DNA of 64,000 nt from Candidatus Latescibacterota bacterium. GTDB taxonomy: Bacteria > Latescibacterota > UBA2968 > GCA-2709665. The position numbers and the translations under genes were made by a program. Each line of letters opens with the position of its first letter. Positions within the stretch are counted from its first letter, which is position 1. Below, in pieces: positions 1 to 64,000 of this stretch. The stretch is taken from the NCBI GenBank assembly GCA_965248435.1, contig OZ252100.1, positions 4,832,001-4,896,000 of the forward strand, in the 5' to 3' direction. The notes beneath the pieces were generated by a model. The model did not search any database. It was not told where the DNA came from and saw nothing but the letters and a program-made list of their open reading frames with translations.

Positions 1-789
1 GTCGTCTGCCTGGCCACGAGGCCCGAGCCTCGTGCCGAGATCACGATTGGGCTGGCCGAGCTCGGCGTGAAGGCCATCTTCGCGACCAAGCCGATGTGCC
101 GCACACTCGCCGAAGCGGACGCGATGATAGAGGCCTGTGTACGGCACGGCACGATTCTCACGATGGCGTGCCATCTCAACTGGTACAGCTACTACACAAG
201 AGCCAGACAGCTGATTGCCGACGGTGCCATCGGGGCGCTGAAATCGATCGTATGCCACAGTCCGCACAGTCTCTCGAACGGCCAAAGCCATACCTTCGCC
301 CTCCTCCGGCTCTTCGCCGGCGCCCCCGCCGAATGGGTCTTCGGCATCGTCGAATCCGACGAACTTGCGGAATCGGAGGCTGACATCCCGGGTTCAGGTG
401 TGATCGTCTACGAGAACGGAGTGCGCGCGATTTTGAATTCGCGATGCGAGGATCGTCTTTTCAGCTGGACGATCGAATTCATCGGAGAATCGGGACGGAT
501 CGTCTCCCGAAATGCCCACGCGCAGTTCGAGCTATGGACGCCCCACCCGGACTCGGGTGCCCCGACGCAGACCCATCTCCCGGGGCCCTGGCATCCGCGC
601 AGTTCGATGGTCGATGCCATCGAGGGTGTCTGCCGATCGATCGAGCAGGGCCGCGAAGAGACCTGTCCCGGCGAGTTCGGGCGCGAGGCCTTGGAGATCG
701 GCATCGCCATCCGCGAATCCCATCGTCGAGGCAACGTCCGCACCGACTTGCCGCTCGAGGATCGGAACCTCGGCATCGGCGGTGCATAG
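1..789 (+). CDS. Gfo/Idh/MocA family oxidoreductase (5' truncated by window edge)
   Basis: Frame is open from base 1 (VVCLATRPEPRAEITIGLAELGVKAIFATKP, a variant of the EKP motif). Typical 'ARQLIADGAIG' segment and C-terminal 'GREALEIGIAIRES'. Confidence 0.85.
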   Translation, partial: VVCLATRPEPRAEITIGLAELGVKAIFATKPMCRTLAEADAMIEACVRHGTILTMACHLNWYSYYTRARQLIADGAIGALKSIVCHSPHSLSNGQSHTFALLRLFAGAPAEWVFGIVESDELAESEADIPGSGVIVYENGVRAILNSRCEDRLFSWTIEFIGESGRIVSRNAHAQFELWTPHPDSGAPTQTHLPGPWHPRSSMVDAIEGVCRSIEQGREETCPGEFGREALEIGIAIRESHRRGNVRTDLPLEDRNLGIGGA

Positions 790-845
790 AAAGCGGAGGG
801 CACGGATGACGCCGGGTAAAAGCGAGGTCTCATGTAACGTATTTG

Positions 846-876
846 AAAAAGCCCGCCCATTGTGGTGGGCTTTTTT
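846..876. terminator. Bidirectional rho-independent terminator
   Basis: AAAAAGCCCGCC-loop-GGTGGGCTTTTTT between convergent genes. Confidence 0.8.
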
Positions 877-1044
877 AAGCGTCTTCTAGTAGGTCTCCCA
901 AACTCCGGGAGGAAGAGCGGCACTAGTCGATGCCGGAGTGAATGCGATTGTGAGCGATCATACTCCCGGGAATCTCAAGTATACCTGTTAAGGCCTTGTC
1001 TCATTGAGGCCACAATACGACACAGATAGTTGATGCATCCCGCG

Positions 1045-1656
1045 TCAGCACCCTGGTCGCCTGAAATCTTTGCGCGCACGCTCAACTTTCTTTCTGATAA
1101 CACAGTCCGCGACATGGTCGTTGATCAGACCCATCGCTTGCATGAAAGCATACGCCGTAGTTGGCCCGACGAATTTCCAGCCCAGCTTTTTCAGCTCCTT
1201 CGACAAAGCAATCGATTCCTGGGAGGTTGAGGCAGTCTGCGGTTCCGCAAGTTTTTTACCGTCCGGTTCGTACCGCCAGACGAAGGCTGCCAGGGAGCCC
1301 TCCCGTTTAACGAGCACCCGGGCCTGCCGAGCATTATTGACTACCGCCTCGATCTTACCGCGGTGGCGGACGATCCCTTCGTCGCTGAGGAGACGCTCGA
1401 TGTCGCGCTGGGCGAACCGGGCGATCCTGTCAAAATCGAAATTGTGGAACGCGGCGCGGAAATTCTCGCGCTTTGCAAGGATGGTGCGCCAACTCAGTCC
1501 CGATTGAAAACCCTCGAGACTCAGTTTCTCGAACAAACGATAATCGTCGCTTACGGGAAAACCCCACTCAGCGTCATGATAGGCCAAAAACTCCGGCGCG
1601 GCACCGCACCAGCGGCAACGCGGTTTTCCGTCGGGGCCACCAATCGTCAAGCTCAT
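1045..1656 (-). CDS. tag: DNA-3-methyladenine glycosylase I
   Basis: RCRWC, YHDAEWG, LFEKLSLEGFQSGLSW, GWKFVGPTT and NDH..C Zn-site motifs. Confidence 0.95.
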   Translation of the reverse strand: MSLTIGGPDGKPRCRWCGAAPEFLAYHDAEWGFPVSDDYRLFEKLSLEGFQSGLSWRTILAKRENFRAAFHNFDFDRIARFAQRDIERLLSDEGIVRHRGKIEAVVNNARQARVLVKREGSLAAFVWRYEPDGKKLAEPQTASTSQESIALSKELKKLGWKFVGPTTAYAFMQAMGLINDHVADCVIRKKVERARKDFRRPGC

Positions 1657-1817
1657 AGGCCCATCGTCCTCGATTAGACGGTGAAGTTAAGGGGACCTAT
1701 TTGCGTCGAAAAGAACACTCACGCGAACAGTTGGAGAGGCTTGCAACTTCTGCATACGTCGCAACCTATTTCCCTGCTTCATTCCTGCAATCTTGGGCGG
1801 ATAAACCTACTCAGTCG

Positions 1818-2549
1818 CTAGAGCATCAGGCCACCACTGCTCTGCAGCACCTGGCCGGTGATCCACGACGCGTCGTCGCTCGCCAGGAACACCACCGCTC
1901 GGGCGATATCCTCAGGTTCGCCAATGCGACCGAGAGGTGTTTGAGCGATCATGCCATCGATCATTTCCTGAGGCGCGATGGCGATTATGTCTGTTTTCGT
2001 CACGCCCGGGGCGACCGAGTTGACGCGGATACCTTGCGGACCAAGCTCCACCGCCAAAGCCGAAGTGATGCGCTCCATCGCGGCCTTCGAGCCCGCATAC
2101 GCCGCGGTACCAGGCATCGACGCCTGGGCAATCGTCGAGGAGATGTTGACGACCGCGCCACCAGTTTTGGAAAGGGAGGGGATTGCCTCACGGGTGGTGA
2201 TCAACACGCCTTCCACGTTGACAGCAAAGGTTTGTTGGATCGCGTCGTCGCCGAGTTCGACCAGAGGCCCCAATACGCCCATCCCTGCGTTGTTGACGAG
2301 GATGTCAAGGCGCTCGAACTGTTCGATGACGAAGCGAACCACATTGGCCGGCGCGCCCTTCTCGGTGACGTCCGATGCAATGTAGCGAACCGCATCCGGA
2401 AATTCGGCGGCGAGCTGCGCGAGTGGCTCCTCCCGGCGACCGGTGACGACCACCCTGGCTCCTTCGGTGACCAGAGCTTTTGCGACGGCTCGACCAATGC
2501 CGGTGCCTCCGCCGGTGATGAGTGCGACCTTATTCGTGAATCGTGACAT
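1818..2549 (-). CDS. Short-chain dehydrogenase/reductase (SDR)
   Basis: TGGGTGIG, NNAG and YAGSK motifs. Confidence 0.93.
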   Translation of the reverse strand: MSRFTNKVALITGGGTGIGRAVAKALVTEGARVVVTGRREEPLAQLAAEFPDAVRYIASDVTEKGAPANVVRFVIEQFERLDILVNNAGMGVLGPLVELGDDAIQQTFAVNVEGVLITTREAIPSLSKTGGAVVNISSTIAQASMPGTAAYAGSKAAMERITSALAVELGPQGIRVNSVAPGVTKTDIIAIAPQEMIDGMIAQTPLGRIGEPEDIARAVVFLASDDASWITGQVLQSSGGLML

Positions 2550-2789
2550 GTTTTTCCTTTGTAAAGGGTGATTGTGTTGTTGATCTGGCGTTGTTCGGTG
2601 TTCTTAGGAACTCCGCGCAGACCCCGTACTCCCGTCATCTCACAAGATTCTTTGGCGATCAAGATCCTGAATTCGTGACCGTTCGTGCCCTTGCACCGGA
2701 ATCGACGGTCTTGGATGGCGGTGAAGCGGATATGTCCCGATGCAAGTGATAACTGGAACCGTAATGGATCCGTATTCGCTGAATTTTTC

Positions 2790-3227
2790 CTAGCTGATCC
2801 AACCCTTGCTCTCGGCCAACTTCGAATACCAGATCAAAAACGCCGCCACCACCAGCGGCATCAGGATAATTCCCAAGATCTCGCCGAGACCGAAGTCGAT
2901 ACCGACGCCAAGGGTATGGATCATTGTCGCAATCATGGCAAGTAACGACGCGATAAACAAATAGTACGCAGCCGACTTCCTGAGCAGAAGAAGAACGCAG
3001 CCAAGCGCACCGCCGAAAACGGCTATTGCAAAAGCTCCGGTGGCCCATGCGGGTCGGCCTTCAATTATCGCGCGCTCGGACTCGCGATATGCAGCGACCA
3101 CATCTGGATTCATCTGCACGAAGAAATTTATGACCCCCATAACATTCCAGATCAGCGCGACTGCGCCGATTGTCCAGAAACTCCAGCGAACACCACCAAC
3201 GGTCTCATCGTTCATCGCATCCCCCAA
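2790..3227 (-). CDS. Conserved 4-TM membrane protein, unknown function
   Basis: Four hydrophobic segments (FWTIGAVALIWNVMG; PAWATGAFAIAVFGGALGCVLLLLRK). Confidence 0.75.
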   Translation of the reverse strand: MGDAMNDETVGGVRWSFWTIGAVALIWNVMGVINFFVQMNPDVVAAYRESERAIIEGRPAWATGAFAIAVFGGALGCVLLLLRKSAAYYLFIASLLAMIATMIHTLGVGIDFGLGEILGIILMPLVVAAFLIWYSKLAESKGWIS

Positions 3228-3362
3228 TTAGTTATGTTTTTCAATTCTCTAAATAAAAAGACTAGTCCTTAATCCCGCACGATGTAGGATTATTCCGCAT
3301 TTAAAGCTTTTCTGATTTTCATCAACTCTGATGCATCGCTAAATGGACCCGATTGTCGGGTG

Positions 3363-3938
3363 CTATGGAGTCTTCACTCCCTGAATCTCAGTCAGGAGTT
3401 TGCCATCATCAGGTGAGACGACCGCGTAGCAGGGGAGTGAGAACTGCTTCCATAACTCTAGAGGATCTCGATTCAGGCGTGCGCCGAGATATAGTGCAAG
3501 CACTGTACCGTGCGTGACGATCACGGGCTGGCTAAATCCTCCGGAGCCAAGGACGAACTCCAGTCCGCGACAGAATCGCTCCCGTGCTTTGAGTGCTGAC
3601 TCTTTTCCAAACACAAGTTCGTCAGGTTTTTCGAAAAAGGCTGCAATCCTCTTCTCGAACTCCTTCGCCGAGGGGAAGAAGGGCACGTTGCTCCGGTCGT
3701 GTTCAGAAAGCTCCGCAACCTCCGTACACGATACATTAAGCCTGTTTCCCAGGATCTCGCCAGTCTCAATGGCCTTGGGTTCAGTACTTGTAAAGACCCT
3801 ATCCGGGGCAAACGCTGAAAGATCCTCTGCCAACGCTTGACAGAGGCACCGTCCCTCAGCGGACAGTGACCAGCGGTTTGAAGGTACCTCTGGTTGTATC
3901 TGAGGCTTGGAATGGCGGACGAAGATTAGTTTCTCCAT
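3363..3938 (-). CDS. Histidine phosphatase (phosphoglycerate mutase-like)
   Basis: N-terminal FVRHS, TSTEPKA.ET and VTHG motifs. Confidence 0.88.
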   Translation of the reverse strand: MEKLIFVRHSKPQIQPEVPSNRWSLSAEGRCLCQALAEDLSAFAPDRVFTSTEPKAIETGEILGNRLNVSCTEVAELSEHDRSNVPFFPSAKEFEKRIAAFFEKPDELVFGKESALKARERFCRGLEFVLGSGGFSQPVIVTHGTVLALYLGARLNRDPLELWKQFSLPCYAVVSPDDGKLLTEIQGVKTP

Positions 3939-4224
3939 TTGCTCTTTAGTCTATGCATTAACAGCGCCAGACTTTCGCCCTGTATCTTGAAAATATGATC
4001 TATTGTAGATTATCTTGGTTCGAAGAAGGTCTGGGGAGGCCGGATTGCGCTTGAAGGCATTGACCTTGGACGTTAGATAGGCCCTCCGCCTTCTTGGCCC
4101 ATTCCGAGGAGTATCCGAGACCCGCGAGTCTGTATTACGAGGCAGGTAGGTCAGGTGCAAGGTCGGGGGACCAGAGGTACAGATAAGGAGGGAGAGATCA
4201 TGAAGCAAGAGAATCTGTTGGGGG

Positions 4225-4319
4225 GGTAGACGTCTCGAGTGGGTGGGGTCGTCTCGGGAAGCCGGGGGTGCCGGAGGCCGAGGGAGCCCAGCGACTGAAG
4301 CACAAACCACACGTCACAC
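4225..4319 (-). repeat. Degenerate attC-like site
   Basis: Aligns with the attC-like site at 7173-7304 (TGCCGGAGGCCG-AGGGAGCCC..GCGACTGAAGCACAAA vs TGCCGGAGGCCGGAGGGAGCCC..GCGACTGGAGCGCAAA). Core boxes have decayed (GGTAGAC/GTCACAC). Confidence 0.5.
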
Positions 4320-4405
4320 GCTGGCGGCGCCCCCTTCAAGGTGAAGCCATTCCAGGGGCGAAAGGTGCACACCGTAGACAATAATTTTCTGCTTTTTGGT
4401 TTTGA

Positions 4406-4570
<165 letters not shown>

Positions 4571-4814
4571 TCTCGGCGGCTAGGTCCTTCGAGCACTTGG
4601 ATCTGGAAGAACGTCGACATGGAGGTCGGCGAACGCACCGTGCGGGCTGTCCGCAACGGCGGCTGACCTCGGCTGACCTCGGAGTCCCCGGTTTGGTGAC
4701 GGGTTCGCAAACTCCTTGCTTCGATTGTGCCCCCTTCGCGCCTTGACCAAGACATACAAGTAATCTACCATAGCTGCCATGATCCGTGCATGGCTCGCGA
4801 CAAGGAGACACTTC

Positions 4815-6854
4815 ATGCAGACAGCCGTAGTCCAAAAACCGGACGTGAACGGGTCGAACCAATACTATCCCACGAGCCGCCCGCCCCTCGTTCCGAGTCC
4901 TTTCGCTAAACTTCCTCTTGGGAGCATACGCCCACGCGGGTGGCTCCGCCATCAGCTCGACCTGATGACAGACGGAATGGTAGGACGCATAGACGAGGTG
5001 AGTGAGTATATCCAGGAAGACAGCAGTTGGCTCACGCCGGAGAGCGACAAAGGAACCGAACAGGTACCCTACTGGCTTCGAGGATTCTACCCTCTGGCGG
5101 TACTAACGCACAACGAACGCCTTCAAGAAGAGTCTCATAAATGGATCGACGCCGCCTTTGCCAGCCAGCAGCAGAGCGGCTACTTCGGTCCCGCCAAGTT
5201 CACCTCCGCGTTGCGCGACGGTTTCGGAAGCAGTCTTACCATACAGGCATTGATGATGGATTCTGTTACCCAACATTGCGAATACACAAGAGATGATCGG
5301 GTCATTCCTTTCATGACGCGTTTTTTCGAATATTGTCGCGATCTACCTGATACGGAGTTTGTCCCTTATGGGCGGACTATTGACCAACGCCGCCCATGCG
5401 AAATGGTGGAGCACATTCACTGGCTTTACAACGCAACGGGCGATGGCTGGCTGCTCGATCTTGCCGCGCGTTTTTTCAGACGTTTCCCCCACACAACTGA
5501 TCCGTGGCCCGGCCGTGAAAGGATGCTCAGTCCGAACGTAAAAGAGCGGCCGATACGGTATCGCACCGATGAGTGGCTCGCCCACCACGTGGTGGACTTC
5601 ACGCACCGCTACCGGTACCCGGGCACATACTATGCCCAATCTCATGCCTCATGGCATCTCGCGGCCTCGGAATACTGGTACAATCAGCACTTGGGGACCT
5701 GGGGACAGCCAAGAGGCATTTTCGGAGCGGACGAAGTGATCCGTTCTACCTATACCGATCCTCGTCAGGGGTGCGAAACCTGCGCTCTCGTCGAGTTCAA
5801 CAAGGGATTCTTCATACTGGGGCGCATCACCGGCGATGCGAAGTACGCAGACCGATGCGAAGACATCACGTTCAACCATTTCCCCGTTTCGCACGCTCCG
5901 GATCTCAAAGGTCTCAAGTACCTGACGGCGTCGAACCAGCCTCAACTGGACGCTTCGAACAAACACGAATACGCCAACGTTGCAGCGAGCAAGCTTCATA
6001 CGCTGAGATACTCTCCCCATCAGATCTACCACTGCTGTCAGCACAATGCGGCGATGGGCTGGCCCTGGTACGCACAGAATCTGTGGCAGGCAACAGCAGA
6101 CAACGGTTTGGCGGCGTGGATGTACGCCGCTTCGGAGGTGACCGCAAGGGTGGGATCGCAAGGCGCTGCAGTCACCATTGAACAAGAGACAGAGTATCCT
6201 TTCAGAGGCTCGATTCGGATGAATCTTACGGCTTCTGAGCCAGTCGAGTTTCCGCTTTACCTTCGGGTACCGCAATGGTGCAACGGTTTCGTTGTTCTGG
6301 TGAACGGTAAGACGGTCGACATCGAGGCAGAGCCGCGAATGTATGTCCGAATGATGCGTGTCTGGGCGAGCGGAGATACGCTCGAAATCAAGATGGCGAT
6401 GGAGTTAGGGTTGACAGAATGGCCGAGGAACGGCAGCGTGACTGTAGACCGTGGGCCGCTGAGCTACTCGGTGAGGATCGAGGAAGAGTGGAGGCGATGC
6501 GGAGGTACGGATGAATGGCCTGAGTGGGAGGTGTTTCCTCGAGGCCCGTGGAACTACGGGCTGGTCATAGACCGTGAGAATCCGGCAGAATCCTTGGAGG
6601 TGACGCAGACAGAGTGCTTGTCCGACCAACCTTGGACGGTCGAGGCTTCGCCGGTTGAAATCAGAGCAAAGGCTAAGCGTATTCCTGACTGGAAGCTCGA
6701 GAACGAAACCGTTCAAGAGCTCAGACCGAGTCCGATTAAGTCGGATGAGCCTGAGGAGGTGATCAGGATGGTACCTCTGGGATGTGCCCGGCTGCGGATC
6801 TCTTGTCTTCCCACCGTTGGAAGCGGACTTGAGGCGAGAGAATGGGAAGTCTAG
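4815..6854 (+). CDS. GH127-family glycoside hydrolase (beta-L-arabinofuranosidase-like, DUF1680)
   Basis: EQVPYWLRG, GCETC, CCQHN and ETEYPF motifs. AGGAGA RBS before the ATG at 4815. Confidence 0.88.
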   Translation: MQTAVVQKPDVNGSNQYYPTSRPPLVPSPFAKLPLGSIRPRGWLRHQLDLMTDGMVGRIDEVSEYIQEDSSWLTPESDKGTEQVPYWLRGFYPLAVLTHNERLQEESHKWIDAAFASQQQSGYFGPAKFTSALRDGFGSSLTIQALMMDSVTQHCEYTRDDRVIPFMTRFFEYCRDLPDTEFVPYGRTIDQRRPCEMVEHIHWLYNATGDGWLLDLAARFFRRFPHTTDPWPGRERMLSPNVKERPIRYRTDEWLAHHVVDFTHRYRYPGTYYAQSHASWHLAASEYWYNQHLGTWGQPRGIFGADEVIRSTYTDPRQGCETCALVEFNKGFFILGRITGDAKYADRCEDITFNHFPVSHAPDLKGLKYLTASNQPQLDASNKHEYANVAASKLHTLRYSPHQIYHCCQHNAAMGWPWYAQNLWQATADNGLAAWMYAASEVTARVGSQGAAVTIEQETEYPFRGSIRMNLTASEPVEFPLYLRVPQWCNGFVVLVNGKTVDIEAEPRMYVRMMRVWASGDTLEIKMAMELGLTEWPRNGSVTVDRGPLSYSVRIEEEWRRCGGTDEWPEWEVFPRGPWNYGLVIDRENPAESLEVTQTECLSDQPWTVEASPVEIRAKAKRIPDWKLENETVQELRPSPIKSDEPEEVIRMVPLGCARLRISCLPTVGSGLEAREWEV

Positions 6855-6879
6855 TCACGGATTCTCAATCGCGGGCTCG

Positions 6880-7078
6880 AGGCCGGCCCTAGACGCGGAT
6901 CTCGCTCACCCATGTGACCGAATGCCCGGTTTACGAGGGCAAGATGAAGATCATCGCCGCACTCACCGAGCCCCTGGCCATTCGGACCTACCTCGACGGG
7001 GTCGGTCTGGCCTCGTGTCCGCCACCCATCGCACCTCCACGCCCTCTCCCTCAGACTGAATTCGAATACGCGGGCTAA
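6880..7078 (+). mobile_element. IS91-family transposase C-terminal remnant
   Basis: 6914-7078 reads VTECPVYEGKMKIIAALTEPLAIRTYLDGVGLASCPPPIAPPR, resembling the Zn-ribbon/'PPPIAPAR' tail of IS91/ISCR-type transposases. No N-terminal part. Confidence 0.65.
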
Positions 7079-7172
7079 ACCCCCGCCTCTACCTTCGACG
7101 CCTTGCGCGTGACCGGGGAGAAGTAATATGGAGTTTGATCAGGACTCAGCCCGTACCGGGTGTGCGATGAAC

Positions 7173-7304
7173 GGCTAACGTCCCCGCGGGCTGCGAACTG
7201 CCAAGCAACCGCCGTGACAGAGGCAAGGTTGCCGGAGGCCGGAGGGAGCCCTTCGGCAGGCTCAGGGTAAACTCCGCGACTGGAGCGCAAAGCCCGTGTT
7301 TTAG
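7173..7304 (-). repeat. attC-like recombination site with an internal REP-like insertion
   Basis: Directly at the methyltransferase stop. Minus strand reads ...AAC-ACGGGCTTTGCG...CGCAGCCCGCGGGGAC-GTTAGCC: paired arms and a GTTRRRY-like R' box. Confidence 0.65.
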
Positions 7305-8068
7305 CTTTGTGAGTTCTTCAGATATGTGACGGGACCTCCGAAGAGAAATATCCCTTTCGGAGTCTTGAAAAAAGGTTCCAGGTCGGAAAGCAGTAAAGCT
7401 CTAACATCATCGATCCTCTCGTTGCCCTGTTCCACAGCTGCAATACAGTTAGTCTGGGTCAATATATAATCCACGAGCGCATCTCGCGAGAAGTTGACTT
7501 CGTTCGTGTAGTGTTCTTTACCCAGAAAATCGAAACCTTCGCGGTTTGCATCTTCTTCTTCAAAAGGTTGACGATTCCGTGGAGGGGTCGGGTACCGCTT
7601 CAGATGCACTTCGTACACCCATTCTTCAAAGTCGGGGTTCTCTGCCATTTTCCCACTGAAACTGTTATTGTAGATCACGAGATACCCGTGGCTTTTCAAG
7701 AGCCTACGTGCCTCTGAAAGAAACCTGGAACGGTCAAGCCAATGGAAAGCAAGCGCAACAGTGATCATATCGAACGAACTATCAGGTAGCGGTATTTCCT
7801 CGGCAGGAGCAACGTAATAGGTAATGCGATCATCCTTTGTGGCAAGGTCTATCATCTCCGAGGATGAATCTATTCCTACGATATTTTTGACGATTTCCTT
7901 GAGAGCCACACAAGATCGTCCTGTCCCGCATGCCACGTCCAGGGCTACTTCCAAAGGATCTGTTAGATTCAGGTAACTCTTGATCATCCCGATAACCAGA
8001 GGATGAAAATATGGCCGAGCCGCCGCATATCTTTTGGCGGCAGTCATATGATCGAAATGACCTGCCAT
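7301..8068 (-). CDS. Class I SAM-dependent methyltransferase (cassette gene)
   Basis: LDVACGTG, AFHWLD and YAAARPYFHP motifs. Visibly lower GC. Confidence 0.9.
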   Translation of the reverse strand: MAGHFDHMTAAKRYAAARPYFHPLVIGMIKSYLNLTDPLEVALDVACGTGRSCVALKEIVKNIVGIDSSSEMIDLATKDDRITYYVAPAEEIPLPDSSFDMITVALAFHWLDRSRFLSEARRLLKSHGYLVIYNNSFSGKMAENPDFEEWVYEVHLKRYPTPPRNRQPFEEEDANREGFDFLGKEHYTNEVNFSRDALVDYILTQTNCIAAVEQGNERIDDVRALLLSDLEPFFKTPKGIFLFGGPVTYLKNSQS

Positions 8069-8161
8069 TGGTTATTCTCTTTCCCCTTCCGCAGCCGGTC
8101 GTGCTATGCGGCTGTGTTGTGTTTTTGCTATCCACGGAACAATTGAGGCGGCCAATTCGTC

Positions 8162-8452
8162 TCAATTGAGAAGTGAGCTAACGTCAGCGATAGCTTCCGG
8201 CAATTTTCGAATCTGACTTTCCAGATCCCATCTGCGTATCAGGGAACCCTTGACTCTTCCAGGTTTTTCCACGTAGAAAGACAGCTTGTCAGCATAATAG
8301 ACTGCCCAGACTAGCCCGAATGTTTCCCTCTCAGCCTGGGAAAGTTGTCGCTCAGAAAGATACCCCTCGAAGAAAGTCTTCATCTCTTCTTTGTGAAGTG
8401 GTCTTCCGTTCCCCTTCGTATCCGTCGTACGTATACGAAGTGATGTCATCAC
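8162..8452 (-). pseudogene. Probable C-terminal fragment of an APH/homoserine-kinase-like phosphotransferase
   Basis: 'FFEGYLSERQLSQAERETF' resembles the C-terminal lobe of this family. No catalytic N-terminal part seen. Confidence 0.4.
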
Positions 8453-8531
8453 GAGACTTTCCTGTGGCCGTCGGTCCTTAAGGCGAACAATGGGCAGAAA
8501 TCCTATATCATCAGCATTGAGCCTTGAACGA

Positions 8532-8969
8532 TCAATCCTTGATGATTCCCTTATGAATCATTGGATTCCCGTCACTCCAAAGGACGCGCTGAACAATGGA
8601 CGCGATGCGCCAAGAGCCAGATATCTTCTTCACACCAAGAATATACAGGCAGTGGGTATTCAGCACTTCACCAGATGAGTCTCTTCGGTGTATAGCCATA
8701 GAGATTCGGGCGGTCCCAACTTCGCCATCAAGCTGTATTTCGTAGTTGCCTGCAAGATGATGAGTCTTTAGCTCCTGCAGTGCCTCACACCGGAGTTTAA
8801 CAAACTGCTCCGCAGTTAGGACTTCGGGGGGGGTTCCACGAAGATCCGAGTAGTCAGTATATATGGACTCGGATAGACAGGACTTCAGGTCATCCCAAGC
8901 CTTGATATCAAAGCAATTTGCGAATCGACTGATTAATCGATACACATGACTCTCATCTGATGAACTCAC
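8532..8969 (-). CDS. SnoaL/NTF2-like domain protein (cassette gene)
   Basis: FANCFDIKAWD, TDYSDLRG, THHLAGN and WRIASI segments. Confidence 0.82.
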   Translation of the reverse strand: MSSSDESHVYRLISRFANCFDIKAWDDLKSCLSESIYTDYSDLRGTPPEVLTAEQFVKLRCEALQELKTHHLAGNYEIQLDGEVGTARISMAIHRRDSSGEVLNTHCLYILGVKKISGSWRIASIVQRVLWSDGNPMIHKGIIKD

Positions 8970-9029
8970 TCAAAGAACTCCTATCGAGACTGCGCCGCTT
9001 CTGTTTTGGGGGGGTTAGGCTGGCATTGC

Positions 9030-9115
9030 GCACAACGTTCTCGCCGTGCGCGAACTTGCCGCAGGCAAGTTAGGCGAAGGCCGGATGGGCTGAGCCGCGC
9101 ACGGTCGTGTTATAC
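9030..9115 (-). repeat. attC-like recombination site (86 bp)
   Basis: Minus strand: GTATAAC-acga-CCGTGCGCG...CGCGCACGG-cgagaac-GTTGTGC, just downstream of the peptidase E gene. Confidence 0.8.
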
Positions 9116-9149
9116 GCTTGCTGGTTCTGGTATCAATGCGGTGTCTGTA

Positions 9150-9857
9150 TCATTTTTCTTCAAGTATTTCAGCCTGAATTGTTTCCTCTTGAGCAGATCG
9201 CTTACCACGCGTGACTCTGTAAGCCTTCGCATTGAGTCGGGATGAGACGACTTTCTTGACCCTCTCTCCTTCGAAGTGAGCGGCTGCGCCGTCATCAAGT
9301 GCAATGCCTGGCAAAATCTTACCTTTCCAGACGAGTTGCTGATAGTAAGGGCGACGGTCGACCTCACTGTCGTAATGTGGGCAACTGCTCCCAGGAAGAA
9401 ATCCGAGACAGTCTAAAGGCAAAAGGGGTCCTTTAACAGAGTCCGTCACTCCCTGTTCGAACCAGCAAATCGCGCCCGCACTGATCCCCGCAAGGATGAC
9501 TCCACACTCCCAAGCTTCCCGAAGCATCTCATCCAATCCCCAGTCCCGCCAGACGGCAAGCATACTTCGAGTGTTCCCGCCTCCAACGTAGATAACGTCC
9601 TTTGCCAGCAGATAGGACTTCAGATCTGCCTCAGTCCTTCTGAAGAAGGTGAGATGTGAAGGCTGACAATCGAGTTGCGCGAAGGCAGTGTAGAATCTGG
9701 CAACATAGGTGTCAGCGTCCCCACTGGCGGTTGGGATGAAGCACACAGAGGGCTTCGTGGTGGAAACCTGGTTTAGAATGTACAAATCCAAAGCAGGTGT
9801 CTCCTCCATGGAAAAGCCCCCTCCGCCCAGTGCAATTATATGTTTCTGCTTACTCAT
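9150..9857 (-). CDS. Peptidase E / S51 family (cassette gene)
   Basis: GGGGFSME, FIPTASGD, VGGGNT, G.SAGA nucleophile motif and CPHYD. Confidence 0.92.
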   Translation of the reverse strand: MSKQKHIIALGGGGFSMEETPALDLYILNQVSTTKPSVCFIPTASGDADTYVARFYTAFAQLDCQPSHLTFFRRTEADLKSYLLAKDVIYVGGGNTRSMLAVWRDWGLDEMLREAWECGVILAGISAGAICWFEQGVTDSVKGPLLPLDCLGFLPGSSCPHYDSEVDRRPYYQQLVWKGKILPGIALDDGAAAHFEGERVKKVVSSRLNAKAYRVTRGKRSAQEETIQAEILEEK

Positions 9858-9926
9858 CGTTGTTTACTGACCCTCCAATAGGCCACCGACTATTTCATAG
9901 GAACGATTACCCCAGAACCAGCTTGC

Positions 9927-10001
9927 GTATAACGATTAAGCGTGTATCCGGAGTCGGAGAAGCGTGGACGGGAGCGGGATTCCGGATACACGGTGTTGAA
10001 C
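9927..10001 (-). repeat. attC-like recombination site (75 bp)
   Basis: Minus strand: GTTCAAC-ac-CGTGTATCCGGA...TCCGGATACACG-cttaatc-GTTATAC, with a 12-bp perfect inner stem. Confidence 0.8.
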
Positions 10002-10206
10002 GAAGCCGCTTCACCTGCCTATGGGGATTGGATGAGTGATTCTTGTGTAAGGACCGCTGGGCTGGCCCAGTCATCGGACCGTATTTGAAGCTGTTTGGAG
10101 GGGCCGATGTCGCAGGATCCCATAGTCGCTCTACCAAGCTCAAAGAGTGGACAGACTACTGCCGTGTTGGGTGGTTGGGCTTGCGGGCAAGGGATGGTGT
10201 AGGAGC

Positions 10207-11397
10207 TCAAGCTACGGCAACATGTGCCGGAGGCGCTCGCAGAGGCGCGAGGGTTCCGACTGTGAGCATAGGGCCTCCGCACTGCGCACAGACCTGAAGA
10301 TCGATGCCTGTTACCCGGAACAGAAGGTCCTGCCAGGTCGCCTTTGTGGCTGCGGAAGCCGTCGTGCATACAGTGCCCAGGAGCCTACGGCATCGTGCGA
10401 GCTTTTTCCGGCGACCCCGATTGCTGAGCAGTCCGTAGTGCCGGATCTTCACGAAGCCATCCGGCAGGATGTGAAGCAGGAACCGCCGGATGAACTCGTA
10501 GGCATCGACGGTCATCAGCTTCCGTCGGTTGCCGGCCTGGCGGTCCCGGTAGTGGAATGAGACCCGGTCGCCCTCACAGGCGACCAGCCGGTGGTTGGAG
10601 ATGGCGATCCGGTGCGTGTATCGTCCCAGATAGGCCACGATGCGTTCTGGACCCGCAAAAGTCGGCTTGACGTAAACGGTCCATTCCCTCTGGTAAAGAC
10701 CCCGAAGCAGATCGAAGAACGCATCTTCCAGTGGAGCACTCAATCCCGGGAACGCCAGAAGGCCTTCCTGGTGCGCGTCCTTCAGGAACGCAAGGAACTT
10801 CCCCCGGAACAGTCGGGACAGAACTTTTACGGGTAGAAAGAAGCCCCGTCGCGCCGCCTTCCATTCCTGACCGTCGTGGGTCAGCCCACCTCCAGTTACG
10901 ATACAGTGCAGATGCGGGTGGTCGATGAGTGTCTGAGACCACGTATGAAGCACGGCGGTAAAGCCGATCTGCGCTCCAAGATACTTCCGTTCCCGCGCCA
11001 GCTCCAGAAGACTCTGCGATGCGGCTTTAAACACCAGGTTGTAGATCAGCTTCTGGTTCCGCAGAGCAAGCGGCCGCAGGGGCTCGGGCAACGTGAAGAC
11101 GACGTGGAAGTATGGGATCGGAAGGAGATCCTCTTTACGAGCGTCGATCCATCGTTCGGTCGTCAGGAACTGGCACTTCGTACAGTGCCGGTTGCGGCAG
11201 GAGTTGTAGGCGATCCGCTTCGTTCCGCACTGCCCGCACACTTCCACGTGTCCGCCCAGCGCAGCTGTTCGGCAGATCTGGATGGCTCGCATGGCCCGCT
11301 TCTGCCGAAGCGGCATGTGATCACCGTAGTGTGCTTGATACCCATCTCCGTGGACTCGGAAGATGTCGGCGACTTCGAGAGGCTGTGACATGGCCAA
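10207..11397 (-). CDS. IS91-family (HUH/Y2 rolling-circle) transposase
   Basis: N-terminal Zn finger (CRTAALGG..C..C..YNSCRNRHC..C), HTW..HPHLH HUH motif, YLGRY Y2 motif and KIRHYG. Confidence 0.95.
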   Translation of the reverse strand: MAMSQPLEVADIFRVHGDGYQAHYGDHMPLRQKRAMRAIQICRTAALGGHVEVCGQCGTKRIAYNSCRNRHCTKCQFLTTERWIDARKEDLLPIPYFHVVFTLPEPLRPLALRNQKLIYNLVFKAASQSLLELARERKYLGAQIGFTAVLHTWSQTLIDHPHLHCIVTGGGLTHDGQEWKAARRGFFLPVKVLSRLFRGKFLAFLKDAHQEGLLAFPGLSAPLEDAFFDLLRGLYQREWTVYVKPTFAGPERIVAYLGRYTHRIAISNHRLVACEGDRVSFHYRDRQAGNRRKLMTVDAYEFIRRFLLHILPDGFVKIRHYGLLSNRGRRKKLARCRRLLGTVCTTASAATKATWQDLLFRVTGIDLQVCAQCGGPMLTVGTLAPLRAPPAHVAVA

Positions 11398-11403
11398 CCT
11401 CCG

Positions 11404-12255
11404 CTACAAGGTCGGCTTGTCTTCATCTCCCAAAAGGTCCAGGGGGCTTCTGATACGCGTGAGATCGCGAGTGGTGACGTGGAGGTAGACGGTGGTGGTT
11501 CGCAGGCTCGTGTGACCCAACAGTTGTTGGACGAAACGGACGTCCACTCCGTTGTCCAGAAGATGTGTGGCGAAGCTGTGACGCAGAGAATGGACACTCG
11601 CACGCTTTTGTATCTCGGCGCGTCGGCAGGCCTGCTCGAAGACTTTCTGGACACTGCGGGCGTGGAGCGGTGCATCCGGTCTTTCGCCAGGGAACAGCCA
11701 ATCGCGAGGCTGGTAGCTGCGCCAGTAGACGCGGAGTGCCTTTAACGCCTCCTGGGCCAGAAGCGTCTCTCGCTCTTTTTGGCCTTTGCCCCGCACACGG
11801 ATCAGCATCCGGTCACTGTCGATATCGGAAAGCTTTAGCCCGATGGCCTCACTCAGTCTGAGCCCGCCAGAGTAAATGACCATCAGCAGCGTACGGTGTT
11901 TCAGGTTGTTGGTCCTGTCGATCAGCCGCTGCACTTCCTCTGTGGAGAGTACCACCGGGAGCTTCTTTGCCTTCTTCGCACGAGGGATGCCCCACTCGAC
12001 CCAGTCACGCTTCAACGTCGTTTGGAACAGAAACTTCAGTCCGCTGTATACCTGGTTGACATAGCTTTGGGACAGCTTCCGCTCAGTGATCAGATAGTGC
12101 AGATAGGCGCGGATCTCTTCTTCGCTGAGCCGGTCGGGCGGTGTCTTGCAGTAACGACACAGCCCGGCCACTCCGCTCACGTACGCCTTCTGCGTATCCG
12201 GATCTAAACCTTTCAACTGCATGTCCCGGATCATTCGCTTCCGATGCTTGGTCAT
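11404..12255 (-). CDS. Tyrosine recombinase, integron-integrase-like N-terminus, no IntI-specific insertion
   Basis: KKLPVVLS.EEV, YSGGLRLSE, HSLRHSFATHLL and LLGH...T.VY motifs. At 283 aa it lacks the extra IntI segment before HxLR. Confidence 0.93.
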   Translation of the reverse strand: MTKHRKRMIRDMQLKGLDPDTQKAYVSGVAGLCRYCKTPPDRLSEEEIRAYLHYLITERKLSQSYVNQVYSGLKFLFQTTLKRDWVEWGIPRAKKAKKLPVVLSTEEVQRLIDRTNNLKHRTLLMVIYSGGLRLSEAIGLKLSDIDSDRMLIRVRGKGQKERETLLAQEALKALRVYWRSYQPRDWLFPGERPDAPLHARSVQKVFEQACRRAEIQKRASVHSLRHSFATHLLDNGVDVRFVQQLLGHTSLRTTTVYLHVTTRDLTRIRSPLDLLGDEDKPTL

Positions 12256-12487
12256 GGCTCTCTCCTTCTGCTGATGGTGGACGTTGTTAGCAGAAGGAGG
12301 ATGCGAAGCACAGAGCCATTTGCAAAGTGGCTCCGGACTTGCACGGTATCATATCCTGGTTGTCAAAGAGCAAAGGCCTTGCAGCAGGCCACCGCGAAGC
12401 GGTTTAGTTCAACTTCTGCATTCGCGCACCATGTGCGCAGATTCCACCTGTAGGGCAGATAGAATGCCCTGCCTGAATCCTGCTAAT

Positions 12488-12516
12488 AATATAGAGAATG
12501 CGTATTGGTTCGTGAA
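12488..12516 (-). promoter_or_regulatory. Candidate sigma70 promoter reading into the element and array
   Basis: TTCACG-17 bp-TATATT on the minus strand, about 75 bp upstream of the first GTT core. Confidence 0.35.
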
Positions 12517-12560
12517 CCCAATTCATAATGCGTATGTGTTCTTCCAGATCCAAGAAGCAT

Positions 12561-12596
12561 AAAAAAAGAGGGCGCAACGTTTTCGTTGCGCCCTCG
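12561..12596 (-). terminator. Terminator of the ECF operon
   Basis: GAGGGCGCAACG/CGTTGCGCCCTC hairpin followed by T7 on the minus strand. Confidence 0.85.
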
Positions 12597-12624
12597 CGTT
12601 TCAAAAGATCTGTGTCGCCAGTCG

Positions 12625-13605
12625 TTACTCGGTCGCGGCCCCTCCGTCGAAGCGTCTCTTGAAGTTCGCCTTCAACTCCTCAAGCAGGGCCTTCTGTTCC
12701 TCCGTGAGAAGGCCGCTGATCATTTCCTGGAACTCGTTGCGCAGCGCCTGGACCTGCTCACGCACGGTTCCACGCTCGGCTCCGGCGGCGCGCGCCTCTT
12801 CGATGAGCGCCTTCACCGCAGCCTGCCGATTTTCTTTCAACGCAGTCATCTGCTCCTGCTGATCGGCCGTGAGCCCGAGCTTTTCGGAGATGTCGCCCGC
12901 ACCCCGGGCCCGCTTACCTCTTTTTCCACGTGCGCGGTCATGACGGGCTGATTTCATTTCTTCGAACAGGGCCTTCTGCTCGTCATTCAAGATGCCCAGG
13001 ATCTCTTCGTGAAGCTGATCACCAAGGGCCTGCTTCTGCTCCCTGAAGCTCTCCCGATCGGAGCCTGCTGCCTTCGCCTCTTCGATCAGCGCCTTTATGG
13101 CAGCACCGTGCTCTTCTCGAATGGCCGTGATTGCCTCCTGCTGCTCGCCCGTGAGCCCAAGCCTTTCAGCGAAGTCGCCCGAGCCGCCGGCCCGTTTCCC
13201 TCGCCTCCCGTGTGGGCGGGACTGGCGAGCGGCTTTCAGCTCTTCGAACAGCGCCTTCTGCTCGTCGTTCAGGACAGAAGCGATCCGTTCGTGGAACTGT
13301 TCGCTTAGCGCCCGCTTCTGCTCCCGGAACGTCGCCCGATCGGAACCCGAAGCCTTCGCCTCTTCGATCAGGGCCTTGATGGCGGCCCTCTGCTCCTCCC
13401 GTATGGCGGTGATCGCTTCCTCCTGGTCCTGGGTCAAGCCCAGCTTCTCGGCCAGGCTGCCGCCCGCGGATGTGAAGGCTGCATCCGATTCGCCCGCCAG
13501 CTTTTGAGCCTGTGTGGCCAGGCTGGACGTTGCCGTCTCATTACCGCACCCATATACCCCGATGCCGATCATCAGCAGGGATAGGAAAATCGCTTTGGCT
13601 TTCAT
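12625..13605 (-). CDS. Lipoprotein with three tandem Spy/CpxP (LTXXQ)-like domains
   Basis: Signal peptide with lipobox VYGC. Three repeats of 'EKLGLT.(D/E)Q...AAIKALIEEA(K/R)A.G...L(N/T)(D/E)EQKAL.EE.K' joined by RG-rich linkers. Confidence 0.75.
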   Translation of the reverse strand: MKAKAIFLSLLMIGIGVYGCGNETATSSLATQAQKLAGESDAAFTSAGGSLAEKLGLTQDQEEAITAIREEQRAAIKALIEEAKASGSDRATFREQKRALSEQFHERIASVLNDEQKALFEELKAARQSRPHGRRGKRAGGSGDFAERLGLTGEQQEAITAIREEHGAAIKALIEEAKAAGSDRESFREQKQALGDQLHEEILGILNDEQKALFEEMKSARHDRARGKRGKRARGAGDISEKLGLTADQQEQMTALKENRQAAVKALIEEARAAGAERGTVREQVQALRNEFQEMISGLLTEEQKALLEELKANFKRRFDGGAATE

Positions 13606-13628
13606 GTCGTTCCTCCTTCGCAAAAAGT

Positions 13629-14156
13629 TTACATCTTATCCAAAGGTTCGGTTTCAGCCGCACCGAGATCGGTGTCACCCGGCTGGAACCATCCTCTGTG
13701 TCTTTGTTGTGGCCCCCCACGATGATCGGGTCCGGGACCCCTCATCCGGTGACCTCTCCGATTCATATGCCTGAGCTTTTCCAGCTGCTCCTTCGAAAGG
13801 ATCTTCTTCAGGCTCAGCCTGTGGTCGACCCGGCTTTCGAGCATCTTCGAGCGCGCGCCGTTAACCTGGGCCACCCTTTTCTTCACTTCGGCCCGGTTGG
13901 GATCGGCCGGTTTCATAGACGCGCGCAGGTCGATGCGGGCGACCTGAAGATCCGCTCTGAGGCGAGCCATCTCTTTGGCCCGGGAAAGATGTATATCCTC
14001 CAACTTCCCACGCTGTGCCTCTGTCAGGTCCAGGGCTTCCCAGGCGGGTCCCCCGTGGCCGGAACGCCCACGTTTCTTTCCGTGATCCGCCTCTGCTGCA
14101 GCCGAGATCAGGACCACCGATGCAATTATGGCTGTGATTAAATTCTTGGACATCAT
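13629..14156 (-). CDS. Spy/CpxP/ZraP-like periplasmic protein
   Basis: Signal peptide, LDLTEAQ and ILSKEQ motifs, His/Gly-rich termini. Confidence 0.8.
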   Translation of the reverse strand: MMSKNLITAIIASVVLISAAAEADHGKKRGRSGHGGPAWEALDLTEAQRGKLEDIHLSRAKEMARLRADLQVARIDLRASMKPADPNRAEVKKRVAQVNGARSKMLESRVDHRLSLKKILSKEQLEKLRHMNRRGHRMRGPGPDHRGGPQQRHRGWFQPGDTDLGAAETEPLDKM

Positions 14157-14191
14157 AACGATGCTTCCTTTCCGCTTTTGACTGACGATTT

Positions 14192-14641
14192 TCACCATTT
14201 CCATCCACCTCTCTTTCTCCCTCCGCGTTCGCCCATTTTGCCTCTCATCTTATCCATCCTGCTCGTCATCTTGTCGAACTTCTCCTTCTGCTCCGGAGTC
14301 AGGACCTCTCTGATCTTGGACCTCGTATCGTTCGAAAGCGTGTCCATTTTCCCGCGGACCGCACGCTGAATGTTGTGTGCGCCTTCGCGGCTTTCATCCA
14401 GGATCCGCCGGATCTCCTGCTGCTGGTCTTCGGTCAGGTCCAGCCCTCGAATAAACCGGTGAACCAGCCGGTCACCAACCGGGCGCCCGGGGAACGGCCT
14501 GTCCGCGTATGGAGGCATAAAATGTGGCATGCCCCGGCGGATCAGCACCCATCGCTCGATCGTGGCGCCAACCACGATGCCGAGCAGAAAGATGCCCAGC
14601 CCCAGCAGAACCGCCTTGGTGCGTGAAGATAGGGAGATCAT
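14192..14641 (-). CDS. Membrane-anchored Spy/heavy-metal-sensor-like protein
   Basis: N-terminal TM (IFLLGIVVGA), LDLTEDQ and VLTPEQ motifs. Confidence 0.75.
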   Translation of the reverse strand: MISLSSRTKAVLLGLGIFLLGIVVGATIERWVLIRRGMPHFMPPYADRPFPGRPVGDRLVHRFIRGLDLTEDQQQEIRRILDESREGAHNIQRAVRGKMDTLSNDTRSKIREVLTPEQKEKFDKMTSRMDKMRGKMGERGGRKRGGWKW

Positions 14642-15120
14642 CGGTCACCTCGGTTCGTTCCGGACTCGATCGCGGAGCCCGACAAGAAAAGAATATCGTC
14701 TCGTGAGAGCTCATCTTCGCTCAGAACCACGATCTCGAGGCCCTGCGGATCCCACTGGGCCTCCAGGAAGTCTTCAACAGTGACCTGGGCATCGCTGCCG
14801 TTGGGCGCGGGCAGCAAGACGAACAGGATGACCGCGGCGGCGGCCAGCAGCGGAACGAGGCGCCTGCCTGCCCACTCGAACTGATCCCAGAGGGGAAAGG
14901 TCTTTTCCTTCTGGATGCGTTCCTCCAGACCCTCCCAGAGACCGGGTGCAGGCTCTTCAGGTCTGCTGCCGATCAGTTGCTGGATCCGTTCGAGGTAGGC
15001 CAGTTCCTCTCTGCAGGACTGGCAGTGAGGAAGGTGATCCTCTATCCGACGCATCTCCACCTCGGAGAGATTCTCATCCACGTAGGCCGGAAGCAGGTCG
15101 TTGACGTGGGTTTCGTTCAT
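14638..15120 (-). CDS. zf-HC2 transmembrane anti-sigma factor
   Basis: HLPHCQSC (HxxxCxxC) motif plus one TM helix. Overlaps the sigma gene stop. Confidence 0.88.
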   Translation of the reverse strand: MNETHVNDLLPAYVDENLSEVEMRRIEDHLPHCQSCREELAYLERIQQLIGSRPEEPAPGLWEGLEERIQKEKTFPLWDQFEWAGRRLVPLLAAAAVILFVLLPAPNGSDAQVTVEDFLEAQWDPQGLEIVVLSEDELSRDDILFLSGSAIESGTNRGDR

Positions 15121-15707
15121 GCCGATTCCCTCCCCATCCATTCGTTGTAAATTGGTCGAAGCACGTCTCTCATCTCCGCGCGTGCGCGGGAAAGCCTGGA
15201 CTTAACGGTGCCGACAGAACACCCCATCGTTTCCGAAATCTCTTCCTGCGACAGCCCCTCGATGTCTTTGAGGACGACCACCGTCCGATGGTCCGGCGAA
15301 AGGGTGTTGAGAACGCCCTGGATGATTCGGCTCAACTCTTCTCGCTCCACCTCGCCACCAGGAGCCTCTGAGTCGAACAGGTATTCAGGGACGATATCTC
15401 TCGACCCGGTCATCGTGTCCAGCGAATCCATTTCGACTCCTCGGTTCTCTTTACGAGCGATGTCAAGACAGACGTTCAAGGATACGCGGTAGAGCCAGGT
15501 GTAGAAGGTGGACTTTCCTCGGAATTGGGAAAGGGCCTGATAAGCCTTCAGGAACGCTTCCTGCGCCGCATCCCGGGCGAGTTCGCGGTCTCCGATGATC
15601 GAGCAGGCCAGCGTGTAGATCCTCGCCTCGTAGCGCTCCACGAGGGCCCGGAAGGCCTGGTGATCTCCCTCTTGACTTCGCTTGACGAGCTCCAGCTCTG
15701 CGTCCAT
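15117..15707 (-). CDS. ECF sigma-70 factor (RpoE-like)
   Basis: DAAQEAFLKAY..L.QFRG.STFYTWLYR and GTVKSRLSRAR. Confidence 0.95.
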   Translation of the reverse strand: MDAELELVKRSQEGDHQAFRALVERYEARIYTLACSIIGDRELARDAAQEAFLKAYQALSQFRGKSTFYTWLYRVSLNVCLDIARKENRGVEMDSLDTMTGSRDIVPEYLFDSEAPGGEVEREELSRIIQGVLNTLSPDHRTVVVLKDIEGLSQEEISETMGCSVGTVKSRLSRARAEMRDVLRPIYNEWMGRESA

Positions 15708-15815
15708 TCAGGCTCCCGGAGGCGAATTCCACGTTCGCTGCACCCGGAAAATGAGGCTAACTTACTCACCACAACAAACTTAGAAGCAGCGACCAGGCCT
15801 GTCCGTTCTATAAGA

Positions 15816-15844
15816 TTAGACGGAGGGCGCGGGTATTCCGTTCC
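15816..15844 (-). promoter_or_regulatory. ECF-type autoregulatory promoter
   Basis: GGAAC-17 bp-CGTCTAA upstream of the ECF sigma gene. Confidence 0.65.
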
Positions 15845-15854
15845 ATCCGGACAG

Positions 15855-15885
15855 AAAAAAGGGTGCCCAATTTCGGCACCCTTTC
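15855..15885 (-). terminator. ilvB terminator
   Basis: AAAGGGTGCC/GGCACCCTTT hairpin followed by a T-run. Confidence 0.8.
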
Positions 15886-15904
15886 AACACCGCGCTACCT
15901 GAGT

Positions 15905-17686
<1,782 letters not shown>

Positions 17687-17716
17687 CTGCCTTACCTCCC
17701 TTGCGGAACTGCCATC

Positions 17717-17894
17717 AAAAAACCCGCTACCGAATCCAGTCGGCGGCGGGTTCAAGAACCTGTTTAAGCAGATCGTCCTAGAGACAATCTCGCCAACGAA
17801 TCCCGGTGTCTACACCGACGAGGTCACTTACTACGCCGACTACAGCATACAGGCGGAGTGTCTCAAGGGAGAATCTGGGGAAAAGGGGTTTCAA
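17717..17894 (-). promoter_or_regulatory. ilv transcription attenuator (Val-rich leader peptide plus terminator)
   Basis: Leader ORF ending at 17778 reads ...[29 protein letters not shown] hairpin with T6 follows at 17717-17752. Confidence 0.7.
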
Positions 17895-17964
17895 GCGCTG
17901 ATTCCTAAGCAGATTAACGTGGATTCTCTTGTCGGAGAATAAAATAAAGCAAAGAGCCCCAAAG

Positions 17965-18756
17965 TCAAGCCTTTTCTGCGGTCTTTGAGGCTGAGTTTGT
18001 GTCTCGCTCCAGGTCCTGGATCTGATCTCTGATCGAGGCGGCCTTCTCGAATTCCTCCTGTTCGATGGCCTCTGTAAGATCTTTTTTGAGCTTTTCTGAG
18101 ATGCTGAGCGGGCCCTTCTCTGATATTCCCTGGATGAGTTCCTCGAGGGCCTTCATCGATCGGCTCTTCTCAGCGTGAAACTCTTCAAAATCGATCTCTT
18201 CAAGATTATCGATCCTTTTTCGGGCTTCTTTAGCGATATTCAGTGCAAAGTCGAAATCCTTGTCTCGAGTGGCGAGCGTGGCTCTGGCAACGGCGTGGAT
18301 TCTAATGATGTAAGGCCACCACCGCTCGAGGTTCGCCCTGTCCTCCTCCTCGTCTGCATACCGGTTCACGAAACGGAACAGTTCCATGTTCCTTTCCGTA
18401 TCGCGAACGACCCTCTCATACTCCTCCACCTGAAGGAGGAACACGTAACGCTCATATATCGTGCGACCTTCATCGAATATCTCTTCACACGCTTCCGGAT
18501 TCAGACCGAAACCTTCATCCGAGCCCCGATCCTTCCTGTGTGTTTCAAGGGTATCCTTGAAGTGATCCAGGGCGAATGCCTTATTGTAGGGTCTTTTTCC
18601 ATCGGGCCTTCCGTCCAGTTCCATCTGTAGAACGCCCTGGAAGGGGCCTTGATCGACCCTGACCTGTATCTTTTCCACACCATCCGCGTCAACCACCTTT
18701 CGGACGCTGTCTTTCGGGTCATATGGCCAGTCGTTCAGAAGCTTGGTAATGTCCAT
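17965..18756 (-). CDS. UvrB/UvrC-motif-containing protein
   Basis: C-terminal 'LTEAIEQEEFEKAASIRDQI' and N-terminal 'GVLQMELDGRPDGKRP'. Confidence 0.8.
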   Translation of the reverse strand: MDITKLLNDWPYDPKDSVRKVVDADGVEKIQVRVDQGPFQGVLQMELDGRPDGKRPYNKAFALDHFKDTLETHRKDRGSDEGFGLNPEACEEIFDEGRTIYERYVFLLQVEEYERVVRDTERNMELFRFVNRYADEEEDRANLERWWPYIIRIHAVARATLATRDKDFDFALNIAKEARKRIDNLEEIDFEEFHAEKSRSMKALEELIQGISEKGPLSISEKLKKDLTEAIEQEEFEKAASIRDQIQDLERDTNSASKTAEKA

Positions 18757-18875
18757 TCTCGAATGGCTCCAGGTGCCAGAGACAAATAGATAGACTCCGT
18801 TATCGCAAAAAATCTAAAGCACTTTTTTCGCGAACGCAAGCGGAAACAGGCTGTGATTTAAACGGAGCTTAGTCT

Positions 18876-19012
18876 TGACCGCAGACGACGGACGGCAGAC
18901 AGCAAAATGAGTAGCGCCATCTTTTCACTTTACGCGGTCCGCGGTCCATTGTCTGCGGTCACAGATAGCTTCTTTATGCCTTACCGCCGTGGTCCGCTGT
19001 CTGTCGTCTGCC
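18876..19012. repeat. Intergenic heptamer-based inverted repeat (GACCGCA/GCGGTC type)
   Basis: GACCGCAGACGACGGACGGCAGAC ... GCGGTCCGCGGTCCATTGTCTGCGGTC. A related copy lies at 52829-52989. Confidence 0.6.
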
Positions 19013-19085
19013 TTTCACAGGGCTTGATTTTGATGCCGCACTGCTGTAAGTATTACTTCCTAGAGTTTTGATTCGTGAGAGGAAT

Positions 19086-19976
19086 ATGGACAGAAAATTT
19101 TGTGCGGGTCTGATCCAGATGGCCTGTTCGATCGACATGAAAGAGAATCTGGATCGCGCCCTGTCTATGACCGAGGAGGCAGTGGGTGCCGGCGCGCAGG
19201 TGGTCTGCCTGCAAGAGCTGTTTCGTTCGGCATACTTCTGCCAGGAGGAGGACCTGGACCGTTTCGATCTTGCCGAGTCGATACCCGGTCCGTCCACCGA
19301 GGCCATGGGCAGGCTGGCCCGGAGTGAAGGCGTGGTTCTGGTCGTACCTGTGTTTGAAAGACGCGCGTCGGGACTGTATCACAACAGCGCGGTGATCATC
19401 GACAGCGATGGCGAGATCGTCGGAATCTACCGGAAGATGCACATACCGGACGATCCGGCCTACTACGAGAAGTTCTATTTTACTCCGGGAGACCTCGGTT
19501 TCCAGGTGTTCGAGACACGCGTCGGGCGGATCGGCGTTTTGATCTGCTGGGATCAATGGTACCCGGAGGCCGCTCGACTGACTGCGCTTCGTGGTGCGGA
19601 TATCCTCTTTTACCCGTCCGCGATCGGATGGCATTCAAGAGAGGCGCTCGACCTGGGGCCTGTTTGGAAGGAGGCCTGGCAGACCGTCCAGCGCGGGCAC
19701 GCCGTCGCGAACGGGCTGCACGTGGCGGCAGTGAACCGGGTCGGGATGGAGATTTCTCGGGACGAGGAGGGGATCGAATTCTGGGGGTCTTCCTTTTTCG
19801 CAGACCCGCAGGGGGTCGTTCTGGCCGAAGCCTCGGCATCCCGGGAGGAAATCCTCATGGCCGAGGTTGACCTTGGCAAGCGAGAGGAGGTCAGGCGTAA
19901 CTGGCCATTCTTGAGGGACCGGAGAATCGATGCGTATGGTGGAATCGACGAGCGCTACCTGGACAATCGAGGATGA
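19086..19976 (+). CDS. aguB: N-carbamoylputrescine amidase (carbon-nitrogen hydrolase)
   Basis: CLQELF, YRKMHIPDDP.YYEKFYFTPGD and ICWDQWYPEAAR. Adjacent to agmatine deiminase. Confidence 0.85.
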   Translation: MDRKFCAGLIQMACSIDMKENLDRALSMTEEAVGAGAQVVCLQELFRSAYFCQEEDLDRFDLAESIPGPSTEAMGRLARSEGVVLVVPVFERRASGLYHNSAVIIDSDGEIVGIYRKMHIPDDPAYYEKFYFTPGDLGFQVFETRVGRIGVLICWDQWYPEAARLTALRGADILFYPSAIGWHSREALDLGPVWKEAWQTVQRGHAVANGLHVAAVNRVGMEISRDEEGIEFWGSSFFADPQGVVLAEASASREEILMAEVDLGKREEVRRNWPFLRDRRIDAYGGIDERYLDNRG

Positions 19977-21066
19977 GACCGACAGCACGAACGCGGCGCG
20001 GAACGCGAAGCCTGCCGAGCTCGGGTTTCGCCTGCCGGCCGAATGGGACCCTCACGACGCGACGTGGATCGCCTGGCCCCACAACCGCGGAGACTGGCCG
20101 GGAAGACTGACTCCGGTCAGGTGGGCCTTCGCGGAGATCGCAAGGAAGTTGGCGGCGAGCGAAACGGTTCGGATCCTCGTCAATTCGAAGGCCCACGAAG
20201 TGCAGGCACAGCGGCTCCTCGATCGCGCAGGCGTCCCAGGGTCTCGCATCCAGTTCTTCCGAATTCCGACCGACCGGGCCTGGACGCGCGACTTCGGGCC
20301 GATATTTCTCAGGGAGGATTCAGGAGGTGAACTGGCTGTCGTTCGATTCAAGTTCAACGGATGGGCACGCTACGACGACTGGAGATCGGATGATGCGGTC
20401 GCGGGGCGCGTGGCGCGCAGACTCGGATTCAGGACGTTTTCCGTTACGAGGAAGGGGCGGCGGTTCGTCCTGGAGGGCGGAAGCGTAGATGCGAATGGGG
20501 ACGGGGTCTTTCTGGCCTCGGAGCCGTGTCTTCTGGACAACGGCCGGCAGGTCAGGAATCCGGGCGTGGGACGCGGCGAGGTCGAGTCTGTTCTGGGGGA
20601 TTATCTGGGGGCGAAACAGATCTTGTGGCTGGGAGGCGGGATGCCGGGGGACGATACGAACGGCCACGTGGACAACTTCTGTCGGTTCGTGGGTCCCGAA
20701 AGGGTCGTGCTCTGCGAAGAAGCGAGCGGGAGAGATCCGAACGCTCGGGCGCTCGAGGAGAACAGAGAGCGCCTCGAAGGGCAGCGTTTAAACGGCGGTT
20801 CGAACCTGGATGTTGTGCGTATTCCCGTTCCGTCGCCGCTCACCCTTGGCGATCAACGCCTGCCGGCGAGTTACACCAATTTCTACATCTCGAACGGCCA
20901 CGTTCTTGTGCCCACGTTCAACGATCCGAAAGACAGAATCGCGCTCGGGATCCTATCAGAGCTGTTCAAAGACCGAGAAGTCGTGGGCATACACGCGGTG
21001 GACCTGGTCTGGGGACTCGGGGGAATTCATTGTCTGACACGAGAACAACCTAAAAGCCGTGGATAA
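19930..21066 (+). CDS. aguA: Agmatine deiminase family protein
   Basis: PAEW.PH, W.RDFGP, LEGGS, DDTNGHVD and GGIHCLT motifs. Exact start uncertain. Confidence 0.9.
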   Translation: MRMVESTSATWTIEDETDSTNAARNAKPAELGFRLPAEWDPHDATWIAWPHNRGDWPGRLTPVRWAFAEIARKLAASETVRILVNSKAHEVQAQRLLDRAGVPGSRIQFFRIPTDRAWTRDFGPIFLREDSGGELAVVRFKFNGWARYDDWRSDDAVAGRVARRLGFRTFSVTRKGRRFVLEGGSVDANGDGVFLASEPCLLDNGRQVRNPGVGRGEVESVLGDYLGAKQILWLGGGMPGDDTNGHVDNFCRFVGPERVVLCEEASGRDPNARALEENRERLEGQRLNGGSNLDVVRIPVPSPLTLGDQRLPASYTNFYISNGHVLVPTFNDPKDRIALGILSELFKDREVVGIHAVDLVWGLGGIHCLTREQPKSRG

Positions 21067-21170
21067 AAAATTGAGGATTGCGGAGTGGGGATTACGGATT
21101 GAAATTCGGATGCGGGGAGGGGTGAAGCCAGGGGCGTGACGGTGTTAGACCACGGAGAAAAGATCGCGGA

Positions 21171-21371
21171 TCAATTCAGGCGAATCTCCTCGATCGGACG
21201 GCCGAGGCGCGTCAATCTCGGTTTTTCTTCTTCTTCCTCTTCGTCTTTCTCCACCGGCTTTGGCATGTTTGCTTCAGCGTCGTCCCGGTCGATCTGGTTC
21301 AGTTGCTGAAGTGATAGCCAGGAGCAAAAGAGCCCCGTCACCAACATGCTGCCGGCTGCAACGAACAACAT
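21171..21371 (-). CDS. Small single-TM hypothetical protein
   Basis: AGGAG RBS, hydrophobic N-terminus and acidic tail. Confidence 0.55.
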   Translation of the reverse strand: MLFVAAGSMLVTGLFCSWLSLQQLNQIDRDDAEANMPKPVEKDEEEEEEKPRLTRLGRPIEEIRLN

Positions 21372-21484
21372 ATCCTTACTCCTGTGAGGTGTTTAGGCGT
21401 TGCGTGGTCCTATTAAGACTATCGGCTGTTTTGGGAAAAGCTTGATCGAATTTTCGCCCTCTATAGGAGGAGAAAGATGCTGTT

Positions 21485-22669
21485 TTGTATAGGTTTACGA
21501 GCACACCGACGAACCTGATTCGGGGGGTGTGGCTGGGCAGTCTGTTTGCTGGTTTCCTTTGCAGTGAGGGGCTGGCAGCCCCCAGGCCCGAGGTCACAGA
21601 TCTCGTCCAGCAGATCTCGAGGACCAACCTGGAAACGACGGTCAACCGTCAGATCGCGTTCGAGACGCGGTTTATGGGTTCGGACTCGAACACGGCCGCG
21701 ACGCTGTGGCTGAGGGAGAAGATGGAGGGATTCGGATACACGGACGCCAGGCTGGACAGCTTCAAGGTGAACATCAACCGGACCCTGCTCGGCAAACGGT
21801 TTATCTTGAACGACCTCACGCAGTGGAACGTCGTAGCGACAAAGCCGGGACTGCTCTACCCGGACCGGCAGATCGTTGTCGGCGGTCACTTCGACTCCAT
21901 CTCGCTGGACCGGGTCCAGGGCGATCAGGATTTCGCGCCCGGCGCCGACGACAACGCTTCGGGGGTCTCCGCGGTCCTGGAGATCGCGCGGCTGATCCAG
22001 GACGTGGACCTCGATGTGACGGTCGTGTTCGCGTTTTGGGGAGCGGAAGAACTGGGGCTGATCGGGAGCCGGCACTACGCCAATGCGGCACGGGATCGGG
22101 AGGACGAGATTCTGCTCATGCTCCAGTTGGATGTGATCGGAACCCGATCCACCACCTTTCCGGAGGCCTTCACGATCGATACGGTCAGTCGCTACCTCGC
22201 AGAGGGTGAGGTCGTGGCCGAGGCCGCGAGGGACTACACGTCGATCCGTGCGCGCCGCAGTACTGGCGAGGGGGTGTCGATATCTGCCTCGGGCTGTCGA
22301 TGTTCCGACCATCAGTCCTTCATCGATACCGGCTTCCCCGGAGTGGGCGTGTTTCAGCACATTCAGAATCCTGCGCCGCACATCAACATGAGCACGGATA
22401 CTTTGGACAAGGTCGATTTCTCCCTGGTTGAGGAGGTGTCCAAGGCCTCTCTGGCAGCGGTCTTGGAGGCCGCCGGATTTCCGGCAAGAACGCCTGACTT
22501 CGACGGGGACGGGGAGGTGGGGTTTCTGGATTTCGTAGCGTTCGCAAACATGTTCGACGTGCTCGTCGTGGGGGATGAAGAGGTCCGGTTCGATCTGGAC
22601 AGGGACGGATTCGTGGGATTTTCAGACTTTACGCTGTTCGCGCTGAATTTTGGACGCAGGCTGAAGTAG
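21485..22669 (+). CDS. Secreted M28 metallopeptidase with C-terminal EF-hand/dockerin-like module
   Basis: GGHFDS, PGADDNASG, AEELGLIGS and SDH motifs. Tail DFDGDGEVGFLDF...FDLDRDGFVGFSDF. Confidence 0.88.
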   Translation: MYRFTSTPTNLIRGVWLGSLFAGFLCSEGLAAPRPEVTDLVQQISRTNLETTVNRQIAFETRFMGSDSNTAATLWLREKMEGFGYTDARLDSFKVNINRTLLGKRFILNDLTQWNVVATKPGLLYPDRQIVVGGHFDSISLDRVQGDQDFAPGADDNASGVSAVLEIARLIQDVDLDVTVVFAFWGAEELGLIGSRHYANAARDREDEILLMLQLDVIGTRSTTFPEAFTIDTVSRYLAEGEVVAEAARDYTSIRARRSTGEGVSISASGCRCSDHQSFIDTGFPGVGVFQHIQNPAPHINMSTDTLDKVDFSLVEEVSKASLAAVLEAAGFPARTPDFDGDGEVGFLDFVAFANMFDVLVVGDEEVRFDLDRDGFVGFSDFTLFALNFGRRLK

Positions 22670-22733
22670 GTCAGCGAATCGGGAGGGCATTCGTATCCTG
22701 GACATTCTTCGGAAATATTTTCGATTTCAAGAG

Positions 22734-24011
22734 TTGGGAACAGACTTCCGAAGAGAGGTGGTCGGCGGGCTCACGACGTTTGTGACGATGGCCTACATCG
22801 TGGCCGTAAACCCGGCCATTCTGTCCGATGCGCTCGGGCGGGAGCTCTTTCCGGAGCTCCTTTTCGCGACGTGTGTCTCGGCAGCCATCGCAACGTTGAT
22901 CATGGGGATCGGAGCCAACTATCCCTTTGCCCTCGCCCCCGGGATGGGATTGAACACCTTTTTTGCTTACACGGTCGTTCTGGGGAAGGGTGTTCATTCC
23001 GACCTGGCTCTGGGGGTCGTGCTTGCATCCGGGGTGATCTTTACCCTGCTCTCCCTGGCGAAGATCAGGGAGGCCATCATCAACGCGATTCCGGACGTGC
23101 TCAAGCAGGCGACGGCGGGCGGGATCGGGCTGTTCATCGCCTTTATCGGATTAAAGAACGCGGGGATCGTGATAGATGATCCGGAAACGCTCGTTACCCT
23201 CGGCGACACACGAAGCGGCGCGGTGGGGCTGTCGCTGCTGGGGATTGTCGGAATCGGCGTGCTTCTGGTCCGCGGATTCAGAGGGTCGATACTGATCGGC
23301 GTACTCGGCGTCACCCTGCTGGGCATGGTCGTTGGCGCATCGCCCACGCCCGATCGAATCTTCAGCCTGCCTGCCTGGCCGGAACGGCTGTTCGGCGTCG
23401 CGGTCTTGAATTTCACGGCTGCGTTCGATATAGCCCTGATCGGCTTCGTCTTCGCCTTTCTCTTCGTGGATCTGTTCGACACGATGGGAACGCTGGTGGG
23501 GCTATCGGAGCGAACGGGCTTTCTCGACGAACAGGGCCGTCTGCCCCGGGCGAACCGTGCGCTTCTCGCTGATTCCTTCGGGACGATGGTGGGGGCTGTC
23601 TTCGGGACCTCCACCGTCACGACCTACATCGAGAGCGCCGCAGGCACATCCGTGGGCGCGCGCACCGGGTTTGCGAGTGTTGTGACCGGGATGCTTTTTC
23701 TTCTCGGCCTCTTTGTTACCCCTCTCGTCGCGTCGATTCCTGCCTTCGCGACCGCGCCCGCGCTGATCGTCGTCGGGGTATCGATGATGGCCTCCGTAGT
23801 CCGGATCCGGTGGAGCGACGTTTCAGACGCGCTCCCCGCCTTCTTGACGATTATCGCCATGCCGTTGACGTTCAGCATCGCAAATGGCGTGGCTCTCGGA
23901 CTGGTCACCTACCCGATCGTCAAGCGGGTAGGGGGCCGGGGTAAAGACGTGCATCCGCTCGTTGACCTGCTCGCGGTCGTGTTTATCGCCAGATATCTCT
24001 TTATGGATTAG
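22734..24011 (+). CDS. NCS2/AzgA-family purine permease
   Basis: REVVGGLTTFVTMAYI, LAPGMGLN, DLFDTMGT and TTYIESAAG. True start may be slightly upstream. Confidence 0.92.
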   Translation: MGTDFRREVVGGLTTFVTMAYIVAVNPAILSDALGRELFPELLFATCVSAAIATLIMGIGANYPFALAPGMGLNTFFAYTVVLGKGVHSDLALGVVLASGVIFTLLSLAKIREAIINAIPDVLKQATAGGIGLFIAFIGLKNAGIVIDDPETLVTLGDTRSGAVGLSLLGIVGIGVLLVRGFRGSILIGVLGVTLLGMVVGASPTPDRIFSLPAWPERLFGVAVLNFTAAFDIALIGFVFAFLFVDLFDTMGTLVGLSERTGFLDEQGRLPRANRALLADSFGTMVGAVFGTSTVTTYIESAAGTSVGARTGFASVVTGMLFLLGLFVTPLVASIPAFATAPALIVVGVSMMASVVRIRWSDVSDALPAFLTIIAMPLTFSIANGVALGLVTYPIVKRVGGRGKDVHPLVDLLAVVFIARYLFMD

Positions 24012-24051
24012 ATGACAGTCCCAGAGGAGGGTTATAGCCAAATTTATGTTG

Positions 24052-24190
24052 TTGACATTGCCAGATTTTGCATCGTAGTTTTGTGGAAGATACGAGGGCG
24101 CCATTGCCATCTCCCCCGGTGAGCCCGTGTCAGTACATATCCTTATGATCAAAACGACCGCATCCGGGAAGGTGCGGTTTTTTTCTTTTG
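24052..24190 (+). ncRNA. Candidate sRNA or attenuating 5' leader
   Basis: TTGACA-18-TAGTTT promoter, a stem-loop, then an intrinsic terminator (ACCGCATC..GGTGCGGT-T run) before the kinase start. Confidence 0.4.
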
Positions 24191-24259
24191 TGAGGAAGAC
24201 GAGAAATGCTTAGCAGCTGAAACCGTCCGCGGTTTTGATCAGAACTGGAGGACAATGCA

Positions 24260-27200
24260 ATGTCGGGGATGCAGAGAACTTTCATTGTCGGCGGCACCTC
24301 GTTGACCGCGGCGATCTTCGCCGTGGACATCTTGCTGCCGTCGGGATTTGCGACCAACCTTCTATACACCCTGCTTGTGCTTGTCGGGTGGCTGGCGCCG
24401 TGGCCAGGCACGATCTTCATCATGGCCGCGGCAGCAACGGTGCTCAGTCTGGTGGGTAGCATCAGCGCTCCGGAAGCTGGGGAGGCCTGGGTGGCGGTCT
24501 TTAACCAATCCCTCCAGATTTCTGTGATCTGGGCAGTCGCCATCTTCTGTTTCCAGCGGAAACGTGCTGAAGCCGAGTGGCGGGGCGTCCAGGACGAGTT
24601 GGAACGCTGGACGTCCGACGCGTCTGGAGATCTCGAGACAGCGTCCGAAAAACTTCGCCCTGAAGGTAGTGGGCGCACACCTGCCGAGGAGATCCTTCAG
24701 GAAAGCGAGGCGCGTTTTCGCGAGCTTACCGAGCACATGCAGGAGGTGTTCTGGATCGCGAACGCGGATGGGGAGCAGATCATTTACGTCAGCCCAGCGT
24801 ACGAGGAAGTTTGGAGAAGGTCGCGCAAGTCCGTCTACGAGGACCCCAGAAACTGGCTCAAGGTGGTCCATCCAGAGGATCGCGGCCGGGTGCGCAAAGC
24901 CTTCTATTCCAGGGTCCCAGAGCTGGAGTTCGAAGAAGAATATAGGATTCTACGTCCGGGCAATTTCGTTAGATGGATTCGGCACCGCGGTTTCCCCATT
25001 CGAAATAATAAGGGAGAGATCTACAGGGTTGCCGGGATCGCGGAGGACATTACCGACCGCAAGCTGGCGGAGCTGGCGCTGCTCGAGGCGCGCGACGAGC
25101 TGGATCTGAGAGTACGCGAACGTACAAGCGAATTGAGGGCAGCCGTCGAGCAACTTCTGGAGGAAATCGAAGAGCGCAAACAGGCCGAGCTCGCCAGGCG
25201 AACGAGCGAGGCGAGGTACCGCACCCTCTTTGAGGAATCAAGAGATGCCATCTATATCACTACGCGCGAGGGTCGGTTTATCGCTGTCAATCAAGCACAG
25301 CTGGATCTTTTCGGGTATACCAGGGAAGGGATGCTCGATCTCGATGTGGCGGAGAGTTACGCTGATCCCGAGGATCGGGTCAAATTCCAAAGGGAGATTG
25401 AGCTTCACGGCTCGGTAAAGGACTACGAAGTCAAAATGCTCAGAAAAGATGGCACGGTGATCGACGCGCTTCTGACCGGCACAGTGAGGCGGGACAGCGA
25501 AGGCGGCGTTCTGGGATACCAGGGCATCATTCGGGATGTCTCTGAGCTCAAGCGCTCGCTGGAGGCACTGCGCGAGAGTGAAGAGCGATACCGGGGTCTT
25601 TTCGAGGAGTCCAGAGATCCGATCACGATGGCGACCCGGGATGCGCGGTTTGTCGACGTCAACCGCGCGGCCCTGGATCTCTTTGGATACACTGAAGAGG
25701 AAATGCTCGGGCTGAGTAGCGTAGAGCTATACGCGAACCCCGAGGATCGCAGGCTGTTTCAACAGGAAATTGAACGGCAGGGCTTTGTGAAAGACCATGA
25801 AGTGACATTGCAAAAGAAGGATGGAACAGAGATAGCCTGCCTGTTCTCGGCAACCGTACGTCGGGGAATGGACGGGAGCATTCTGGGATATCAAGGCATC
25901 ATCAGCGACATAACCGAACGCGGGCGAGTCGAAAATTCGCTCAGGGAGTCTGAGGAGAAGTATAGATCGCTCGTAGAGCAGGCCCTCGATGGCATCTATC
26001 TTATTCAGGATGAACGCTATAAATTCGGCAACCAGACCTACCTGGATATGCTGGGTTACACTCGACAGGAGCTCTTGGACCTCGATCCCTGGGATGTTGT
26101 CGCTCCTGAAAGCACGGAACGCGTTCGAGAAAGGATTCAGAGACGGGAACAGGGCGAGGTTCTACCGGGAACGTCAGAAATGAAATTCGTGAGAAAGGAT
26201 GGAAGCCTGTTTGACGTGGAGGCGAACGTAAAGGAGATCACCTACGAGGGACGTCGCGCGATGCAGGGCTGCGTGAGAGACATCAGCGAGCGCAAGCGGG
26301 CGGAGAAGGAGATGGTGAAGTTGGAGCGCCTTCGCGCGCTGGGTGAGATGGCTGCAGGTGTCAGTCACAATCTGAACAACATCCTGATGGGGATCCTGGG
26401 GCCTTGCGAGATCCTTCAGCTGCTGGATCTCGAGCCTGAGATCCTGAAGGAGACGCAGACGATCCACAGGTCGGGGATGCGCGCCCGGGAGCTCGTGAAG
26501 CGACTCAGCCAGGCCGTTCGAAGCGGAGACGAGACCCAGACGGAGCCCACGCACATTGGCAAGATGGTTGAAGATGCGATTCAATCGACGAGGCCGAAGT
26601 GGAAGGACGAGGCTGAAGCCAGGGGAATCTCGATCGAAGTTACGACGGATTTGAAGGATATGTCACCCGTTAATGCCACGCAGTTCGAATTGCACGACAT
26701 TCTGATAAACTTGCTGTTGAATGCAGTTGATGCCATGCCCGAAGGGGGAAGGATTACGCTCCAGACCAGGGTGGTTTCACAAGGTGTCCAACTGAAGGTG
26801 ATAGACACGGGCACGGGCATGGATGATGAGACACGCAAGCGGGTGTTCGAGCCGTTCTTCACGACCAAAACGGACGTTGGGACAGGACTGGGACTGTCCA
26901 CGGTCTACAACTCGGTAAGGAGGTGGGGGGGAAGCATAGATGTAGACAGTTCCCCCGGAAAGGGTACTGCCTTTACGATTCGACTTCCTGCGTGGAAAGG
27001 TCCGATAGAAAGTGACTTTGTTCGATCGAGCATCGCAAAGGCGGACCCGGGAAGGCTTCTGGTCGTCGAGGACGACGAGATGGTTCGGGACTTTCTCTCC
27101 GGTCTGTTGTCCGAGGAGCACGATGTCGAGGCGGTTCCTAGCGGCCTCGAGGCGTTGAACAGATTTCGGGCCGGAGACTTCGATGTCGTGCTGGTCGACC

Positions 27201-27442
27201 TCAGTCTGCCAGAGATGTCCGGGGATGAGCTGGCTCAGAGGATTCGATTGGAAGATCCATTGATCACCACTTTATTGATAACCGGGTGGGAGATCGATGA
27301 GGTTAAATCAAGGACGGCGGACTTTGATTTCACACTCCAGAAACCGCTGACACCTCTCGTCAAGGTCAAGGACGTCGTGGCGCGTGCCATCGAGCTTCGT
27401 CGAGAAAGGGTAAAAGCCAATGGAGTGCAGTTGAAGAGGTAA
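24260..27442 (+). CDS. Membrane hybrid histidine kinase (4 PAS + HisKA + HATPase + REC)
   Basis: N-terminal TMs, four PAS repeats, 'GVSHNLNN' H-box, N/G1/F/G2 boxes, and VVEDD...LVD receiver. Confidence 0.93.
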   Translation: MSGMQRTFIVGGTSLTAAIFAVDILLPSGFATNLLYTLLVLVGWLAPWPGTIFIMAAAATVLSLVGSISAPEAGEAWVAVFNQSLQISVIWAVAIFCFQRKRAEAEWRGVQDELERWTSDASGDLETASEKLRPEGSGRTPAEEILQESEARFRELTEHMQEVFWIANADGEQIIYVSPAYEEVWRRSRKSVYEDPRNWLKVVHPEDRGRVRKAFYSRVPELEFEEEYRILRPGNFVRWIRHRGFPIRNNKGEIYRVAGIAEDITDRKLAELALLEARDELDLRVRERTSELRAAVEQLLEEIEERKQAELARRTSEARYRTLFEESRDAIYITTREGRFIAVNQAQLDLFGYTREGMLDLDVAESYADPEDRVKFQREIELHGSVKDYEVKMLRKDGTVIDALLTGTVRRDSEGGVLGYQGIIRDVSELKRSLEALRESEERYRGLFEESRDPITMATRDARFVDVNRAALDLFGYTEEEMLGLSSVELYANPEDRRLFQQEIERQGFVKDHEVTLQKKDGTEIACLFSATVRRGMDGSILGYQGIISDITERGRVENSLRESEEKYRSLVEQALDGIYLIQDERYKFGNQTYLDMLGYTRQELLDLDPWDVVAPESTERVRERIQRREQGEVLPGTSEMKFVRKDGSLFDVEANVKEITYEGRRAMQGCVRDISERKRAEKEMVKLERLRALGEMAAGVSHNLNNILMGILGPCEILQLLDLEPEILKETQTIHRSGMRARELVKRLSQAVRSGDETQTEPTHIGKMVEDAIQSTRPKWKDEAEARGISIEVTTDLKDMSPVNATQFELHDILINLLLNAVDAMPEGGRITLQTRVVSQGVQLKVIDTGTGMDDETRKRVFEPFFTTKTDVGTGLGLSTVYNSVRRWGGSIDVDSSPGKGTAFTIRLPAWKGPIESDFVRSSIAKADPGRLLVVEDDEMVRDFLSGLLSEEHDVEAVPSGLEALNRFRAGDFDVVLVDLSLPEMSGDELAQRIRLEDPLITTLLITGWEIDEVKSRTADFDFTLQKPLTPLVKVKDVVARAIELRRERVKANGVQLKR

Positions 27443-27491
27443 GGCGGCATAAACGACCTTGGCGACGTCAACATCGTCGAGATTACGCCAC

Positions 27492-27528
27492 AAAAAAAAC
27501 CCGCCGGATGGCCATCCGGCGGGTTTTG
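27492..27528. terminator. Bidirectional terminator
   Basis: A8-CCCGCCGGATG/CATCCGGCGGG-TTTT between convergent genes. Confidence 0.85.
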
Positions 27529-27724
27529 CATTCACACAAGGCGATTAGCAATTTAACCTACCCCGCCCCACCAGGGCACCCCGGAACATCGTCTGGTTCG
27601 ATTATTAGAATGCCCTCCTTGGGGAAGATCTAGGGGTGGGTTTGATGGGCAGAAACCCTATTGTGACCCACCCCGACCCGGGAGGGGATTTTTGGCCCAA
27701 TACCAATATTCGACGAAATACGCT

Positions 27725-29401
27725 CTATTCTGCGATCCTGATGTCGACTTCGAACGCGCTGACAGGCACCCCGATACCCCAGATCTCCAAGACTTCCGGA
27801 TGGATTTCGCCGATGATGCCGTAAGGCGTTCCCGCTTTGCATATTTCGCCGGCGCGCCCCGGGAGAAAACTCGGGTGATCGATGGCGTTGAGGGAATAAT
27901 CCACGCGCAGGAAGTAGGCGAGGGCCTCGAGGTGACTCTGGATGCCGGAGAGGTTGGCCTCTGAGCTCGCCTCGACGGCTGCCAGGCGGACCTGAGTGAG
28001 GCATCCGTAGTCCTCTTCCGGCGCGATGACGGCGACTTCGCCGACCTCGAAGATACGGTGCGGATAGATCGCGCGTCGGCTCACGCTCTCGACGCGAAGC
28101 ATGCCCGGGAGCAGAGAGTTCCTCACTGCGCTATAGGAGTCCGACATCGGATTCTCGATCTCGACGACGGCTTCATCCGGGTTCCGCAGTCTCGTGGTCA
28201 AGTCATCCCGGGCGCAGAGGATCGGAAGGAAGAGCTCCTGGAAGCCGCAGCCGACCATCAATTCCCGAATCCGGTCGGAGAGGTCCTCCTGCGGCGCAGC
28301 CTTGCCGATCGTGAAATCCTGCAGAGGCTCCGGGCCGATGGTGTCATAGCCCACGGCGACGGCGACATCTTCGATCAGGTCAACGGGATGCAGGATGTCG
28401 TCCCGGTAGGGGGCCGGCCGGGCCCGGATCACTTTCTGCTCCACGACAACATCCTGGTAACCCATCGCGTTCAGGGCGTCCTCAATCTTGTCGGCGCCCA
28501 ATTCGATGCCCAAGACCTTTCGGACTTCCTCCATGGCGACCTGGATTGGCTCCGTCAGGTCGAACGGGCTTTGAATCTCTCGTCCACGAGGCGTGTCGTA
28601 AGGATAAGTGACTCTTACGGGATGGATTCTACCTCCCCGGTCTGCCATGTTGACGGCCATTATCGTGCAGCTCAGCAGGACGGCATCGAGCACGGTTCCG
28701 GTCGCCTCACAAAGCAGGAACGAGTCACACGCCTGGACTCGCCCGAGCGTCTGGCTGTTGATGATCGGCGGCATGGAGAGGACCTCGCCCCCCGAGTCCC
28801 GAAGCAGCGGAAACTTCTCAAGACCTTCCAGGAGGTGCGCGTAGGTCCTGCCCGTAGGGTGTTCTCTGAGGATCTGGTTCAGATCCATTTCCACTTCGGT
28901 TTCGAGGGGGATGAACCGTGTGGAAGCCGGATCGACAGCTTCGTAGTGCACCGGGAAGACGATCCCGGAGGCGTCGTAGATCCCGATGGCAACCGTCTGG
29001 CGGCCGCGACCGTAGTTGTCGGTCAATCTTTCCTGCGCCTCGATGAGCTGTTCCAGGGCCGCATCGTTGATCTGGATGTCCTGGCAGACGAATGCGGCCA
29101 CGTAGGGGCGTATCGATTCGATGTTGCCATCTACCCGAATTTCGCGATCGGTAGAGGTCGCTTCAAAGAACGCGTAAGTGTCGTGACGTCCCAGCCGGTA
29201 TCCACGAAGCAGCCTGGCGATCCCTTCCGAGGACCAGAGGTCCGGTCGGTTCGTATCTTTGAGCTGAATCCGGAGCCGGTCTTCGTCCTCCGGCGATACT
29301 TCTGCCTTGGCGACCTCGAGTGCGGATGCAAGGGCACTCAGATCGTAGGTCTGTCCGGCGAGGGTTTCCAGGTCCTGTTTGACGACGCTGATCGTTGGCA
29401 T
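27725..29401 (-). CDS. pheT: Phenylalanyl-tRNA synthetase beta subunit, archaeal/eukaryal (short) type
   Basis: MPTISV start, NRPDLWSSEGIAR, SMPPIINS and RDDILHPVDLIED. About 558 aa, with no OB-fold or FDX-ACB domain. Confidence 0.92.
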   Translation of the reverse strand: MPTISVVKQDLETLAGQTYDLSALASALEVAKAEVSPEDEDRLRIQLKDTNRPDLWSSEGIARLLRGYRLGRHDTYAFFEATSTDREIRVDGNIESIRPYVAAFVCQDIQINDAALEQLIEAQERLTDNYGRGRQTVAIGIYDASGIVFPVHYEAVDPASTRFIPLETEVEMDLNQILREHPTGRTYAHLLEGLEKFPLLRDSGGEVLSMPPIINSQTLGRVQACDSFLLCEATGTVLDAVLLSCTIMAVNMADRGGRIHPVRVTYPYDTPRGREIQSPFDLTEPIQVAMEEVRKVLGIELGADKIEDALNAMGYQDVVVEQKVIRARPAPYRDDILHPVDLIEDVAVAVGYDTIGPEPLQDFTIGKAAPQEDLSDRIRELMVGCGFQELFLPILCARDDLTTRLRNPDEAVVEIENPMSDSYSAVRNSLLPGMLRVESVSRRAIYPHRIFEVGEVAVIAPEEDYGCLTQVRLAAVEASSEANLSGIQSHLEALAYFLRVDYSLNAIDHPSFLPGRAGEICKAGTPYGIIGEIHPEVLEIWGIGVPVSAFEVDIRIAE

Positions 29402-29406
29402 TTCGC

Positions 29407-30972
29407 CTATCTCTCGTTTCGGACGAAGTCCAGATCGGCACTGAAGAGGTCGCGGATATCGTCTATGCCCAGAGCGACCATGGCCATCCGATCCACGCCG
29501 AGGCCCCACGCGATCACGGGGACGTCGACGCCGAGCGGCTGTGTCACCTCTGGACGAAAGAGCCCGGCACCGCCAAGCTCCACCCAGCCCAGGGTTGGAT
29601 GTTTGGCCTGAAGCTCCACGGAGGGCTCGGTGAAGGGAAAATAGTCCGGGAGATATCGTACCCCTTCGGCCTGCGCGATCTCGAGCGCGAAGAGATCGAG
29701 TAGGCCCAGCAAACTCCGAAAGTTGATCGAGTCGCCGATGACGATTCCCTCTACCTGGATGAAATCGGCGGAGTGTGTCGCGTCGACGTCGTCGGGGCGG
29801 AAGCAGCGGGCGATCGCGAAATATTTTCCAGGGATGTTCGGAGAGGAGGCCAGAGTGCGGGCGGAAAGCGCGGTGCCCTGCGTGCGCAGGATCAGCCTAC
29901 GGGAGCGATCGGGATCGAATGGGTATCGCCACCCTCGCGATCCGGTTTTTCCACCGTTCGCGTGGACGTTTCCGACGTCTGTAAAGAAGGGCTCTTCCGA
30001 GCGGCGGGAGCGTTCGGGCTGCTTGACGTAGTATGCGTCGTGGATATTCCTCGCCGCGTGGAACTGAGGCATAAAGAGGGCGTCCATGTTCCAGAATTCT
30101 GTTTCGACAAGCGGCCCTTTCATCTCTTCGAAACCGAGCGAGAGCAGCTTTCGACGGACGCTGTCCAGGTAGGCCCTGTAGGCGTGGGTCCTCCCGACCA
30201 GGATTCGAGGCGGTTTGATGGAGAGGTCGTAGCGGCGGAAGGAGAGGTCCTTCCAGGCCCCGTCTTTCAGCATGTCGGGATTGACCTGTGAGACCTCATC
30301 GCCGGTGAGATTGGCGTCGAGAAGCGCGGCCAGGGTCTTGAGACCTCCATCCGTAAGACGGTAGGATCGTTCGACACGCTCTTCCAGGCGCACCGGACCC
30401 TTCGCCTTTCCCCGCTTCCTGGCGTGGGCGGCGATGTATTCCTGGATCTCCTCGGAAAACGCGCCGACGTCGAGTCCTTCGTCCTCCTTCCGAAGCCTCC
30501 CGAAGAGATCTGCCTTCAGGCGATCCAGGTAGAACGCTGCCTTTCCCTCGTCCGAAATCTGTATCGCCTCTCCCTCGAGTCGAATCACCCCGTCCTTCTT
30601 GAGCGTGCCGAAGGCACTCCCCCAATCGCTCCTGTCGAAGCGGGTATCCTGCTGGAGTTCCTTGAGGGATGGGGGGGGTCTCTCGCCGGCTCGTGTGAGG
30701 AGTGCGGATTCGGGCGTGGCTCCCTTTTCCGCATAATCGACCCCGACTTCGGTCAGCAGAACGGTGGTCTGCTCTCTCTCCTCAGTCGTTTCGATGATTC
30801 CTTTTGAGAGCAGCCACTGGATGGCACGACGGTGCTGAGCAGGATCGAGATGTGTAGCTTCCAGCATTTCTGGGTCGGAAAGCACGGAGCTTTCCCTGCC
30901 TGCGAATGCACGAAGGGTTTGGATCTCGAGCGCGTGCAGGGAAGACAGGTCACTGTTCATTTCTTGCGTCAC
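29407..30972 (-). CDS. pheS: Phenylalanyl-tRNA synthetase alpha subunit, archaeal type with long N-terminus
   Basis: FWNMDALFMPQFH.AR, FRPD..DATH, YFPFTEPS and AWGLGVDR. 521 aa. Confidence 0.93.
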   Translation of the reverse strand: MTQEMNSDLSSLHALEIQTLRAFAGRESSVLSDPEMLEATHLDPAQHRRAIQWLLSKGIIETTEEREQTTVLLTEVGVDYAEKGATPESALLTRAGERPPPSLKELQQDTRFDRSDWGSAFGTLKKDGVIRLEGEAIQISDEGKAAFYLDRLKADLFGRLRKEDEGLDVGAFSEEIQEYIAAHARKRGKAKGPVRLEERVERSYRLTDGGLKTLAALLDANLTGDEVSQVNPDMLKDGAWKDLSFRRYDLSIKPPRILVGRTHAYRAYLDSVRRKLLSLGFEEMKGPLVETEFWNMDALFMPQFHAARNIHDAYYVKQPERSRRSEEPFFTDVGNVHANGGKTGSRGWRYPFDPDRSRRLILRTQGTALSARTLASSPNIPGKYFAIARCFRPDDVDATHSADFIQVEGIVIGDSINFRSLLGLLDLFALEIAQAEGVRYLPDYFPFTEPSVELQAKHPTLGWVELGGAGLFRPEVTQPLGVDVPVIAWGLGVDRMAMVALGIDDIRDLFSADLDFVRNER

Positions 30973-30991
30973 TCTGAACTCTCCGTTGAGT

Positions 30992-31262
30992 ACAAAAAGG
31001 CCCTCTCATCCTTAGGGACGAAAGGGCGTATGCCTTCCGCGGTACCACCCTATTTGCGTCCGAACAGGACGCCGCTTAGCGGACAGCTATCACTGCCCCT
31101 CTTCTTCACGGAACGAGAAACCGGCGCGGCCTACTGCTCACCGTATCGGGAGGTTCAGCGTTGCAGCTCGGGAGGGAACTTCGGCCTGCCTGCCTCAGTA
31201 GGCGTTCTCAACCCGGGAAGCCCCCTCTCTGTGCGGCTGGTTTCCGCCTACGTTTCTCCGTC
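30992..31262 (-). promoter_or_regulatory. T-box riboswitch (Phe specifier)
   Basis: Minus strand shows an AGAGA box, GGTTGAGA, specifier GAAG-TTC, T-box AATAGGGTGGTACCGCG and a terminator hairpin with T-run. Confidence 0.9.
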
Positions 31263-31275
31263 AAGGCTTTGTTAT

Positions 31276-31304
31276 ACTATATGTTACGACGGTATTGGAG
31301 TCAA
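31276..31304 (-). promoter_or_regulatory. sigma70 promoter for the T-box/pheST transcript
   Basis: TTGACT-17 bp-TATAGT. Confidence 0.7.
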
Positions 31305-31330
31305 GAGAAAAGCGAAAAGATGCGGCGGGG

Positions 31331-31975
31331 CTATTCGTCATCCTTGAATTCGATCGACCAATGAGACCCATCGCAGAACGGTTTGTTCTTGGACGCGCCG
31401 CATCGGCAGAGGGTAGACTGCTCGCCGGATACACCTTCAGCGCTCGGGACGTCCGTTAATTCAACGCCTCCGATAACGTGATAAGGACCGTCTTTGGTCA
31501 CAGTAACCATCGGACCCCGGTCAGGGTCTCCCGGCTCCACACCTTCAATCGAGTAGCTCAGGGCACCAGACGGGCACTTTCGAATCGTTTCGATGATGAT
31601 CTCCGCCTCCGCGCCATCCGGATCTATCCAGGGTTCCTGCTTCATCCTGAATACCGAGGCCAGGTTGTCGGTGCAAAATCCAGCGTGCGCGCAAATGCCC
31701 CGATTGTCGTGAATCGTTATTCCCTTGCCCACAAAATTGTCACGTTTGTCTTCGCTGCCGTCCCCTTCCTTTTCTCCGGAAAAGCCGATCTTGGAGTGTG
31801 TTCCGTCACAGAACGGCTTGTTGGATGATTTTCCGCAGCGACACAAAGCAATAACAGGCTTCGTGGAGATGCTGTTGCCCTCTGAGTCGCGGAACTGACC
31901 CAGGTTCTTTACCAGATATGGGCCGTTGGGCGCACACTGGATAACAGGAGCTTGACCTTTATCGTCTGAATTCAC
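31331..31975 (-). CDS. CDGSH iron-sulfur protein (CDGSH + divergent 4Fe-4S + CDGSH)
   Basis: Two CRCG.S.NKPFCDG(T/S)H motifs flanking C.HAG.C...CPSGAL. Confidence 0.92.
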   Translation of the reverse strand: MNSDDKGQAPVIQCAPNGPYLVKNLGQFRDSEGNSISTKPVIALCRCGKSSNKPFCDGTHSKIGFSGEKEGDGSEDKRDNFVGKGITIHDNRGICAHAGFCTDNLASVFRMKQEPWIDPDGAEAEIIIETIRKCPSGALSYSIEGVEPGDPDRGPMVTVTKDGPYHVIGGVELTDVPSAEGVSGEQSTLCRCGASKNKPFCDGSHWSIEFKDDE

Positions 31976-32014
31976 ACTCTCCTCCTCAGCGATTCAAGTG
32001 GTAATCAGTTTCAA

Positions 32015-32614
32015 TCACGCCGTGGTTCCTTCCCTCACCATTGTCTCCAGGGTTATTCTCGGACAGATGTTCTCGTGTATGTAGTCCAGAAGGTTTGTCG
32101 CCACGCTGCGGATTCTTTTCTCAATCTGCTCATCGAGGCAATTGCCATCTTCGTCGAAGACATCCTGGACGTGCGCGACAGACACGGGCCCCGGCAGGAC
32201 GATCGCCCCGATGTGGGAGCAGACGCTTCGCAAATGCTCCAGGGCCTTCACGGCACCGATTTGACCTGCCGCCACCCCCAGCAGAGCGATCGGTTTTCCT
32301 GATAGGGCGGATGGGAACCCCAGGTTTTCAACGACAAGCTTGATGACGCTGGAATAGCTGCCGTGATATTCAGGTGTGGATAGAACGACACCGGTCGCGT
32401 CCGAGATGATTTCCTGAACCCTTTCTCCGTCAGGCGAATCTTCGCTCGCCCCTGGGGGAGACAAAACCATTTCTGCAGGATCGATGACATCGACCGACAC
32501 CTCTTGCTTCCGAAACTCGTCCGCCACCAGGTCCAGGGCCATTGAAGTGAAGTTGCCAGGACGAATGCTTCCCCTTATAACAGCGATTCTGATACCGCTC
32601 TTCTCAGCGTTCAA
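32015..32614 (-). CDS. NADPH-dependent FMN reductase
   Basis: GSIRPG, TPEYHGSYS..K and GKP motifs. Confidence 0.9.
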   Translation of the reverse strand: MNAEKSGIRIAVIRGSIRPGNFTSMALDLVADEFRKQEVSVDVIDPAEMVLSPPGASEDSPDGERVQEIISDATGVVLSTPEYHGSYSSVIKLVVENLGFPSALSGKPIALLGVAAGQIGAVKALEHLRSVCSHIGAIVLPGPVSVAHVQDVFDEDGNCLDEQIEKRIRSVATNLLDYIHENICPRITLETMVREGTTA

Positions 32615-32658
32615 GCAGACCTCCCTTTCTCAGGGATTCACGACTTCTCCGTCTGGCG

Positions 32659-33591
32659 CTACGGCCGGATCGGCGGAAGATTCGCTTCGATCGATGCCCG
32701 TCGCGATTCCAGCCAGGGGGGCAGCTTGAGACCGGCCCCCAGTTCTTCGACTGTTTCGTCGACGATAAACCCTGGAGGATCCGTGGCGATCTCGAACAGG
32801 ACTCTCCCCGGTTCCCGAAAGTAGATGGACCGAAAATACTGTCGGTCCATCACCGGCGATACGTTGTAACCAAGCCCCGCGAGGGTGTCCTTGAGGCGGC
32901 CCTGGGTCTTATCGTCGGGGACCCGCCAGGCCACGTGGTGCACCGAGCCGACCCCGATGCGTCCGAGCGGGACGGCCGGTTCGAGCAGGATGTCCACGAA
33001 CCTGCCCGGCCCTCGAACGCCAGTCTCGTAGCGCGAACGGTTGTCCGACTGTCGAGTCTCTTTGAACCCGAGGATTCTGGTCAACAGCTCGGCAGTGGCC
33101 TCGGCATCTCGCACGGAGAGCGTGACGGAATGAAGTCCGCGGATTTGGCAGGCCTCGGGGATCTCCGCATCCGCTCTGCCCTCGCGTCGGTCGACCGCGG
33201 ACTCAACCAACTCCAGCCAGAGACCGTCCGGGTCTTGAAAGGCCAGGACCTCCTCGTCGAAACGGGTGAACGGGCCTTCGAAGTCGATTCTATTGTGTGC
33301 AAGCCGTGCTTCCCAGGAGTTCAAAGCCCCATCCGGGATCGAGAAGGAAGTGGCGGTTTGCTGTCCCGTCCCTGACTGTCCCTTAACGCCTCCGTGGACC
33401 CAGGGGAAGAAAGTCATGATCGTACCGGGGTGACCTACTTGATCCCCGTAGTAGAAGTGATACGTGTAGGGATCATCAAAGTTCACCGTTTTTTTGACCA
33501 GCCGCAGCCCCAGGAAACCGGTATAGAACTCCAGGTTCGCCTGCGGGTCGCCAGCAAACGCGGTGACGTGATGGATCCCGACTAGCTCGCC
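32659..33591 (-). CDS. Ring-cleaving dioxygenase (VOC, MhqA/O-like)
   Basis: GIHHVTA, LVKKTVNFDDP, VHHVAWR, DRQYFRSIYFREP and FEIATDPPGF. Start approximate. Confidence 0.9.
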   Translation of the reverse strand, partial: GELVGIHHVTAFAGDPQANLEFYTGFLGLRLVKKTVNFDDPYTYHFYYGDQVGHPGTIMTFFPWVHGGVKGQSGTGQQTATSFSIPDGALNSWEARLAHNRIDFEGPFTRFDEEVLAFQDPDGLWLELVESAVDRREGRADAEIPEACQIRGLHSVTLSVRDAEATAELLTRILGFKETRQSDNRSRYETGVRGPGRFVDILLEPAVPLGRIGVGSVHHVAWRVPDDKTQGRLKDTLAGLGYNVSPVMDRQYFRSIYFREPGRVLFEIATDPPGFIVDETVEELGAGLKLPPWLESRRASIEANLPPIRP

Positions 33592-33593
33592 CA

Positions 33594-33928
33594 CTAGGCT
33601 CCCTCGTTCATCCTGCGGGATATCATCCCGTCCAGGGACCACCTTCCCGCACCCTTTAGGATCAAAGCGACAGCGATCGAAAGCGCGAGGAGGTGGTATT
33701 CAAACCCCTCTCCCTCCTGATTCTGGAACCAGTTCATGTAGAAACCATACTTGTAGTGGATAGATGCTGCGACCAGCATCACGCAGCCGATCCCGAACGC
33801 CGCCACCCGGGTGAGGAGCCCAAGAATGAGCCCGAGAGACCCGAAGAATTCCGCGACGATGGCCAGGAACGCGAAAACAACCGGAACTCCCAGAACCTCC
33901 GTAAAGAAGTCCATCGTTCCTGAGACAT
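33594..33928 (-). pseudogene. DoxX family protein, N-terminally deleted
   Basis: C-terminal DoxX motifs (EFFGSLGL, GFYMNWF, GEGFEYHLL, GAGRWSLD). The RBS and ATG join out of frame directly to 'SGTMDFF', so the first helix is missing. Confidence 0.65.
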
Positions 33929-33968
33929 GCCTTTTCTCCTCGAGTTATGCAGAAAAGCCGCGTCGAGG

Positions 33969-33994
33969 GAGACGCCCCATCGGGGCGTCTCTAC
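33969..33994. repeat. GTAG-type REP hairpin
   Basis: GAGACGCCCC-AT-CGGGGCGTCTCTAC. Confidence 0.55.
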
Positions 33995-33996
33995 GG

Positions 33997-34356
33997 CTAC
34001 GATTCGGCGGGAGGGATATAGCGATTGGCAAGCTCGACATAGTCTTCCCGTATTGGCGTAAAAATGTCGAGGATCACGGCTGGGCCGTCGATTGCGACGA
34101 CGCTGTGAGAGACGTCGGGAGGGATCAAAAAGGCCTCGCCCGCTTCAGCGGTCCTGGTTTCCTCTCCGAGCGTGAATTCCAGCCGTCCACTCAAAAGCAT
34201 GCCTCCCTGTTCGTGTGGATGATGATGCGAAGGGACGACCGCACCTTCATCGATCTCGACGCGGGAAAGCATAAGGTTTTGACCGTAGGGCGCACGGATG
34301 CTCACGCCCGCAGCGATCTTGATTGGGGGCACTTCATCCCAGTTGATGAATGGCAT
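33997..34356 (-). CDS. Cupin domain protein
   Basis: H.HPHEQ.G, PPDVSH and DIFTPIREDY motifs. Confidence 0.9.
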   Translation of the reverse strand: MPFINWDEVPPIKIAAGVSIRAPYGQNLMLSRVEIDEGAVVPSHHHPHEQGGMLLSGRLEFTLGEETRTAEAGEAFLIPPDVSHSVVAIDGPAVILDIFTPIREDYVELANRYIPPAES

Positions 34357-34440
34357 GGAGACCTCATTGAAAGAGATGAAAAAGAGACCCCGAACAGATC
34401 ACCCGGGGTCAGAACGATACGAATGGGAATCCGAGAGTCG

Positions 34441-34941
34441 CTACGGCTTCTTTGCGCCCCGCGCCAGGTCGCGGACGATGCCGTGTTTGACGTTTTCTCC
34501 CGGGGCCGCAGACGCCTCGGCGCTGATGGCCCCAAAGAGCTGACGCGTCATCATTCGTGCCGCGCTCTGGACCATTCTCTGTCCGACTGCAGCGACCGGT
34601 CCACCGACCTGGAGGTTTCCGGAATAGGAGACGAGCGTGCCTTCGCCTTCAGGCTTCAGGTCAATGTCTCCGTCGCCCTTCACGAACCCCGTTTTCCCGC
34701 TGGCCTCGACGCGCATTCTGTAGTGCGAGGGAGGTTTCAGATCCTCTAGTTCAACTTTCCCTTTGTATCTTCCCTTGATAGGCCCGACGCCGGCATTTAT
34801 ATCCAGCTCATAGGATCCCTCGCTCACCCTTTCCAGCCTTTCGCAGCCCGGCATGCACCTGCGCAGACTTTCTGGATCCGTGAGGACCTCGTAGACCCGC
34901 TCAGGGGGAGCGTCGATCGTATACTGGCCTTCGATTTTCAA
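34441..34941 (-). CDS. coxG: CoxG-like SRPBCC protein
   Basis: LTDPESLRRCMPGC and GG..AAVGQRMV. Confidence 0.88.
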   Translation of the reverse strand: MKIEGQYTIDAPPERVYEVLTDPESLRRCMPGCERLERVSEGSYELDINAGVGPIKGRYKGKVELEDLKPPSHYRMRVEASGKTGFVKGDGDIDLKPEGEGTLVSYSGNLQVGGPVAAVGQRMVQSAARMMTRQLFGAISAEASAAPGENVKHGIVRDLARGAKKP

Positions 34942-35028
34942 GGATGACCCGCAAGGAGAGCGAAAGGGGAGTTTTCTAGGACGGGTTGGCCGTCAAACAG
35001 ATGTCGTCGGTTGAGATTTCGGTACACG

Positions 35029-35898
35029 TCATCCAGCTCGTTCGACGGCCCGGCTGAGCGCTCGGCGGGTGAAGACCCTGGAGAGGTGTTCCCGGTAACC
35101 CGCGGTGGCGTGGTGATCCTCCTGGAACTCCTCGACACCCTCGGTCGCGAGGGCCGAAGCGGACTCGATGGCGTCCGCGTCCGGCTTCTTTCCAGTCAGG
35201 GCGTTCTCCACCGAGGCAGCGCGATAGGGAACGGGCGATACGCCGGTGATCCCTATCGCGACCGACGCACAGTTTCCGCTGCCATCCAACTCCACCTGCG
35301 TAGCAACGCCGGCGATGGCGAAACCGGAGGCCGACTGATGCATCTTGACGTACGCACTGCCGGACCTTTTGGGGGCCGCAGGGACGTTGATTCGCGTGAG
35401 GATCTCACCCGGCTCGATGGAGGTTGTGAGCATATCGACGAAGAATTCTGACGCCGGGACGGCTCGACCGCCACCTGGCCCCACGATTTCCAACTCAGCA
35501 TCGAGCGCAAGCATGGTCGCAGGCCAGTCCGCAGCAGGATCGGCGTGGACCAGGCTGCCGCCGATCGTCCCAACGTTCCGTACCTGGACGTCGCCGATCT
35601 CAGAGGCGGTCTCCGGAAGGAGGGGGCAGCTCTCCGCCAGCTGATCGGAACTCTCGATCGCGTAGTGGGTCGTCAACGCACCGATGGTGATGCTGCCGTT
35701 CGAAAGATCGATTTCACGCATTCCCCGAATACCGCTCAGGTCGATCACGACATCGGGAGCTGCAAACCGCAGCTTCATCAGCGGGATGAGGCTGTGACCT
35801 CCTGCGAGGAGCTTGGCGTTGTCGCCGTGCTCTTCAAGGAGGGCCAGGGCTTCTTCGAGAGTGCCCGGTGTGAGGTATTCGAACGGGCTGGGGATCAT
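35029..35898 (-). CDS. coxM: Xanthine dehydrogenase/CODH-family FAD subunit
   Basis: LAGGHSLIPLMKLR and QVRNVGTIGGS..HADPAAD. Start at MIPSPF. Confidence 0.9.
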   Translation of the reverse strand: MIPSPFEYLTPGTLEEALALLEEHGDNAKLLAGGHSLIPLMKLRFAAPDVVIDLSGIRGMREIDLSNGSITIGALTTHYAIESSDQLAESCPLLPETASEIGDVQVRNVGTIGGSLVHADPAADWPATMLALDAELEIVGPGGGRAVPASEFFVDMLTTSIEPGEILTRINVPAAPKRSGSAYVKMHQSASGFAIAGVATQVELDGSGNCASVAIGITGVSPVPYRAASVENALTGKKPDADAIESASALATEGVEEFQEDHHATAGYREHLSRVFTRRALSRAVERAG

Positions 35899-35945
35899 TT
35901 CTTGACCTCTGATGTGCGGCGAACGATGCGACAACCGTCTGGTGC

Positions 35946-38276
35946 CTATTTCTGCATCAATCTCCAGATTTTCTCGGGGCGGAGCGGCATGTCGATATGG
36001 CGAACCCCAAACGGCTTCAGTGCGTCCACGACTGCATTCACAACCGATGGGGTGGAACCGATGGTGCCGGCCTCTCCCACGCCCTTGACGCCCATGGGGT
36101 TCACGGGCGAGGGGGTTACGGTATTGTCCAGCTCGAACCGCGGGAAGTTGCTCGCCTTCGGGAGTGCGTAGTCCATCAGCGACCCGGTGAGCATCTGTCC
36201 GTTCTCGTCGTAGACGACCTCTTCGTAAAGTGCCTGGCCCACCCCCTGCGCGATCCCCCCGTGGATCTGACCTTCTACGAGCATCGGGTTGATGATGTTC
36301 CCGCAGTCGTCCACCGCCACGTAGCGTTTGAGCTCTATCTCTCCCGTGTCCGCGTCGACTTCGACGACAGCGATGTGGGTGCCGAACGGATAGGTAAAAT
36401 TCGACGGCTCGAAGAAGTATGAATCGGCCAGTCCGGGTTGGGTGTCGGGCGGCAGGTTTGTCGCCATGTGCGCGGCCTGCGAGATGTCGAGCAGTGTCAG
36501 CGACTTTTCCGGCAAGCCCTTGACGAAGTATTTCCCGTCCTCCAGAACGATATCATTTGGATTGCCTTCAAGAAGGTGGGCGGTAATCTTGATGACTTTT
36601 TCCTTCACCTTTTCCATCGCCTTGTAGAGCGCTGCGCCGCCGACGGCCGTCGCTCGACTGCCGAACGTTCCGATGCCGTACTGCACCGTATCGGTGTCGC
36701 CGTGGATCACTCGTACGTCGTCGATGTCCACCCCGAGACCATCTGCGATGAGCTGTGCGAATGTCGTCTCCTGTCCCTGTCCGTGTGGAGAGACTCCGGT
36801 GAGCACCGTTACCTTTCCTGTCGGGTCTACCCTTACCGTACCGCTTTCCCATCCCCCAGCCGGCATGGCCTGCGAGGGCCCCATTCCGCAGATCTCTACG
36901 TAGGTAGAGAAGCCGATCCCCAGGTAGCGTCCCTCTTTCCTGAGTTCCTCCTGATCCGCCCTGAGCTTTTCGTAATCCACGATCGAGAGGGCCTTGTCCA
37001 GGGTAGCCGTGTAATCTCCGCTATCGTAGCTGACGCCCGTGCCCGTCGTGTAGGGGAACTCGGATTTGCCGATGAAGTTCTTGCGCCGCACTTCCAGGGG
37101 GTCCATGTCCAACTCGGTGGCCACGAGGTCAAGGGCGCGTTCCACCATGTATGTGGCCTCCGGTCGACCGGCACCCCGGTAGGCGTCGGTGGCCATCTTG
37201 TTCGTGAATGCCGCCTTGAGTTCCATCGTGACGTTTTGGATTTTGTAGCAGCCGCAGGTCATCAACCCGGTGAGCGTAGGGATGGCCGGCGTGAGGAGCT
37301 GGTAATAGGCGCCGACATCGGCCAGTACCGTGTACTTGAGACCAGTGATCGTCCCATCATTCTTGACCGCAATTTCGACCTCTCCGGCCTGATCTCTCCC
37401 GTGGATCGTGCGGAGGATGTTTTCTCGCCTGCCTTCGATCCACTTGACGGGCCGCCTGAGCTCTCGGGCGATCCAGCCGATCAATGCTTCTTCTCCGTAG
37501 ACGTTGAGCTTGCTGCCGAAACCTCCGCCGACCTCGGGGGCGATCACCCTGACCCGGTTTTCATGCATGTCGAGCATGAGCGCGAGCTGGGTACGGAGCA
37601 GGTGGGGGATCTGAGTCGATGACCAGAGGGTGAGCTGCCTTTCTCCCGGCATGTATTGCGCCAGGACGCCCCTGGTCTCAAGGGCATTGGGTGCCAGTCG
37701 CTGATTAGCGACTCGCTGCTTTACGACTCTGTCGGCGTCTTTTATCGCGGCTTCCACGTCGCCGCCGGCCAACTTCCACGTGAAGGCCAGGTTGTCTTCC
37801 CACTGCTCGTGGAGGATAGGGGCGTTGGGCTTGAGGGCCTCTTCGGCCGAAGCGACGGCTTCGAGCGGTTCATAGTCGACTTCGATCAGGTCTGCGGCAT
37901 CCTGCGCGACGTAGCGGTCTGTCGCGACCACGGCCGCCACCGGATCTCCCACCATGCGGACCTTGCCGACCGAAAGTACGTGGTGAGGCGGAACTTTGAT
38001 TCCCGGAAAACCGTCCGGGTCTGTCGCCGCACAGGGCACCAGGCCGACCTTGTCGACGATATCCTGCCCGGTGACAACCCTCAACACGCCGGGGTGCTCA
38101 CGAGCTTTAGACGTATCGATGCCGTTGATTCGGGCGTGTGCGTGGGGGCTCCGGAGAATCACGACGTGCAGGACATCCGGCAGCTTGATGTCGTCTACGT
38201 AATGCCCCAGGCCCTGAATGAGTCGGGGATCTTCCCGTCGTTTGATTCTTGCACCCACCATCTTGCTGACGGGCAT
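35946..38276 (-). CDS. coxL: Molybdopterin large subunit, form II CoxL-like
   Basis: VGGGFGSK, AYRGAGRPE active-site loop and KGVGE. Confidence 0.9.
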   Translation of the reverse strand: MPVSKMVGARIKRREDPRLIQGLGHYVDDIKLPDVLHVVILRSPHAHARINGIDTSKAREHPGVLRVVTGQDIVDKVGLVPCAATDPDGFPGIKVPPHHVLSVGKVRMVGDPVAAVVATDRYVAQDAADLIEVDYEPLEAVASAEEALKPNAPILHEQWEDNLAFTWKLAGGDVEAAIKDADRVVKQRVANQRLAPNALETRGVLAQYMPGERQLTLWSSTQIPHLLRTQLALMLDMHENRVRVIAPEVGGGFGSKLNVYGEEALIGWIARELRRPVKWIEGRRENILRTIHGRDQAGEVEIAVKNDGTITGLKYTVLADVGAYYQLLTPAIPTLTGLMTCGCYKIQNVTMELKAAFTNKMATDAYRGAGRPEATYMVERALDLVATELDMDPLEVRRKNFIGKSEFPYTTGTGVSYDSGDYTATLDKALSIVDYEKLRADQEELRKEGRYLGIGFSTYVEICGMGPSQAMPAGGWESGTVRVDPTGKVTVLTGVSPHGQGQETTFAQLIADGLGVDIDDVRVIHGDTDTVQYGIGTFGSRATAVGGAALYKAMEKVKEKVIKITAHLLEGNPNDIVLEDGKYFVKGLPEKSLTLLDISQAAHMATNLPPDTQPGLADSYFFEPSNFTYPFGTHIAVVEVDADTGEIELKRYVAVDDCGNIINPMLVEGQIHGGIAQGVGQALYEEVVYDENGQMLTGSLMDYALPKASNFPRFELDNTVTPSPVNPMGVKGVGEAGTIGSTPSVVNAVVDALKPFGVRHIDMPLRPEKIWRLMQK

Positions 38277-38288
38277 GTCAGGCCTCCT

Positions 38289-38753
38289 CTACGTTCCCAA
38301 CTTTTTCGCCGCATAACGTACGGCATCAACGATGTGCTGGTATCCGGTGCATCGACACAAATTTCCTTCGATACCGTGCCGGATTTCATCTTCCGTCGGA
38401 TCTGGATTGCGAATGAGAAGCTGGTGAGATGCCAGGATCATTCCTGGCGTACAGAACCCACACTGCAATCCGTGGTGTTCCCAGAATCCCTCCTGGATCG
38501 GATGGAGTTGCTCGCCATCCGCAAGACCCTCGATTGTCGTGATCTCGCCGCCGTTGGCCTGAACGGCGAGCATCGTACAGGATTTCACGGCCATCCCGTT
38601 GAGCATCACCGTGCACGCGCCGCAGATACTCGTTTCACAGCCAACGTGCGTTCCCGTGAGCCCCATAACGTCGCGCAGATAGTGGACGAGGAGGAGCCGG
38701 GGTTCCACGTCGTGGCCGCAGGCTTCGCCATTGATCTTGACTTCGATTCTCAC
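38289..38753 (-). CDS. coxS: 2Fe-2S small subunit
   Basis: GC....[14 protein letters not shown] and NLCRCTGY. Confidence 0.92.
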
Positions 38754-38890
38754 GAGCGGGTCCTCCTCTTTTCAACAATGGTTCGCCTTCGTGAACGGAA
38801 ACAAGATACGCAGGACGTTTTGAGGGGCGCAAGGGGATTCTCTCTGATTCTCACGCCGGACGAGGCTGCGAGATCCGCATCCGACATTTT

Positions 38891-38906
38891 TGGCATACGA
38901 TTTGCA
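38891..38906 (+). promoter_or_regulatory. sigma54 (-24/-12) promoter upstream of fliG
   Basis: TGGCATACGATTTGCA (GG-N10-GC). Confidence 0.65.
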
Positions 38907-38987
38907 GAAATCTGCGTGGAGCGGCCTAAATCCGGGCCATTTATCGCATATTCAACCCGGTCAGATGCCTGTTGATTTCAGACGGAG

Positions 38988-40004
38988 GTGTTCCTGTTGC
39001 TTACGGATAAAGATCTGGAAGCCAAAGAGAAAGTGGCCATTTTGATGATTGCCCTGGGTCAGGATACCACGGCGCACGTGATGAAGTATCTCTCAGACAT
39101 AGAGATCGAGGACGTCGCGCAGACGATCGCGGAACTGGACGTGGTGACGACGGAGCAGGAAGACAGTGTGTTGGGGGAGTTTGAGCAGCTTCTCATAGCC
39201 GGAAAATATGTCTCACAGGGCGGAATTGATTTCGCACGCGGGGCACTCGAAAAGGCGTTGGGCCCACGAAAGGCACAGTGCCTGCTGGACCGGGTGACGA
39301 GCACGACCACGAGCGGGTTTTATATGCTTCGTAACGTGGACCCGAACCAGATCATTCCCTTTATTTCTAAAGAACATCCCCAGACGATCGCCCTGATCCT
39401 GTCTCAGTTAGACTCGAATCAGGCCGCGGGCGTCCTGAACGGCCTTTCGGAGGGGATGCAGGCCGACGTTTCGTATCGGATCGCGATGATGGATAATATC
39501 TCACCCCAGGTGCTGAGGGATCTGGAGGAGAGCCTGTCGCAGGACCTGCAGGCAATCCTGGCTGGCCAGGTGACCGAGATCGGGGGCCCGAAAGCGCTCG
39601 CAGAGATCCTGAATCGCACAGGAAAATCGACGGAGCGGGCAGTACTCGAACGGCTGGATGGCCACGATCCGGAACTGGCGGAGGACGTCCGAAACCAGAT
39701 GTTCGTCTTCGACGACATCGCGGGCATGACCGACCGGGAGATCCAGATGATCCTCAGGGAGGTGGACACCAAGGACCTGTCGACCGCGCTGAGAGGCGGG
39801 AGCGAGGAGCTGAAGCAGCGGATCTTCCAGAACGTTTCAGAGCGGGTAGGAATGATGATCAAAGAGGAGATGGAATTCTCCGGCCCGATCAGGATGAGTG
39901 ACGTGGAGGAAGTTCAGCTTCGTGTCGTTCAGACGGTGCGACAGCTCGAAGAGGCCGGACAGGTGACCGTGATCCGGGGAGAGAGTGGAGAGATCTTGGT
40001 GTAG
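38988..40004 (+). CDS. fliG: Flagellar motor switch protein FliG (stand-alone)
   Basis: KVAILMIALG, GGIDFAR..L, EHPQTIALILSQL, MFVFDD and NVSER...GPIRMSDVEE.Q. Confidence 0.95.
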   Translation: MFLLLTDKDLEAKEKVAILMIALGQDTTAHVMKYLSDIEIEDVAQTIAELDVVTTEQEDSVLGEFEQLLIAGKYVSQGGIDFARGALEKALGPRKAQCLLDRVTSTTTSGFYMLRNVDPNQIIPFISKEHPQTIALILSQLDSNQAAGVLNGLSEGMQADVSYRIAMMDNISPQVLRDLEESLSQDLQAILAGQVTEIGGPKALAEILNRTGKSTERAVLERLDGHDPELAEDVRNQMFVFDDIAGMTDREIQMILREVDTKDLSTALRGGSEELKQRIFQNVSERVGMMIKEEMEFSGPIRMSDVEEVQLRVVQTVRQLEEAGQVTVIRGESGEILV

Positions 40005-40020
40005 GAATTGCCGCGAAATT

Positions 40021-40063
40021 AAAAACGAAAACGCCCCGGGTTGTTTCCCGGGGCGTTTTTTTC
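40021..40063. terminator. Bidirectional terminator
   Basis: AAAACGCCCCGGG/CCCGGGGCGTTTTTTT. Confidence 0.85.
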
Positions 40064-40084
40064 ATGTGGGGCGTCTCTGCCGGA

Positions 40085-42220
40085 TTACCTGTCAACGGTT
40101 AAGGCGGCGCCGAGCCTCAAACCCCTGGATATCCCGGCGCCCGCCCTGCGGTATCCGGTCGGTTTCAGACGCTCAAGACTGAAGAGGGCCTCCGCCTGGT
40201 CCCAGGCGTGAGGGGAGGAGAGGTCGTCGCTCTGGCCAAAGGGAACGACCGAATAGGATTCTACGTGACCCGGGGCTCTGAACAGGACTACGGTCGTGCA
40301 GGACTGTCCAGATTCCGCGTAACCCTCCAGCGGGTCGTCCGATTTTGCCACGACCTTCAGAGATTCCAGGCCGTTTCCCGAGCTGCCGGACAGGCCCCAC
40401 GAGCGCTCCCCCCTCCGAACCCTGTTGAAGGCCTTCCACGGCAGGTTGAATCGCGCGTATTTCGATTTCAAGTCGAACGCGGCTTCGGCTACAGCCCTGA
40501 GAAGCGCCCTGCGCGTCTGCCGCCCAAGCCTTTCGCGTGCGAGAACCTGACGAATGTCGACGTCTCGCCCGTTCTCCCGACACATCTGCTGCCACCTCAC
40601 ATAGAGCGCCATTCCTTTCGCCTCCTGGTCCGCCCGCCCGTCCCACCTGCCGATGAGACGCACGGCATCCTCGAGATGAGGATATGCCGCTTGAAGCGCA
40701 GGACCCTCTGAATCGAAGGCTTCGAGGAGGGCGCGCTGCCAGAGCTCCGAGTGGACGACGTAGGCGTCGAGCGCCACGTCGAAAGCCTCTTGGAGGGTCA
40801 TCCGGGAATGTCGAGAAAGGAGCTGCCTGGCCCGAAACGAACGCGGAGATTCGGAGCCTGCCATACTATTGAAGATGTAATCGGGATAGCGGTCTGGCGT
40901 GAGCGGGCTGTAGGCCGTGAGCAGGTCCGGGGGGGTGCCGCAGTCCTGCAGCCATCCCTGCGATGGATTGTGGATCTGGATCAGGTCCTCCTGGGGGTGG
41001 ACACCCAACCAATCTGTTTCGGACCCATTTCCCTGCAAGGGCCGGTCCCACTGAAACATTTCTGACCTTACCGGTATGCGCCCTGTCCTGATCGTGGAAA
41101 TATTGCCCTCTACATCTCCGTAGACCAGCCTCAAGGGCCCGGTCTGGGCAAGGGCGAGCGCCGAGAAGAAGGCTTTGACGTCCTTTGCGGTCATCTGGCG
41201 GTAATACTGCTCGATTTGACCGGCCAGGTCTTTTGCGGAAAATCGAAATATGGTGGCCCGACGGCCCTGCCGGAAGAGGATGGGACCGTAATCGGATCGC
41301 TGTGTTCGCCTGCTGAGGGTCTCTATTTCTTTCTTGATCCTGACCTCTATCCGAATCGTATCTGTCCGGACCTCCTTCCACGTTCCCTCGTAGCGATACC
41401 GAGAGGCGGTTGGTGATTCCATTTCGATTTCGTAAACATCCGCTGCATCCGATCCCCCCGGCGCTGCTGACCAGCCCAGGAAGTCGTTGTGTCCGAACAG
41501 GAATACCGGTAGCCCGGGATGTGTGAATCCGAACGCATCGAGGTTCCCCCCGTGCAGGTGGGCTTCGTACCATCTTGTCTGACCGCCCCAGGGCGCGTGA
41601 GGGTCTATACATAAGATCACCGCGTCTTCCGCGGACCGTTCAGCGCTCACGACCCACTGGTTCGACCCGACGTCCCAGGGCGACTCCCCGGCGTATTCTC
41701 GCTCTGCCTGGGCCAGGAGCGCCGGCCAGGTTGCATACCGTGCGAGCGCCAGGACGTGATAAGGCTCAGGCTCGAAGCCCCAGGCCGGAACGGCTTCTGG
41801 ATTGCCCTCCATGTAGGCATTGACCCCACCTAGAAAACCCTCGACGAGGTTCCTGACCTCCGGGTCGAGGTCCGGATATCCACGTATAGCGATCTCTTTG
41901 TGCCTCCAGAGCCGCTGCGTGAAGTCCTGCTCTACGTAGGCCTTCCCGAAATGACGGGCCATCTGACCCGTGGCCGCGAGATAGTTTTTCAGGATGGCTT
42001 CCAGCCGGTCCTCCGCCTGGGCATATCCAAAGGCATACATCGCATCCACCTCACGATTTCCGTAGATATGCGGCACGCCCCACCCGTCCCGATAGATCCT
42101 GACCTGCCCAGGTTCGGCGGAGGCCCATTCGGGGGCGAGGGTGATGGCCACGGCGATCAGGACGAGCGCTTCAAAGGCCCTCAGAGGCTTGACAGTGTGA
42201 AACCGGTTTCTTAGCTTCAT
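40085..42220 (-). CDS. Penicillin acylase family (S45 Ntn hydrolase), secreted
   Basis: Signal peptide, RDGWGVPHIYG, GYAQAEDRL and GSNQW processing site. Confidence 0.9.
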   Translation of the reverse strand: MKLRNRFHTVKPLRAFEALVLIAVAITLAPEWASAEPGQVRIYRDGWGVPHIYGNREVDAMYAFGYAQAEDRLEAILKNYLAATGQMARHFGKAYVEQDFTQRLWRHKEIAIRGYPDLDPEVRNLVEGFLGGVNAYMEGNPEAVPAWGFEPEPYHVLALARYATWPALLAQAEREYAGESPWDVGSNQWVVSAERSAEDAVILCIDPHAPWGGQTRWYEAHLHGGNLDAFGFTHPGLPVFLFGHNDFLGWSAAPGGSDAADVYEIEMESPTASRYRYEGTWKEVRTDTIRIEVRIKKEIETLSRRTQRSDYGPILFRQGRRATIFRFSAKDLAGQIEQYYRQMTAKDVKAFFSALALAQTGPLRLVYGDVEGNISTIRTGRIPVRSEMFQWDRPLQGNGSETDWLGVHPQEDLIQIHNPSQGWLQDCGTPPDLLTAYSPLTPDRYPDYIFNSMAGSESPRSFRARQLLSRHSRMTLQEAFDVALDAYVVHSELWQRALLEAFDSEGPALQAAYPHLEDAVRLIGRWDGRADQEAKGMALYVRWQQMCRENGRDVDIRQVLARERLGRQTRRALLRAVAEAAFDLKSKYARFNLPWKAFNRVRRGERSWGLSGSSGNGLESLKVVAKSDDPLEGYAESGQSCTTVVLFRAPGHVESYSVVPFGQSDDLSSPHAWDQAEALFSLERLKPTGYRRAGAGISRGLRLGAALTVDR

Positions 42221-42360
42221 TTAATCGTGTCCGGCAATCGGAAGGGTCGCGCAACGTGGAAGCGCTCGACGGGGATTGATGTGGCCATAATATAGAGAAA
42301 TAGTGATCCAGGCATTCAACTGATTGGGGATTGGCTCCAAGGTTCAGGAGGTGAAACAGA

Positions 42361-42753
42361 ATGGAAGAAAGCGAAACAGGAAGCGCGGAACAGCAGAATC
42401 AGCTCCTCTTTATGCAGATCGTGATGATGTTCCACGGCGCAGCCTTTCAGCACATGGGAAAGGTGATGAACCCGATCACACAAAAGGTGGAAAGAGATCT
42501 GGCTCAGGCGAAACACGCGATCGACATTCTGGGGATGCTTGAGGAGAAGACCCGTGGCAATCTCACGGAAGACGAAAAACGCATGATGGAGCACACGCTT
42601 TACGAGCTCCGGATGAACTATCTGGATGAAGCAAACAAAGGGGAAGGGGCAGAAAAGGCTGAGCCGGAGGGCGCAGAGACCGGGGCGGAGTCGAGCGAAG
42701 GGGAGAGGGAGAAAGCCGAGGCGTCGGAGTCGACAGAGGAGAGTGAGAATTGA
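42361..42753 (+). CDS. DUF1844 family protein
   Basis: 'DLAQAKHAIDILGMLEEKTRGNLT.DE...LYELRMNY'. Confidence 0.85.
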   Translation: MEESETGSAEQQNQLLFMQIVMMFHGAAFQHMGKVMNPITQKVERDLAQAKHAIDILGMLEEKTRGNLTEDEKRMMEHTLYELRMNYLDEANKGEGAEKAEPEGAETGAESSEGEREKAEASESTEESEN

Positions 42754-43250
42754 CAGGGTGGTTCAAGGTGGCGGGGGTGCTGCTGCTCCTCTGCATCGTG
42801 TATGGCTGTGCCTACTACTCCACCTCGGCGACCGGAGGGTCGGGCTTTCGATCCGTTTCCGTTCCGCTTCTCGAGAATGAAAGCCTCGAATCAGGCATCC
42901 ACCAGGCCTTCACAGACTCCCTCATTCAGGCGTTCTTGACCGACGGCGCATTGAGGGTTGTGGATGAAGACCGGGCCGATGTGATCCTGAAAGGGACGGT
43001 GCTGGAGGTCAGGGAGGAACCTTTTACTTATGGAGAGGAGGCCGACCAGTTTCAGATTTCGGTTTTTCTGGATATGGAACTCTACGATACGCGGACAAAG
43101 AAGCCGCTCTGGGAAGAAAAGCGGCTCCGCGGATACGGCATCTACAGCGCGGAGCTGAAGCGGGAGGAAGAACGAATAAAGGGATTGGCCGACGCGTTCG
43201 CGATCTTGACCAGAGATATTGTGGACAGAACACAGGTTGGAGGGTGGTAG
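42750..43250 (+). CDS. LptE-like lipoprotein
   Basis: Lipobox VYGC, SVSVPLLENES, ADVILKGTV and C-terminal GW. Confidence 0.7.
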   Translation: MTGWFKVAGVLLLLCIVYGCAYYSTSATGGSGFRSVSVPLLENESLESGIHQAFTDSLIQAFLTDGALRVVDEDRADVILKGTVLEVREEPFTYGEEADQFQISVFLDMELYDTRTKKPLWEEKRLRGYGIYSAELKREEERIKGLADAFAILTRDIVDRTQVGGW

Positions 43251-43321
43251 TTCAGAATCCGTCCGTTGTGGTGGAAGGAGAAAGGTCGACCCTTCCAGTT
43301 TAAGGTGGGGTCGTTTTTGCT

Positions 43322-44483
43322 TTGCTCAATTTTGGACTTCATATCCGCGGTGCCGAATCGGCCCTGGATCGCCAAGGGGTCCGGGCTCTGCTGGCCTCGC
43401 AATTCGAGGTTCGGCCCGGGCTGGGCGCCCGCTTTGCGCGGCTCTACGATTCGTTATTTGCCGTAGATTGGGGTGTCGCAGGCACCTTCTCGCGCGTCGC
43501 GGTGGTGAACGGAGAGGTCGTGGGTCACGCGCTGCTCGTGCAGCGACAGTTCTGGGTAGATGGGACGGAGTTCACCGGCGGCATCGTGGCTATGGTTGTG
43601 GTCCACGGAGAGTTCACCGGTAGGGGGATCGGGACCGCGCTGATGGAAGATGTAGAAGCCCTTGCAAGACGCAAGGGCCTTCTGATGCTCCACCTTGCCG
43701 GGGATCCAGGATTCTACACGCGATTCGGCTACGTGGATGCCTACCTCCGGTGCAGCGCGGCGCTCCCGGCTTTGTCGGCTCCAAAGTCCGTCTATGACCT
43801 TCGCAAGGCCGCGGAGGCAGACATTCCGGAATTGGTGCGGCTTTCCTGCGAGGAGAGGGTGACGGGCGGGGTGAATCCTACCGAGTCCAGATGGAGGTGG
43901 TTGCTCAAAACGGGCCATCCTTTCGGCCTCCTCGAAAAGAACGATGTCCTCCTCGGCTTCCTGGCCGAGGAGGATTTTTGTTTGGTCCTTAGGAAGGGTG
44001 CAGAGACACGGGGGTTTCTTCGGGCTGCAGGAGGCGGGAGCAGATCTGCCACCTGAAAATCGGTTGATGAGGGCGGCAGTCGAGGATGGGGCGAGGATTC
44101 AGATCGACCAGGATCCTGAGCTTCTGGTGAAAGTTCTGGACGCTTCTTCCTTGTTGATGCGGCTCCACCACACCCTGGCGCTGAGATGGGCGGAAGCGGG
44201 GATCTCGCGCGACGAGGCTCGGATCGCGCTTTCTAGCGGCGAGGATGGGGTCTTGCTGGCATTTGGAGAGAAGGCGTTGAACGTTTTGGCGAAGCCCGTG
44301 GCTGAAGAAGCGGCCGATTGGCGCGTGACTCTGCCTGAAATCGGACTGGCCCGGGCCATCCTTGGAACGGATGCCCTGGCCGAGCGCATCGCTTCTCAGG
44401 ATGTCGAATCCGATCTTCTAGAGCTTATCAACGCGGTTTTCCCGGCCAGAAGTCCATACTTCTGGCTTAGTGACTCTCTTTAG
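43322..44483 (+). pseudogene. Eis-like GNAT acetyltransferase, split by a frameshift or deletion near 44050
   Basis: GNAT motif (RGIGTALM, FYTRFGY) in 43322-44056. The C-terminal part (LPPENRLMR..., ..FPARSPYFWLSDSL) lies in another frame. Confidence 0.65.
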
Positions 44484-44624
44484 AGAAGGTCCATTATCGC
44501 GCCCCTTTCCTGGGCGCGCGATCATATATTAATCTTATTAAACAATGGGTTATGTGCGAATACCATGCTTCAGCATCCCTCCTGGATCGTCTTTATGGGG
44601 CACTGAAGGACGGCCAAAAGAGGC

Positions 44625-44651
44625 TAAAGCTTCTTACGAGGTGTCCGATAA
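44625..44651 (+). promoter_or_regulatory. sigma28 (FliA)-like promoter
   Basis: TAAA-15 bp-TCCGATAA. Confidence 0.6.
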
Positions 44652-44676
44652 ACAAAATATAATCGTACCAAATAAT

Positions 44677-44706
44677 ATCAAGCGATTCCAAATCAAGCGA
44701 TTCCAA
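44677..44706 (+). repeat. 15-bp perfect tandem duplication
   Basis: ATCAAGCGATTCCAA x2. Confidence 0.85.
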
Positions 44707-44730
44707 AAACTCTTAGCCAAGGAGGGCTAA

Positions 44731-44916
44731 ATGTACCCACAGGATGCGAAAAACCGAGCTCAGGATGCAGGAGACGAGCGTGAGCAAAACGCGGCTGTCC
44801 CCACTCCTCTGTCTGAAACGGATTCGACGCAGCGAACCCCTCTGCTGAAGAACCTGATAAACAGAGATCTTCTCGGATTTATGAGCCGGTTTTTCGTCAA
44901 TCGATTCCCCTCTTAG
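44731..44916 (+). CDS. Small hypothetical protein (61 aa)
   Basis: AAGGAGG RBS, downstream of the sigma28-like promoter. Confidence 0.4.
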   Translation: MYPQDAKNRAQDAGDEREQNAAVPTPLSETDSTQRTPLLKNLINRDLLGFMSRFFVNRFPS

Positions 44917-44999
44917 GTACGCCATGCGAGAGATTTCCATCAATAAGATTCAAAGCCCAGACCTGCGACCGGGTCTGCCCATCTTACAGGAGGTAAGAG

Positions 45000-45179
45000 A
45001 TGGATCGGAACACCTCAGAGAGATTGATCAGACGTTTTGGATTTGAGAAAGGATTGCACCTTCTAAACGTTATGACCGCGCGAGACCTCGGGATGATTCC
45101 TGAAAAGCGTATTATCAATTTTGTCGAGAATAACATTCGGTTCTACAGCGTAGGCGACGAAGCAACGACCCAGGACTGA
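45000..45179 (+). CDS. Small protein (59 aa), absent from the ORF track; paralog of 48261-48449
   Basis: AGGAGG RBS. MDRNTSERLIRRFGFEKGLHLLNVMTARDLGMIPEKRIINFVENNIRFYSVGDEATTQD*, followed by a terminator. Confidence 0.7.
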   Translation: MDRNTSERLIRRFGFEKGLHLLNVMTARDLGMIPEKRIINFVENNIRFYSVGDEATTQD

Positions 45180-45199
45180 TGCCTATTCCATATTCAAAT

Positions 45200-45234
45200 A
45201 AAAGGGCGCGATCTTCAACAGATCGCGCCTTTTT
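45200..45234. terminator. Bidirectional terminator
   Basis: AAAAGGGCGCGATCT..AGATCGCGCCTTTTT. Confidence 0.8.
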
Positions 45235-45259
45235 ACATTCTTGATTCGGTCGGGTCACC

Positions 45260-46711
45260 TCATTCCCTTGACTGGCTCTCCAGAAAAGCGATCAGGCCGT
45301 TCAAGGATTTGTGCACTTCCTTGAAGTAGCGATTTTCCTTAAAGGGTCGAATCATCTCCCACTTTTCGAACGTAAAGCGCTCAGAGGAATACTCGATGGG
45401 GGCGTACATGAATTTGACCCCGAAACTCTTGAACTGCACTTCCTCCTCGTCTTCCTCGACCTCACAACCTACAATCTTCCCCAGGATGGAGATCCGCTTG
45501 GGAAGCAGGGGACGGTATGCATCCGTATCCCTGTTGAAGCGCAGCCTGGGATAGAAGTTGAAGAGAAGGACCATGTTTTCCAGGGTCACCATCTGGTCCT
45601 CCAGGGGGATCTTTTGCCAGTCTTTTCCGAGCAGGTATTCGAGAAATGCATCACTATTGTCGAACCGAAAACCGTTTACGCTGAAGTCAACAACCCCGAC
45701 CTGGAACCCTCTTTCCACCTTGATTTGCATCTGGGGGCGCAGTGTAATGTTTTCGAGGCCGCCTTTTGAGACTTCCGAAACCAGCTCGTAGTAGTTGAAG
45801 CTGCCATCTACAGAACGCGCCCCGTAGTGGAGCACGAGGGTGTCCTCTACCTTGAGGTAGGAGGGGTCGCGCCTGTCTTTGATACGGGAGATGATCGGCT
45901 TCTTGATGTGCAGGTTGCGCCCTATTTCTTCACTGCCCAGTCCCAGCACATCTGAATAGCCGAGTTCCAGCAGGATGGAACGGTTCTGCTTTTCGTCTGT
46001 GACCGGCTTGGACACGTGCACGTTGCGATCTTCGGAATAATTTGCCTTCATGGCCTCCTTGAATTCCTGGACCAGCTGCTCCAGATTTAACCTGGAACCC
46101 GGAGTGCCCTCTTCACCCTGGTTGTGTGGAATCGCTTTCAGGTCTTCGATCCAGAGTTGAAAGGGTCCATCCTCAGGATAGGTCTGATCGGTTTTCCACA
46201 CGACGGCATCGAACAGAATCTGCGGATAGACGGGCAGAGCGGCACGTCCGCGGACGTGGGTAAATCGCAGAGAGCTTCTCTTGTCTTGTTTAATGACATC
46301 GGAAAGAGGCGCCAGTCTGTAAACCGCACCCACTTTTGGGTCGATCCGCTGCAGGACTTCCAGCGGAAGGCGGACCATCTCTTCCACCTCACACTCCAAC
46401 ACGCGAGGCACCCTTTCGTGAAGAAACCAGAGCTTAATAATTTCTCCGTTGCCCTGAAGCAGACCCCTTGTTTCGGTCTTGATTGCGTCCGGGACGGTTG
46501 CGAACAGTCCACGGTCCCTGATCATCAATTGGCCGTCGTATTTGAGCAGGAGGGTCGTTCCCAGGTCTTCCTGGACCGGTTCTCCCGCAGCCGTTTGGAC
46601 GAGCGTACAGTTCGCGGAACTGACTTCGAAGTCGGCCATTTTCAGCAGGGCCTTGCCCCTGAGACTCAGGCGGGATCTGGCGCCCCGTTTTATGAAAAGA
46701 TTACCAAGCAT
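45260..46711 (-). CDS. Hypothetical protein with PilZ-like c-di-GMP motifs
   Basis: QDKRSSLRF (RxxxR) and VVDFSVNGFRF (DxSxxG). Long ORF with an upstream TTGACT-16-TACATT promoter. Confidence 0.55.
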   Translation of the reverse strand: MLGNLFIKRGARSRLSLRGKALLKMADFEVSSANCTLVQTAAGEPVQEDLGTTLLLKYDGQLMIRDRGLFATVPDAIKTETRGLLQGNGEIIKLWFLHERVPRVLECEVEEMVRLPLEVLQRIDPKVGAVYRLAPLSDVIKQDKRSSLRFTHVRGRAALPVYPQILFDAVVWKTDQTYPEDGPFQLWIEDLKAIPHNQGEEGTPGSRLNLEQLVQEFKEAMKANYSEDRNVHVSKPVTDEKQNRSILLELGYSDVLGLGSEEIGRNLHIKKPIISRIKDRRDPSYLKVEDTLVLHYGARSVDGSFNYYELVSEVSKGGLENITLRPQMQIKVERGFQVGVVDFSVNGFRFDNSDAFLEYLLGKDWQKIPLEDQMVTLENMVLLFNFYPRLRFNRDTDAYRPLLPKRISILGKIVGCEVEEDEEEVQFKSFGVKFMYAPIEYSSERFTFEKWEMIRPFKENRYFKEVHKSLNGLIAFLESQSRE

Positions 46712-46902
46712 TTTCTGAATGAATCCACTTGTGTTTGATGCTATAATTTCTACTAATAATGTATTTGTATATCGGACGAAGTCAAGACTGCATGCAGTTC
46801 AATTTCTGCAAAGGAGTTGATCGGGTTGGTGTGCTCGCCTATATTTTCAAACTCCGATGCTTGATGGGTGCCTCCTGAGTCCAATTCACGAGGGCAGGTG
46901 AC

Positions 46903-47364
46903 TTGCCGGCCGCTGTGTCAAAAATCACGCGTGACTTTACCGCAACGACGTTTGTCGTTCAGGACGAGCGTACGATATTGCTTTTCCACAAGAAGATCAA
47001 ACAGTGGTTTCCCCCGGGTGGTCACATTCATCCGAATGAACTCCCTTGCGAGGCGGCGGTTCGAGAGGTCGAGGAGGAAACCGGTCTCCGGGTGGAGTTG
47101 ATTTCAGAGCGATCCAGAATGGGCTCCGTGGAACTGCTTTGCCGGCCCGAGTGTGTGCTGCTCGAACAGATAGAGCCCCACCATCAACATATCGATCTGA
47201 TCTATTTCGCCAGAGTCGTGGGCGGCTGCTTCCGATATGCGCCTTCAGAAGCGGAGGACTACAGATGGTGCACCGAAGAGGATCTCGACGATCCAGAGAT
47301 TCCGGAGGACATCCGACAGTTGGGGAAAAAGGCCATTCGAGATATTTACGATGCCAAGAGATAA
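46903..47364 (+). CDS. NUDIX hydrolase
   Basis: PGGHIHPNE...AAVREVEEETGL Nudix box. Confidence 0.9.
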   Translation: MPAAVSKITRDFTATTFVVQDERTILLFHKKIKQWFPPGGHIHPNELPCEAAVREVEEETGLRVELISERSRMGSVELLCRPECVLLEQIEPHHQHIDLIYFARVVGGCFRYAPSEAEDYRWCTEEDLDDPEIPEDIRQLGKKAIRDIYDAKR

Positions 47365-48289
47365 CGTTGTAGCCGATAGTATTCTAGGTCTGGTCGGAGA
47401 GACCCCGGTGATCCGATTGCGGCGGGTCGTATCTCCAGGGATGGCAGAGGTGGTAGCGAAGGCCGAATGGCTGAATCCCGCTGGTTCGGTGAAGGACCGG
47501 ATTGCCCGGGCCATGATCGATGCGGCTGAAAAGAAGGGAGATCTAAGGCAGGGGATGAGAATCGTGGAGCCAACGAGTGGAAATACGGGTATTGGCCTGG
47601 CCATGGTCGCCGCCTCGAAGGGTTATCGGCTGACGCTTACGATGCCGGACACGATGAGCCAGGAAAGGATCGAGCTTCTGAGGAGTTTTGATGCAGAAGT
47701 CGTGCTGACGCCCGGAGACGAAGACATGGATGGGGCGGTCAAGGCGGCACACGAAATCCTTGCTGAATCCCCGGAGACGACCTTTATGCCTCAACAGTTC
47801 GAGAACGAGGCCAATCCGGAAGTACATAGAAGAACGACCGCGGCCGAAATCCTGAAAGCCACTGACGGGCATGTGGATGCGCTTGTCGCTGGAGTCGGAA
47901 CGGGCGGGACGATAACAGGTGTGGGAGAGGTCCTGAAGGAGCAGAACCCGGATGTCCTGGTTGTGGCCGTTGAACCTTCGAGCTCGAACGTCCTTTCTGG
48001 AGGGAGGGCTGGGCCTCACAACATCCAGGGGATCGGGGCCGGATTTGTTCCACGCGTTCTCAACCGTGATGTGATTGATGAGGTGATCTGCGTAGAAGAA
48101 CCCGAGGCCTTCGAAATGGCTCACAGGCTCGCGAGGGAAGAGGGGTTGCTCGTCGGGATCTCGGCAGGTGCCAATGTTCACGTGGCCCTGGAGATCGCCG
48201 AGCGGTTGGGAGAGGGGAAGCGGGTTGTGACTCTACTTTGTGATTCCGGAGGGCGATACTTCAGCGTTGAGGGTTTTTCGACCGCCTGA
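47351..48289 (+). CDS. cysK: Cysteine synthase A
   Basis: NPAGSVKDR, EPTSGNTGIG, GVGTGGT and HNIQGIGAGF. Confidence 0.93.
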   Translation: MPRDNVVADSILGLVGETPVIRLRRVVSPGMAEVVAKAEWLNPAGSVKDRIARAMIDAAEKKGDLRQGMRIVEPTSGNTGIGLAMVAASKGYRLTLTMPDTMSQERIELLRSFDAEVVLTPGDEDMDGAVKAAHEILAESPETTFMPQQFENEANPEVHRRTTAAEILKATDGHVDALVAGVGTGGTITGVGEVLKEQNPDVLVVAVEPSSSNVLSGGRAGPHNIQGIGAGFVPRVLNRDVIDEVICVEEPEAFEMAHRLAREEGLLVGISAGANVHVALEIAERLGEGKRVVTLLCDSGGRYFSVEGFSTA

Positions 48290-48449
48290 CACTTTTGGGC
48301 TTTCCCTTCTTCAGGTTCGCCCTCGGATTTGGACGGGTATCGCTGTGCCGGATTGTGGTGTCGTCCATAGCCGTGAAAAGGTTTAGAATATGAAGGCCTT
48401 TTTCGACACCGAACATCTCGATCAGGCTTTGGATGGTTTCTGGGGACAA
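48261..48449 (-). CDS. Small protein (62 aa); paralog of 45000-45179
   Basis: AGGAGG RBS before TTG. LIEMFGVEKGLHILNLFTA matches LIRRFGFEKGLHLLNVMTA. Confidence 0.65.
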   Translation of the reverse strand: MSPETIQSLIEMFGVEKGLHILNLFTAMDDTTIRHSDTRPNPRANLKKGKPKSVRRSKNPQR

Positions 48450-48568
48450 TTTTTCCTCCTGAAAGGGATATTTTGACCCTATCTGAATACCTGGAACGGC
48501 CTGAAGTGATGAAACAAGGCAGAAAATCAGAAGCCAGGCGTTCCGCCGGGCTTCATTCGTCTATATCT

Positions 48569-48584
48569 CGCAATTCGTATGCCA
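48569..48584 (-). promoter_or_regulatory. sigma54 promoter
   Basis: TGGCATACGAATTGCG, 14/16 identical to the fliG site. Confidence 0.6.
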
Positions 48585-48606
48585 CCTCGATGCAAAGCAG
48601 GCGAGG

Positions 48607-49050
48607 TTGAAGATGCCGGATCCTGATCGCAAGAACGCCTGGAAACGCCTGTCAGACCCGGAGGTAAAGGATCGGATCTATCGCTTCTTGAGCATCGGGG
48701 CGATCCTCATCCTGGTCGGGGGATCGGTGGTCCTGCTCCTCGCCTTCGTGATGAAGCTGGAGATCCTGGCGGTCGCCTTTCTGGGACTTTTTTCGGTGGT
48801 GGTGGCGTTCTACGTCTTCGACAAGCTCTGGCCTCGGGAGATGGAACCCCCCTCGGGTATTGGGGAGGCGGTTGTAAAGGCGTTAGAAGAGCCGAAGCCA
48901 GTTCCGCTGTCACCGGAAGAGTACCGCAGACAGAAGGAGCGGGCTCAAAAACTCATAAGAGACAAAGCGGCTCCTGCACTGGCGAAGGCGATTCGGGGTA
49001 TCTTGAATCAGGACAAGCTGAAGAGAGAGGACCGCAGGCGGAGACGTTGA
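48607..49050 (+). CDS. 2-TM hypothetical protein with FliF-C-terminus-like tail
   Basis: Two TM helices, then 'AQKLIRDKAAPALAKAIRGILNQD'. Confidence 0.6.
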   Translation: MKMPDPDRKNAWKRLSDPEVKDRIYRFLSIGAILILVGGSVVLLLAFVMKLEILAVAFLGLFSVVVAFYVFDKLWPREMEPPSGIGEAVVKALEEPKPVPLSPEEYRRQKERAQKLIRDKAAPALAKAIRGILNQDKLKREDRRRRR

Positions 49051-49108
49051 ATAATGCCGGAAGGGTTATGAGAAGACGAAGAAGGGGCGGCGTAGCAGCC
49101 GCCCCTTT

Positions 49109-50653
49109 TCATTTAAAGCGGTAGATGTAGATGGAATATCCTGCGCGCGAGATCGGATGGTATTTCGACAGCCAGTCTGTGAGTTCCGGGGCCTTACGGA
49201 AACCGATGAGGTGATGGACGCTCACGGCATAGTACCCGTTGGAAGGCTGCCGGGTGTCTGCTCGAGAGATCGGAATGGAACGGACCCCATAGGCCGGGAA
49301 CGCCTCCGGAGGGACGTTGCCGAAGTAGAGGAGTTTGAGGGGTGAGGCTTCCGGATGGGCCGTCTGCCATTCCGCCAGTGCGGGCAGATCCTGTCCCCAG
49401 TCGATGTTGCTGTCCTCGAGGAGTTGAGGCCCGTGCTCCGGACCGCCGGCAGCGAGATTAAAGTAGGCGAGATGGTGTGGATAGATTCCGAGGGCCGCGA
49501 TCGAGGTCCAGGCAAGCATGACGCAGACGAATCCAGTCATCAATCTGTGTCGCACTCCCGCCAGCGTCAAAGAACAGAACAGGAACAGAAATGGAAAGGC
49601 GGGGAGGATCCGGCGCAGGCCGATGTTGGCCTCGTCGAAGAAAGAGGCGCCTATGATGATGAATGCGGGGAAGAGGAGGTAGAGGGCTGCTTCCCGGTGG
49701 TCCGGGTCACGAAAGGCGAGGACAGTTGACAGGCCGAGCAGGAGGATGATCGGCAGCGGCACTTTTACGAGGAAGGCCGCGATGTGATAGTACCACCAAG
49801 GGTCCTCCGAGACCTGTCCGAACAGGTAGAACTTGTAGCCAGGTGTCGCGGAAGCGTAGAGCTGTCTTATCCCTTCAACATAATAGGCGGGATCGAAGGA
49901 GAGGTTGTATCCGGCAGAGACGCCCAACAGGGCGACGCCTCCGGTTATCAGAAGGCCCTTGATAGAACGAACCCTCTGAGCAGGATGCGTGACGAGACGG
50001 ACGGCAAAGATTCCGAGATAGATCGGGCCGAGCAGGAGTGCCGTGAATTTCGTGAGCAGGGCCAGAGCGGTCACCGCTCCGCAGATGATCCAATCCAGCC
50101 AGCCTTCAGCCCTGAAGGCACGCCAGAGTGCGTAGACAGCGAAGAACACAAAGGCCGTGCATCCCAGGTCTGTCGTGGCCAGTTTCGAGTGGGCGATGAG
50201 GTTGGGTGAGAATGCGGCGATCCAGACCCCGACAAGCGCAGGAACGTGCCCGTAAAGCCGGTTTCCCCAGGAACCGATCGAGAGAATCAGTAAGGCGCCG
50301 AGCAGCAGGACCGGGAGCCTGGCCCGATGCGCGATATCTTGTATCAGGTCGACGTTCTCGGTCAGGAACTGGCGAGCAAACCAGAAGTGATTGCCCTGCG
50401 TCCAGGCCGGGTGATCTGGCCCGGGCTGCCTCAAACCCATCCCAAGGAGCGGGAGGGCCTCGAGTTGCTGCATGAGTGGGGGGGCTTCTGGGTTCAGTCG
50501 GAAGTCGTTACGGGTCAGATAGCTGTATCCAGATGCGATAAAGACGGGCTCGTCCCAGGTAAGGGACTTGCTTGAGCCGCCTAAATAGCCCTGGAGAAAA
50601 AAGATGCAGGCAAGGAGGGCAAAGAACCAGAACGTGATCCTCTTCGTCAACAT
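49109..50653 (-). CDS. GT-C glycosyltransferase (GT39/ArnT-like)
   Basis: TWDEP, NPEAPPL, AHSKLATTD, TKFTA and DSNIDWGQD motifs; multi-TM. Confidence 0.88.
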   Translation of the reverse strand: MLTKRITFWFFALLACIFFLQGYLGGSSKSLTWDEPVFIASGYSYLTRNDFRLNPEAPPLMQQLEALPLLGMGLRQPGPDHPAWTQGNHFWFARQFLTENVDLIQDIAHRARLPVLLLGALLILSIGSWGNRLYGHVPALVGVWIAAFSPNLIAHSKLATTDLGCTAFVFFAVYALWRAFRAEGWLDWIICGAVTALALLTKFTALLLGPIYLGIFAVRLVTHPAQRVRSIKGLLITGGVALLGVSAGYNLSFDPAYYVEGIRQLYASATPGYKFYLFGQVSEDPWWYYHIAAFLVKVPLPIILLLGLSTVLAFRDPDHREAALYLLFPAFIIIGASFFDEANIGLRRILPAFPFLFLFCSLTLAGVRHRLMTGFVCVMLAWTSIAALGIYPHHLAYFNLAAGGPEHGPQLLEDSNIDWGQDLPALAEWQTAHPEASPLKLLYFGNVPPEAFPAYGVRSIPISRADTRQPSNGYYAVSVHHLIGFRKAPELTDWLSKYHPISRAGYSIYIYRFK

Positions 50654-50773
50654 ACCGGGCTTCTTCAAGGGTGATGAAGGGAGGGGGAGTAAGCGTGGCA
50701 ACGCACGGGGAGGTGTGGAGATAAATTTAAGACGCCTTTGCGCAGGGCGCAACGAAGATCAACCTGGCCAACC

Positions 50774-50802
50774 TTGACAAGGCCTGAGACTACAAGTATA
50801 TT
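50774..50802 (+). promoter_or_regulatory. sigma70 promoter of ssb
   Basis: TTGACA-17 bp-TATATT. Confidence 0.65.
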
Positions 50803-50890
50803 CCGAACAAATATACACGATCGCATCATCTCCCTCATGATCGTGCCATGATCCCATTCATTTAGGGTTTCTTTTCGCGAGGAGGTCGGT

Positions 50891-51364
50891 ATGGCACGGG
50901 GAGTCAACAAGGTCATTCTCATCGGCAACGTCGGGGCCGATCCGGAGCTTCGGTATACCCCCAGCGGGGCAGCGGTGACAAATTTCAACGTCGCGACGAA
51001 CGAAAGCTGGACGGACAAATCCGGCGAGCGCCAGGATCAGACAGAGTGGCACCGCATCGTGGCCTGGAGCCGCCTCGCTGAGATCTGCAACCAGTACCTA
51101 CGCAAGGGCAGTAAGGTTTACATCGAAGGGCGACTTCAAACGCGGAACTGGGAAGGGCAGGACGGACAAAAGCGGTACACGACGGAAGTGATCGCCCGAG
51201 AGATGCAGATGCTGGATTCCCGCGGGGAAACTTCGGGTGGGCAGGATGGGGGTGCGCCCTATGCTTCGGGACCTGCCGTCCCGGTCGAGTCCCAGTCGGA
51301 TGCGCCATCGACGGACCCGAAGGAGGCGCCTTCCTACAGCCCTGACGACGATTTGCCTTTCTGA
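50891..51364 (+). CDS. ssb: Single-stranded DNA-binding protein
   Basis: [23 protein letters not shown] and DDDLPF tail. Confidence 0.97.
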
Positions 51365-51437
51365 TTCGACTGCCCCTCACGAGTTGCTCAACGGCCTGCA
51401 AGTTCTTTGAACCTGCGGGCCGTGCTTGTTGGCCTTA

Positions 51438-52442
51438 TCAAATCGGCTTTTTGGCTTTGATCAGGCTGGATCCATCGGCGAGAATCATCCTTTCACATCG
51501 CACGAACCCCGCTTCGGAAAGCCAAGCCCGGTATTCCTGCTCGGTGTAGGCCTGCCCTTCGTCATACAGATTCAGAAAGACGATATTGAAGGCCGCGGCA
51601 TGTTTTGGAGAGATGCGGTCGTTGTCGAGGATGCCTGCGCCAAGTATGAGGATCGTGCCTCCAGGCGTGATGGCCCTACTGACGTGGCAAATGACCTTTT
51701 GAGCCTCATCCGGAGAAAGGGTCTGAAGTATCGCTTTCAGGACCGCCACATCAAACGCGCCTGCCGGAGCTTGGTGGACGACATCACAAGCCTCGACGCG
51801 GACCCTGTTTGATGATCCGGCGTTTTGTATGAATCGTTTTGCGATCGGTGCAACCGCCGGGAGGTCCACCACAGTCGCCTGGAGGCCGGGACAGGCTTCC
51901 GTGACGCCAATGGCCAGTCCTCCGGTCCCACCACCCACATCCAGCAGCTTCTTGCAGCTCTCGAAACTGTGCTTTTGGGCCAGATCACGACCTGTTTCTA
52001 CTGATTCCTCGTGTAGACAGCCCAGGAATGCCTCCAGTTCTTCGGGAGATACTTTCGAGGGATCGTGTCTGTCCTGAGGGAGTCCCGATCGGATGGACTC
52101 TGCCGTTCCGAGCGCTGCTGCCCACAACCGGTGCAGGAGCTTGTGTGAGCCTCCAACGTATGAGGGGCGGGTGGACACCAGGTATCGGTCTGCCTCAGGG
52201 CTGTTGGAGAACCGGTCTCCTTCAAGACACAACAGTTCAGTGGCCACAAGGGAATACAGGAGCGGGGTGAGTTTCCCTGTCTTTACATCCAGGGCACCGG
52301 CGATCTGACCTGCGGTCAGGGGCCCGTCCTTCAGGGATGTGAAGAGATCGAGCTGCAGGGCGGCAAGGGCCGCGAATGAGGGGTAGACGGCCCTTGAGAG
52401 CCTATCGAGGATATCGGGCTGCGGGCGCGGATCTTGATCCAT
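51438..52442 (-). CDS. O-methyltransferase (dimerisation + Methyltransf_2)
   Basis: LLDVGGGTG, VVDLP and an N-terminal winged helix. Confidence 0.88.
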   Translation of the reverse strand: MDQDPRPQPDILDRLSRAVYPSFAALAALQLDLFTSLKDGPLTAGQIAGALDVKTGKLTPLLYSLVATELLCLEGDRFSNSPEADRYLVSTRPSYVGGSHKLLHRLWAAALGTAESIRSGLPQDRHDPSKVSPEELEAFLGCLHEESVETGRDLAQKHSFESCKKLLDVGGGTGGLAIGVTEACPGLQATVVDLPAVAPIAKRFIQNAGSSNRVRVEACDVVHQAPAGAFDVAVLKAILQTLSPDEAQKVICHVSRAITPGGTILILGAGILDNDRISPKHAAAFNIVFLNLYDEGQAYTEQEYRAWLSEAGFVRCERMILADGSSLIKAKKPI

Positions 52443-52483
52443 ATCAGGGCATCCTGCCTGGCGAAGGAAATATTTCCAGAGTC

Positions 52484-52511
52484 TAAAGACTGAACCCTGG
52501 ATTGCCGAAAC
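52484..52511 (+). promoter_or_regulatory. sigma28-like promoter
   Basis: TAAA-16 bp-GCCGAAAC. Confidence 0.5.
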
Positions 52512-52557
52512 TAACTACATACAGTGAGGGAAGCACGTCAAATAGGGGGTGATGAAG

Positions 52558-52731
52558 ATGTCGGCCTCAATCCAGGGAATGGGTGTAGCCCTTCCAAACT
52601 TGGCGTTTACTCTTATTTTGAAATCGGTCCAAGAGGCACCTGCGGTGCCCCGTTCCCAGTCTGAAAATCTTGAAACGCAAGCGCCGGCAACCCTTGTCGA
52701 CTCTCATCATCAGATCGATGTAAAGGCCTAG
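52558..52731 (+). CDS. Small protein, YjfB/'putative motility protein'-like
   Basis: Ends in QIDVKA*. sigma28-like promoter upstream, terminator at about 52770-52803. Confidence 0.55.
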   Translation: MSASIQGMGVALPNLAFTLILKSVQEAPAVPRSQSENLETQAPATLVDSHHQIDVKA

Positions 52732-52828
52732 CCAAAAACTTACACGGACGTGCGTGCCTTTGCTAGTGAAAAGGCCCCCATCCTGATTGGATGGGGGCCT
52801 TTCGCTGTGATACAAGGTTCGCTATGAT

Positions 52829-52989
52829 TGACGGCGAACAGCGGACCGCAGCCGTGAGGTAGAGGGGAAGCTATCCTTGACCGCAGACCGCAGACCACGG
52901 CGAAACACGAAGAATCACGACAATCATCTCGCGGTCTGCCGTCCGCCGTCTGCCTTCAAGCGGTCAGCGGTCTGTCGTCTGCGGTCGGC
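52829..52989. repeat. Heptamer-based inverted repeat
   Basis: GACCGCAGACCGCAGACCACGG...GCGGTCTGCCGTCCGCCGTCTG...GTCTGCGGTC. Same family as 18876-19012. Confidence 0.6.
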
Positions 52990-52990
52990 C

Positions 52991-53200
52991 TTATGCCGTG
53001 AGGTCCACCTGCTTTCCTCTCTCCATGAGGGTGAGGACGGGGATGCTCGAGGCGAGTTCCATCCGCGGGGCAGAGAAGTCCCGCGGCTCGACTCGAAATG
53101 TGGTTACCTCCTCAATCAGGCGAGTCGTCTCCTCGAGGAGCTGCAGCGCGGTTCTGCCGGAGCCCGTGTGCAACCCGGATACGATTGGATTGAGGTTCAA
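52991..53200 (-). CDS. Small protein with YjfB-like C-terminus
   Basis: Ends in RGKQVDLTA*. GGGGGA RBS before TTG. Confidence 0.5.
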   Translation of the reverse strand: MNLNPIVSGLHTGSGRTALQLLEETTRLIEEVTTFRVEPRDFSAPRMELASSIPVLTLMERGKQVDLTA

Positions 53201-53339
53201 AGGAAATCCCCCAAAGTGGTGAATTAGTAAACGCTATTGCAAAAAGGATCGCTTCCCCAAAGAGGGGCGCTGATTCAGGCTGGCCAAGCCTTCGGTAACG
53301 ACCTATTTTGTCCAGATCGAACGGACCCGTTCACTCGTA

Positions 53340-54548
53340 ATGAAGGTGCATCCAGTCGTGACCCAACTCCGCATTGGCGTCCTTGGCCTCCGCCGGGGTC
53401 TGACGCACTTCGTCAACCTGCTTTCCCTCGAAGAGGTAGACCTGGTCGGGGCCTGTGACCGTTTTCCCGCGAAGCGCGAACAGGCCCAAGTCCACGCTGA
53501 CCGGGGTGATGCGAAAGCGCGGATCGTCCCCGAGTTCGAGGACCTCCTGGGCATGGACCTGGACGCGGTCGTGATCGCGAGCAACGGCAAACTCCAGGTC
53601 GAACACGCGTGTGCCGCGATGGAAGCCGGCTGTCACGTCCTTTCGGAGGTTCCCGGAGCATACACCCAGGATGAGTTGGTTCGGTTGAAAGAGACCGTAG
53701 AACGAACTGAAAAGACGTACATGCTGGCCGAAAACGCGTGTTACAACGACTTTCTCAAGTACTGGAGAAAATGGGTCCTGAACGACCGATTCGGTCCGAT
53801 CTCGATCGCAGAAGGAGAATACCTTCATTATCTCCCGCAGACGCTCTTCTTACCCGATGGTGAGCGTCTCTCGCCGCGTGAAGCTGCGGCCGCCGGCGAG
53901 ACAGACACGAGACCGATCTGGCGTGCGGACCAGCCGCCCATACAGTATCTCACTCACGATCTGGGTCCGCTCCTCGAGATCCTGGATGACCGATGCGTTT
54001 CGGTGACCTGTATGAGCGCCCCCTGGCACAGCAAGGAGGCACCGCTGAGATCCGACGGTCAGATCGCGCTGTTTCAAACTCAGAAGGGCACCCTGATCAA
54101 GATCATGGTGACCCTGAACAGTCCACGTCCTTCCGAGCACCGGTACCGTCTCTTCGGCGTCGAGGGAGGCGTGGAGTGGTTCTTCTACGAAAAGTTCGGG
54201 CGCTATTTCGGTCCAGAGATCCCGGAAGAGGAGGGTTGGATGACGGTCTCCATCGGCAAATCCTCGATGGACGACGACCCCTCTACCGGACACGGCGGGA
54301 CGGACCTGAAAACGGTTCGCCACTTCGTCGAGACTCTTCTCGAGGGCCGGGCTTCTCCCATCGACGTCGACCGTACGATCGAGTATGCACTCCCCGGAAT
54401 CATCGCTGCTGAATCGGCCGAAAACGGGGGTGTGCCGCTGCAGATTCCCGATCTTCGCCGCGAGCCGTTTACCGGCTCCCGATTCTGGGAGTCGATCGAT
54501 CTCCCGGAGGATGAGCCGGATTCCGCTCCATATCAGCCGCCAGGATGA
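53340..54548 (+). CDS. Gfo/Idh/MocA family oxidoreductase
   Basis: RIGVLGL, HVLSEVP, YMLAENACY, EGEYLH and GHGG.D. Confidence 0.88.
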   Translation: MKVHPVVTQLRIGVLGLRRGLTHFVNLLSLEEVDLVGACDRFPAKREQAQVHADRGDAKARIVPEFEDLLGMDLDAVVIASNGKLQVEHACAAMEAGCHVLSEVPGAYTQDELVRLKETVERTEKTYMLAENACYNDFLKYWRKWVLNDRFGPISIAEGEYLHYLPQTLFLPDGERLSPREAAAAGETDTRPIWRADQPPIQYLTHDLGPLLEILDDRCVSVTCMSAPWHSKEAPLRSDGQIALFQTQKGTLIKIMVTLNSPRPSEHRYRLFGVEGGVEWFFYEKFGRYFGPEIPEEEGWMTVSIGKSSMDDDPSTGHGGTDLKTVRHFVETLLEGRASPIDVDRTIEYALPGIIAAESAENGGVPLQIPDLRREPFTGSRFWESIDLPEDEPDSAPYQPPG

Positions 54549-54874
54549 ACGGACTGCGTCGTGCGTTCGGACAAACCGCACCTGTTCATACATATCGACA
54601 CAATTCCCCACCGGATGAATGCTCCTCGGCTTGAAATCGCACTCGGAACGAAGAAATGCGGCCCCCCCCTCCGCAAGCGAGTGAGAAATAGGCAAATACA
54701 GAATTCTTCAGACCCTAACAAAGGCTTGACTCCCGGTTACATTCCTTTATATTTCAGCGCTTTTTTTCCAGCTCAGGGGGGCAAGTCGTTTTCGGAGATG
54801 CCAATTCGCCAGTTCTCGCCCGCGCATCTCCTTTTTTGTCTCCTCCGTCATAACGACCCCGACCAGGTGTCTCG

Positions 54875-55525
54875 ATGCCACAGATTTTTCATCGCAGCAC
54901 CAACACCCTTTCAAGAGTGAGCATCTTTGGTGCTGTCTTCTTCCTGGCCGGACTTTTGTGGTTCCTCGTTATCCTGAACCGCTCCTCCTACGTTACCCAG
55001 GCCGAGGTCCCGCGCGCGCAGCCCGTGCCCTTCAGCCACAAGCATCACGTGACCGGGATCGGGATCGATTGTCGTTATTGCCATACCTCTGTTGAAGAAT
55101 CCTCATTTGCCGGCATCCCTCCGACAGAGACCTGCATGACCTGCCACTCACAGATCTGGGCCGACAGTCCGATGCTTGAACCGGTGCGGGAGAGCTTCCG
55201 CACCGGCAAGCCAATCGAATGGATCCGCGTTCACGACCTGCCCGATTTTGTCTACTTCAACCACAGCATCCACGTTCACAAAGGTGTCGGCTGCAAGACC
55301 TGTCACGGCCCTGTCGATCAGATGCCGCTCGTCTGGAAATCAGAGACATTGAACATGGAATGGTGCCTGGAGTGCCACAGGGAGCCGGAGCGCTTTGTGA
55401 GACCGCGCGAGGAGGTCTTTAATATGGCGTGGGAACCGCCCGCCGATCGGAGATCGCTTGGTCTTCAACTCGTAAAGGCCAACAGGATTGAGAGTCTAAC
55501 CTACTGCTCAGTGTGTCACCGATGA
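54875..55525 (+). CDS. actA: Alternative complex III pentaheme cytochrome c
   Basis: QPVPFSH and five CxxCH motifs. Confidence 0.93.
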   Translation: MPQIFHRSTNTLSRVSIFGAVFFLAGLLWFLVILNRSSYVTQAEVPRAQPVPFSHKHHVTGIGIDCRYCHTSVEESSFAGIPPTETCMTCHSQIWADSPMLEPVRESFRTGKPIEWIRVHDLPDFVYFNHSIHVHKGVGCKTCHGPVDQMPLVWKSETLNMEWCLECHREPERFVRPREEVFNMAWEPPADRRSLGLQLVKANRIESLTYCSVCHR

Positions 55526-58500
55526 AAGATTCCCAGAAGAGACCGTGGATGGACGACAAACTGATTCGCGAGCGCGTAGGGAACAAAAGCGGCCGCGACT
55601 ACTGGAGATCCCTGGATGAGCTGGCGGACTCGAAGGCGTTCCGGGATCTTCTTCACCGAGAGTTCCCGGAAGGGGCGTCGGAATGGAATGACGGCGTCGG
55701 TCGGCGGGAGTTTCTCAAGGTGATGGGGGCATCGCTCGCCCTGGCCGGGATGACGTCGTGTACATCACAACCGGTTGAAAAAATCCTGCCCTATGTGCGC
55801 GCTCCGGAAGATGTTGTGCCCGGTAGACCTCAGTTCTTCGCTTCCGCCACGACACTCGGAGGGTTTGCCAACGGCGTGCTTGTCGAGAGTCATATGGGGC
55901 GGCCGACGAAGATCGAGGGGAATCCGGAACATCCCTCCAGCCTGGGTTCGACAGATGTCTTTTCTTTGGCGTCGGTGTTGACGCTTTACGATCCCGACCG
56001 ATCTCAGGTCGTGCATCACGCGGGGCGGATCGCCACCTGGGGCGGCTTTCTGGATGCGGTGACGAAGGATCTCGCCAATCAAGAGATCAGTAACGGGGCC
56101 GGGCTCCGGGTGCTTACAGAAACGGTGACTTCTCCCACGCTCGCTCGGCAGCTCGAAGCGCTGCGTGAGCGGTTCCCTCAGTCCAGGTGGCATCAGTTCG
56201 AGCCGGTCGATCGTGATGCAGAGCGCGCGGGTGCCCGTCTCGCGTTCGGCGAGGATGTCGCGACGCGCTACCGGTTCGACCAGGCCAGGGTGATCCTTTC
56301 CCTGGATGCGGATTTCCTCACGTGCGGGCCGGGCAGTCTGGCCTACGCCCGTGCGTTCGCTTCCGGGCGTAGGGCGGAAGGGGCGATGAACAGGCTCTAC
56401 GCCGTGGAATCCTCCCCGAGCAATACCGGAGGGATGGCGGATCACCGGCTGACGCTCACCGCCGGTGAAATCGAGGGTTTCGCGCGCGCGGTTGCGAGCC
56501 GGCTGGGAATCGAAGCGGGTCCGGATGAGTCAGCAGATCACGAGACGTGGATCGCCGCACTCGTCCGGGACCTGAAGCGGCACCCTGGCGCCTGTGTCGT
56601 CGTCGCCGGCCAGCAGCAGCCGCCAGAGGTGCACGCACTCGCCCACGCCATGAATCACGCGCTCGGGAACGTGGGCGAGACGGTCGTCTACACGGATCCT
56701 GTGGAAGAAAGCCCGACAGACCACGCGCAGTCTCTGAGGGACCTCGTGGATGACATGGCTGCGGGCCGCGTTGAGCTGCTGTTGATCCTGGGCGGAAACC
56801 CGGCATTCACCGCGCACGCGGATCTCGCGTTTGCGGACCGGCTCTCGGACGTGAAGACGAGCGTCCACCTCAGCCTTTACGATGATGAGACGTCGAAGCT
56901 TTGCCACTGGCACGTCCCGGAGGCGCATCCTCTTGAGGCCTGGAGCGATGCGAAGGCTTTCGAGGGTAGCGTCAGCATCATCCAGCCGCTGATCGAACCG
57001 CTCTACGGTGGCCGCTCCGTTCACGAAGTGGCGTCCGTCTTCACGGGGCAGGCCGGGCGGTCCGGCTACGATATCGTCCGGGAGACCTGGAAGGGCCGCG
57101 ATTCCGGAGGCGATTTCGAACGATTCTGGCGGCGGTCTCTGCACGACGGTTATGTCGCCGGTAGTTCGCTGCCGCCAAAGAAGGTTTCCCTGAAGGGCAA
57201 GATCGGGGCTCAAGCCCGCCGCTCGAAGACGGTTAGCGGACTGGAGGTCATCTTCCGTCCCGATCCAACGGTCTGGGACGGTCGCTTTTCGAACAACGGC
57301 TGGCTTCAAGAGCTGCCGAAGCCAGTGACCCGGCTGACTTGGGACAACGCGGCCCTGATGAGTGTCGCGACCGCAGAGCGGCTGGGTCTTCAGAACGAAG
57401 AGGTGGTGGACCTCGGCTACCGGGGAAGGAGCGTGAAGGCCCCCGTCTGGATCGTCCCGGGACATCCCGCCGATTCGGTCACGCTCCATCTGGGATACGG
57501 GAGGACGGCAGCAGGCAGACTCGGCAGCGGAGCCGGATTCAACGCGAACGCCCTGCGGACCTCGGACGCGCCGTGGTTCGGCCGTGGCCTGGAGGTCAGC
57601 AAGACCGGCGAGCATCAGGAGCTGGCGTGCACGCAGGAACATAGCAGCATGGAAGGAAGACACCTCATTCGTGAGGGGACCGCGGAGGAATATCAGAAGA
57701 ATCCTGCGTTCGTTTCCGAGATGGGTCACGATCCGGACCCCGACCTCACGCTCTACGACCCGGAGGAACATCAGTCGTCGGAAGGGTATGCGTGGGGGAT
57801 GGCCATCGATCTGAACGCGTGCACAGGATGCAACGGATGCACGATTGCGTGTCAGTCGGAAAACAACATCCCCGTGGTCGGGAGGCGGGAAGTGATGAAC
57901 GGAAGGGAGATGCACTGGATTCGGGTCGATCGCTATTTCGAGGGAGATATGGAAACCCCAGAGATGGTTCATCAACCTGTCCCCTGCATGCATTGTGAGG
58001 ATGCCCCCTGTGAACTGGTCTGCCCCGTCGCGGCGACGGTCCACAGCGACGAGGGGCTGAACGAAATGGTCTACAACCGGTGCGTCGGGACGCGTTACTG
58101 TTCGAACAACTGCCCCTACAAGGTGAGGCGGTTCAACTTCTTTCAGTACGCCGACGAGGAGACGCCCAGCCTGAAGCTCTTGCAGAATCCCGATGTGACG
58201 ATTCGGGCGCGCGGGGTGATGGAGAAGTGCACCTACTGCGTGCAGCGGATCAACTCCGCCCGGATCACGGCCAAGATGGAAGATCGCGAGATACAGGACG
58301 GTGACATCCTCACGGCCTGTCAGGCGGCGTGTCCCACGGAGGCGATCGTCTTCGGCAACATCAACGACCCGAACAGCCGCGTCTCCAGGATGAAATCGGA
58401 GCCCCGCAACTACGGGCTGCTCACAGAATTGAACACCAAACCCCGGACGACGTACCTGGCCCGGCTCAGAAACCCAAACCCCGAGATCGAACATGGCTAG
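55522..58500 (+). CDS. actB: Alternative complex III ActB (Mo-oxidoreductase-like + Fe-S)
   Basis: YWRSLDEL, RREFLK TAT motif, GRPTKIEGNP and C-terminal 4Fe-4S motifs. Confidence 0.93.
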   Translation: MKDSQKRPWMDDKLIRERVGNKSGRDYWRSLDELADSKAFRDLLHREFPEGASEWNDGVGRREFLKVMGASLALAGMTSCTSQPVEKILPYVRAPEDVVPGRPQFFASATTLGGFANGVLVESHMGRPTKIEGNPEHPSSLGSTDVFSLASVLTLYDPDRSQVVHHAGRIATWGGFLDAVTKDLANQEISNGAGLRVLTETVTSPTLARQLEALRERFPQSRWHQFEPVDRDAERAGARLAFGEDVATRYRFDQARVILSLDADFLTCGPGSLAYARAFASGRRAEGAMNRLYAVESSPSNTGGMADHRLTLTAGEIEGFARAVASRLGIEAGPDESADHETWIAALVRDLKRHPGACVVVAGQQQPPEVHALAHAMNHALGNVGETVVYTDPVEESPTDHAQSLRDLVDDMAAGRVELLLILGGNPAFTAHADLAFADRLSDVKTSVHLSLYDDETSKLCHWHVPEAHPLEAWSDAKAFEGSVSIIQPLIEPLYGGRSVHEVASVFTGQAGRSGYDIVRETWKGRDSGGDFERFWRRSLHDGYVAGSSLPPKKVSLKGKIGAQARRSKTVSGLEVIFRPDPTVWDGRFSNNGWLQELPKPVTRLTWDNAALMSVATAERLGLQNEEVVDLGYRGRSVKAPVWIVPGHPADSVTLHLGYGRTAAGRLGSGAGFNANALRTSDAPWFGRGLEVSKTGEHQELACTQEHSSMEGRHLIREGTAEEYQKNPAFVSEMGHDPDPDLTLYDPEEHQSSEGYAWGMAIDLNACTGCNGCTIACQSENNIPVVGRREVMNGREMHWIRVDRYFEGDMETPEMVHQPVPCMHCEDAPCELVCPVAATVHSDEGLNEMVYNRCVGTRYCSNNCPYKVRRFNFFQYADEETPSLKLLQNPDVTIRARGVMEKCTYCVQRINSARITAKMEDREIQDGDILTACQAACPTEAIVFGNINDPNSRVSRMKSEPRNYGLLTELNTKPRTTYLARLRNPNPEIEHG

Positions 58501-59860
58501 TGCACGGCCGCCGGAACAAAGGCCGGTGATCGAGCCGGGCCATACCTACGGTTCGATCACGGACAAGATCAGCGCGATCGTGATGACCCGGCGGACGCCC
58601 CTGGGGTGGTTCGTGGGGTTCGCGATCGCCTTTTCGCTGCTTATGGTCCTGCTGATCTCTGTGACGTATCTGCTGGTGAAAGGGACCGGAATCTGGGGTC
58701 TGAACGTGCCGGTGGGGTGGGGGTTCGCGATCATCAACTTCGTCTGGTGGATCGGGATCGGTCACGCAGGCACGCTGATTTCGGCCATCCTCCTGCTCCT
58801 GCGGCAGGATTGGCGGACCTCGATCAACCGATTCGCAGAGGCGATGACGATCTTCGCCGTCTCCTGCGCGGCCCTCTTTCCGCTCCTCCACGCCGGCCGC
58901 CCCTGGCTCGCGGCCTACTGGCTACTCCCTTACCCGAATACGATGGGGCTCTGGCCTCAGTTCCGGTCCCCGTTGATCTGGGACGTGTTCGCGGTTTCGA
59001 CCTACGCAACGGTCTCGGCCCTGTTCTGGTTCGTGGGACTGATTCCCGACATGGCCACCCTACGGGACCGGACGCTGAACCGCTGGGCACGGGCGGTCTA
59101 CGGAATCCTGGCCATGGGGTGGCGGGGATCGGCGAGGCACTGGTATCGCTACGAGACGGCCTATCTGCTGCTTGCCGGCCTGGCCACACCGCTCGTGATC
59201 TCGGTACATACGATCGTGAGCTTCGATTTCGCGATCGCCATCATTCCAGGCTGGCACGCCACGATCTTCCCACCCTATTTCGTGGCTGGGGCGATCTACG
59301 CCGGGTTCGCTATGGTGCTGACGCTGGCCATTCCGCTCCGGAAGGTCTACGGGCTCGAAGATTTCATCACGAACCGGCACCTGGAGAACATGGCCAAGGT
59401 CCTGCTAGCGACGGGCCTGATCGTGTTCTACGGATACGTGATGGAAGTGTTCTTTGCGTGGTACAGCGCCAGTCCGTATGAAGGCTACATGATGCAGAAC
59501 CGGATGAACGGCCCCTACGCGCACATCTACTGGATGCTGATGATTTGCAACGGCCTGGCGCCGCAGGCGATCTGGATCAGACAAGTTCGCACCAGTGCAC
59601 TGGGACTGTTTTGTGTGGCGATGTTCGTGAATCTCGGGATGTGGCTCGAGCGGTTCGTGATCGTGGTGACGAGTCTGCATCGGGATTTCATGCCCTCGTC
59701 CTGGGACATGTATTCGGGCACGGTCTGGGACTGGGGGATGTACGTGGGCTCGATCGGGCTGTTCTTTACGTTGATGTTCCTCTTTCTCAGGATCATGCCG
59801 ATGATCTCGATTTTCGAGATGCGCACCCTGGTGCCTTCCAAGCCGGAGGACCAGAAGTAG
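58493..59860 (+). CDS. actC: Alternative complex III NrfD-like subunit
   Basis: NFVWWIGIGHAGTLISAIL and SPLIWDVFAVSTY. Confidence 0.93.
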   Translation: MASARPPEQRPVIEPGHTYGSITDKISAIVMTRRTPLGWFVGFAIAFSLLMVLLISVTYLLVKGTGIWGLNVPVGWGFAIINFVWWIGIGHAGTLISAILLLLRQDWRTSINRFAEAMTIFAVSCAALFPLLHAGRPWLAAYWLLPYPNTMGLWPQFRSPLIWDVFAVSTYATVSALFWFVGLIPDMATLRDRTLNRWARAVYGILAMGWRGSARHWYRYETAYLLLAGLATPLVISVHTIVSFDFAIAIIPGWHATIFPPYFVAGAIYAGFAMVLTLAIPLRKVYGLEDFITNRHLENMAKVLLATGLIVFYGYVMEVFFAWYSASPYEGYMMQNRMNGPYAHIYWMLMICNGLAPQAIWIRQVRTSALGLFCVAMFVNLGMWLERFVIVVTSLHRDFMPSSWDMYSGTVWDWGMYVGSIGLFFTLMFLFLRIMPMISIFEMRTLVPSKPEDQK

Positions 59861-59900
59861 GAATGTTACTCGTCTCGTGAGCTGAGTAAGGTAAGACCCC

Positions 59901-60440
59901 ATGAATGAGAAACCGCATCTCTACGGGTTGATGGCCGATTTCAACAGTCCGGAAGACCTGGTCAAGGCGACTGAACGCGCCTATGGGGCAGGCTACCGGA
60001 AGATGGATGGCTACAGCCCGATGCCGATCGAGGGCCTGGCCGAGGCGCTGGGTTTCACTCGGACCGGCCTTCCGGCCCTCGTCCTGCTCGGCGGTCTGCT
60101 CGGCGGGCTCGCGGGCTACCTGCTCCAGTATTACACCGCAGTGATCGACTATCCGATGAACGTGGGCGGAAGGCCGTTTCACAGCTGGCCGGCGTTCATA
60201 CCGGTGACGTTCGAGATGACCATCCTTGCGGCCGCGGGCGCGGCCGTGTTCGGAATGCTGGCCCTGAACGGCTTACCCATGCCCTATCATCCCGTGTTCA
60301 ACGTGGAGAGTTTCAAACTGGCGACACGAGACCAGTTCTTCCTCTGTATCGAGTCTGTCGATGCACAGTTCGATCTCGTGGAAACGAGAAGGTTTCTGGA
60401 GGGCCTGAATCCTGTCGAGGTGTCGGAAGTTGAGCCATAA
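59901..60440 (+). CDS. actD: Alternative complex III ActD (DUF3341)
   Basis: YSPMPIEG, DYPMNVGGRP and PVTFEMTIL. Confidence 0.9.
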   Translation: MNEKPHLYGLMADFNSPEDLVKATERAYGAGYRKMDGYSPMPIEGLAEALGFTRTGLPALVLLGGLLGGLAGYLLQYYTAVIDYPMNVGGRPFHSWPAFIPVTFEMTILAAAGAAVFGMLALNGLPMPYHPVFNVESFKLATRDQFFLCIESVDAQFDLVETRRFLEGLNPVEVSEVEP

Positions 60441-61041
60441 GGGAGCCGGCTTGAGATTCGTGTGGCGGTTCCTCATTTGCCTGACGCTGAGCGCGGGGTG
60501 CCGGGGAGAGACCGGCCTGGAACAGCTCAGACAGGCCATGTTCGACCAGCCGCGTTACGAGCCGCTCGAAGCGAGCGCCTTTTTCAAGGATGGCCGATCT
60601 GCGCGTCCCCAGGTAAGGGGCACGGTCGCGCGCGGCCAGCTCCGCGCAGACCCCCATCTCTACACAGGCAAGGTCGGCGATGATCTGGCGACGACATTCC
60701 CGTTTCCGGTGACGATGGAAGTCATCCAGCGCGGTCGCGAGCGATACGAAATTTTCTGTACGCCCTGTCACGACCGGGCCGGCACCGGAAAGGGTATGGT
60801 TGTGAGGCGGGGATTCAAGCCACCTCCATCGCTCCACATAGACCGCCTGCGGGAAGAGCCTGTCGGACATTTCTACGACGTGATGGCGAGCGGTTACGGA
60901 ACCATGGCCAGCTACGCCTCCAGGATTACGCCGGTGGACAGGTGGGCGATCGTCTCATACATTCGCGCGCTGCAGCTGAGCCAGCACGCTGGAATCGAAG
61001 ACCTGCCGGAAGCAGAACGCAGGCGACTCGAAGCGGAGTAG
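60430..61041 (+). CDS. actE: Alternative complex III monoheme lipoprotein
   Basis: Lipobox SAGC, MFDQPRY, CTPCH and DRWAIVSYIRALQ. Confidence 0.9.
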   Translation: MSHKGAGLRFVWRFLICLTLSAGCRGETGLEQLRQAMFDQPRYEPLEASAFFKDGRSARPQVRGTVARGQLRADPHLYTGKVGDDLATTFPFPVTMEVIQRGRERYEIFCTPCHDRAGTGKGMVVRRGFKPPPSLHIDRLREEPVGHFYDVMASGYGTMASYASRITPVDRWAIVSYIRALQLSQHAGIEDLPEAERRRLEAE

Positions 61042-61045
61042 GTAA

Positions 61046-62245
61046 GTGGCGCAAGCAGAGTCAATAGATCACCCTTTTATAGACCAGATTCAGAGGCGGT
61101 CGCTTCTCGTCGGCGTCGTGGCCCTGGCCGCGTGTGTCGCGGGCGCCCTGCTGAGTCCCGAGCAGTTCTTTCGGTCGTATCTGTTCGGGTACCTTTTCTG
61201 GATTGGGATCGCATTGGGAAGCATCGCCCTGGTCATGCTGCACCACATGGTCGGGGGAGGCTGGGGCTTCCTGATCCGCCGTCTGCTCGAGGCGGCGTCC
61301 CGAACCATGCCGCTGATGGCCCTGCTGTTCATCCCGATCCTGGCCGGGATGCATTACATATATATATGGACGCACGCAGACCTTGTGGCCGTCGATGAGG
61401 TCCTGCAGCATAAGCAGTCCTATCTCAATGTCCCTTTCTTCATCGCCCGGGCCGTGGTCTACTTCCTGATCTGGACCGGGATGGTCTTCTTCCTGAACCG
61501 GTGGTCTCTCGAGCAGGACCGTACTGGAGACCTCTCTCTGAGCCGGCGACTGCAGATGTTGAGCGGCCCCGGCCTGCTGCTCTACGGGATCACGGTCACC
61601 TTCGCATCGATCGACTGGGTGATGTCTCTAGAGCCGCACTGGTTTTCGACTATCTACGGCCTCCTTTTCATCATCGGCCAGGCCCTGGCCACGATGGCGC
61701 TGGCGATCGTGATGGTGGCCAAGCTATCTGACCGGAAGCCGCTGTCAGATCTGGCGTCACCCAAGCACCTGAGGGATCTCGGGACCCTGATGTTCGCCTT
61801 CGTGATGCTGTGGGCCTACTTTTCTTTTTCGCAGTGGCTGATCATCTGGGCCGGAGATCTTCCGGAGGAGAATTCCTGGTATCTGAGCCGAATCAAGGGG
61901 GGCTGGGGGTGGATCGCGCTGGGGGTGATTCTGTTTCACTTCGTGCTTCCGTTCTCGCTTCTGCTTTCCCGACAGATCAAGCGTCGGGCAAAGGTGATGA
62001 TGGGTGTCGCCATCGGGATGCTATTCATGCGGCTGGTGGACCTGTTCTGGATCGTCACCCCTGCATTCGGCAGCCACGGATCCCATTCGGCGCCCGTGCA
62101 CATCCACTGGATGGATCTGGCGGCGCCGATCGGCATCGGTGGGCTCTGGCTGGCATTTTTCGCCTGGCAGCTGAAGGGGAAGTCACTGATACCGATCAAA
62201 GACCCCGGGCTTGAAGAAGCGCTGGCTTCTGCGGAGGGCCATTAG
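61046..62245 (+). CDS. actF: Alternative complex III ActF
   Basis: DWVMSLEPHWFSTIYG, DLG.L.FAF..LWAY and QW.IIW. Confidence 0.9.
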   Translation: MAQAESIDHPFIDQIQRRSLLVGVVALAACVAGALLSPEQFFRSYLFGYLFWIGIALGSIALVMLHHMVGGGWGFLIRRLLEAASRTMPLMALLFIPILAGMHYIYIWTHADLVAVDEVLQHKQSYLNVPFFIARAVVYFLIWTGMVFFLNRWSLEQDRTGDLSLSRRLQMLSGPGLLLYGITVTFASIDWVMSLEPHWFSTIYGLLFIIGQALATMALAIVMVAKLSDRKPLSDLASPKHLRDLGTLMFAFVMLWAYFSFSQWLIIWAGDLPEENSWYLSRIKGGWGWIALGVILFHFVLPFSLLLSRQIKRRAKVMMGVAIGMLFMRLVDLFWIVTPAFGSHGSHSAPVHIHWMDLAAPIGIGGLWLAFFAWQLKGKSLIPIKDPGLEEALASAEGH

Positions 62246-62249
62246 GACT

Positions 62250-62663
62250 ATGAGTGAACCGACCCACAACGAGACGTCAGCTGACAGCATCGACAAGGGC
62301 TACGAGGTTTCCGATGCGAGGATCTCTCCTCTGATCATCTCCGGGATCGTTCTGCTTTTGATAATGCTCCTGGGCATCGGACTGATGGCCGGGATGTTCG
62401 ATCTTCTGGCAAGCCTCGGGTCAGACAATAGACCGCAGCTTCCTGCGACCGCGGCGTTTCGCGCGCCGCCACCCGGGCCGCGTCTACAAACGGACCCTTC
62501 AGAGGAACTCGTGGGACAGCGGGCTGAGGAGGCCGCCCTTCTGACGCACTACGAGTGGGTGGACCGCAGCAACGGTGTCGTCCGAATTCCTGTGGCGCGG
62601 GCCATGGCGCTCCTTGCCGACCGCGGGCTTCCGGCAAGGGGTCAAAAGGGGGGAGGAAGATGA
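62250..62663 (+). CDS. actG: ActG-like protein
   Basis: One TM, PPGPRLQ and YEWVD...VRIP..AM. Position within the act operon. Confidence 0.7.
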   Translation: MSEPTHNETSADSIDKGYEVSDARISPLIISGIVLLLIMLLGIGLMAGMFDLLASLGSDNRPQLPATAAFRAPPPGPRLQTDPSEELVGQRAEEAALLTHYEWVDRSNGVVRIPVARAMALLADRGLPARGQKGGGR

Positions 62664-63490
62664 GGGCAGGCCGCGGTGGGATCCGTCTCCTGGCCTGCTG
62701 CATCCTCTGCCTGCTATGCGCGTTTACGGCGAGCGGGCAGCAGAGGGTGCAGACCGTTTTGAGTGAGGTCGGCATCGATCAAAGGCTTGGGGACGCAATC
62801 CCCCTGGACCTGGCCTTCCGAAACGAGGCCGGCGAAGCAGTTCGGTTGGGCGACTATCTCGGGGAAAAGCCGGCCATTCTCTCACTGGTCTATTACGAAT
62901 GTCCGATGCTCTGCACTCAGATCTTGAACGGTCTTCTGGCCAGCCTTCGGGTGCTTTCATTCGATGTCGGGAGCGAGTTCGAAGTGATCACGGTAAGTTT
63001 TGACCCTGAAGAGACTGCGGACCTCGCCCGGGAGAAGAAGGAATCTTATGTAGGAAGATACGGGCGAAAGGGCGCGGCTTCGGGATGGCACTTCCTCACC
63101 GGGGATTCGGCCTCGATCGAGGCGCTGACCCGGGCGGTCGGGTTTCGATATGTCTATGATCCGGGTTCCGAGCTGTTTGCGCACGCCAGCGGGGTGATGG
63201 TCCTGACTCCGGAAGGCAGACTGTCCCGCTATTTTTACGGCATCGAGTACGCACCGAGAGACCTGCGACTGGGGTTGATCGAGGCCTCTGCGAACGAGAT
63301 CGGAACGGCCGTGGACGAGGTGCTCCTTTACTGCTTCAGGTACGATCCAAGCTCAGGAAAGTACAGCCTGGTCATCATGAACGTGGTCCGACTGGCGGGC
63401 ATCGCGACGGTCGGGCTGCTGGGTGGGTTCGTGTTCATCATGCTTCGACGCGAACGACGCCAGAGCGGTGGGCCTGTTGGCGCTGCTTAA
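62660..63490 (+). CDS. SCO family copper chaperone
   Basis: YYECPMLC, FAH and RYFYGIEY. Confidence 0.9.
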   Translation: MRAGRGGIRLLACCILCLLCAFTASGQQRVQTVLSEVGIDQRLGDAIPLDLAFRNEAGEAVRLGDYLGEKPAILSLVYYECPMLCTQILNGLLASLRVLSFDVGSEFEVITVSFDPEETADLAREKKESYVGRYGRKGAASGWHFLTGDSASIEALTRAVGFRYVYDPGSELFAHASGVMVLTPEGRLSRYFYGIEYAPRDLRLGLIEASANEIGTAVDEVLLYCFRYDPSSGKYSLVIMNVVRLAGIATVGLLGGFVFIMLRRERRQSGGPVGAA

Positions 63491-63537
63491 GGACTAGATA
63501 TGGCCTTTCACCAGACATTGAGGCATTTCGTTTAGGT

Positions 63538-64000
63538 ATGTGGACAGATTTCTCTCTCTTTCCACCGAGCGCTTCGACGTTTGCGGACAGCGTAGACGCC
63601 CTCTACTTCGTTCTGATCGCGCTCAGTCTCTTTTTTTCGACGGGCATCTTCGTCACGATCTTTGTCTTCGCGATTCGATACCGTCGCCGCTCGGAGGACT
63701 ACCGGCCCCCCGCAGTCGAAGGCAACCTGAAACTGGAGCTCACCTGGTCGCTCATCCCCCTGGGCTTGGCCATGGTCATTTTCGTGTGGGGCGCGACGCT
63801 CTATTTCTCGATTTACAACCCACCTGCCGACGCGATGGAGATCTACGTTGTGGGGAAACAGTGGATGTGGAAGGTGCAGCATCCACAAGGGAAGCGAGAG
63901 ATCAACAGCCTGCACGTCCCGATCGGTCAGCCCGTGCGTCTCACGATGACCTCGGAAGATGTGATCCACGACTTTTTCATCCCGGCGTTTCGAGTCAAGA
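63538..64000 (+). CDS. coxB: Cytochrome c oxidase subunit II (3' truncated by window edge)
   Basis: MWTDFSLFPPSAST..., LELTWSLIP, GKQWMW and SEDVIHDFFIPAFRVK. Confidence 0.92.
   Translation, partial: MWTDFSLFPPSASTFADSVDALYFVLIALSLFFSTGIFVTIFVFAIRYRRRSEDYRPPAVEGNLKLELTWSLIPLGLAMVIFVWGATLYFSIYNPPADAMEIYVVGKQWMWKVQHPQGKREINSLHVPIGQPVRLTMTSEDVIHDFFIPAFRVK

Follow-up and report, generated by a model that had tools for sequence, protein, structure and literature searches.

Introduction

The IS91 family (IS91, IS801, IS1294 and the ISCR relatives) comprises elements with a Y2 HUH transposase that has a zinc-binding N-terminus, with distinct ends that carry subterminal palindromes, and without target duplication. 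The targets given for the family are GTTC, CTTG, GTCC and a few others, and TAAC is not among them in the available portion of the source (PMC13181058). In one subgroup, named ISAzo26-like by PGAP, an integrase-like gene lies upstream of the transposase gene. We take ISShvi3, ISWz1 and others in ISfinder to be members of it. The literature that we searched gives neither a role for this second gene nor a target rule for ISAzo26-like elements, and it holds only passing hints that IS91 elements target cassette sites. ISCR28, which lies next to sul4, is set beside the present element by its description, the accessible part of which names no recombinase gene, rule or mechanism.

Two other kinds of mobile element, the IS1111-attC group and the group IIC-attC introns, insert into integron recombination sites in a site- and orientation-specific manner. 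Their insertion points within attC are not known to lie at the G|TT crossover, and neither of them mimics a cassette. According to the accessible parts of their descriptions, the former use a DEDD transposase guided by RNA (PMC11187229) and the latter a reverse transcriptase with a ribozyme (PMC3001079). We analysed a 64,000-nucleotide stretch of DNA (the window) from a Candidatus Latescibacterota bacterium and found an IS91-family element whose shape is that of an integron cassette and which shares with both groups the site- and orientation-specific insertion into sites of the integron type. Its features are collected in Table 1.

Table 1. Features of the element, its target site and the adjoining cassette (positions in the window)
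Feature	Position	Strand	Basis or remarks
Tyrosine recombinase of the short Xer/IntI-like type, 283 aa, catalytic residues kept, without the IntI-specific insert	11404..12255	-	PF00589, PF13495
IS91-family Y2 (HUH) transposase, 394 aa from ATG	10207..11391 (/11397)	-	PF04986, PF14319
Cassette-shaped mobile unit of 2480 bp (TTGAAC...AATCG)	9933..12412	-	6 copies, all exactly 2480 bp
Upstream GTT triplet, site/element junction, G|TT crossover position	12411..12413	-	
5' end: box GTTGAAC, then TAA, then palindrome ACCGC-TTC-GCGGT; resembles IS1294 terIS	12385..12413	-	
Subterminal inverted repeat GAAGCGGCTTCGTTCAAC, includes R''-like box GTTCAAC	9995..10012	-	16/18 complementary to 5' end
Inner hairpin (L''/L'-like), perfect 12-bp stem, 28-nt loop	9941..9992	-	
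Tail CTTAATC, then downstream GTT triplet (9933-9931)	9931..9940	-	
CCCCATAGG motif	10018..10026	-	Kept in 3' region of relatives and at start of solo-recombinase sites (read by eye)
Target site, about 125 nt, structured, ends ...GAATGCAGAAG just before crossover	12414..12532	-	nhmmer family, flank alignments, fold z -2.66
First resident cassette: S51 peptidase gene (9150-9857) and attC (R'' GTATAAC 9115-9109, R' GTTGTGC 9036-9030)	9036..9932	-	

The gene pair belongs to a widespread IS91 subgroup

The transposase matched NF033538 with 449.6 bits (cut-off 125), and its translation contains an N-terminal zinc-binding domain and the motifs HPHLHCIV and YLGRYTHR. The recombinase gene lies on the same strand, separated from the transposase gene by 6-12 nt, and judged by sequence the catalytic motifs of both enzymes are present. 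The same layout, with the recombinase upstream of the transposase, was found in ISAzo26, Clostridium and Sinorhizobium and at 38 of 80 loci. Recombinases linked to such elements fell into one clade of 48 rows (38 of 39 rows), and their linkage to the transposase is kept across many phyla. In its gene pair, gene order and recombinase clade the element agrees with the ISAzo26-like subgroup; the pair is therefore not a new invention. From IS91, IS801, IS1294 and the ISCR relatives the element differs, among other things, in carrying the tyrosine recombinase gene.

An earlier note made from the sequence had called this recombinase IntI-like. By membership it is not an IntI, since it scored 191.4 bits against TIGR02249 (cut-off 265) and 133.4 bits against NF011946 (cut-off 435) and does not have the IntI insert. 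Its best solved relative is VchIntIA (PDB 2a3v, E 8e-35), with which it shares the catalytic residues and the association with GTT sites and cassette arrays. It differs in that some 42 residues of the insert specific to IntI are missing: aligned with 2a3v, it shows 26 residues against 68 in IntI4, and its match to the IntI model skips model positions 176-236. The insert of IntI binds extrahelical bases of attC. In the phylum, canonical IntI proteins have alignment lengths of 308-316 residues (one of the 12 over 390), whereas the short recombinases have 262-288. In a tree the short recombinases stand apart from the host XerC/D proteins, as IntI does, but form a clade separate from the canonical IntI of the same phylum.

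The unit has the bounds of an integron cassette and an attC-like 3' end

On the minus strand the unit starts with G|TTGAAC at 12413 (gttcaac at 12407-12413 on the plus strand) and carries the complementary GTTCAAC at its other end (gttgaac at 9995-10001 on the plus strand), as had been read by the earlier note. Between 9941 and 9992 lies the 12-bp stem CGTGTATCCGGA/TCCGGATACACG, which folds perfectly and without bulged bases; this inner hairpin is identical in four copies and has one different loop base in the other two. Joining the ends gives the circular junction AATCG|TTGAAC and with it GTTGAAC, the exact complement of GTTCAAC. The junction of the circular unit folds as one long hairpin, with z from -3.8 to -5.3 against 100 dinucleotide shuffles. 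All six copies in the genome have the G|TT bounds and restore the R' box on circularisation, and in three of the six the 3' end was flagged as attC-like in situ by a scan for generic R''-L''...L'-R' geometry. The claim that the unit follows cassette rules was thus borne out for both junctions, for the attC-like 3' site and for the R' box made by the joined ends. The hairpin at 9927-10001 is attC-like as claimed, but it is not an attC of the neighbouring array; it is the unit's own end and is carried by all six copies.

Integron cassettes likewise have G|TT bounds and an R' box that is completed only in the circle, and the attC-like end of the unit resembles their folded 3' site with its R''/L''/L'/R' geometry. 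The unit differs from them in its size of 2.5 kb, its two genes for its own enzymes, its six copies in one genome, its perfect inner stem without extrahelical bases and its asymmetric spacer (2 nt vs 7 nt). This end architecture is shared by ISAzo26 itself (GTTGGAC...GTCCAAC and a long hairpin), and complementarity of at least 15/18 at the same positions, with differing box sequences, was found in 12 of the 37 elements compared, which come from many phyla. The complementary ends could equally be inverted repeats that bind protein in double-stranded DNA.

At the 5' end the element resembles IS1294, having GAAC-TAA-ACCGCTTCGCGGT where IS1294 has GAAC-CACG-GCAGCCTGGCGGCTGC. At the terminus downstream of tnpA it departs from the IS91 family, with an attC-like module of about 100 nt in place of the ...TTTCCTATAC end, and with a flank that reads GTTA in sense (TAAC antisense) at 8/8 sites and not GTTC or CTTG.

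All copies lie at the G|TT end of one site family

The six copies are 98-100% identical, each 2480 bp between its G|TT junctions, and lie in different flanks, which supports the earlier view that the unit is mobile. Public runs show contig breaks and about 5x depth at the element. These runs are contigs only, with no RNA run among them, and no circle junction and no empty site was seen in them, which speaks neither for nor against such forms. Flanks and site variants are only 70-89% identical; because they diverge while the elements do not, segmental duplication was ruled out as the source of the copies, and on the same comparison the adjoining site of about 125 nt was rejected as part of the element. 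GTT is constant at both junctions and is therefore not a variable target duplication.

Ordinary attC sites, which had been expected as targets, are not used in this genome. The targets are members of a special family of sites of about 125 nt, found at 11 places (nhmmer, E<0.001) of which six are occupied by the element, always in one orientation and at the same position at the G|TT end of the site. Two empty sites read ...GAAG|TTAAC and ...GTAG|TTAAGT. Into these integron-type sites the element inserts one way, at their G|TT crossover triplet. The new finding is that all six copies point the same way and abut the G|TT end of sites whose family stands at the head of attC arrays. By inserting there, the element occupies the place that the most recently acquired cassette has beside a platform site. 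The junction of the element and its target have only GTT in common, which is too short for classical double-strand exchange yet matches the integron rule.

We found no R'' partner for the R' box of the site, which was accordingly rejected as a canonical attC. In relatives it lies directly 3' of the stop codon of a solo homologue of the recombinase at six of the seven loci inspected and ends in GTAG or GAAG|TTA, and in two of three arrays behind such solo recombinases the first cassette obeys cassette logic. The site resembles an attI in its place at the head of arrays, in the recombinase that adjoins it in relatives and in its GTT end, against which stand its 11 places in the genome. It also recurs at 2-3 places within one array of a relative genome (G076), which indicates that it is not a unique attI.

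attC-like sites follow the insertion sites in a genome without a canonical IntI

The unit stands at the head of an attC array, as claimed. The S51-peptidase cassette next to it has TTATACGCAAGCTGGTTCTG at 9932 as its start, and at its end the complementary CAGAACCAGCAAGCGTATAA(C) lies at 9129-9109, a match of 18/20 against a null maximum of 14. The hairpin at 9115-9030 that closes this cassette is the only well-supported attC in the window. Another plausible one, seen by eye only, follows a methyltransferase gene, and the intergenic folds at 7165-7310 (z 0.01), 8455-8535 (z 1.42) and 8070-8165 (z -0.42) are weak. Within 6 kb downstream of eight junctions in the genome we found 11 of 64 attC-like loci (0.54 expected), and upstream none. 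Complementarity of the first cassette was 15-18/20 at six of the eight sites (null maximum 14-15), and the other two failed this test (12/20), one of which has a 7/7 R''/R' pair by scan (ACTTAAC and GTTAAGT). The attC scanner was home-made; per strand it returned 53-54 hits in the real genome against 22 in shuffled sequence. It replaced an earlier detector, which asked for R boxes that were complementary at 6/7 positions or more and were paired in the MFE fold, and which had missed attC sites seen by eye.

The claimed absence of an IntI from the window extends to the whole genome, where none of 23 matches to TIGR02249 was over the cut-off; in the window the only matches came from the element's own recombinase. 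An intact solo homologue of the recombinase was likewise not found in the genome, which has one fragment of 82 aa. No Rfam family matched in the window.

Relatives of the element use integron sites or other targets

A relative genome (G041) carries an element with a 56%-identical recombinase, the same ends and architecture and a different inner stem. Two copies, one full length and one truncated, stand 178 nt behind a canonical intI; one copy splits the canonical attC GCCTAAC...G|TTAGGC. The home-made scanner found no attC arrays near the three copies in this genome, and the first-cassette test failed at its copies (13-14/20, null maximum 14-15). Relatives in Acidobacteriota have GACTT, not GTT, in common with their targets and have no long common target. 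Homologous elements in G041 thus abut integron sites, which supports the earlier note, while the acidobacterial relatives show that integron targeting is not a property of the whole ISAzo26-like subgroup.

Discussion

The best explanation of our data, which we hold with middling confidence, is an autonomous ISAzo26-like IS91 element whose circular form carries an attC-like site and whose own recombinase inserts it at G|TT. We infer the enzyme that performs the insertion from the anatomy of the element and its targets. In the proposed mechanism the Y2 transposase would copy the element out as single-stranded circles. Such a circle would fold into an outer stem that pairs GTTCAAC with GTTGAAC and runs on to 18 bp, then an internal loop that is asymmetric, the 12-bp inner stem and a loop, and the IntI-related recombinase would recognise the folded junction and the target and carry out a single-strand exchange at GTT. 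The IntI-like single-strand chemistry is an assumption, since the recombinase is without the insert that binds extrahelical bases and the inner stem of the element is without bulges.

A purely rolling-circle reading, in which the Y2 enzyme alone would cut and join at a TAAC (antisense) target at the oriIS end, exposed on single-stranded hairpins, with the recombinase as an accessory for multimer or cointegrate resolution or for regulation, seems unlikely to us. It would account for the 5' end, where GAAC, 3 nt and a palindrome parallel the GAAC, 4 nt and palindrome of IS1294 terIS, and for the lack of a true target duplication. The palindromes at the end downstream of tnpA are as described for oriIS in the accessible parts of the sources (PMC13181058; PMC5737581). 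TAAC precedes the oriIS end in 8/8 sites and the element ends in CAAC, which may be compared with the CTTG/GTTC target and CTCG terIS that the same source, in its available part, gives for IS91 (PMC13181058). The short GACTT-type target of the acidobacterial relatives also fits. A tetranucleotide cannot, however, explain why 6/6 insertions hit a site family with 11 members within 5.7 Mb, and the conserved target sequence, a long and specific one unlike the targets of the IS91 family, adjoins the terIS end and not the oriIS end. Moreover the known tetranucleotides GTTC and CTTG are unused, the canonical end motif of IS91 and IS1294 does not stand at the terminus, and the sites used are those that accompany solo homologues of the recombinase. 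A host integrase, either a canonical IntI or a solo short recombinase, might instead insert the element passively through its attC-like end, its own genes serving other moves. We regard this as quite improbable. The insertion point is exactly where IntI places cassettes, solo recombinases lie beside the same site in relatives, and the two G041 copies follow an intI; but no IntI of the present genome exceeds the cut-off and its one solo homologue is a fragment, although it holds six near-identical copies. The hairpin of the element is also without the bulged bases that IntI reads, and its recombinase belongs to a mostly coherent clade that stays linked to the transposase across phyla.

The nature of the sites bears on any of these mechanisms. 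They may be orphaned 3' ends of recombinase-only kin rather than attI-like sites, with the arrays secondary, which can be combined with any mechanism and which we consider possible though doubtful. The stop codons of solo recombinase genes lie immediately before the sites, one site in this genome follows the recombinase fragment, and the site recurs within the G076 array; read by eye, the order CCATAGG ... GAAC ... hairpins ... G|TT is common to the sites and the 3' region of the element. Yet the site profile has no significant similarity to that 3' region, most sites in this genome have no recombinase remnant nearby, and in this genome the attC-like loci are confined to the downstream side of the sites, none being upstream, which is platform-like behaviour. 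A further and more speculative proposal, improbable in our estimate, makes the unit an integron in a cassette: the phylum would have a second kind of integron, in which the short recombinase without the insert is the working integrase, the transposase would feed this recombinase single-stranded DNA, and the six copies would keep orphan arrays recombining. Orphan arrays are scored as CALINs by standard tools. The layout of this proposed integron is a recombinase, the site of about 125 nt and attC cassettes, all in one direction.

To return to our preferred reading, insertion by the element's own recombinase, the anatomy suggests both a role for the second gene and a target rule for these elements, namely the shape of a cassette and a landing point exactly where cassettes insert. 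If the recombinase does insert the element, this would be a natural coupling of an HUH enzyme that produces single-stranded DNA with a tyrosine recombinase that recombines it, and such elements would join the group IIC-attC introns and the IS1111-attC group as a third class of integron-site parasites. The recombinase may also act in trans on neighbouring cassettes, since no IntI and no further intact member of its family were found in the genome, and if it inserts the element it could explain dynamic cassette arrays without an integrase. Our data further point to integron-like platforms headed by short, insert-less recombinases, which standard integron finders would miss. In practice, elements of this kind can interrupt arrays and place outward-reading genes beside the platform site.

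Structure and copy number of the element

The recombinase and the transposase of the element lie on the minus strand of the window, with the first cassette following downstream (table). The catalytic motifs of both proteins are intact in the sequence; the transposase scores 449.6 bits against NF033538, and its translation contains both HPHLHCIV and YLGRYTHR.

Coordinates in the window of the element and of the first cassette
Feature	Position	Strand	Basis
Two adjacent genes	12413-9930	minus	window sequence
Tyrosine recombinase, 283 aa	11404-12255	minus	PF00589 + PF13495
IS91-family Y2 transposase, 394 aa from ATG	10207-11391	minus	PF04986 + PF14319
First cassette, S51 peptidase	9932-9036	minus	20-nt complementarity + attC hairpin

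As an earlier note on this DNA had read them, the unit starts with GTTGAAC at 12413 and has its complementary end box, GTTCAAC, at 10001-9995; re-measuring the 18-nt complementarity of the ends again gave 16/18. A perfect 12-bp stem comes next after the GTTCAAC box. The note had assigned GTTCAAC as the R'' box of an attC-like hairpin (9927-10001). When the ends of the six copies in the source genome were aligned, this hairpin was inside each copy while the flanks were different, and it is thus the element's own. In the circular form the junction is predicted to fold into one long attC-like hairpin (z -3.8 to -5.3).

The six copies are 98-100% identical, and the length between the G|TT junctions, G|TT being the integron-type crossover triplet, is exactly 2480 bp in 6/6. 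Contigs from public sequencing runs end at the boundaries of the element, and its depth is approximately 5 times that of the flanks (194-217 versus 40.5 in run X1; 66-71 versus 12.7 in run X2). The unit is a six-copy mobile element, hairpin included.

Target sites and cassette arrays

We found that the 5'-side flanks of all six copies are mutually related. A profile built from these flanks and searched against the genome (E<0.001) identified a site of ~125 nt at 11 places, 6 of which are occupied by the element at an identical position and in an identical orientation (6/6). Two empty sites read ...GAAG|TTAAC and ...GTAG|TTAAGT, and the end-to-end junction of the element, AATCG|TTGAAC, has GTT alone in common with the targets. 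Insertion is exact and orientation-specific at the GTT of integron-type sites.

At 6 of 8 sites (the six occupied and two unoccupied ones) the first 20 nt past G|TT show 15-18/20 complementarity with a stretch that lies 0.6-2.2 kb downstream, compared with a shuffled-query maximum of 14-15. This stretch has ...TAAC at its end, and behind it comes a typical attC hairpin whose last bases are GTTAGCC, GTTACAC or GTTGTGC. A simple search of both strands for the R''-L''...L'-R' geometry of attC gave 54 and 53 matches on the two strands of the genome versus 22 on a shuffled genome. The matches reduce to 64 distinct attC-like loci; 11 are found no more than 6 kb downstream of one of the 8 junctions (0.54 expected), and the 6 kb upstream hold none (0/64). 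Since attC-like loci are enriched downstream of the junctions and number zero upstream, the ~125-nt sites stand at the head of cassette arrays. With this site on one side of it and the first cassette on the other, the element occupies the place that a newly inserted cassette takes.

The main contig carries several attC cassette arrays, for example at 2060874-2069328, 3854204-3857175, 4947924-4952793 and 1442591-1445616, with a common attC type, ...GGCTGCGGC...TTCGCAGCCCGCGAGAAC GTTAGCC. Standard tools would label them CALINs because the genome has no IntI above the curated cut-off. At 12568-12600 of the window, in the minus-strand reading, a strong hairpin of terminator type, including a T-run, separates an LTXXQ-family gene (12625-13623) from the ~125-nt site, and therefore the array begins directly after an ordinary operon. 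A segment of the main contig is duplicated at 4624078-4625534 and 4649797-4651300 (L016, L017); it holds a phage-type integrase (362 aa, PF14659 + PF00589) and, ~300 nt on, a partial ~125-nt site. In the second copy the integrase is broken into two frames and the ~125-nt site holds a copy of the element.

The recombinase is related to IntI but lacks its insert

Under curated cut-offs the recombinase reached 191 of 265 bits for IntI and 214.9 of 220 bits for XerA. The IntI model matches it in two stretches and skips the IntI-specific insert. Its best solved relative, VchIntIA (2a3v), also aligned in two stretches (E 8e-35), and at the insert the recombinase has 26 residues versus 68 in IntI4. 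An alignment with four relatives shows no variation at the catalytic positions (Arg, Lys, His, Arg, His and Tyr). The IntI cut-off was not reached by any of 21 scanned homologues from the phylum, in which 17 of 168 genomes encode a canonical IntI above it. Across the whole source genome we found no canonical IntI at the curated cut-off and no intact solo homologue, that is, a relative of the recombinase without a transposase.

A quick maximum-likelihood tree (119 rows; the two host Xer proteins as root; sampling biased to relatives of the query) placed canonical IntI proteins in one clade (SH-aLRT 99) and the short recombinases in a separate one (SH-aLRT 96). One 48-row subclade (SH-aLRT 93) holds 38 of the 39 transposase-linked rows, and solo recombinases bearing the ~125-nt site fall just outside it. 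The phylogeny with Xer and IntI proposed earlier thus sets the short recombinases apart in their own clade; the description "IntI-like" holds as an affinity, with VchIntIA the best solved relative, but not as membership of IntI, given the sub-cut-off score and the skipped insert. The "integron-like" subgroup, as a section of Smyshlyaev et al. describes it, includes members without the conserved insert (PMC8138268).

Nature of the ~125-nt site

In G037, G057, G058, G076 and G086, five further genomes of the phylum, a site of this type begins immediately past the stop codon of a gene for a solo homologue; in the source genome one adjoins an 82-aa recombinase fragment. The sites linked to solo homologues have a GTAG/GAAG|TTA end in 6/7 loci inspected, and in 2/3 such loci tested the first unit downstream obeys cassette logic and has a canonical attC end. 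Judged from sequence, the order of recombinase, site and cassettes looks like an integron-like platform read one way. Three identities are conceivable for the site: an attI-like platform site, a long attC of a special kind, or an orphaned end left by relatives that have the recombinase only; the attI label is disfavoured because the site has 11 places in the source genome and recurs inside the G076 array. In G076 (C51, L144) a solo short recombinase gene is followed within 14 kb by 2-3 occurrences of this kind of site or of its 3' anchor, at ~1859, 10640 and 14244, with canonical attC-like sites in between.

Relatives of the element and their targets

A plasmid tblastn search located this pair of genes in Aromatoleum aromaticum EbN1, whose transposase is named "IS91-like element ISAzo26 family" by PGAP, and in Clostridium tagluense and Sinorhizobium. 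An IS91 transposase lies directly downstream in 38 of the best 80 recombinase loci of species-representative genomes, in many phyla. The relatives have at their 5' end a box ending AC, then TAAACCGC (or GAAGCCGC, or GAACCCGC) and a short palindrome; past the transposase gene come GCGG, ~4 nt, the box in reverse complement, then a long hairpin and lastly a short tail. The box varies among elements with complementarity retained (at least 15/18 in 12/37 elements with enough flank). In contrast, IS91 and IS1294 have neither a recombinase gene nor a terminal hairpin module. They share with the element a 5' design of CGAG or GAAC, 4 nt and a palindrome, GCAGCC-TGG-CGGCTGC in IS91/IS1294, and terminate ...TTCCTATCGAT (IS91) or ...TTTCCTATACGT (IS1294), adjoining a CAAG or GAAC flank. 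This reading of their ends agrees with the account in the relevant part of PMC13181058.

G041, a genome of the same family as the source genome, has three copies of an element whose recombinase is 56% identical. They begin GTTGAACAAAACCGC... and end ...GCGGCTTTGTTCAAC-ATAA-TTGTATACGGA-ACTTCGC-TCCGTATACAA-TCTTTACC-GTTA; they share the architecture of the element in the source genome, apart from a different inner stem. Two copies start 178 nt past the stop of a co-directional intI, one full length (464.5 bits) and one truncated. The third interrupts a site whose R'' box, GCCTAAC, lies 86 nt upstream and is 7/7 complementary to R' G|TTAGGC. The geometry scan found no attC arrays around the three copies. 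The target rule is confirmed by this independent relative. Loci L157 and L158 each hold intI, the region behind it and the element, and their left flanks are shared, which suggests that the whole integron head was duplicated. A nested ~1.65 kb insertion, bounded by the 8-bp direct repeat AAATAACG, occupies 4252-5898 of locus L052 (G041:C1:2157579-2163579), in the 3' region of an element copy.

In three Acidobacteriota copies (L080, L088, L093) the tail and the targets have GACTT in common, not GTT (GCSGACTT|), and no long common target site was seen among them; target choice therefore diverged within the subgroup. Of the homologues, those in G041 adjoin integron sites (intI and an attC-type site), as the earlier note proposed to check; the three Acidobacteriota copies do not follow this target rule.

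How the element may move

We consider it an evenly balanced question whether the two proteins act jointly. The transposase would produce single-stranded circles of the element, such as have been shown for IS91 according to literature cited in a section of PMC13181058, and the recombinase would bring folded junction and target together and exchange one strand at GTT in an IntI-like manner. Three points favour this model: the identity of element and target over 3 nt fits a single-strand exchange, a recombinase without the IntI insert and a hairpin without bulged bases are at least self-consistent, and the element inserts at the very sites found beside solo homologues of its recombinase. In the main rival the transposase alone performs all steps, its target being TAAC in the antisense strand. 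Antisense TAAC is indeed present at 8/8 sites and the IS91 geometry is matched, but the long-site specificity is then left unexplained. That the element is a passive cassette inserted by a host integrase is weakened here because the source genome has no such integrase.

Of the proposal that the unit is a self-mobilising cassette, the cassette form, the mobility and the position at G|TT of integron sites stand; the hairpin is the element's own and not an attC of the array, and the recombinase is IntI-like without being an IntI. The element belongs to the ISAzo26-like IS91 elements, has an end that mimics a cassette and homes to integron sites. In the literature searched on IS91 elements with attC, integrons or a tyrosine recombinase, and on named members of the subgroup, we did not find this target rule described; it may be described elsewhere. 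What is new here is that the element's targets form a separate site family associated with IntI relatives that lack the insert, and that they occur in a genome without any other candidate integrase.
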